Shown here in pieces: positions 1-26,593 of a stretch of DNA of 26,593 nt. The position numbers and the translations under genes are program-made. The notes below the pieces were generated by a model, which saw only the letters and a list, made by a program, of their open reading frames with translations, had not been told where the DNA came from and searched no databases. The stretch comes from a virus (lineage: Duplodnaviria > Caudoviricetes), in the IMG/VR virus record IMGVR_UViG_3300030372_000761, positions 1 to 26,593 of that record. One strand, 5' to 3'. Position 1 is the first letter of the stretch. Each line of letters begins with the position of its first letter.

Positions 1-248
1 ATCCCTCTTTCAGCAGGGGTTAACATTCCTTTTTTATCTACAGCAGGTACTACTTCATCATAAATCTTGATCTCATCTTCTGTGAATTGTCTTATATTAC
101 GAAAGTTTGGAAACATTTGATTAAGCTGTTTTCTTCTTTCTTCACAGCCACAGTCATCTCCTAACACCGCCTTAGCTACTTTATCTATTCCTGTAGCCTT
201 TGTAATCTTTGCTATGGTATCACCAAGTCCTTTGTTTTTCTCTTTCAT
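1..248 (-). CDS. Conserved phage hypothetical protein with GLGDT...DCGC motif (runs off the window start)
   Basis: Hand translation from ATG at 248: MKEKNKGLGDTIAKITKATGIDKVAKAVLGDDCGCEERRKQLNQMFP..., open to position 1. Not in the ORF track because it is truncated. Confidence 0.8.
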   Translation of the reverse strand, partial: MKEKNKGLGDTIAKITKATGIDKVAKAVLGDDCGCEERRKQLNQMFPNFRNIRQFTEDEIKIYDEVVPAVDKKGMLTPAERG

Positions 249-393
249 TTTCTAAATATTTTATGTGCTTAATAAGATGTTTAATATAGTATTTATCTTT
301 TTCTAATAAGTTCATTCTAACATTTTCAAAATACTCTATAGCATTATAAGTTTCTATACAATTTTCTATTATTTCAAGTTTTTTCTTGTTCAT
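220..393 (-). CDS. Small hypothetical protein (57 aa)
   Basis: Hand translation MNKKKLEIIENCIETYNAIEYFENVRMNLLEKDKYYIKHLIKHIKYLENEREKQRTW*. It fills the gap between the sigma gene and the next gene. Confidence 0.6.
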   Translation of the reverse strand: MNKKKLEIIENCIETYNAIEYFENVRMNLLEKDKYYIKHLIKHIKYLENEREKQRTW

Positions 394-910
394 TTTTTAA
401 ATAGTTTTTTACAATTCTTACTGATTTCCCTAAAGTATTTCTATTAATCTTTGTAGCCATCTGCATAGTAGTTAAACTAAATCCATTCAGATAATATATT
501 TTAAATATTTGCACATCAAACCAATTTAGGTTTTTACATTTATCATCTATCCATTTAAGCCTTTTCTCCATTGTCTTTAATTCTTCCCAACTACTTGACT
601 CATTTACAACCCCTTTATTAAATATATAATTTTCTTTATACTGTTTCCTTAGCTTATAATGTCTTTTGTATTTAGTGTAAAAAGGAGAGGTTGAAGAATG
701 GTACTGATTAATCATAATTCTTACGATATAATACAGTAACTCTTCCCTCTTTATTAAACCATAAATCAACCCCTCTTTTTTACTATACAGCTCTAACAAT
801 ACTTCGTGCAACAAATCTTCATAGTCAGGATATTTGTTAGAGGTTAGCTTTCTACTAATCTCTGTTAGTTTGGTATACTTTTTGCTTATATATATATTTA
901 ACTTTAACAC
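374..910 (-). CDS. Phage-encoded ECF/sigma70-like RNA polymerase sigma factor
   Basis: 178 aa. Region-2-like DYEDLLHEVLLELY and C-terminal region-4-like HTH (LNWFDVQIFKIYYLNGFSLTTMQMATKINRNTLGKSVRIVKNYLK). Confidence 0.7.
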   Translation of the reverse strand: MLKLNIYISKKYTKLTEISRKLTSNKYPDYEDLLHEVLLELYSKKEGLIYGLIKREELLYYIVRIMINQYHSSTSPFYTKYKRHYKLRKQYKENYIFNKGVVNESSSWEELKTMEKRLKWIDDKCKNLNWFDVQIFKIYYLNGFSLTTMQMATKINRNTLGKSVRIVKNYLKNEQEKT

Positions 911-1182
911 AGTTTAGGTACACCAAGCTCTAATAATTGTTCATACTCCCACAATCCAAGTCTACTCCCCTCTATTTCTACATTCGTATCATACTTAGAG
1001 CATAACTCTTTTACTTTTTTATATATATACTTATCATAATCTACTCCCTCAAAATCTGTTTCTAAATCTCTAAGTATAAATGTTTCTCCTTTTTTACCAT
1101 CATCAACAAAGAACACAAAACAATGTGTAAATATTTTATGGCTAGGAGTTCTAATATTTTTATAAAATCTAAATGGTCTCAT
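904..1182 (-). CDS. Hypothetical protein (92 aa)
   Basis: ORF track; overlaps both neighbours in an operon-like arrangement. Confidence 0.65.
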   Translation of the reverse strand: MRPFRFYKNIRTPSHKIFTHCFVFFVDDGKKGETFILRDLETDFEGVDYDKYIYKKVKELCSKYDTNVEIEGSRLGLWEYEQLLELGVPKLC

Positions 1183-1519
1183 TTTTATATGCGTTTATTA
1201 TTTCTATAAATTGTTCTAATGATCTACAAACTATCGCTTTGTAGTTTCTTGCATTTAATTTAGCTATCCATTCTTTCTGCTCTTTTGTGGGTTTATTATA
1301 TCCTACTTTAAGCTCTATCATTAATCCATTGTATTTATCATTGTTAGATGGCTCAAAAATAAGAATGTCAGGTATTCCTTTTGAATAATGTTTAGATAAC
1401 ATTCTTTTTTGTTTCCAATTAGACTTACCTAAAAACACTCCCCCAAGCGTACAAGTAAATAACATTCCTGTATATTCTAAGTATGTAACTATACTATTTT
1501 GTAATTCTACTTCTTTCAT
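1169..1519 (-). CDS. VRR-NUC domain PD-(D/E)xK nuclease (putative Holliday junction resolvase)
   Basis: E..LQ..I, GIPDILI, IELKVG..KPTKEQKEWI, and YKAIVCRSLE motifs typical of VRR-NUC. Confidence 0.85.
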   Translation of the reverse strand: MKEVELQNSIVTYLEYTGMLFTCTLGGVFLGKSNWKQKRMLSKHYSKGIPDILIFEPSNNDKYNGLMIELKVGYNKPTKEQKEWIAKLNARNYKAIVCRSLEQFIEIINAYKNETI

Positions 1520-1659
1520 TTTCTTTGGTCAATAATTATTGTTAATTGAACTAATAATAAATAAATGTGAAACTCAAAATATGGGCGAACTTTATCAGGC
1601 TCAAAATGTCTTACGCCTATCATCAGTCCGTTCCATATTAAGGTTATTATTACATTCAT
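1516..1659 (-). CDS. Small hydrophobic hypothetical protein (47 aa)
   Basis: Hand translation MNVIITLIWNGLMIGVRHFEPDKVRPYFEFHIYLLLVQLTIIIDQRK*. ATGA start/stop overlaps at both ends (1656-1659 and 1516-1519). Confidence 0.7.
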   Translation of the reverse strand: MNVIITLIWNGLMIGVRHFEPDKVRPYFEFHIYLLLVQLTIIIDQRK

Positions 1660-2447
1660 CTTTTAATCCACTTTATTTTACCATCATAGCTATTTACTTT
1701 CTTTTCATATCCTAAGCTCTCTAAATGTTTATAATAGCTTCTAAGGGCTGTATGGTCTTGCTCTAACCTTTTAGCAAAGTGAACATCATAATAATCAGGA
1801 TATTTAGGCTCTGATGATTTATTACCTTTATCAAACTTTGCATTGCTCCTTACCCACCTTTTGTATCGTAAAGATGTGTTCCAAGTTTTTTGTAATTCCC
1901 ATCTCATTTTTCCATTACTATTTTCTTCTGTCCAATAGTCTAAGAAATCCTCTATAAAATCTCTAGGCTGTAATTCTTTAATATCATTTAAAAATTTATC
2001 CTTTGGGGATATACTATTATTATTCTTTATTATTATTTCTTTATTCTTATTAATAGTTCGTAAGTTTTTTAAAGTCTTGTTATTAAAATTTTCACATTCT
2101 AGTATTGAAGTTTTTTTAATACTAGAGTTTAAGTTTTTTAATATCTGAGATTCATCTATTTGGAAATATAGTTTAGCTGGTACACCCTTTCTTTTTACCT
2201 TTATAATACCCCATTTTGTAAGCGTATTAATCGCTTGTTTTATCTGATAATAAGAAAGAGTGGTAACACAGCTTATGTTTTCTGTAGTACAAAAGAACAT
2301 TCCATTAACTAATTGTCCTTGTTCTTTAAAGTAATTCTGTTGCTGATATAAGTGAGAGAGAACAACATTAGCATCTATTCCAAAGGCAACTAAAAGAGAT
2401 TTATTTAAGATAAGAAACGGAGTAGATGCTAATATTGATTTTTTCAT
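1656..2447 (-). CDS. Replication initiator / replisome organizer (winged-helix N-terminus)
   Basis: N-terminal wHTH pattern (FFCTTENI...LSYYQIKQAINTLTKWGIIKVKRKGVPAKLYF), an NKNKE-type linker, a C-terminal DFLDYWTE...MRWELQKTW domain, and internal DNA repeats. Confidence 0.75.
   Translation of the reverse strand: MKKSILASTPFLILNKSLLVAFGIDANVVLSHLYQQQNYFKEQGQLVNGMFFCTTENISCVTTLSYYQIKQAINTLTKWGIIKVKRKGVPAKLYFQIDESQILKNLNSSIKKTSILECENFNNKTLKNLRTINKNKEIIIKNNNSISPKDKFLNDIKELQPRDFIEDFLDYWTEENSNGKMRWELQKTWNTSLRYKRWVRSNAKFDKGNKSSEPKYPDYYDVHFAKRLEQDHTALRSYYKHLESLGYEKKVNSYDGKIKWIKR
2054..2145. repeat. Four degenerate 23-bp tandem repeats (putative iterons of the replication origin)
   Basis: Units start at 2054, 2077, 2100 and 2123: tagttcgtaagttttttaaagtc / ttgttattaaaattttcacattc / tagtattgaagtttttttaatac / tagagtttaagttttttaatatc. 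An adjacent AT-rich tract lies at about 2015-2053. Confidence 0.65.
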
Positions 2448-2452
2448 TGTGT

Positions 2453-2521
2453 TAAATATATAATATATTTTATATAATTATTAAGCATATTATATATTAG
2501 TTATTAACATAGTATTGTTAA
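2453..2521 (-). promoter_or_regulatory. Putative early promoter (TATATTTA, -7-like) with upstream palindrome TTAACA-N6-TGTTAA
   Basis: -7-like element at 2453-2460 and palindrome at 2504-2521. Same geometry as 4701-4769. Confidence 0.55.
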
Positions 2522-2898
2522 AAAGGAACTTCAACAGGTTTCTTTTTGTTTAAAACCCATTCTTCAAACTCCTCTGCTGTACCAATAACTTGTGCTGTTG
2601 TGCAACTTGATCCTGAATGAAAGTCTACCGCTGCTTTTAACATACTCTGTCTAATGATATACTTTTGTCTATCATCATTATTAGTATAGTTAGTAGTAAA
2701 ACCTCCACCATCAGGAATAATTTTTATAGAGCCTTTTTCATTCTTAGAGTAGTTGTATTCTTTACCTACTTCTAATCTATGATTATCACTCTTTTTAAAG
2801 ATAGTTCCCATAGTACCATCTTCAAACTCTAGGTCAAACTTATAAAAGTCTTTCCAAGTTCCATTAGCTTGAATGTTAGTCAATTTTGATTTTGTCAT
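2518..2898 (-). CDS. Putative single-stranded DNA-binding / OB-fold protein
   Basis: Beta-rich N-terminus, GGG linker and SSB-like C-terminal tip (EVPF). Lies next to the replication initiator. Confidence 0.4.
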   Translation of the reverse strand: MTKSKLTNIQANGTWKDFYKFDLEFEDGTMGTIFKKSDNHRLEVGKEYNYSKNEKGSIKIIPDGGGFTTNYTNNDDRQKYIIRQSMLKAAVDFHSGSSCTTAQVIGTAEEFEEWVLNKKKPVEVPF

Positions 2899-2903
2899 TT
2901 TAT

Positions 2904-3128
2904 TTAGTATTTAATTAATAATTCGTTAATATCCACATTTAGTATATTACATAATTCTAACAATTCCGAAACTTTAAAAGTTCCAGGATTCTCAATTTTA
3001 TTTAATATACTTGGATAGGACAGTTCCATTCTATCAGCAAGTTCTACCTTTCTGATTTTATTTCTAATCATTAGCCTATAGATAGATTCTCTTATATCTT
3101 GACTTGTACTTAATACTTTATATTTCAT
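2904..3128 (-). CDS. Cro/CI (XRE)-type HTH transcriptional regulator
   Basis: KIRKVELADRMELSYPSILNKIENPGTFKVSELLELCNILNV is a typical XRE HTH. Confidence 0.8.
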   Translation of the reverse strand: MKYKVLSTSQDIRESIYRLMIRNKIRKVELADRMELSYPSILNKIENPGTFKVSELLELCNILNVDINELLIKY

Positions 3129-3336
3129 TGTCTTTCTTATTTATTAATATTGTAATCATATCGTAATACTTATTATACATTTTATTAAATGTAACTTTTA
3201 CAGCAGGTCGCATAACATATCCTGTAAATTGATCGTAATTATTTTTATATAGAGTTTCGTGTTCATCTCCATATATTCTTTTACATTCTTCTAAAGCTAA
3301 ATGTTCAGCTAATTCTTTTAAATTTATATTTACCAT
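3118..3336 (-). CDS. Hypothetical protein (72 aa)
   Basis: ORF track; preceded by an AT-rich intergenic region with TATATTTA. Confidence 0.65.
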   Translation of the reverse strand: MVNINLKELAEHLALEECKRIYGDEHETLYKNNYDQFTGYVMRPAVKVTFNKMYNKYYDMITILINKKDNEI

Positions 3337-3385
3337 AATATTCTTTTTATAAATATATATATTATTTTATAAAACTGTTTATTTT

Positions 3386-3625
3386 TTAACAATTAAAGTT
3401 AGCATAATCTACAGCATCTTGTATTAAATAATATCTTTTAAACCTTTTCTTTTGTCCATACAAATTAACCCTCTTTTCCCATTTATCAAGTATGGTATAA
3501 CCATCTTCTTTAAGGTTTCTAACAACGCCCTGTAGATCAATTATAAATAACTTAGTAACACACTCTAAAGAAGTAATACTCTCATTCTCCTTTAGGTATT
3601 TTAATAATGTTTCTTTTTGTGTCAT
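3386..3625 (-). CDS. Winged helix-turn-helix protein (HTH_39-like)
   Basis: TQKETLLKYLKENESITSLECV...LQGVVRNLKEDGYTI...FKRYYL pattern. Confidence 0.7.
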   Translation of the reverse strand: MTQKETLLKYLKENESITSLECVTKLFIIDLQGVVRNLKEDGYTILDKWEKRVNLYGQKKRFKRYYLIQDAVDYANFNC

Positions 3626-3626
3626 T

Positions 3627-4004
3627 TTATAATTTTCTAGTTAATAATTCATTTATTTGTGCCTCATAGTAATAAAGTTCTTCTTCTGCATATTGACTTG
3701 CTAATAAACTTGCTAATAGTTCAGAATTTAAATCACAAGTTTTATATCCAAGATCGTTTGCTATATTAAGGCTTTCGGTTAAAGATGGATCGTTTTCCTG
3801 TAAATATTTTGTTGCTTTATGATAATATATTATATCAATATCAAAAGCACCATCTTGTCTAAGTATATCTGCTAAATCATCAAAATCTTCCATATCATCT
3901 AAATCATCTTCTGTTAAGTGATCCATAATATTAAACTCTAAGTCTGCTGATATTCTGTCAAAATATTCTATAATGTCTTGTTTATTTCTCATTTTTATTT
4001 TCAT
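3627..4004 (-). CDS. Acidic hypothetical early protein (125 aa)
   Basis: ORF track; strongly D/E-rich, with IIYYHKATKYL motif. Confidence 0.7.
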   Translation of the reverse strand: MKIKMRNKQDIIEYFDRISADLEFNIMDHLTEDDLDDMEDFDDLADILRQDGAFDIDIIYYHKATKYLQENDPSLTESLNIANDLGYKTCDLNSELLASLLASQYAEEELYYYEAQINELLTRKL

Positions 4005-4191
4005 TTAATTTATTAATATAATCGTTTAATTTTTCTTTCATATAAGGTATATCTAATGTTTGTAATAATTGATAGGTACAAACTTCTATTACTATTTCAT
4101 TACCACTAGCATCAATACCACCTATATATGTTATTTGCCCATCACAGCTAAATGTATGTAGTTCTGCTGTTTCTATATACTTTACTCCCAT
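3982..4191 (-). CDS. Hypothetical protein (69 aa)
   Basis: ORF track; start overlaps the upstream stop by 1 nt. Confidence 0.65.
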   Translation of the reverse strand: MGVKYIETAELHTFSCDGQITYIGGIDASGNEIVIEVCTYQLLQTLDIPYMKEKLNDYINKLNENKNEK

Positions 4192-4655
4192 TACTCTTTA
4201 GATTTTAAATAATCCTCGTATTCTCGCATAACTTCTTCGTGATCTATGTCCTCTCCATAAGCTCCTTGTATAATATCTTCCATAAAAGATGATCCTATTA
4301 TTTTGATTTCGTTATGTGGCTTTAAACTTACCACAGCTAACATATCATCAAGTTGTTTTTTAGTACCTGTAAATACAGAGCTTTGGTATCTACTACTTGG
4401 TAAATCTGTAAAGTTCTCTCCTGTAATATGATGTCTTGCAACCTCTAAGAAAGTTCCATTATAATCAATATAATCTATTCTCCACTTAGCTCTTATAGTA
4501 TCGTAAAACTCAGGGTTACTTAGTTCTTCTGAACGTGCTGACTTTCTTCTGTATTCTTCCATATACCTATCAAACTCACTTATACTATCTCTTTCCTTTT
4601 GTAAGTCTTTTAATTTATTTATAGAATCATTTAACATTTTATTTATATTTTTCAT
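4191..4655 (-). CDS. Hypothetical early protein (154 aa)
   Basis: ORF track; first gene after the putative host-type promoter. Confidence 0.7.
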   Translation of the reverse strand: MKNINKMLNDSINKLKDLQKERDSISEFDRYMEEYRRKSARSEELSNPEFYDTIRAKWRIDYIDYNGTFLEVARHHITGENFTDLPSSRYQSSVFTGTKKQLDDMLAVVSLKPHNEIKIIGSSFMEDIIQGAYGEDIDHEEVMREYEDYLKSKE

Positions 4656-4700
4656 CTCAATTAGTTTAAATTATTACAATACTTCGTGTATTGCTTTACA

Positions 4701-4770
4701 CAAATATATAAAACTTTCTTTATAATTTAATAAAATATTTAATAAAGTTTATTAACAAGAAATTGTTAAT
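4701..4770 (-). promoter_or_regulatory. Putative Bacteroidota primary-sigma promoter (-7 TATATTTG) with upstream palindrome ATTAACAA-GAAA-TTGTTAAT
   Basis: 4701-4708 reads TATATTTG on the minus strand (matches TAnnTTTG). The palindrome is at 4751-4770. No clear -33 TTTG. Confidence 0.6.
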
Positions 4771-4771
4771 A

Positions 4772-5500
4772 TCATAATTCCATAGGACAAATAACAGGTA
4801 GCCTACCTGAATCTAAAATGACAGCACAACCTAATACAGGTTTAGCGGTATGGAACTTAGCGTAAGAATATGCGAATGATTTATAGTCTATACCACAAGG
4901 AACTTGAACGCCATATTTTAAATCATTGAGGGAAGCTGTGTATATTGCAAAAGCCTCAGTATGTATATGCCCCTGTACCATAGACATCCCCCAATTTTGA
5001 ACACGCCTCATAATAGCCTTTCCACTACAACCTGTTCCGTGTACATATAATACATTATCGTGTACAAACTTTTCCTCAAAATTCCAACCAGGACAACCTA
5101 AAACATCATTAAAATCTCTTATCCATCTTTTATCTATACCCCCCTCCTCACATTTCCTATGTACAATTAAATCGTGATTCCCTATAGTGACATCTACATT
5201 TTTAAATGCCCTATTCCAATCTTTCATTTGTTCTATACACATATCTAACTCATACTTAGCTCCGTGTGTTTCAGTATTTGTAGAATGAAAGCTACCAAAA
5301 TGGGAATCTATAATATCTCCTGTTGCCGAAAAAGCGGTACAATTATACAGCTCTGCTATACGCTGACAGTGTTCTAAATATTTTGGATGTGTATAGGGTA
5401 GATGGATGTCTCCAATTACCAACCGATTTACTTTAGGCTTTCTTATATCCTTTAATATAGTAATTTCGTTAGGTTTTAATCTGTACCTATTGTTTCTCAA
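4772..5500 (-). CDS. Calcineurin-like metallophosphoesterase
   Basis: All five metal-binding motifs are present: GDIHLP, GDIID, GNHD, VHG, GHIH. Confidence 0.9.
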   Translation of the reverse strand: MRNNRYRLKPNEITILKDIRKPKVNRLVIGDIHLPYTHPKYLEHCQRIAELYNCTAFSATGDIIDSHFGSFHSTNTETHGAKYELDMCIEQMKDWNRAFKNVDVTIGNHDLIVHRKCEEGGIDKRWIRDFNDVLGCPGWNFEEKFVHDNVLYVHGTGCSGKAIMRRVQNWGMSMVQGHIHTEAFAIYTASLNDLKYGVQVPCGIDYKSFAYSYAKFHTAKPVLGCAVILDSGRLPVICPMEL

Positions 5501-5503
5501 ATT

Positions 5504-5896
5504 TTATTTTTTAAGTTTCTCAACCGATCTTCCACCGAAGTATGCCCCAATAACAGTAATCAGGGTAGTGGTTAATAGGCTTACAAATTCTGGTTTAACA
5601 TTGAAGTCAATACTACCACTATCTATGAATACAAGTAGCATTGTACATACTATTAAAAATATTAACACTATTGGCCGTACATTTTTCGACAAGGTCGAGT
5701 CCGAATTCATATCTGCTTTCCACCTTTCACTAACATTCTTCTCTACCTCTACCTGATGATTTACCATTAATTCTTTAATCTTTCTTTTAGCCTCTAATTT
5801 TTCCTCTTTAGATGTGCTTAGATTGTCTAATACACCCCCTACAGATTCTACTAGCTTATCTGCTCCACCCCCAAAAATTGTTTGTAGTATTTTCAT
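5504..5896 (-). CDS. Holin (GTA-type 3TM holin-like)
   Basis: RWKADMNSD..LSKNVRP, two hydrophobic segments, and AYFGGRSVEK tail. Lies directly after the endolysin. Confidence 0.8.
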   Translation of the reverse strand: MKILQTIFGGGADKLVESVGGVLDNLSTSKEEKLEAKRKIKELMVNHQVEVEKNVSERWKADMNSDSTLSKNVRPIVLIFLIVCTMLLVFIDSGSIDFNVKPEFVSLLTTTLITVIGAYFGGRSVEKLKK

Positions 5897-6360
5897 AATC
5901 CTCTTTCTATTGTATGGTATTTATATTTTGTTCTTCCGTTTTCTTTATACGCTTCAAGTAAACTCTTTCTATTGTGTTCGTGGTTATAGCTAATATGAAT
6001 CCAACTAAACTCAAACTCATTTATCATTTGGTCGAAAGGCAAACCTAACTCTATAACCTTATCCCAAATAGCCTTATTATCCATTACTCCATCTACTCTA
6101 AATTGTAAATCCGCTGCCTGTCCTTTACAATGTTGGCTTCGTTTAGAGCCTTTTATGAGCTTATTTAGGCTTTCTGAACGATAACCACTTGTGATTCTAA
6201 TTGGTTTATTTAAACCCTCTCTAAGTGGCTGTAGAACAAACTTAACTAATAGTTGTATATTTCGTATGTGTTCAGCGTTTGGGGAATTGTCTATATCATT
6301 TCTAATTGCTGTTACACTTTTAGTAAATTCTTGTAGTGTAAAGTTCTTTGATAAAATCAT
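5893..6360 (-). CDS. Endolysin, peptidase M15 family (Zn-dependent)
   Basis: LSKNFTLQEF, ITSGYRS, SQHCKGQAAD and WIHIS Zn-ligand motifs. Confidence 0.9.
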   Translation of the reverse strand: MILSKNFTLQEFTKSVTAIRNDIDNSPNAEHIRNIQLLVKFVLQPLREGLNKPIRITSGYRSESLNKLIKGSKRSQHCKGQAADLQFRVDGVMDNKAIWDKVIELGLPFDQMINEFEFSWIHISYNHEHNRKSLLEAYKENGRTKYKYHTIERGL

Positions 6361-6737
6361 TATCTAAATTTAGAGATTATAATGCTGTCTATTACAGCTT
6401 GAATTTCTTGTTTATCAACATCTATTTTGAACATAAGATTACCTTTAAAACGTTTTATTTCTTCGGTCTTGTTGAAAACTATTATCGTGGGTAATACTTT
6501 AATCTTGTAAGATTCTGCTAAGTCAGGATTGTCCTCTATACATACTCTGTACTTCCTACAGTCTTTAAGGCTGCTTAAGAAATAGCATTTGTTACTGTCG
6601 TTCCAATCAGCCCAAAACTCAACTACTATAGGCTCTGTGGACATTTGAGCCTCCTTGAGTTCAGCTTTGTCAATAAGCGATTGGCTAAAACATTGATAAG
6701 GTACTACCCACAATAATATGTAAAAAAGGTATCTCAT
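6360..6737 (-). CDS. Exported thioredoxin-fold protein lacking CXXC
   Basis: Signal peptide ending CFS|Q; VVEFWADWNDSN in place of VDFWAxWCxxC; conserved cis-Pro region KIKVLPTIIVF. Confidence 0.75.
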   Translation of the reverse strand: MRYLFYILLWVVPYQCFSQSLIDKAELKEAQMSTEPIVVEFWADWNDSNKCYFLSSLKDCRKYRVCIEDNPDLAESYKIKVLPTIIVFNKTEEIKRFKGNLMFKIDVDKQEIQAVIDSIIISKFR

Positions 6738-7024
6738 TTAAGCTCATATACTCTCTCCTCTATCTTCTCAACCTGCGTTTCTATTTTATCTAATTTCTCT
6801 GCATTTCCCATCACAGTAGTCGATATTAGCTCCAATTTCAAGTCTAATTCCTGTCTTGTTATTTCAGGATCAGGGATTTCTACTTTAGGTAGTTCCTTTG
6901 CTGCTTCTATTTCCATACTGAGTGAGTAATACATACCAATAAAACTTGATGCTAAAACCACAATTCCAACAATAGATTTTATGGAGAGTAAAAACTTGCT
7001 ATCCTCTGAGATCTCTTTCGCCAT
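6734..7024 (-). CDS. Membrane-anchored coiled-coil protein (96 aa)
   Basis: One TM helix (SIVGIVVLASSFIGMYYSL), a Pro-rich linker and a C-terminal heptad coiled coil. Confidence 0.7.
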   Translation of the reverse strand: MAKEISEDSKFLLSIKSIVGIVVLASSFIGMYYSLSMEIEAAKELPKVEIPDPEITRQELDLKLELISTTVMGNAEKLDKIETQVEKIEERVYELK

Positions 7025-7027
7025 AGT

Positions 7028-7213
7028 TTAACACTTTTTACAGTTATTGTCAGCAATACCTTGTCCAATAATTAGTGCTACTGTAGTGATTACTAAAGTA
7101 TTCATTTTAGTATCGCTAATTCCAAAACTGTCAGAAAATAATATTAACATAACAGTTACAAAACCATACCAAAATTTTCTTGATTTAATAAATTTTAAGA
7201 TTAATTCTTTCAT
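7028..7213 (-). CDS. Small two-TM holin-like membrane protein (61 aa)
   Basis: KSRKFW motif followed by two hydrophobic helices and ..IIGQGIAD. Confidence 0.55.
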   Translation of the reverse strand: MKELILKFIKSRKFWYGFVTVMLILFSDSFGISDTKMNTLVITTVALIIGQGIADNNCKKC

Positions 7214-7216
7214 TTT

Positions 7217-7702
7217 TTATTTTATTTTAAAGTTAATTTTTCCATTCTCTATATATACATTTTCTCTTTTGTATATCTCCTTTCCATTTAAATTATATAT
7301 TTTATTTTCGTTTTTCGTTTTTTGCAGTAGCTCTAAAATACCTGTATTTCCACAAGGTAATCCTGTAGCACAATCAATATATTCAGTAATATATAAAGTG
7401 TCTATAATAGGGATTTCTATATATACAGTATCGCAAGGCACATAGTCATATACAGCACAATCTTCTAAAGTTGTAGGTACTGCATCTGCCTCATCTGATC
7501 CATCTACACAGTCTAACCAACCATCGTTAAGATAATAGAGATTATTATAGCCATTAGGTACACAACCATTAGGAGAATACTGTGTCCAATTAGCTTCATC
7601 ATTACCACAATAGAATCCGTTTTGCTCAACGCATAATTCACAATTCGTTTGACTAAATCCATAACTACATATAAATACAAATAACAAAAATAATTTTCTC
7701 AT
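7217..7702 (-). CDS. Exported Cys-rich protein with LDL-receptor class A-like motif and T9SS-like C-terminal tail
   Basis: Signal peptide ending GFS|Q; FYC...GCVP...LNDGWLDCVDGSDE; C-terminus KIYNLNGKEIYKRENVYIENGKINFKIK. Confidence 0.65.
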   Translation of the reverse strand: MRKLFLLFVFICSYGFSQTNCELCVEQNGFYCGNDEANWTQYSPNGCVPNGYNNLYYLNDGWLDCVDGSDEADAVPTTLEDCAVYDYVPCDTVYIEIPIIDTLYITEYIDCATGLPCGNTGILELLQKTKNENKIYNLNGKEIYKRENVYIENGKINFKIK

Positions 7703-7703
7703 A

Positions 7704-8738
7704 CTAAAATATTAAATAATTAAACCCAAATTTAAACTCCTGTATAGGCTTTTCCCAATACTCTAAATAAGTTCCCTCTACAAATACACCTAAATTCTTT
7801 GTAATTCTCCAACCTGCTACCAATCCAAAATCAACATCAGTAGAAACGCCCTCATAATCGTAAGAATAATCATCTAATCCATAATGAAAAGGCATTACAT
7901 TTAACCATCCGTGAATCCAATATTTATCACTATAGTAATAGTAAGCCGTTCCAATAACCACAGAAAGCTCTGTAGCGCTTCCTAATGAGCTTAATTGCTC
8001 TCGGTTATACTGAGCTATAGCAGAGCCAAAATAGTGCTTAAAAAACTCATCATTTGAAGTTGCTATTAATTCTCCATCATTAAACCAATGATGACTACCC
8101 ATTACAAATTGAGTTGAATATCCAAAATCTTCTGCTAATTCTTGAAAGGCACTCTCTCCACTTTGCCAAAAATCTTCTATTGGCATATTGTTTAAGTAGA
8201 CAGGATGATTTCTTCCAACAGCTCCAATAGTAAAATCAAAAGCTCCTTTATTCACTCTAAACCTTGTGTCAAAAGATATGTATTCTAAATCTCTACTCTC
8301 ATCATTTTTTGCCTGTATTTTAGTAACAAAACTATTACCTAAGTATCTGAGCCAAAAATCTCTATTAGTGTATGTTTCACTACGATTACGAATAAAAGAA
8401 TAATTAAACAAATACTCCCAACCATTATTATTACCAATGGTAGTATTATCTCCAACGCTTTTTTCATTACCATAATACCAAGTTGTGAGCTTCTGCTCAT
8501 AATTGAATCTTGCAATTTTCCTGATTCCGATTGTAAAGTTGTAGTCATAAGGATTGATTTGAGTTGTTTCTTCATAACCTTTATTAACAGCTATATAATC
8601 TTGATCCTCTACCATACTTGTATTAATACTTCCTGAAGAATAAAAAGTAGCATACTTAAAAAACTGAGCATTACAAGTTCCTAATCCTAATACAAAAACT
8701 ATTAATAAAAAGTATATATGTGTTTGATTTATTTTCAT
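7704..8738 (-). CDS. Putative outer-membrane beta-barrel protein (344 aa; likely start 8738 rather than 8762)
   Basis: Signal peptide MKINQTHIYFLLIVFVLGLGTCNA|Q; aromatic-rich amphipathic strands (DFGLVAGWRITKNLGVFVEGTY); C-terminal beta-signal-like EFKFGFNYLIF ending in Phe. Confidence 0.65.
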   Translation of the reverse strand: MKINQTHIYFLLIVFVLGLGTCNAQFFKYATFYSSGSINTSMVEDQDYIAVNKGYEETTQINPYDYNFTIGIRKIARFNYEQKLTTWYYGNEKSVGDNTTIGNNNGWEYLFNYSFIRNRSETYTNRDFWLRYLGNSFVTKIQAKNDESRDLEYISFDTRFRVNKGAFDFTIGAVGRNHPVYLNNMPIEDFWQSGESAFQELAEDFGYSTQFVMGSHHWFNDGELIATSNDEFFKHYFGSAIAQYNREQLSSLGSATELSVVIGTAYYYYSDKYWIHGWLNVMPFHYGLDDYSYDYEGVSTDVDFGLVAGWRITKNLGVFVEGTYLEYWEKPIQEFKFGFNYLIF

Positions 8739-8739
8739 A

Positions 8740-9270
8740 TTATAAAACTTTTGTATAAGCATAGGTTACATAAACATCAGCACTAAAGCCACCATTAAAA
8801 GCTGCTGATGAATATATTTGAAAAGGTTTATTTAATAAAGATACTTTACAACTACCTGAAGCTGCAGGCTCAGGAGAAAAACAAAATGAAGCGTCAGTAG
8901 TAACGCCATTCATAAAACGCCTATAACTATACCAATAATTAGTAGCCTCAGAGCTATCATAACTAAATACTAAATTTGCTGCTGCTGAATCTGTAGCTGA
9001 AGCATAAGTAGTTAAAATTGTAACTTGATATACAGTAATCATATATCCACTTAAAGCCCCTACTAAGGTTTTAGGCGTAGAATCTAAAGCCTGAAATTCT
9101 GCATTACTAACAGAAATTTTATCTGTTTGCATTAAGTATTTAAAATCCATCTTCTTGCTCGTTCCCTGAGCTGACCCAGAGGTATCTGAGCTGTCCACAA
9201 TCATTAAGATATCATTTGTTCCTGCCTGTTGCTCGTAAGCCTGTTTGTCTGTTAGTTTTTGGTTTGCCAT
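8740..9270 (-). CDS. Putative virion structural protein (fibre/decoration-like)
   Basis: N-terminus KLTD...DILMIVDSSDTSGSAQGTSKK resembles phage fibre attachment motifs; S/T/A-rich beta-type sequence. Confidence 0.5.
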   Translation of the reverse strand: MANQKLTDKQAYEQQAGTNDILMIVDSSDTSGSAQGTSKKMDFKYLMQTDKISVSNAEFQALDSTPKTLVGALSGYMITVYQVTILTTYASATDSAAANLVFSYDSSEATNYWYSYRRFMNGVTTDASFCFSPEPAASGSCKVSLLNKPFQIYSSAAFNGGFSADVYVTYAYTKVL

Positions 9271-9340
9271 AACTATCTAAATATTTTTTTAGTTTTTGTT
9301 CGTTATTTTTCCTTTGTTTTTCCTTTTGTTTTGTTAACAT
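9212..9340 (-). CDS. Small basic hypothetical protein (42 aa)
   Basis: Hand translation MLTKQKEKQRKNNEQKLKKYLDSYGKPKTNRQTGLRATGRNK*. Starts 3 nt after the adaptor stop. Confidence 0.45.
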   Translation of the reverse strand: MLTKQKEKQRKNNEQKLKKYLDSYGKPKTNRQTGLRATGRNK

Positions 9341-9343
9341 ATC

Positions 9344-9913
9344 TTAGCAACATATTGTTATATCTGCTCCTTGTAAAAAGGATTTAGTTTTATTACTCAT
9401 TGGAGCTACATCTAAATTTAGCCCTGCATAGTAATTTTGAGAAGTAGGATTAAGGTCTGCTCCTGTGTTTGTTTGATACTCAGGTAGACTACTTGTATTG
9501 TTTCTTATGTAGTCTATTAACCTTTCTCTATAGAACTCGCCTTGGTCAATGCTCGCTGAAATTAAAGGCTTTAAATCGGAATGAGAAACGCTAGAGCCTT
9601 GCTCACTTGACATAGTTACAATGGAATTATTTACCATTCTAAGTCTAAGGAATGGTAATACAGTAGCAAAAGCAAACTGCACTAAAGCAGGTTGTATATA
9701 TGTTTGTAAAAGCGTTAAATATGCTCCTGATAAACTACTACCTTGTATATCAGATATTAATTTATCATTTAAATCAGTTCCAAGCACAGGTAATATGTAC
9801 CTATCCTGAGCCATTAGTATATAAGGTAGCAATAAGTTGTCATCAACGCTACCACCCAACGCTGTGTCTTTCTTGATTCTATCTGTGCTTATAAATAATG
9901 TGTGTTGTATCAT
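9344..9913 (-). CDS. Putative head-tail adaptor/connector protein
   Basis: Helical 189-aa protein (LFIS...VDD..LLPYILMAQDRYILPVLGTDL) immediately after the portal. Confidence 0.55.
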   Translation of the reverse strand: MIQHTLFISTDRIKKDTALGGSVDDNLLLPYILMAQDRYILPVLGTDLNDKLISDIQGSSLSGAYLTLLQTYIQPALVQFAFATVLPFLRLRMVNNSIVTMSSEQGSSVSHSDLKPLISASIDQGEFYRERLIDYIRNNTSSLPEYQTNTGADLNPTSQNYYAGLNLDVAPMSNKTKSFLQGADITICC

Positions 9914-9921
9914 AATTTAAT

Positions 9922-12099
9922 TTATTTTACTCCTGGATAATGTCCTTGATTAGGCATATTTACAGGAGCTATTTTACTATCTTCTAATCCTTTTGGTTTT
10001 CTAACATAGCTTTTAGGTATGCTACTTACTTTTTTATAATCATCATCTAAACTTTGACCATCTTTTAACTCAGTTCCTTTTTTAAGTCTATATAATACTT
10101 CATTCCATTTATGTCTGCAATAAACACCACCTTTAAACTTAAACAAATCATAAGACCTACCTTTATGTCCTAATTGTTTGTTTACACCATCTCTACTTGC
10201 TATATCTATATCCTCTATTCTATAAACAAAACCACCTCTACTTAATCTCATCATATTTTCACAAAATGGTCGTGATTTATTTCCTGTTTTTTTAGGCTTT
10301 CTTGATCCTACTGCATACTTAAATCGTACTCTATAATAAGACTTATCTAAATAACTAAATTTATCTTCATTACTTTTAATTTCATTTACTGCAAAATCTT
10401 CTCTTTTTTGTATAAATCTATCTGCCCATTCTTCATAGTCATCTCCTGTTCCTTGCTCTCTCTCATCTACTACTTCCCACTCATCTGTATTTATTTGCTC
10501 TCCCTCTAAGTTGTTTAATATAATATCAAATTGGTCATCAGAAAGCTCTGTTAATTCTTCTACATTTTCTATTTCTTTAACTTTTCTTTTAGCCCAATCA
10601 AAACCGCCTTCTCCTCCCCAAAGTAACCACGCTATTTTACCTGCACTTGGATAACCTTTATCTCCTTTTTTAAAACCCTCTCCATTTTTTATTGACTTTT
10701 CTTGTCTGCTAAAAAAAGAGTACATTCTTTTAATAGTTTCAATAGATAGATTTTTTCCATTCATTATATCTCTTGCTCTTGCTACACCAACTTCAGTACC
10801 ACCTCTGCCAAATTCTTTTCGCAGTTCAAGACCTTTCTTAGCCTCTCTCATCATTTGTTTAGTTGGTTTTCTATCTATATCATCCAAAGACTTAAATTCT
10901 TTTTTTATAGGCTCTCCTGTATCTATTCCCTCTTTCTCTTGGTCATCTTCACTAACTTTAGCTACTGTTTCAATATCAATAAAATCAGCAGGTTTAAGCG
11001 ATTTAAAGTATAAATCAAGGTTTATATCACAAATAGTAAAAATAGCCTGTAAGCCCTCTAAAAGTGTATTCTGAAAGGGTTTGATGACAGTATTTGAAAA
11101 AAGTGAAAATGAATCTCTAAGCTCATCAGCATTATTACCAAAGCCACTACCATCTCCCTTTACTCCAAATAATAAAGGACTTGTAACTCTATGTCCTGTA
11201 AGTACCTTTTGTGTAGTTTCTGTAGATAAGAATTGATAGCTATCAGAATTGTCATTAGCATTAATAGGAACTATCTCAGGGGCTGTGTCTTTTCCATCAT
11301 TAAAAGTTATAAGAATCTTTCCTGCATTTCCTGATCCTCCAAACTTAGAATTTATCTGTCTTTCTATAGTTCTTCTTTCCTCTCTTGTAGGTACTCCATT
11401 AGCGAAGTTTACAGCCATACTAGGAAACATACCTGATTTTATATTAGATAAGTGAAATTGAGCAATCTCCATATCTAACTGAATGTAAGAAGTAGAGCCT
11501 TGATAGTCAGGTAGTGAATAATAATAACTACCAGGAGAATAATCTTTGATACACAATACTTGACTTGCACTTGTTCTGTCCTTTTCATCAAACGCTTTAT
11601 ATGTTCTTGGTTTGTGCTTTCTAGTATTTGTCCAATCTGCTGAATAATAATACTCATTTACATTACCATAACCATCAGTTTTTCCACTTCTTATATATTG
11701 TGCAGGTATATGATACATCTCTACAATCTTAGTTCTTGGCTTGTTCCATATCGTATTTACATAACACATACCAAACAATTTTAGATCAAAAGCTAAACAT
11801 TTTAATAAATCTTTTTGCGAATGTCCTAGTAAAGATGTAAGCCTTAGCCATTGTTCTTTGTGTTCTTCACTATCTTGTTTATCAGTAGCATCTAATCCCT
11901 CTCCATAAATCATAGCTGAAACGCCTTTAATAATAGCATTGTTGATACTACTACCATTGTATAATTCAAGTAGATATTGAGGGTACATATTATCTGTACC
12001 GAATTGAATCCAATCTTTACTTGCTGTTTCAGTAACAGCAGGTAGATTAAACTCTGCTAAATGTATTACTGATATTTCTGTGTTATTTTTCTTTTTCAT
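9922..12099 (-). CDS. Portal protein with C-terminal accessory domains
   Basis: Portal motifs WIQFGTDNMYPQYL, DLKLFG, YYSLPDY, GSGNAGK, HRVTSPLLFG and VIKPFQ in the first ~375 aa, followed by a ~350-aa extension. Confidence 0.85.
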   Translation of the reverse strand: MKKKNNTEISVIHLAEFNLPAVTETASKDWIQFGTDNMYPQYLLELYNGSSINNAIIKGVSAMIYGEGLDATDKQDSEEHKEQWLRLTSLLGHSQKDLLKCLAFDLKLFGMCYVNTIWNKPRTKIVEMYHIPAQYIRSGKTDGYGNVNEYYYSADWTNTRKHKPRTYKAFDEKDRTSASQVLCIKDYSPGSYYYSLPDYQGSTSYIQLDMEIAQFHLSNIKSGMFPSMAVNFANGVPTREERRTIERQINSKFGGSGNAGKILITFNDGKDTAPEIVPINANDNSDSYQFLSTETTQKVLTGHRVTSPLLFGVKGDGSGFGNNADELRDSFSLFSNTVIKPFQNTLLEGLQAIFTICDINLDLYFKSLKPADFIDIETVAKVSEDDQEKEGIDTGEPIKKEFKSLDDIDRKPTKQMMREAKKGLELRKEFGRGGTEVGVARARDIMNGKNLSIETIKRMYSFFSRQEKSIKNGEGFKKGDKGYPSAGKIAWLLWGGEGGFDWAKRKVKEIENVEELTELSDDQFDIILNNLEGEQINTDEWEVVDEREQGTGDDYEEWADRFIQKREDFAVNEIKSNEDKFSYLDKSYYRVRFKYAVGSRKPKKTGNKSRPFCENMMRLSRGGFVYRIEDIDIASRDGVNKQLGHKGRSYDLFKFKGGVYCRHKWNEVLYRLKKGTELKDGQSLDDDYKKVSSIPKSYVRKPKGLEDSKIAPVNMPNQGHYPGVK

Positions 12100-12716
12100 T
12101 AGTTGGTATAATTAGGAGTCCAAGTTTGTACACCATATTGAGCATCTCTATTATCTACTGAAGCTGAAGCAGGTTTACCTAAAGTAGTCATCTCAACCTC
12201 AGTCAAATCATTTGTTGTATAAGGGTTATAAGAAACAAAAGCAGGATTTAAATAACTTGCCCAACTAGATGAGTTTGTGACTATATCCCTATTCTCATCA
12301 GTACAAAGTAAAACAGGTTTTATTTCAGGTATTAAAGTTACATCAGAATCATCAGTATCTATTTCAAGCGAAGTAGAGTAATAAACCTTAATGTCGTATA
12401 TGTCTTTTGTAGGCAATACTACATTACCTGTGTATTTATTACCTGATATATCCATAGTTTGTGTGCCTGTCCATTTAGGCATATAAACAGTACAACCAAA
12501 TTTAACATATCTATCATTGCTTTCATATACAGGACTTGAAAAATCTGCGTTTGTCGGTCTTGCTATAATTGATCGTTGATAGTTATTATTTCTTCCTGTA
12601 AATTTTAACACAATCCAAAAAGTAGAAGATGGTAAATCTACATAAGCATTTAGGTTTTCATAAAACCATAAATAGTTTTGTGTAAAAGGGAATAATACGA
12701 AATCTGCTTTATACAT
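12099..12716 (-). CDS. Hypothetical structural protein (205 aa)
   Basis: ORF track; stop overlaps the portal start; beta-rich composition. Confidence 0.6.
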   Translation of the reverse strand: MYKADFVLFPFTQNYLWFYENLNAYVDLPSSTFWIVLKFTGRNNNYQRSIIARPTNADFSSPVYESNDRYVKFGCTVYMPKWTGTQTMDISGNKYTGNVVLPTKDIYDIKVYYSTSLEIDTDDSDVTLIPEIKPVLLCTDENRDIVTNSSSWASYLNPAFVSYNPYTTNDLTEVEMTTLGKPASASVDNRDAQYGVQTWTPNYTN

Positions 12717-12846
12717 TATCTTTCCATAGTTTATCTTGATACTCTCTTATTACTTCTAATTTTTCTTCTTGTGTTGTAGCCTTGTCAAATTTCTCATTGT
12801 ACTCGTCAAACATTTCAAAATCAGGCACTTTAGTCTGTGTACTCAT
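12709..12846 (-). CDS. Small hypothetical protein (45 aa)
   Basis: Hand translation MSTQTKVPDFEMFDEYNEKFDKATTQEEKLEVIREYQDKLWKDNV*. It fills the gap and overlaps both neighbours. Confidence 0.6.
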   Translation of the reverse strand: MSTQTKVPDFEMFDEYNEKFDKATTQEEKLEVIREYQDKLWKDNV

Positions 12847-13033
12847 TATAAGAATCTGTTTCTATTTTAACTTCTTTTTTTTTCTTTTTTGGTTTAGGAG
12901 TATCTTGTTCAAAATACTTCTCTTTTACTTCATCACTTAAATTATCTATTTGATGAGGTCTTAATTGACCATAAGCCAAGTTCATATTTATTGGTTTATA
13001 GTCTTTGTATTGTTCTTTTACTTTCCAAGCCAT
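12830..13033 (-). CDS. Small hypothetical protein (67 aa)
   Basis: ORF track; lies downstream of a late-promoter motif. Confidence 0.65.
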   Translation of the reverse strand: MAWKVKEQYKDYKPINMNLAYGQLRPHQIDNLSDEVKEKYFEQDTPKPKKKKKEVKIETDSYNEYTD

Positions 13034-13050
13034 AATATTTGTCTTTTAAT

Positions 13051-13079
13051 AGTATATATAAATATAATTAATTCGTTTA
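13051..13079 (-). promoter_or_regulatory. Putative phage late promoter TAAACGA...TATATACT
   Basis: One of four copies of the bipartite motif with near-constant spacing. Confidence 0.65.
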
Positions 13080-13140
13080 CAAATGTAAGTTTTGTAAAAA
13101 AAACTTTATACTATTTGGTTAATTATAAAATTTATTTAAT

Positions 13141-13167
13141 AAAAAAGGGCTATCCTTAGATAACCCT
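13141..13167 (-). terminator. Rho-independent terminator after tail tube gene
   Basis: Minus strand AGGGTTATC-TAAG-GATAGCCCT followed by a T run. Confidence 0.8.
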
Positions 13168-13195
13168 ATTTTAATTGAGTAACGATTTATTAATA

Positions 13196-13798
13196 CTATC
13201 CTGTAGTAATAGTCAAAGCAGCCTCATCAGTCAATCCATCAAATGGATATTTAGCTGTTCCTGGTCCTGCAGTTGCATTAATCCAAATCATAGGATCTTT
13301 TTCTTCTGCTCTTAGTTCAAGAGTATATCCTGACATATCACCTTTTGCAGCTCCTGTTACAGCTGTACCACCTGAAATATCACACCCATTATCCATACCT
13401 AATAAGAATAAATTATCATTATTATCAAGTACAAATATTTGTGCACGATTATAAGAGATTAACTTTAACTCGTTTGTTTGTGTTACATTTAATTTCTGTA
13501 GTGTAAGAGATAAAGTTTGCTCAAAAAAAGTAGTTCCTGTTGCAGGATCACTATTAATATTAACAGTCATTGAAGATAGATTTGGGCGTAAGTCATACTG
13601 AAATACAGTAACAGCTCCACCACTTTGTATATCCCAATTTGCAAAACCTGCTGTGTCCATAACTAAAGCATCTGTACCATCAAAAGTAGCTTTAGCTCTA
13701 ATATCAGAACAATAAGACTTTACAAAAAAGATTCTCTTTAAGCCTCCAATCTGATCTTTACAATCAACCGCTAAACCTTTTGTTAAATTACAAGCCAT
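13196..13798 (-). CDS. Major tail (tube) protein
   Basis: MACNL..G....CKDQIGGLKRIFF, GTTFFEQTLSLTL and TGAAKGDMSGYTLEL patterns; follows the capsid gene and is flanked by terminators. Confidence 0.65.
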   Translation of the reverse strand: MACNLTKGLAVDCKDQIGGLKRIFFVKSYCSDIRAKATFDGTDALVMDTAGFANWDIQSGGAVTVFQYDLRPNLSSMTVNINSDPATGTTFFEQTLSLTLQKLNVTQTNELKLISYNRAQIFVLDNNDNLFLLGMDNGCDISGGTAVTGAAKGDMSGYTLELRAEEKDPMIWINATAGPGTAKYPFDGLTDEAALTITTG

Positions 13799-13823
13799 TT
13801 TATTTTAGTTTTATATTGTTTAT

Positions 13824-13848
13824 AAAAAGGGGGTATGTTTCAACCCCC
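13824..13848 (-). terminator. Rho-independent terminator after major capsid gene
   Basis: Minus strand GGGGGT-TGAAACAT-ACCCCC-TTTTT. Confidence 0.75.
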
Positions 13849-13864
13849 ATTAATTAATTAACTA

Positions 13865-14848
13865 TTATGTCCAAACAGTTGAGCCATATACACCATCTGC
13901 AGCAACTGCACATTGTACACCTACACTGAAGTTCATAACGATTCTTACATTGTCAGAGCCATCATATTGATAAGTTGGTATTACTCTTGCTTCTGTCCAG
14001 TCCGTAGCTAAGTTAGTTCCAAATACTAAGTTTTCTCTGTATGTTGCAATGATTACATCATCAAACATTCCAGGACAAACATAGATAGGGAAACCAAAGT
14101 AAGTTACACCACTAAAGTCTTGAGCTACACCTGCATTATTGATACCTTGATTACTACCTGCATTAGCTAATGCTTGTAATAAGAAAGCATAAGTTTTGTG
14201 ATTCATATAGAAACCAAAACCTGGCTTAGAAGTTAAACCTCCAATACCAACTGCAGCATCATATACTGAAGCCATATCAGTTAATATATCTGAAGCAGCT
14301 AAAGCGTTAGCAAAATCAACTTCTGTGAAGTCTTTTAATGCTGAAGCATCTGCTCCTGCCTCATCTTGTGTTCCATCATTAGATAAAAAACCAACTCCAA
14401 AAGGAGATGATCCTTTCCATATTGAGTTTTCTAATTGCTCTCCTGCTTTTGCAGCAACTGTAGATAATAAGAAGTCCTCAAATGTTCCTGGTAGATTTCC
14501 ATTTCTATCCATATTTTCTCCAATCCAGGTAGGGAAAACTGTACCCCTGCATATTTCCTCATTTACTTTTAAATCAGTAAGAGTAAGAACTTGCTCTGTA
14601 AGAGAAGTATCATTACCTGATGAAAAAGAACAAGCAGCAGCAACTATAGGGTCATTAATTCCTAAGTTAGAAATTACAGCTTTACTATTTAAACCATCTA
14701 TTGTTCTTACATAGCCTTTAGCAACTGTGTCAGGGCTTTTAACTGCAGCTGTTACATAAGGCAACGCTAACTTACCTGCGTAAGTATTGTCAGTAACAGT
14801 TATATCAAACTGATACTCTTTTGATAAATTATATTTATTGTTCGCCAT
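13865..14848 (-). CDS. Major capsid protein
   Basis: 327 aa, downstream of protease and scaffold, followed by a terminator. Motifs TYAGKLALPY, LTEQVL..LKVNEEIC, ENSIWKG, NLVFGT, GSDNVRIVM. Confidence 0.8.
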   Translation of the reverse strand: MANNKYNLSKEYQFDITVTDNTYAGKLALPYVTAAVKSPDTVAKGYVRTIDGLNSKAVISNLGINDPIVAAACSFSSGNDTSLTEQVLTLTDLKVNEEICRGTVFPTWIGENMDRNGNLPGTFEDFLLSTVAAKAGEQLENSIWKGSSPFGVGFLSNDGTQDEAGADASALKDFTEVDFANALAASDILTDMASVYDAAVGIGGLTSKPGFGFYMNHKTYAFLLQALANAGSNQGINNAGVAQDFSGVTYFGFPIYVCPGMFDDVIIATYRENLVFGTNLATDWTEARVIPTYQYDGSDNVRIVMNFSVGVQCAVAADGVYGSTVWT

Positions 14849-14858
14849 TTTTTTAAAA

Positions 14859-15518
14859 TTATTTATTGTTAATGTAATATGCTGCCCTTTCTTTAGCAGA
14901 CATTCTTGCTAAATCAACTTTTTCTGATTTAGTGTTTGTTTCAGGATTGTGGTTAAAACCCTCAGCTCCTGGTTGTTCTTCCATTTCTGATAACTTAGTT
15001 TTTAAGTGTTCTATTTCTTCTACTAAGCTAGTAACCATATCTTTAGACATTTCTACTTTTTCTTCTTCAGCAACTTCTTCTTCAGCTGTTTCTTCATTTT
15101 CTACAGACATATTTTCTTTATCTGCTTTTAAATCAGCTACAGCATCTTCAAGGTTTTTAATTCTCTTTTCCATTCCCTCCCAATCAGCAACATCTGCTTC
15201 TTCAGCCATTTCTTCTTTGTCCTCATCTTCAGCCTCTACTTCTTCAGCTTCTTTTTCTTCTCCCATATCTAAGATTTTACCATTGTCATCAATAGTAAGT
15301 TTAGCTCCATCTTCCATAGTATATGATCCTGCTGATAAAGGACTTGCCTCGCCATCATCATTTACTACAAAGACTTCAGAGCCAATCATAAATTGTTCAT
15401 CTTCAGTAGCTACAACTCTCCCATCATCTAGTTTCATCTCTGCATACATTTTAACTTCCTTAGATTCTTTGTTATCAATAGACAACAAAGTTTTGATTTT
15501 TTCTAACGTGTCTTTCAT
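14859..15518 (-). CDS. Capsid scaffolding protein
   Basis: Highly acidic with coiled-coil segments; lies between protease and capsid genes. Confidence 0.7.
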   Translation of the reverse strand: MKDTLEKIKTLLSIDNKESKEVKMYAEMKLDDGRVVATEDEQFMIGSEVFVVNDDGEASPLSAGSYTMEDGAKLTIDDNGKILDMGEEKEAEEVEAEDEDKEEMAEEADVADWEGMEKRIKNLEDAVADLKADKENMSVENEETAEEEVAEEEKVEMSKDMVTSLVEEIEHLKTKLSEMEEQPGAEGFNHNPETNTKSEKVDLARMSAKERAAYYINNK

Positions 15519-15535
15519 TGTAATAGATTTTTATA

Positions 15536-15565
15536 AGTATATATAATTAATTTAATATTTGTTTA
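15536..15565 (-). promoter_or_regulatory. Putative phage late promoter TAAACAA...TATATACT
   Basis: Copy of the bipartite motif upstream of scaffold/capsid. Confidence 0.65.
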
Positions 15566-15569
15566 CAGG

Positions 15570-16577
15570 CTACCTTTTTACAGTACCACTTTTAATAGCT
15601 GAACAGATTTTAGCAGCAGATTTTTCTCCATACTTTTTTTTCATATCAGCGATACATTGTTTCCAAGGATATTTAGCTAACGCCCTTTTCGTAATGTATT
15701 CTTTCATTAGCTCAAATTGACCTTTCTCATCCTGAGCTATAATCATTCTAATTCTATCTAACAAATCCTCATCACTTAATCTATCTTCTTTTGTGTATTT
15801 CTTTTTTCTTTTGTATTTTCTTTTTTTCATTTCAGTAGCATCTGAATGTTTTTCACAAGCCATATATCTAATTACTCCCTCTACTTCGTGTTCGTGATAA
15901 CCCTCGCAATTCTTAAATAACTTAGCGTATGCCTCAGCCTCTTCTTTAGTAGCAAACAATGGCTCTCCATCTAAAGCTCCTACAACAGCTATTTTATTTT
16001 CTATATCTTTATATGCTCTCTTTTTAGAAGCTTCTATTAGTTTATCTGTAAAGTACCCCTCTATGCTAAATCCTTTTACTTCTTTGTTCTTTACTTTATC
16101 CCAGACTTCATCATTGTTAACTTTCATTTTTACAAACCAAGTTCCAAGAGGCATATTTTCAAATCCAAATTGTGATGACTTGTCATATTTTTCATCTTCT
16201 TTAATCCAACTCTCTACAACGCTTAAACCCTCAATAGGTACTTTATGCTCAAACGTAGCATTATTGTTTCTTAGGGTACTCATAAATAGCTCCTGAGCTT
16301 GTTTAATAGTTTCTTTACTAAAGTATACTATGTATTCTTCGTTTAATTCTTGATCGTATCTAGGTATTTCTTTTTCAGGAATAAGCACAGCTCCTACAAG
16401 AGTTTTCTTTTCTTCATCTAATTTTGCTAAGGATAGGAAATTGTCTTTATTGAAAAAAACCCAATTTTCTTCTATCGCAGGAAATTCAACAAGACTTATA
16501 GCTTCAACGCCAAACCTTTCTGATTGTTCGTCTATGATTAATTCTACTAATCTTTTTTTTATCTTTTTTTCAGCCAT
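15570..16577 (-). CDS. Prohead serine protease (XkdF-like) with C-terminal extensions
   Basis: AISLVEFPAIE, GAVLIP, TFEH, VVESW, GTWF and VKGFSIEGYF (catalytic Ser motif). Confidence 0.85.
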   Translation of the reverse strand: MAEKKIKKRLVELIIDEQSERFGVEAISLVEFPAIEENWVFFNKDNFLSLAKLDEEKKTLVGAVLIPEKEIPRYDQELNEEYIVYFSKETIKQAQELFMSTLRNNNATFEHKVPIEGLSVVESWIKEDEKYDKSSQFGFENMPLGTWFVKMKVNNDEVWDKVKNKEVKGFSIEGYFTDKLIEASKKRAYKDIENKIAVVGALDGEPLFATKEEAEAYAKLFKNCEGYHEHEVEGVIRYMACEKHSDATEMKKRKYKRKKKYTKEDRLSDEDLLDRIRMIIAQDEKGQFELMKEYITKRALAKYPWKQCIADMKKKYGEKSAAKICSAIKSGTVKR

Positions 16578-16583
16578 TGTAAT

Positions 16584-16613
16584 AGTATATATTATTTGTT
16601 AATATTTTGTTTA
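16584..16613 (-). promoter_or_regulatory. Putative phage late promoter TAAACAA...TATATACT
   Basis: Copy of the bipartite motif ending 6 nt before the protease ATG. Confidence 0.65.
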
Positions 16614-18875
16614 TAGGGTACTTTGTAAATCAAGCTCACTTTGTAAAGCCTGAGCATTACTAATATCTGTTTCTACAACATACGCTTGAACAGGAGGAGT
16701 TTCACTACCTGCATCTCCAAATGTAATTGCAGGAACATCTCCTGTCATATCTCCTGTTACACCTCCTGTAGTATCATCAGTAATGGTATCAGGCATATTT
16801 TCATTATCAGTATTTCCACCTGCTTTATTTATTTCTGCTAAATTCTTTATACCTGTTGCTATAACTAGACCTGCTTGAACAAAGTTAAAAGGGAAAGGAA
16901 CTTGAGCCATAGCTTTTGTTGCCCCCATATAAGTAGCCATAATAGTTTCAGCACTCGCCATAGCTTTATATACCGCTGTACCCTCTTTAGCTAAACCAAC
17001 AGCCATCTGTAAAGATTCGTGTCCTGCTTGTACTTGTAATGCCTTTTCCATAGCTATTTCTTTCTTCTTAGCTTCTAATTTTGCAGCCGCATCTGCCCTA
17101 GCTTGTTTTCTTTCCCTTCCATTTATCTCTTTAATTACATCAGCTTTTTCTTTTTCTAATTGTTCAGTTGCCTCAGCATTACCCTGAGCCAAGCCAATTA
17201 AATGATCATACTTTTCTTCAGCTAATCTAATCTCTTTTTCTTTTGCTGTTTCAAAATGTAAAAATAACTCATCATCTGCTTGTTGTTGAAGAACTGTTTT
17301 TGTTTCCCCTAAACTTTCTTCTATTTCTTCTATCTCTTGTGCATACTTTTCTTCTATCTCTTTTTTCTTTTCATTAGAATTGTTAATTATATTAAGTGAA
17401 GCCTCTGCACTTTGCTCAGAGGTTTCTAGTTGTGCTTGTGTTATATCATTATATACACCTGCTTCACTTTCTAAATCTGTAGCTATTTTTTGTATATAAT
17501 CCTCAAATTCTTTTTCTACCTTTTCGAGATCTTCAATAACAGCATCTTTATAAGCATCAGTATTTGAAGATTGTCTAATTTTGTTTATATTAGTAGCATT
17601 TTGCTGTTCAAACTCTTTTTGTAATTCTAGTAAATCTTCAAAAGATTCTATATTAGAATTTTTAATTAATGCAGTAAATTCTCCGTGTGAATCTATAAGG
17701 GCACTATACTCTTTCTCATTCTGGGCTATATAATTATATCTATATTTTGCCATACCTTTTTCATTAGCCGTCTCCTGAAATAGTTTTAAATCATCCTTTA
17801 CATTTTCTATAACTTTCTTTTGCCTTTTTTCATCTTCTTTGTTCTTTTCTTCTATGTCTGCTTTATATGCTTCTGTTTGTTCGTTTTGAGCCTTTATATT
17901 AGCCTTAGCATTTTTTACACTTGCATCAACCGCATCTAACTCCGCTTGCATTTGCTGTTTTTTCTGCTCTATAAGCTCTGCATTTGCTTCTTCTGCATTT
18001 TCAAATTGTGCATTTAAATCTCTATTTGCTTTTTTCTTTACTTTTATATCTTCATTCTGTAGGTCAATTAATTCCTGTAGCATTTCAGCCTCTTTCGCTA
18101 ACTGTTCCTCTCTAGTCCTTGCAGCTTCTTTTTGTTGTGCTTCTCTTTCTCTTTCTAATGAATTTAGATTAGTTAACTGTTCTGATCTTTGCCCTGTAAT
18201 CCTTTCATCTATTTCTGCTAATTTAGTTTTAGCCTCTAACAAGGCAACCTGTAAATCTACATTATTTTTATTTCGTGATAGTTCTACTTCAGCCAAGTAC
18301 AAGCTCTCCTCTGCTATATCTCTTTCTCTTTGTAGTTGTTCCTCTAAAACTTTTCCTAATTCATAATTTGCATCTATTCTTTGTTGAATACTTAAACTCT
18401 CATCATCTCTAATTTGTCGCATTAATTCAGCCTCTTGTTGATATTGTAATTGCAACAACCCTAATTCAGCCTCTAATAGTGTAACCTCTTTTCTTTGCTT
18501 TACTAAAGCATCTGTCATATCTTCTGTACCTGAAATAGCACTCATAGTAATACCAATTAAATCTGCAATACTCTCTACCACTATAGCAATTACTTCAGCA
18601 ACAGCAATTAAGATAGGCTCTAACGCTAAAAATATTTTATTCATAGCATCCATAAACTTCTGATTCTTTTGTAGTTGCTCTACTAACTTAGCAAATAAAG
18701 TTACTATCAAACCTATACCTGCTGCTTTCATTGCAGTACCCATAATCTTAAAACCTTTACCTGCTACCTGCCCTGCTCCACCAATTCCTTTTAAACCTGT
18801 ATCAACATTTTTTAAATCCTGAGCAGCCTTACCTGTTTTAACATTTAATTCTATATCTATTTTCTTTTTCGCCAT
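16611..18875 (-). CDS. Tape measure protein
   Basis: 754 aa; long coiled coil with hydrophobic N-terminal (AAGIGLIV) and C-terminal segments, ending in PVQAYVVETDI. Confidence 0.75.
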   Translation of the reverse strand: MAKKKIDIELNVKTGKAAQDLKNVDTGLKGIGGAGQVAGKGFKIMGTAMKAAGIGLIVTLFAKLVEQLQKNQKFMDAMNKIFLALEPILIAVAEVIAIVVESIADLIGITMSAISGTEDMTDALVKQRKEVTLLEAELGLLQLQYQQEAELMRQIRDDESLSIQQRIDANYELGKVLEEQLQRERDIAEESLYLAEVELSRNKNNVDLQVALLEAKTKLAEIDERITGQRSEQLTNLNSLEREREAQQKEAARTREEQLAKEAEMLQELIDLQNEDIKVKKKANRDLNAQFENAEEANAELIEQKKQQMQAELDAVDASVKNAKANIKAQNEQTEAYKADIEEKNKEDEKRQKKVIENVKDDLKLFQETANEKGMAKYRYNYIAQNEKEYSALIDSHGEFTALIKNSNIESFEDLLELQKEFEQQNATNINKIRQSSNTDAYKDAVIEDLEKVEKEFEDYIQKIATDLESEAGVYNDITQAQLETSEQSAEASLNIINNSNEKKKEIEEKYAQEIEEIEESLGETKTVLQQQADDELFLHFETAKEKEIRLAEEKYDHLIGLAQGNAEATEQLEKEKADVIKEINGRERKQARADAAAKLEAKKKEIAMEKALQVQAGHESLQMAVGLAKEGTAVYKAMASAETIMATYMGATKAMAQVPFPFNFVQAGLVIATGIKNLAEINKAGGNTDNENMPDTITDDTTGGVTGDMTGDVPAITFGDAGSETPPVQAYVVETDISNAQALQSELDLQSTL

Positions 18876-19033
18876 AATCTTTTAAATTGTTTTTTTAATT
18901 TCTTAAAATCCTTAGTGTATTCTTCTTGTCCATAAACAAAATCAAATTCCTTTTCGGGTAGTTCGTGTTTAGTAACTATTTTTAATACTCTTGGTATTAT
19001 ACTTCCTAATATTTTAATATCTTTTAATTCCAT
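18857..19033 (-). CDS. Small basic hypothetical protein (58 aa)
   Basis: Hand translation MELKDIKILGSIIPRVLKIVTKHELPEKEFDFVYGQEEYTKDFKKLKKQFKRLWRKRK*. It fills the gap before the tape measure gene. Confidence 0.65.
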   Translation of the reverse strand: MELKDIKILGSIIPRVLKIVTKHELPEKEFDFVYGQEEYTKDFKKLKKQFKRLWRKRK

Positions 19034-22000
19034 TCTAATCTATTTATGTCTTGGAACAATATACCATCTCCATTTTGATATATTGCTAAATTCCTAAATT
19101 GTGAGCTGTCTTGTGGTATAGGCTGTAGCAATATCTTTACTTTAGCTACCCAGCCTATTTGTTGCTCTCCTGATACTTGTATTGTTGGAGTCCATAAGTC
19201 ATTATTAAATGTTGTAAATCCTGCTGTGGGAGTAGGAAAGCCACTATCTGCATTAGACTTAGTTAATATACCACCTGCTGTTCCTATTGCTGAGTTTGTT
19301 CCTTGTATATTTTTTAATAAAGTTGTATAATTATAATAACCAACCTTGCTAACATTTGCAGGAGTATCTGTATCTATTTGTACTGTTCCTATTAACTCTA
19401 TTTCAATACTACCCATAGTGTTAGGGGGTATAGCTAAAGTTTTACGATCAATACCATTTACTAAAAAATTAGCAACAGTATTATCATAAGTATTTGCATA
19501 CATATAGAATGTGCTTGACTGTACTGAGCCATAACCTCTATTTAGTATTGTGTTTTCAGTAGAGCCAATTACAGGCATAGGTAAAGGTATTTGGTTGTTA
19601 CCAAAACCAATAGATTCAACATTACTAAAACCCACTACTGCATCAGTATTTCCTGTATCTTGTGGATTTGTAGGATTATTTAAATTATGATAACAAGTAC
19701 CAACCCCTGTAGTATTATTTGTTTGTTCAAAAGTCCAGGAACTATCTATATCTTCACAACAAGCATTTGTTACAGTTACTGAGCCACCTGTTGGATTTTC
19801 AGGATCAACAAATGTTATTGTTCCATTCTCATTAAATTCATAAGGCATTACATCACATTCATAAGCAAGTTTAGATATTACTTTAATCAGCTTGACTTTA
19901 GTAGTTTCTTTACCACCTACAACATAATTGTCTATACTCAAAACTCTCCATAATGTATTTTTTATATAAATAGTATCAGCAAAGTTAAAATCAAATATGT
20001 CTTGCTCATTTAGATTTAAATTGCACTCCATTATCCTTGCTTCATCACTATATATCTCATTTATATAACTTGCCCAATAATCATAATAAAATCCGTGCAA
20101 ACTTACTGTATTCCCAAATACAGGCGTTGTATATCCTGTAGAGAAAAATGGATTATAGTAATCCCAACTTACAATCTTTGTCGAAGATGTTATTGCAGTT
20201 AAAGAATCTAAATTATATTGAGTACATAAAGGAAAGGTGTTACCTGTGCTATAAGCCTCAGTATTACCAAGTGTGGTTAATACTCCTGAGTATATTCTAA
20301 AGTCATAAGCAACATCTAATACATCAGTTCCTGATATTGATATAGGCGTACCGCTATAATAAAATAACTTAGGTTTCCCACCCTCAATAGGTTTTCTTGT
20401 TTGATCGTTTTCCTGTATTTCAAATATACTTGCTACAGCTACTTGTGATTCTGTTCCATTACCTCCCATTAATCCATTAGCTATAAAGGGAGAGTATATA
20501 CTAAAATTAGTAAAGTCTTTTTGAGCAAAATCATTTCTATTAAAATTTAATCTACTACCCCAAACAGCCTTCCATTTTTTTATGTAGCTATTATTAAAAT
20601 AATCCTTATCCTCTAAGTCAGTAAATTTTAATTGCTTACTTTGTATCTCATTAGTAGATTTAACTACTTGCTCTTTAGATACATCTAGTTTATCTGTCCA
20701 ATATCTTGTTACACCTGTATCTATAAAGTCCTGATAAGGCTCTACTAATAGCATTTTAGGGTTGTCTTTATCTACCTGTACTATTAAGTTAAATCTATTT
20801 ACCAAGTCTTTTACAAAGTCAGCTTGTGTTATATCAGGCATATTTTCAGCCATTACAATCTCAGCATTTACATTACCATTGGTATAAGCCGATTCTCCTA
20901 AATTTAAACTCTGTATACTTGCTGAATTTAAAGTAGATGTAGCGGTATTTGCCCCTACTATATCATAGCTATTTACAAAAAATTGAAATTGCCAGGTTTG
21001 ACTAACTCCAACAGGGAGTAGTGTATTATAAGTATATTGATAGTTGTTTACAGTAGCTATCTGTGAATCATAGTCTTGGTTTACTATTGTAAAATATTGA
21101 TCCTGTGATTGCCATCTTGAGGATATATTCCAAGTATCTATAGTATTACCACCTGAGTCTTGGGTAGCAAAACTTATATCCATTGTTATAGATATATACA
21201 TATAATCAGTAGGCAAAACATTAGGTGTATCAGGGTTATAGGTAATTGTAAAAGTATTATCTGTTCCTGTACTCCACAGTCCACTTGGATCATATACTAC
21301 TGTATTCCAATTAGGAGCATCTAAGTAATATCCTCCTGCATCATTAGATACTATGTCTTGTGAATTACAAGTATATCTAAAATCACCAAATACTTTAGTT
21401 CTTACCTTTGAAAATTGAGGGGATAAAGTCATAAATAATCTACTAAACCATTGAGTATCTGTAACAGGAGTTCCTGCTGTATCATCTAATCCAAAAAAAC
21501 TACTCTTAATACTATATCCTGCCTTTTGAATTATCATATATAGCAGCTTCTGTATTCTTATAGCAGGTTTTAAATCTCCTACCCTTACAGCTCCAAACAT
21601 ACTTAAAGTATCATTAAATGTTGTAGAGTTCATTGTTAAAGCCTCTACAGTATTAGGAGAAAAAAACATAAGTTCAGAAGTTGGCATTTGGGTATGTCCA
21701 TAATCTATAACAGGATACATAACATCATTAGTAGTAGTTGATTCTACTGTGGTTAGCCCTGTAGTCCAACTTGTAACTACATTTTGTGCTGTGTTAAAAT
21801 GGTCTAATTGTCTATCTACTACATCATCAGCATCTATAAATGTGTCTCTTAATTTTTTGTTCTTAATATCAGCAAAGAAATTAGCGGTATCTCCAAATAC
21901 CACAACCTCATAAATTCTTGCATTTAAATAAATTGCTTTAAGTTGTATATATCCCTCTAATTGAGGAATGGTATCTACTAATATTACCGCCTTAAATTTA

Positions 22001-22248
22001 GTCTTAGTATTATAAACCAAAGTGTCTAAATTAACATCAAACCAATTCTCAAAAAATGTATTGTTTCTATTAGTGAATGGGAGTTTTATTTTTTGACTAA
22101 AATTAGACTTTCTTTGATCAGGTTCTTTTATATCTAACCAATTATAGTTGATTCTAATATTAGGAACTTTATCTAAGTCTAATTCAAAAGCGGTATCAGT
22201 TGTTGCTCCTGATGTATCTTTTCTATATACTACTAATCTCGTGTCCAT
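19024..22248 (-). CDS. Large tail tip / baseplate hub-like protein (1074 aa)
   Basis: DIKEPDQRKSNFSQKIKLP.T..NN.FF N-terminus, MPDITQADFVKDLVNRFNL and C-terminal T/N-rich beta domains; adjacent to the tape measure gene. Confidence 0.7.
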   Translation of the reverse strand: MDTRLVVYRKDTSGATTDTAFELDLDKVPNIRINYNWLDIKEPDQRKSNFSQKIKLPFTNRNNTFFENWFDVNLDTLVYNTKTKFKAVILVDTIPQLEGYIQLKAIYLNARIYEVVVFGDTANFFADIKNKKLRDTFIDADDVVDRQLDHFNTAQNVVTSWTTGLTTVESTTTNDVMYPVIDYGHTQMPTSELMFFSPNTVEALTMNSTTFNDTLSMFGAVRVGDLKPAIRIQKLLYMIIQKAGYSIKSSFFGLDDTAGTPVTDTQWFSRLFMTLSPQFSKVRTKVFGDFRYTCNSQDIVSNDAGGYYLDAPNWNTVVYDPSGLWSTGTDNTFTITYNPDTPNVLPTDYMYISITMDISFATQDSGGNTIDTWNISSRWQSQDQYFTIVNQDYDSQIATVNNYQYTYNTLLPVGVSQTWQFQFFVNSYDIVGANTATSTLNSASIQSLNLGESAYTNGNVNAEIVMAENMPDITQADFVKDLVNRFNLIVQVDKDNPKMLLVEPYQDFIDTGVTRYWTDKLDVSKEQVVKSTNEIQSKQLKFTDLEDKDYFNNSYIKKWKAVWGSRLNFNRNDFAQKDFTNFSIYSPFIANGLMGGNGTESQVAVASIFEIQENDQTRKPIEGGKPKLFYYSGTPISISGTDVLDVAYDFRIYSGVLTTLGNTEAYSTGNTFPLCTQYNLDSLTAITSSTKIVSWDYYNPFFSTGYTTPVFGNTVSLHGFYYDYWASYINEIYSDEARIMECNLNLNEQDIFDFNFADTIYIKNTLWRVLSIDNYVVGGKETTKVKLIKVISKLAYECDVMPYEFNENGTITFVDPENPTGGSVTVTNACCEDIDSSWTFEQTNNTTGVGTCYHNLNNPTNPQDTGNTDAVVGFSNVESIGFGNNQIPLPMPVIGSTENTILNRGYGSVQSSTFYMYANTYDNTVANFLVNGIDRKTLAIPPNTMGSIEIELIGTVQIDTDTPANVSKVGYYNYTTLLKNIQGTNSAIGTAGGILTKSNADSGFPTPTAGFTTFNNDLWTPTIQVSGEQQIGWVAKVKILLQPIPQDSSQFRNLAIYQNGDGILFQDINRLEWN

Positions 22249-23738
22249 TAGCTATTTGTTCTTACTTTATTAGCGTATTCTAAATTAACTGTATATTGTA
22301 TTTTAATCTTGTTATTAACACTTGTTTTTTTAGTGTATTTTTTGTCTGTTATTACTACAGGATATACTACATTGTTATCTGCTAAGATTTGCACATTAGT
22401 AGATGTAAATAGTTCTTCTAACCAAATACCCTCATCAGGATTAAGCCAATCACTATTTATAGTTAGCTTTCTCATAGCTTCAGTATATAAAGTCTTTTTA
22501 CCTCTATCCCAATTATTGTAACTAAATGTAGCACTATCCCAAGTACCAGGAACACTACCTACATCACTTCTTGTTATGTCTACGCTTTCTGTTGATTTAC
22601 CTCTAAAGTTCATATAATCCCAAGCTCCCAATCTATTACGCCAAGCAAGTCTTACATTGTCATATCTTGTACAGCTTTGGTGTCTGTCATCTATTCCTGT
22701 TCTTGAAGCTCCATATCTATAGAAATAATAATACTTAGTACATCTATCAGTTGTATCGTGACTTGTACAACCAAATATTCTATAATATGCCCAATTAGAA
22801 AAATTAGATGGTCTTGCACTTCCACTAGCTTCAACATTACCATCACTATCTTTTACTTCAGAGCTTGATGTTTGTAAGTTTTTAGTTCCACAACCAAAGT
22901 ATAATATTGATTCTTGTACTGTGTTCGCTTCTGCTGTGGTTGCTCCACCTGTTGCATTTGAATTAGTAAAAAAGTGAGTTGTTTCAGAGCCAACAGTTCC
23001 TGCTATTAAAGTACCTGCGCTATTAAAATACTGTATAGCTATATATTCTATTTTCTCTCCTACTGTTAATATACTTCCTGATCCATTTTTACCTTGTTTA
23101 AAACATATTGTAAGCTCATCTACATTATCTCCACTTGTACTACTTCCTCTTACAAATTGAATAGTAGGAGCATTTGTTAAGAAGCTATAATCATCTTCTG
23201 AGCTATCATCATTAATAAAATATGTTAAAGGAAAGCTATTATCACTATCATCTAAACCCCCTACATTTGTAGCGGTATTTGCATAAGGCGTAGTAGCAGG
23301 TATAGAATAAACTATTTCATTAGCTTTATTTAATGTTTCTTCAGGAGCAGCGGTAGAAGATGAAGCCTTTTCATATCCACCTACTATTTTAACTCCTATT
23401 AATTGGCTTGTATTTTGTGAAAAGTTTTTAGTAGGAGCTGATATACCTAAATTATGAATACTATTAGCTGTTGAGTTAACATTCTTTTCTTGTGTTTCTA
23501 AATAAGTTCTAATTATTTTATGAACATCTACTATTCCTACATCTGCACTATTTTTATGTATTTTTATTTTAGCTCTTTCTACCCAAGTAGAAGCATCTGT
23601 TGTACTAATATATACTTGTGCTATATATCTAAATTTATCTGCATTATATATAGCAGGGCTATCTTCTTTTAATACAAACACCATTGGACTATTTGCCCCT
23701 GCTAGTTGATTTGGTTTCTGTTCTATTGTATAAGCCAT
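22248..23738 (-). CDS. Tail structural protein (distal-tail-like, 496 aa)
   Basis: C-terminal WRNRLGAWDY.F...LTINSDWL...LEELFTS...PVVI motif; translationally coupled to the hub gene. Confidence 0.6.
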   Translation of the reverse strand: MAYTIEQKPNQLAGANSPMVFVLKEDSPAIYNADKFRYIAQVYISTTDASTWVERAKIKIHKNSADVGIVDVHKIIRTYLETQEKNVNSTANSIHNLGISAPTKNFSQNTSQLIGVKIVGGYEKASSSTAAPEETLNKANEIVYSIPATTPYANTATNVGGLDDSDNSFPLTYFINDDSSEDDYSFLTNAPTIQFVRGSSTSGDNVDELTICFKQGKNGSGSILTVGEKIEYIAIQYFNSAGTLIAGTVGSETTHFFTNSNATGGATTAEANTVQESILYFGCGTKNLQTSSSEVKDSDGNVEASGSARPSNFSNWAYYRIFGCTSHDTTDRCTKYYYFYRYGASRTGIDDRHQSCTRYDNVRLAWRNRLGAWDYMNFRGKSTESVDITRSDVGSVPGTWDSATFSYNNWDRGKKTLYTEAMRKLTINSDWLNPDEGIWLEELFTSTNVQILADNNVVYPVVITDKKYTKKTSVNNKIKIQYTVNLEYANKVRTNS

Positions 23739-23741
23739 TTC

Positions 23742-24353
23742 TTAAAAGTTTAAATCTTCTTCTTTTATTTTTATTTTATTTGGTAATTTATCTACTAAAT
23801 TTTCTAAGTCTAATCTAAAGGCTTCTGTAAGTTCGTTAGGAAGTTTTTTAAGAGCCTTTTTTACAGGTTTGCTATAAAACATTGTTCTTTCTAATCCACG
23901 CCTTTTAATGGAATATCCTATTGCCCAAGCTGCACTACTCTCATTCATATCTCCTAAACTAGCAGGTTTATTTTTTATCCAACCTTTAATAGCATTTACC
24001 ATAGCCCCTCCAGGATTAGCATATTTAAATTTAAAAGGGCTCGCCCCTCCTCTTGCGTTACCACTACCTTTAAAGCCACCTACACCAACAACCCCTTGAT
24101 CTACAAACTCCCAATAATCTTCAGCTCTACCAAACTCAAAACCAAATGTAATTGTACTACTTGTACTTTTCATTTTGTAGTGATAATCATTAAATAAAGT
24201 ATTCTCCTGTGTTCTTTTCTTTTTTTGGTTTAATATCCTTCTACCCTCTTGTATAACATTAGAGCCAAACCTTGTTAAAGCTTTCTCTAAGTGTTTAACA
24301 TCCCCCTTTACATACTTACCATCAGGACCTCTTAATTTTAATCTTACAGCCAT
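23742..24353 (-). CDS. Putative neck/tail completion protein
   Basis: Basic 203-aa protein with DYWEFVDQGV.G and AIGYSIKRRGL...FYSKP motifs. Confidence 0.5.
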   Translation of the reverse strand: MAVRLKLRGPDGKYVKGDVKHLEKALTRFGSNVIQEGRRILNQKKKRTQENTLFNDYHYKMKSTSSTITFGFEFGRAEDYWEFVDQGVVGVGGFKGSGNARGGASPFKFKYANPGGAMVNAIKGWIKNKPASLGDMNESSAAWAIGYSIKRRGLERTMFYSKPVKKALKKLPNELTEAFRLDLENLVDKLPNKIKIKEEDLNF

Positions 24354-24865
24354 TATGTGTTAGGGTTATTATCTGATGGCTCTATAGGAGCATTACAGAG
24401 GTTATTGGCATTGTTTACTTGTATTGACATTGAGGTACTCCAACCTGTAAGAATATTAGCAAATCTTGCAGTAAAAGGCTCTGTGCTTAATGGTAACTCT
24501 AAAACAGCTTCATCAGGTACATAGCTAAACTTCTTACCACTATCTCCCCCTGAAGTTTGTAAAGCTAAGTTTTGTCTAAATTCAGCTACTACATCTTGTG
24601 TGGTTTGTAGTGTGCTTGTCCATACTGCATTCCTGTTTGTTAAATCTTCTTTAAGCATATCTAAAACAAAGATTGTAAATGAGTATGTTAATACTCCCAT
24701 ATCAATAGTAGCTGTACCTGGCTCACAGTATAGTATAGGAAAATCAGCCTGGTCTAATTTGTTTATATCTACTTCATCTAAGAATCCTGAATGGAAAGAG
24801 TTAATTAAATAATGATTAGTAGCTATATTACCAAAGTCATCAATTATGTTTTTTAATGTTACCAT
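24353..24865 (-). CDS. Putative tail terminator protein
   Basis: 170 aa acidic protein with FPILY, FTIFVLD and EPFTARF.N.LTGW motifs; consistent position in the tail cluster. Confidence 0.5.
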   Translation of the reverse strand: MVTLKNIIDDFGNIATNHYLINSFHSGFLDEVDINKLDQADFPILYCEPGTATIDMGVLTYSFTIFVLDMLKEDLTNRNAVWTSTLQTTQDVVAEFRQNLALQTSGGDSGKKFSYVPDEAVLELPLSTEPFTARFANILTGWSTSMSIQVNNANNLCNAPIEPSDNNPNT

Positions 24866-25609
24866 AGTTATTGTTCTTTACACTTTCTTTATCTTGTTGG
24901 TAACATAAGTAGGTTAATACTAAATAAAACTCTAATTCTGTTACTTTTTTTATTTTTAATATATCATTATTTGCTAAAGCAAATACAACATTATACCAAC
25001 CCCATTTGCCCTCTAGCGTTTTGCCCTCAATCTTTGCCTCTCCCTCCTGGAATATCTGACTGAAGCGATTGGTAGTTTTTTCCCTAAACGAAAAAAAAAA
25101 CTCAACGCTGACATTGAGGGAAGTACTGGGAACTCTAAAAAGGATTCCTCTATTTCTTCACTTGGGTTATAAGGCTCTATCTTATATCTTGTACTACTCT
25201 CCTTTGCAATAGGGCGATATAATATGCTCATTATCTTATGTATGTTCTTATGAGCCTCTTTACAATATTCCTCAATATCTATATACTCTCCCATTGTTAT
25301 TTCAGAAAGGTTAGGTATTATACCATACTTCTTTCCATTCCATTCTACTTTCTTTTGTAGCTCATCTGTATTTGGTAGTGATGACATTAAGAATCTTAAC
25401 TCTTTAGCTATTTTGTTTATATCCTTAACCTCCATTCTTTCCAACATCTGTCTTTCAATATCGCAAATAATACAAATAACTTGTATATTAAACTCTTGCT
25501 CCTCTAATCTTCCTTTCCTTTTCTTTAACCTTTGAAACTTGTTATACATCTTGATACTTATGTCATTCCAAGTAGTGGGTATTTCAATGCTTACTTTTTC
25601 TTTTACCAT
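24840..25609 (-). CDS. Putative -1 frameshift fusion product (~256 aa) of the tail-assembly-chaperone-like gene
   Basis: T10 run at 25091-25100; the -1 frame is open from 25103 to the TGA at 24840-24842 and has no ATG. Confidence 0.7.
25013..25609 (-). CDS. Putative tail assembly chaperone (zero-frame product, 198 aa)
   Basis: IPTTWNDISI, YGIIPNLSEITMGEYIDIE, ILYRP and LSFFF slippery codons near the 3' end. Confidence 0.6.
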   Translation of the reverse strand: MVKEKVSIEIPTTWNDISIKMYNKFQRLKKRKGRLEEQEFNIQVICIICDIERQMLERMEVKDINKIAKELRFLMSSLPNTDELQKKVEWNGKKYGIIPNLSEITMGEYIDIEEYCKEAHKNIHKIMSILYRPIAKESSTRYKIEPYNPSEEIEESFLEFPVLPSMSALSFFFRLGKKLPIASVRYSRRERQRLRAKR

Positions 25610-25615
25610 TTTAAT

Positions 25616-25644
25616 AGTATATATATTTAGTTAATAATCGTTTA
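25616..25644 (-). promoter_or_regulatory. Putative phage late promoter TAAACGA...TATATACT
   Basis: Copy of the bipartite motif ending 6 nt before the ATG at 25609. Confidence 0.65.
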
Positions 25645-26593
25645 TAATATGTAATATTGCCCACTATAGTTAGTCATTAGCTTATTTAAAGCTGTATATC
25701 TAACAGCATCAATAATATGGTCTTGTTGGTTAGTAGCAGGTTTATTTACTATGTGTCCATTCTTATCAGTAAGCCATTTGTAATATTTAAACTCGTTTAA
25801 TGCATTGGTACTACTTTTAGTTATATGTAGCTTAAAACGCCTTAAAATGTCTATTCCCATGTTTATAGAATCTGCTCCTTTCTTAGCTCCTTTAATATTA
25901 AATCCTAATCTATGTAATTCTTCTATTGATTTAGGCTCAGCAGAATCTGCAATTATTTCTGTCTGTCTTGTAATATTTAGTTCCCTTAGCTTTTCTGCTA
26001 TATCTTGGTTTGTTAATCCTTTACTATATATTAGTTCGTTAATATACAAATCATCATTTAATTTATATACCTCTGCTATTGCTGTGGGGTCATTAGAATA
26101 TCCAAAGTCCATACCTAATGCAATTAACTTTGCTTCTGTAGGCACATTATTAGCTATCTCAAATTGTCTAAAGATAGTTTCTGTAGGTTGTGCCATATCT
26201 CCTAATCCGTATATCTTCCAATAGTTACTATCTAACTCCCTAAGCCTTTCTATCTCCTTTATTGTTTCATCAGGTAAAAAAGGATTATCTAAATAAGTAG
26301 ATTTAATAAATGTACAGTCCTCTCTATTCATTACATTATCATATATCCAGGAATAAGGATCACTAGGATTAAAGTCTAAATAGATATTCTCAGTTGTTCT
26401 TAGGCTTAACTGTACCCAATCTTCAAAGCTAAACTCATTAGCTTCATTCAGCCATAGTATATGTCTTTTTCTTCCTCTTATTTTCTGAGGCATATCAACA
26501 CTAATAAACTCTATTTCATTCTTATTTAGTTTATAAGTAAGTTCTGATTTATTATGATTGTTTGGATTGTATAGATTATGTTCTTCTAAGATG
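25642..26593 (-). CDS. terL: Terminase large subunit, PBSX family (5' part outside the window)
   Basis: Walker B region ILWLNEANE, DFNP, STYLDNPFL, GMDFGYSNDPTA, ADSAEPKSI and DHIIDAVRY. The frame stays open upstream of 26493 to the window edge. Confidence 0.95.
   Translation of the reverse strand, partial: ILEEHNLYNPNNHNKSELTYKLNKNEIEFISVDMPQKIRGRKRHILWLNEANEFSFEDWVQLSLRTTENIYLDFNPSDPYSWIYDNVMNREDCTFIKSTYLDNPFLPDETIKEIERLRELDSNYWKIYGLGDMAQPTETIFRQFEIANNVPTEAKLIALGMDFGYSNDPTAIAEVYKLNDDLYINELIYSKGLTNQDIAEKLRELNITRQTEIIADSAEPKSIEELHRLGFNIKGAKKGADSINMGIDILRRFKLHITKSSTNALNEFKYYKWLTDKNGHIVNKPATNQQDHIIDAVRYTALNKLMTNYSGQYYIL

Follow-up and report, generated by a model that had tools for sequence, protein, structure and literature searches.

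Gene organization of the locus

The window, a 26,593-nt stretch of a tailed-phage record (Caudoviricetes; IMG/VR IMGVR_UViG_3300030372_000761), contains five tightly coupled minus-strand genes, as an earlier note on this DNA had pointed out. From upstream to downstream, these encode a predicted beta-barrel protein (7704-8738; 344 aa with the start codon at 8738), an LDLa-like cargo protein (7217-7702; 161 aa), a putative two-transmembrane (2-TM) protein (7028-7213; 61 aa), a putative coiled-coil protein with a single TM segment (6734-7024; 96 aa) and a thioredoxin-like protein without CXXC (6360-6737; 125 aa), with intervals of 1, 3, 3 and -4 nt. On the same strand, the Peptidase M15 endolysin gene (5893..6360; PF08291, E 1e-16; phrog_894 endolysin, E 2e-40) overlaps the thioredoxin gene by 1 nt (-1) and the gene of a GTA 3-TM-type holin (5504..5896; phrog_3427 holin, E 1e-29; PF11351, E 1e-4, under the cut-off) by 4 nt (-4). 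An alternative in-frame ATG of the barrel gene at 8762 would give 352 aa; relatives start mostly at the 8738 position. A promoter scan was at the chance level (30 found versus 30 expected). The order barrel-LDLa-small gene-1TM-thioredoxin is kept in all of the first 29 loci (29/29), as far as each contig reaches, and is therefore more than chance.

Predicted architecture of the barrel, coil and thioredoxin proteins

Signal peptides and TM helices were called by sequence inspection and hydropathy. The signal peptides proposed earlier for the barrel, LDLa and thioredoxin proteins are present in the sequence, with Gln25 after CNA, Gln18 after GFS and Gln19 after CFS, respectively, and the Gln is conserved in relatives. 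In the barrel, which has an SPI-type peptide and ends in a C-terminal Phe, [AGS]Q occurs within residues 13-36 in 124 of 126 sequences; counting by alignment column gives Gln in 17/126, a value read as an artefact because the N-terminus of the barrel alignment is ragged.

The suggested barrel fold is supported by two AlphaFold models, both with 12 long strands (pLDDT 72.8 and 84.5). Fold searches, run on the first model (12 strands, pLDDT 72.8), gave outer-membrane barrels as top matches: NanC and FapF by Foldseek, and CymA, OmpG, NanC and Tsx by VIA (Z 10.2-11.0). The 267 homologues found define a family whose window member matches no Pfam, PHROG or NCBIfam entry; its only PDB sequence match, to a lysozyme over 41 residues (E 0.0012), was rejected as chance. 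With sidedness assigned by numbering the strands in reverse, starting at the C-terminus, a 74-aa insertion (residues 180-253) is predicted to be extracellular and a 31-aa loop (residues 75-105) to lie on the periplasmic side; 11/74 and 7/31 of their positions, respectively, are at least 90% conserved. The lumen face bears conserved charged and aromatic residues, among them invariant Arg, Glu, Trp and Tyr. One intra-barrel covariation pair, Tyr80-His276 (rank about 31), hints that loop 75-105 might fold into the lumen.

The barrel resembles the porins NanC/KdgM, CymA, OmpG and Tsx in its alternating strands and polar lumen face (Z 9-11, rmsd 4.5-5.9, identity 6-11%), but has in addition the 74-aa outer domain and the 31-aa periplasm-side loop. 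A function as solute channel or as an enzyme modifying outer-membrane lipids, under regulation by coil and thioredoxin, would suit the barrel's best matches being specific porins (NanC, CymA, Tsx and KdgM), the presence of OMPLA lower in both fold-match lists, and the invariant lumen residues. This explanation is nevertheless quite improbable, as the matches are generic (TM-score at most 0.33 by query, at the low identities given above) and transport genes were not identified among the scanned neighbours of the barrel. The T9SS shuttle barrels PorV and SprF/PorP are 14-stranded. Identification as PorV was set aside as improbable, given a 12-stranded model and a Z of 8.3 for PorV (6h3i_F), which is below unrelated barrels; in the comparison with these shuttles, the barrel had no NCBIfam or Pfam family match.

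Lambda Lom and the outer-membrane proteins (OMPs) of huge phages are likewise phage-made barrels with signal peptides. A described set of 1,603 huge-phage OMPs includes 12-stranded types as well as barrels encoded beside envelope genes (bioRxiv 10.64898/2026.10.24.761521); the accessible portion of its text ties barrels mostly to transport genes, and the words 'thioredoxin', 'T9SS', 'spanin' and 'holin' are absent from it. As far as that portion allows comparison, the present family differs in being carried by phages of 29-114 kb and in lacking a Pfam or PHROG family.

The 96-aa protein is predicted to have a type II inner-membrane, i-spanin-like topology. Hydropathy and column conservation place its TM segment at about residues 17-33, after a short conserved N-terminal segment (Glu7 and Lys16, the latter just ahead of the TM and kept in 75/76 rows) and before a Pro-containing linker and a heptad-patterned C-terminal part (63 aa); Cys after the TM is absent in 76/76 rows. 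As judged from sequence, the protein thus has the N-terminal TM, N-in/C-out orientation and periplasmic helical domain of an i-spanin.

The thioredoxin fold without CXXC also held up. PF00085 is matched above its cut-off (29.8 bits), and PDB thioredoxins are matched with E down to 6.5e-9. The cis-Pro residue, Pro83, is present in 76/76 rows and the single Cys, Cys60, in 74/76; the site at which redox-active thioredoxins carry CXXC reads WADWN (WxxWN), and CxxC occurs anywhere in only 1/76 rows. Gln19 after CFS is kept in 76/76 rows and a conserved lipobox is absent, and the protein is predicted to be periplasmic. Covariation across 158 paired triads (effective depth 44-91), whose highest-ranking pairs between proteins are in part ruled out by topology, is underpowered and so says nothing either way on contacts among the three proteins.

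A conserved core with exchangeable slots beside lysis genes

From 297 barrel loci, 110 non-redundant loci were obtained, 91 of which have at least 4.5 kb downstream; some members of this set had been retrieved with LDLa and thioredoxin sequences as queries. The 1-TM coil is present in 90 of the 91, as is the thioredoxin; all three genes occur together in 90/91, and coil adjoins thioredoxin in 88. In one locus (L311), the barrel is accompanied by neither of the other two core genes. Among barrel-anchored metagenome loci, which are not dereplicated, the core is found in 28/29. The conserved unit is three genes: barrel, 1-TM coil and CXXC-less thioredoxin. A fixed five-gene unit was rejected, as the LDLa gene is present in 55/91 loci and the 2-TM slot is filled in 56/91. 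The uncharacterised envelope module of the earlier note therefore stands as a co-inherited, lysis-linked unit, but as a three-gene core with two swappable slots.

A hydrolase-type gene lies within 4.5 kb in 83/91 loci (M15 in 56, a 205-aa family in 15, DUF5675 in 12; never two types), and a hydrolase-type gene or a holin in 87/91, leaving 4/91 with neither. The 205-aa family matches phrog_33083 endolysin (E 1e-17); DUF5675, with one weak match to Tlde1 and none to the 205-aa family, may also be an endolysin. Among 24 holin-anchored records, the barrel was found in 8/8 with the coil and in 7/8 at least 70% complete.

The core is also carried by an 89-kb phage of different layout (G004) and by a T4-like contig (G201:C32), in which a PG-binding amidase gene directly follows the thioredoxin gene; in two further phages (G314 and G322) it is rearranged but still within one genome. 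The module follows structural genes in a late operon, as ordinary virion proteins or a chance late-gene run would; however, upstream neighbours are conserved in only 29-30/91 loci, the module thus moving as a unit between unrelated backbones, and the products have membrane folds and signal peptides with a conserved Gln, which makes such an origin very improbable.

A partial IMG/VR scan gave 552 barrel matches (about 790 stretches estimated), and about 2,400 occurrences are estimated for metagenomes. The barrel was not found in GTDB genomes by peptide patterns or in 50,697 GenBank phages by tblastn; a profile search found it in 2/301 genomes of one order, and one bacterial genome (G069) has a lone barrel with the coil absent. 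The hosts are likely uncultured marine Flavobacteriales.

The LDLa-like protein is acidic and Cys-rich, and a linker that varies in length joins its LDLa-like motif to a tail of roughly 45 aa; the Gln after its Sec signal peptide is found, by inspection, in 25/25 rows. The window protein has no Pfam match; 10/25 relatives match PF00057 weakly (best E 7e-4) and VLDLR in the PDB is matched with E 0.03-0.15, alignments covering the C-terminal motif only. In the cargo slot, 55 of the 91 loci have the LDLa protein, 19 a protein unrelated to it except for a homologous tail (HHalign 93.7%) and 17 none. Tailed cargo is thus present in 74/91 loci and its two kinds are mutually exclusive (Fisher P 5e-10, inflated by shared descent).

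The T9SS tail claimed earlier for this protein is confirmed only as a type common to host secreted proteins. Tail profiles gave 11 matches at host C-termini in 3/5 whole genomes, identifying a tail found on secreted proteins of marine Flavobacteriales, and no match under E 0.05 among 475 host ORFs of 56 loci. The tail falls below models of the T9SS C-terminal domain (CTD), as neither TIGR04183 nor PF18962 was matched by the LDLa rows (0/25 at E 0.1) or by host proteins with a similar tail (0/11). In Porphyromonas, the type A CTD measures 67-108 aa (PMC11285876). Three large phages (G201, G314 and G322) instead fill the slot directly upstream of the barrel with canonical T9SS type A cargo (994-1388 aa; TIGR04183, 45.8-53.6 bits versus a cut-off of 23), and SprA is present in 3/3 host-like genomes tested. 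The LDLa protein is an optional and likely surface-exported passenger. Variable CTD-bearing cargo of Bacteroidota phages has been described for Cryophage (PMC7468147), from which the short window tail, being below CTD models, differs, and Q-rule exported proteins of undefined function for Porphyromonas phages (PMC10367356); the parts of these two papers available to us mention no barrel-coil-thioredoxin core.

These features raise the possibility that the barrel remodels the host surface, as a surface platform or a shuttle of the phage's own, either displaying T9SS-type cargo or hiding a receptor of the host, and so counters superinfection or loss of progeny on cell debris. Coil and thioredoxin would then assemble or tether the barrel, and the link to lysis genes would merely mirror late transcription. 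The high frequency of two unrelated, mutually exclusive kinds of tailed cargo, the canonical cargo beside the barrel in three phages, SprA in the host-like genomes and the conserved extracellular domain all agree with this possibility. Precedents are phage T9SS cargo (PMC7468147) and lambda Lom, which blocks LamB (as cited in bioRxiv 10.64898/2026.10.24.761521), as presented in the accessible parts of both. We regard it as somewhat unlikely: 17/91 loci have the core without nearby cargo, the 12-stranded barrel resembles PorV less than it does unrelated barrels, the short tail misses both CTD models in 25/25 LDLa rows, and the coupling to three hydrolase families is tighter than display requires.

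The 61-aa protein has two hydrophobic peaks and matches phrog_9987 holin (E 5.7e-4). Its slot is filled by three families, one of which accompanies the holin in 43/69 holin loci that lack the core; the 61-aa protein is likely a holin or holin partner. T4 lysis inhibition offers an analogue for a device in which the barrel's outer domain would sense an outside cue (an adsorbing phage, cargo or a Ca2+-bound ligand) and signal through thioredoxin and coil so that the holin acts later or sets lysis off. Such a sensor would account for the lysis linkage and for conservation in both the outer domain and the loop on the periplasmic side, and agrees with the conserved N-terminal segment of the coil (Glu7, Lys16) and the holin-associated 2-TM family. 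It is unlikely, however, as the holin can sit many kb from the core in larger phages and the outer-membrane step would be left unexplained.

The outer-membrane step of lysis

The earlier observation that the window has no clear o-spanin was upheld. A lipoprotein scan that recovered lambda Rz1 and Bor as controls found no separate lipoprotein in the window or in two complete relatives (G001 and G002), and none convincing in a third genome (G005); the sole window match was the barrel's own signal-peptide Cys, present in 66/124. An o-spanin is a lipobox lipoprotein whose gene is embedded in, overlaps or adjoins that of the i-spanin; here, the overlapping gene encodes the Gln19 thioredoxin. In two loci (L048 and L089), a gene for a small Pro-rich lipoprotein lies just upstream of the barrel gene, and an additional TM-coil on the T4-like contig G201:C32 gives a weak Rz-like match (E 5.9e-5).

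An anti-correlation with spanins, suggested earlier as a check, was not found. Of 76 distinct related holins, 69 have no core within 6 kb, and none of these 69 has a lipoprotein candidate beside it. Cultured Nonlabens phage P12024L, which shares the DUF6712-M15-holin-phosphoesterase backbone without the module, has no convincing lipoprotein spanin candidate; its gp12 and gp13 are candidates for the outer-membrane step there. The missing o-spanin is therefore non-discriminating, since related phages without the core nearby also lack one, and at least one relative manages without the core. Phages without any recognised spanin number 91/677 in the part of a survey available to us (PMC6139136).

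As far as that part goes, the module resembles two-component spanins such as lambda Rz/Rz1 in its type II inner-membrane coiled coil, its place in a lysis cassette and the -4 overlap of the coil gene with that of an exported partner (PMC6139136). It differs in that an SPI-type thioredoxin fold takes the place of the Pro-rich lipoprotein partner, the predicted outer-membrane component is a 12-stranded integral barrel, the coil lacks Cys, and no spanin PHROG or Pfam entry is matched. Other solutions without Rz/Rz1 include the unimolecular spanin T1 gp11 and the disruptin phiKT gp28, as outlined in the accessible part of bioRxiv 10.1101/515445; by comparison, the present analysis identified neither a cationic peptide nor a lipoprotein ending in a TM segment, and three proteins occupy three predicted compartments.

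The explanation that we favour, at somewhat short of an even chance, is that the three-gene core forms a trans-envelope complex that stands in for a lipoprotein spanin and performs the outer-membrane step of lysis. The core genes are coupled to one another, to the endolysin and to the holin. Barrel and thioredoxin would be exported by Sec/SPI with an N-terminal Gln, while the coil is predicted to stay in the inner membrane, N-in/C-out. The redox-dead thioredoxin could act as a docking adaptor between the coil and the long conserved periplasm-side loop of the barrel. Once holin and endolysin have removed the wall, this bridge might draw the membranes together or rip the outer one. The core would thus work like a spanin, yet falls outside the spanins because it has no lipoprotein. 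The large conserved outer domain and lumen face count against a role as bridge only, because a plain anchor needs neither, and the 63-aa periplasmic part of the coil is, by our estimate, short for spanning the periplasm. Also weighing against the lysis explanation are the relatives that lack both the core and a lipoprotein candidate, the four loci with neither hydrolase nor holin in range, the barrels lacking the coil (L311 and bacterial G069), the high frequency of tailed cargo (74/91), and the Rz-like coil and Pro-rich lipoproteins noted above.

We tentatively suggest, with distinct reserve, a third spanin class, a three-part fusogen in unrelated groups of marine Flavobacteriales phages that is held in the outer membrane by an integral beta-barrel rather than a lipid; as the barrel also faces outward, T9SS-exported phage cargo or a signal from outside may control the burst through it. 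No literature on a barrel-coil-thioredoxin module was found in open-licence PMC and bioRxiv texts; subscription papers or preprint supplements could hold the barrel family. If surface remodelling or sensing were true instead, the phage would have built a device for display or sensing at the cell surface, linked to type IX secretion. The barrel family is common, and the core may be an undescribed way in which phages lacking recognisable spanins break the outer membrane. How such phages get through this membrane becomes directly testable, because the core consists of three small named genes with a swappable cargo slot, and cultured phage P12024L provides a module-less control.

The module and its conserved core

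Five minus-strand genes at 6360..8738 of the window encode a beta-barrel protein (7704..8738), an LDLa protein (7217..7702), a 61-aa protein with two transmembrane segments (2-TM; 7028..7213), a 96-aa 1-TM coiled-coil protein (6734..7024) and a CXXC-less thioredoxin (6360..6737). The five ORFs, their gaps (1, 3, 3 and -4 nt) and three signal-peptide/Gln junctions, as given in the earlier note, were all confirmed by re-reading the sequence. Telling family matches were sought for all five proteins, and the only ones obtained were PF00085, above cut-off, for the thioredoxin and a weak holin match for the 61-aa protein.

Related loci were gathered with barrel, LDLa and thioredoxin queries, at most the best 80 per scan, a sample that leans to close relatives. 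The 297 barrel loci reduced to 110 non-redundant ones, 91 of which have at least 4.5 kb downstream; the remaining 19 were left out. The coil and the thioredoxin each occur in 90 of the 91 loci and are adjacent in 88, whereas LDLa is present in 55 and a 2-TM gene in 56 (three families: 23, 31 and 2); the core thus consists of barrel, coil and thioredoxin. The five genes are tightly coupled, but they are not a fixed unit. Metagenome loci anchored on the barrel carry both partners in 28 of 29 cases, and the window's upstream neighbours are kept in 29-30 of the 91 loci. In two genomes (G314, G322), the coil–thioredoxin pair is shifted several kb upstream of the barrel and is still coupled. A second, 108-aa match to the coil profile lies between cargo and endolysin in L240, L242, L288, L291 and L293.

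The core is found in 29-30 kb phages, one T4-like contig and one 89-kb phage with ORFs of 4,100-4,500 aa, which may be crAss-like, judging by its ORF layout. The T4-like contig (G201:C32; loci L400, L415), 43 kb long and inside a bacterial genome bin, contains the entire module with tail tube, baseplate hub, UvsX, helicase, RNR and family B polymerase genes, and presumably queuosine-pathway genes, judging by resemblance.

Genomic setting and lysis genes

The genes of the window record (26.6 kb; 91% complete by CheckV) lie on the minus strand: terminase comes first, then virion genes and portal, and after these M15 endolysin, 3-TM holin and phosphoesterase. The cultured Nonlabens phage P12024L has counterparts of the DUF6712 gene, endolysin, holin and phosphoesterase in the same order, making a marine Bacteroidota host likely; the Q-rule points the same way (PMC5837995). 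Upstream of the barrel, a 176-aa gene (8740-9270, minus strand) is hypervariable (37-69% identity among close relatives, in which its flanking genes are 82-97% identical) and perhaps encodes a host-recognition virion protein. There are two interchanged versions of the metallophosphoesterase (4772-5500, minus strand): L006 has one that is 96% identical to the window's, most close relatives one at ~40%. The portal (9922-12099, minus strand) has 725 aa, and complete copies in relatives 602-749 aa; an insert that seems to be optional, residues 407-521, matches phrog_2859.

In 83 of 91 loci there is a hydrolase-type gene within 4.5 kb, and in 87 a hydrolase or holin. Three hydrolase families occur there, never two together within 4.5 kb, and the T4-like contig has a fourth enzyme type directly after the thioredoxin. 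In 12 of 91 loci (L104, L169, L172, L222, L266, L297, L298, L301 and others), DUF5675 (PF18925) replaces the M15 and 205-aa endolysins, neither of which it ever accompanies within 4.5 kb; this suggests that it is a wall hydrolase. A holin-anchored search, in which many records are fragments of larger phages, found the core within 6 kb in 7 of 76 distinct loci; whole-record searches of 24 long records found the barrel in 11, including 7 of the 8 at least 70% complete. The module is thus common in this phage group, but not always beside the holin.

A lipobox scan that recovered lambda Rz1 and Bor matched, in the window and two complete relatives, only the Cys of the barrel's own signal peptide; this Cys is present in about half of the family (66/124), so the peptide is treated as a probable SPI type. 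Beside 69 core-less holins the scan gave no candidate, nor did it turn up a convincing one in P12024L. The absence of a lipoprotein o-spanin, claimed earlier for the window, is therefore real, yet does not mark out the module, and P12024L lacks both. Annotated unimolecular spanins exist in some cultured flavobacterial phages, according to PMC8776804. A few loci have small Pro-rich lipoproteins of o-spanin-like composition near the barrel or holin (L048:4278-4478 and L089:7747-7938, 63-66 aa; L448).

The barrel and the cargo slot

AlphaFold models of the barrel have 12 long strands with either 91 sequences (pLDDT 72.8) or 126 (84.5), and the fold matches of the first are outer-membrane barrels, bearing out the proposed beta-barrel. 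These matches are generic: NanC and FapF with Foldseek, and CymA, OmpG, NanC and Tsx at Z 10-11 in a VIA fold search. Only one structure is close, A0A516LKJ4, which belongs to an unnamed viral protein (TM 0.76, 29% identity), and the ESM Atlas neighbours are viral hypothetical clusters throughout. If strands are counted back from the C-terminal Phe, a 74-aa helical insertion would be extracellular and a 31-aa loop would face the periplasm; conservation is about equal in insertion, loop and strands (majority fractions 0.62, 0.70 and 0.68). On the strand faces that point inward, some Arg, Glu, Trp and Tyr residues are invariant; a role of the barrel as a channel or enzyme is improbable. The barrel is called as two pieces in L226 and L248, perhaps by frameshift or assembly error. 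A lone 404-aa cellular copy (G069:C35; L399:9379-10593), surrounded by housekeeping genes in a genome of the order Flavobacteriales, groups within the phage sequences, on a long branch, and has no terminal aromatic residue.

The LDLa protein and its relatives differ in length (148-258 aa) because of an acidic, strand-like repeat linker; the L089 copy stops short of the tail. Loci without LDLa often have an unrelated 169-202-aa exported protein after the thioredoxin (19 loci); the two cargoes never share a locus, and 17 of the 91 have neither. Their tails are homologous, and uncultured Flavobacteriales have proteins similar to the core of the second cargo. The joint tail profile matches host protein C-termini, most with signal-peptide-like starts, in three of five such genomes, all three encoding SprA. 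TIGR04183 was reached neither by the short phage tails nor by 11 host tails. The proposed T9SS tail is thus upheld as a likeness to host secreted-protein C-termini, but not as a TIGR04183 match. Three large phages have, immediately ahead of the barrel, a protein of 994-1388 aa that carries a canonical type A CTD. We read the slot as one for optional T9SS-type cargo, export of the short-tailed forms being predicted. A further 172-aa exported protein with a short tail follows the thioredoxin in G318 (L580:69-587); its best match is neither the LDLa nor the second cargo profile.

Architecture and possible role in lysis

Phage-encoded barrels (bioRxiv 10.64898/2026.10.24.761521), phage T9SS cargo (PMC7468147) and Q-rule phage proteins (PMC10367356) are already in print. 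No description of the three-part core was found in the open-licence literature, in agreement with the earlier view of the module as uncharacterised. The coil has i-spanin topology and its gene overlaps that of its partner, as lambda Rz overlaps Rz1. On the best reading the core would work similarly to a two-component spanin, but it is not one because the lipoprotein is missing.

As the three parts are co-inherited beside changing endolysins, they would most simply form a single trans-envelope complex at lysis, of inner-membrane coil, periplasmic adaptor and outer-membrane barrel, with putative contacts between the parts. The spanin-like coil and gene overlap tentatively suggest that this complex performs the outer-membrane step of lysis. 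Such a bridge leaves the barrel's outward domain, lumen and cargo unexplained; these features would suit surface remodelling by barrel and cargo, which is rather unlikely, or sensing for lysis timing, slightly less likely again. Virion roles are very improbable. The module is real and widespread, with an architecture unlike any system matched; from its genomic context, its core may carry out the outer-membrane step of lysis.
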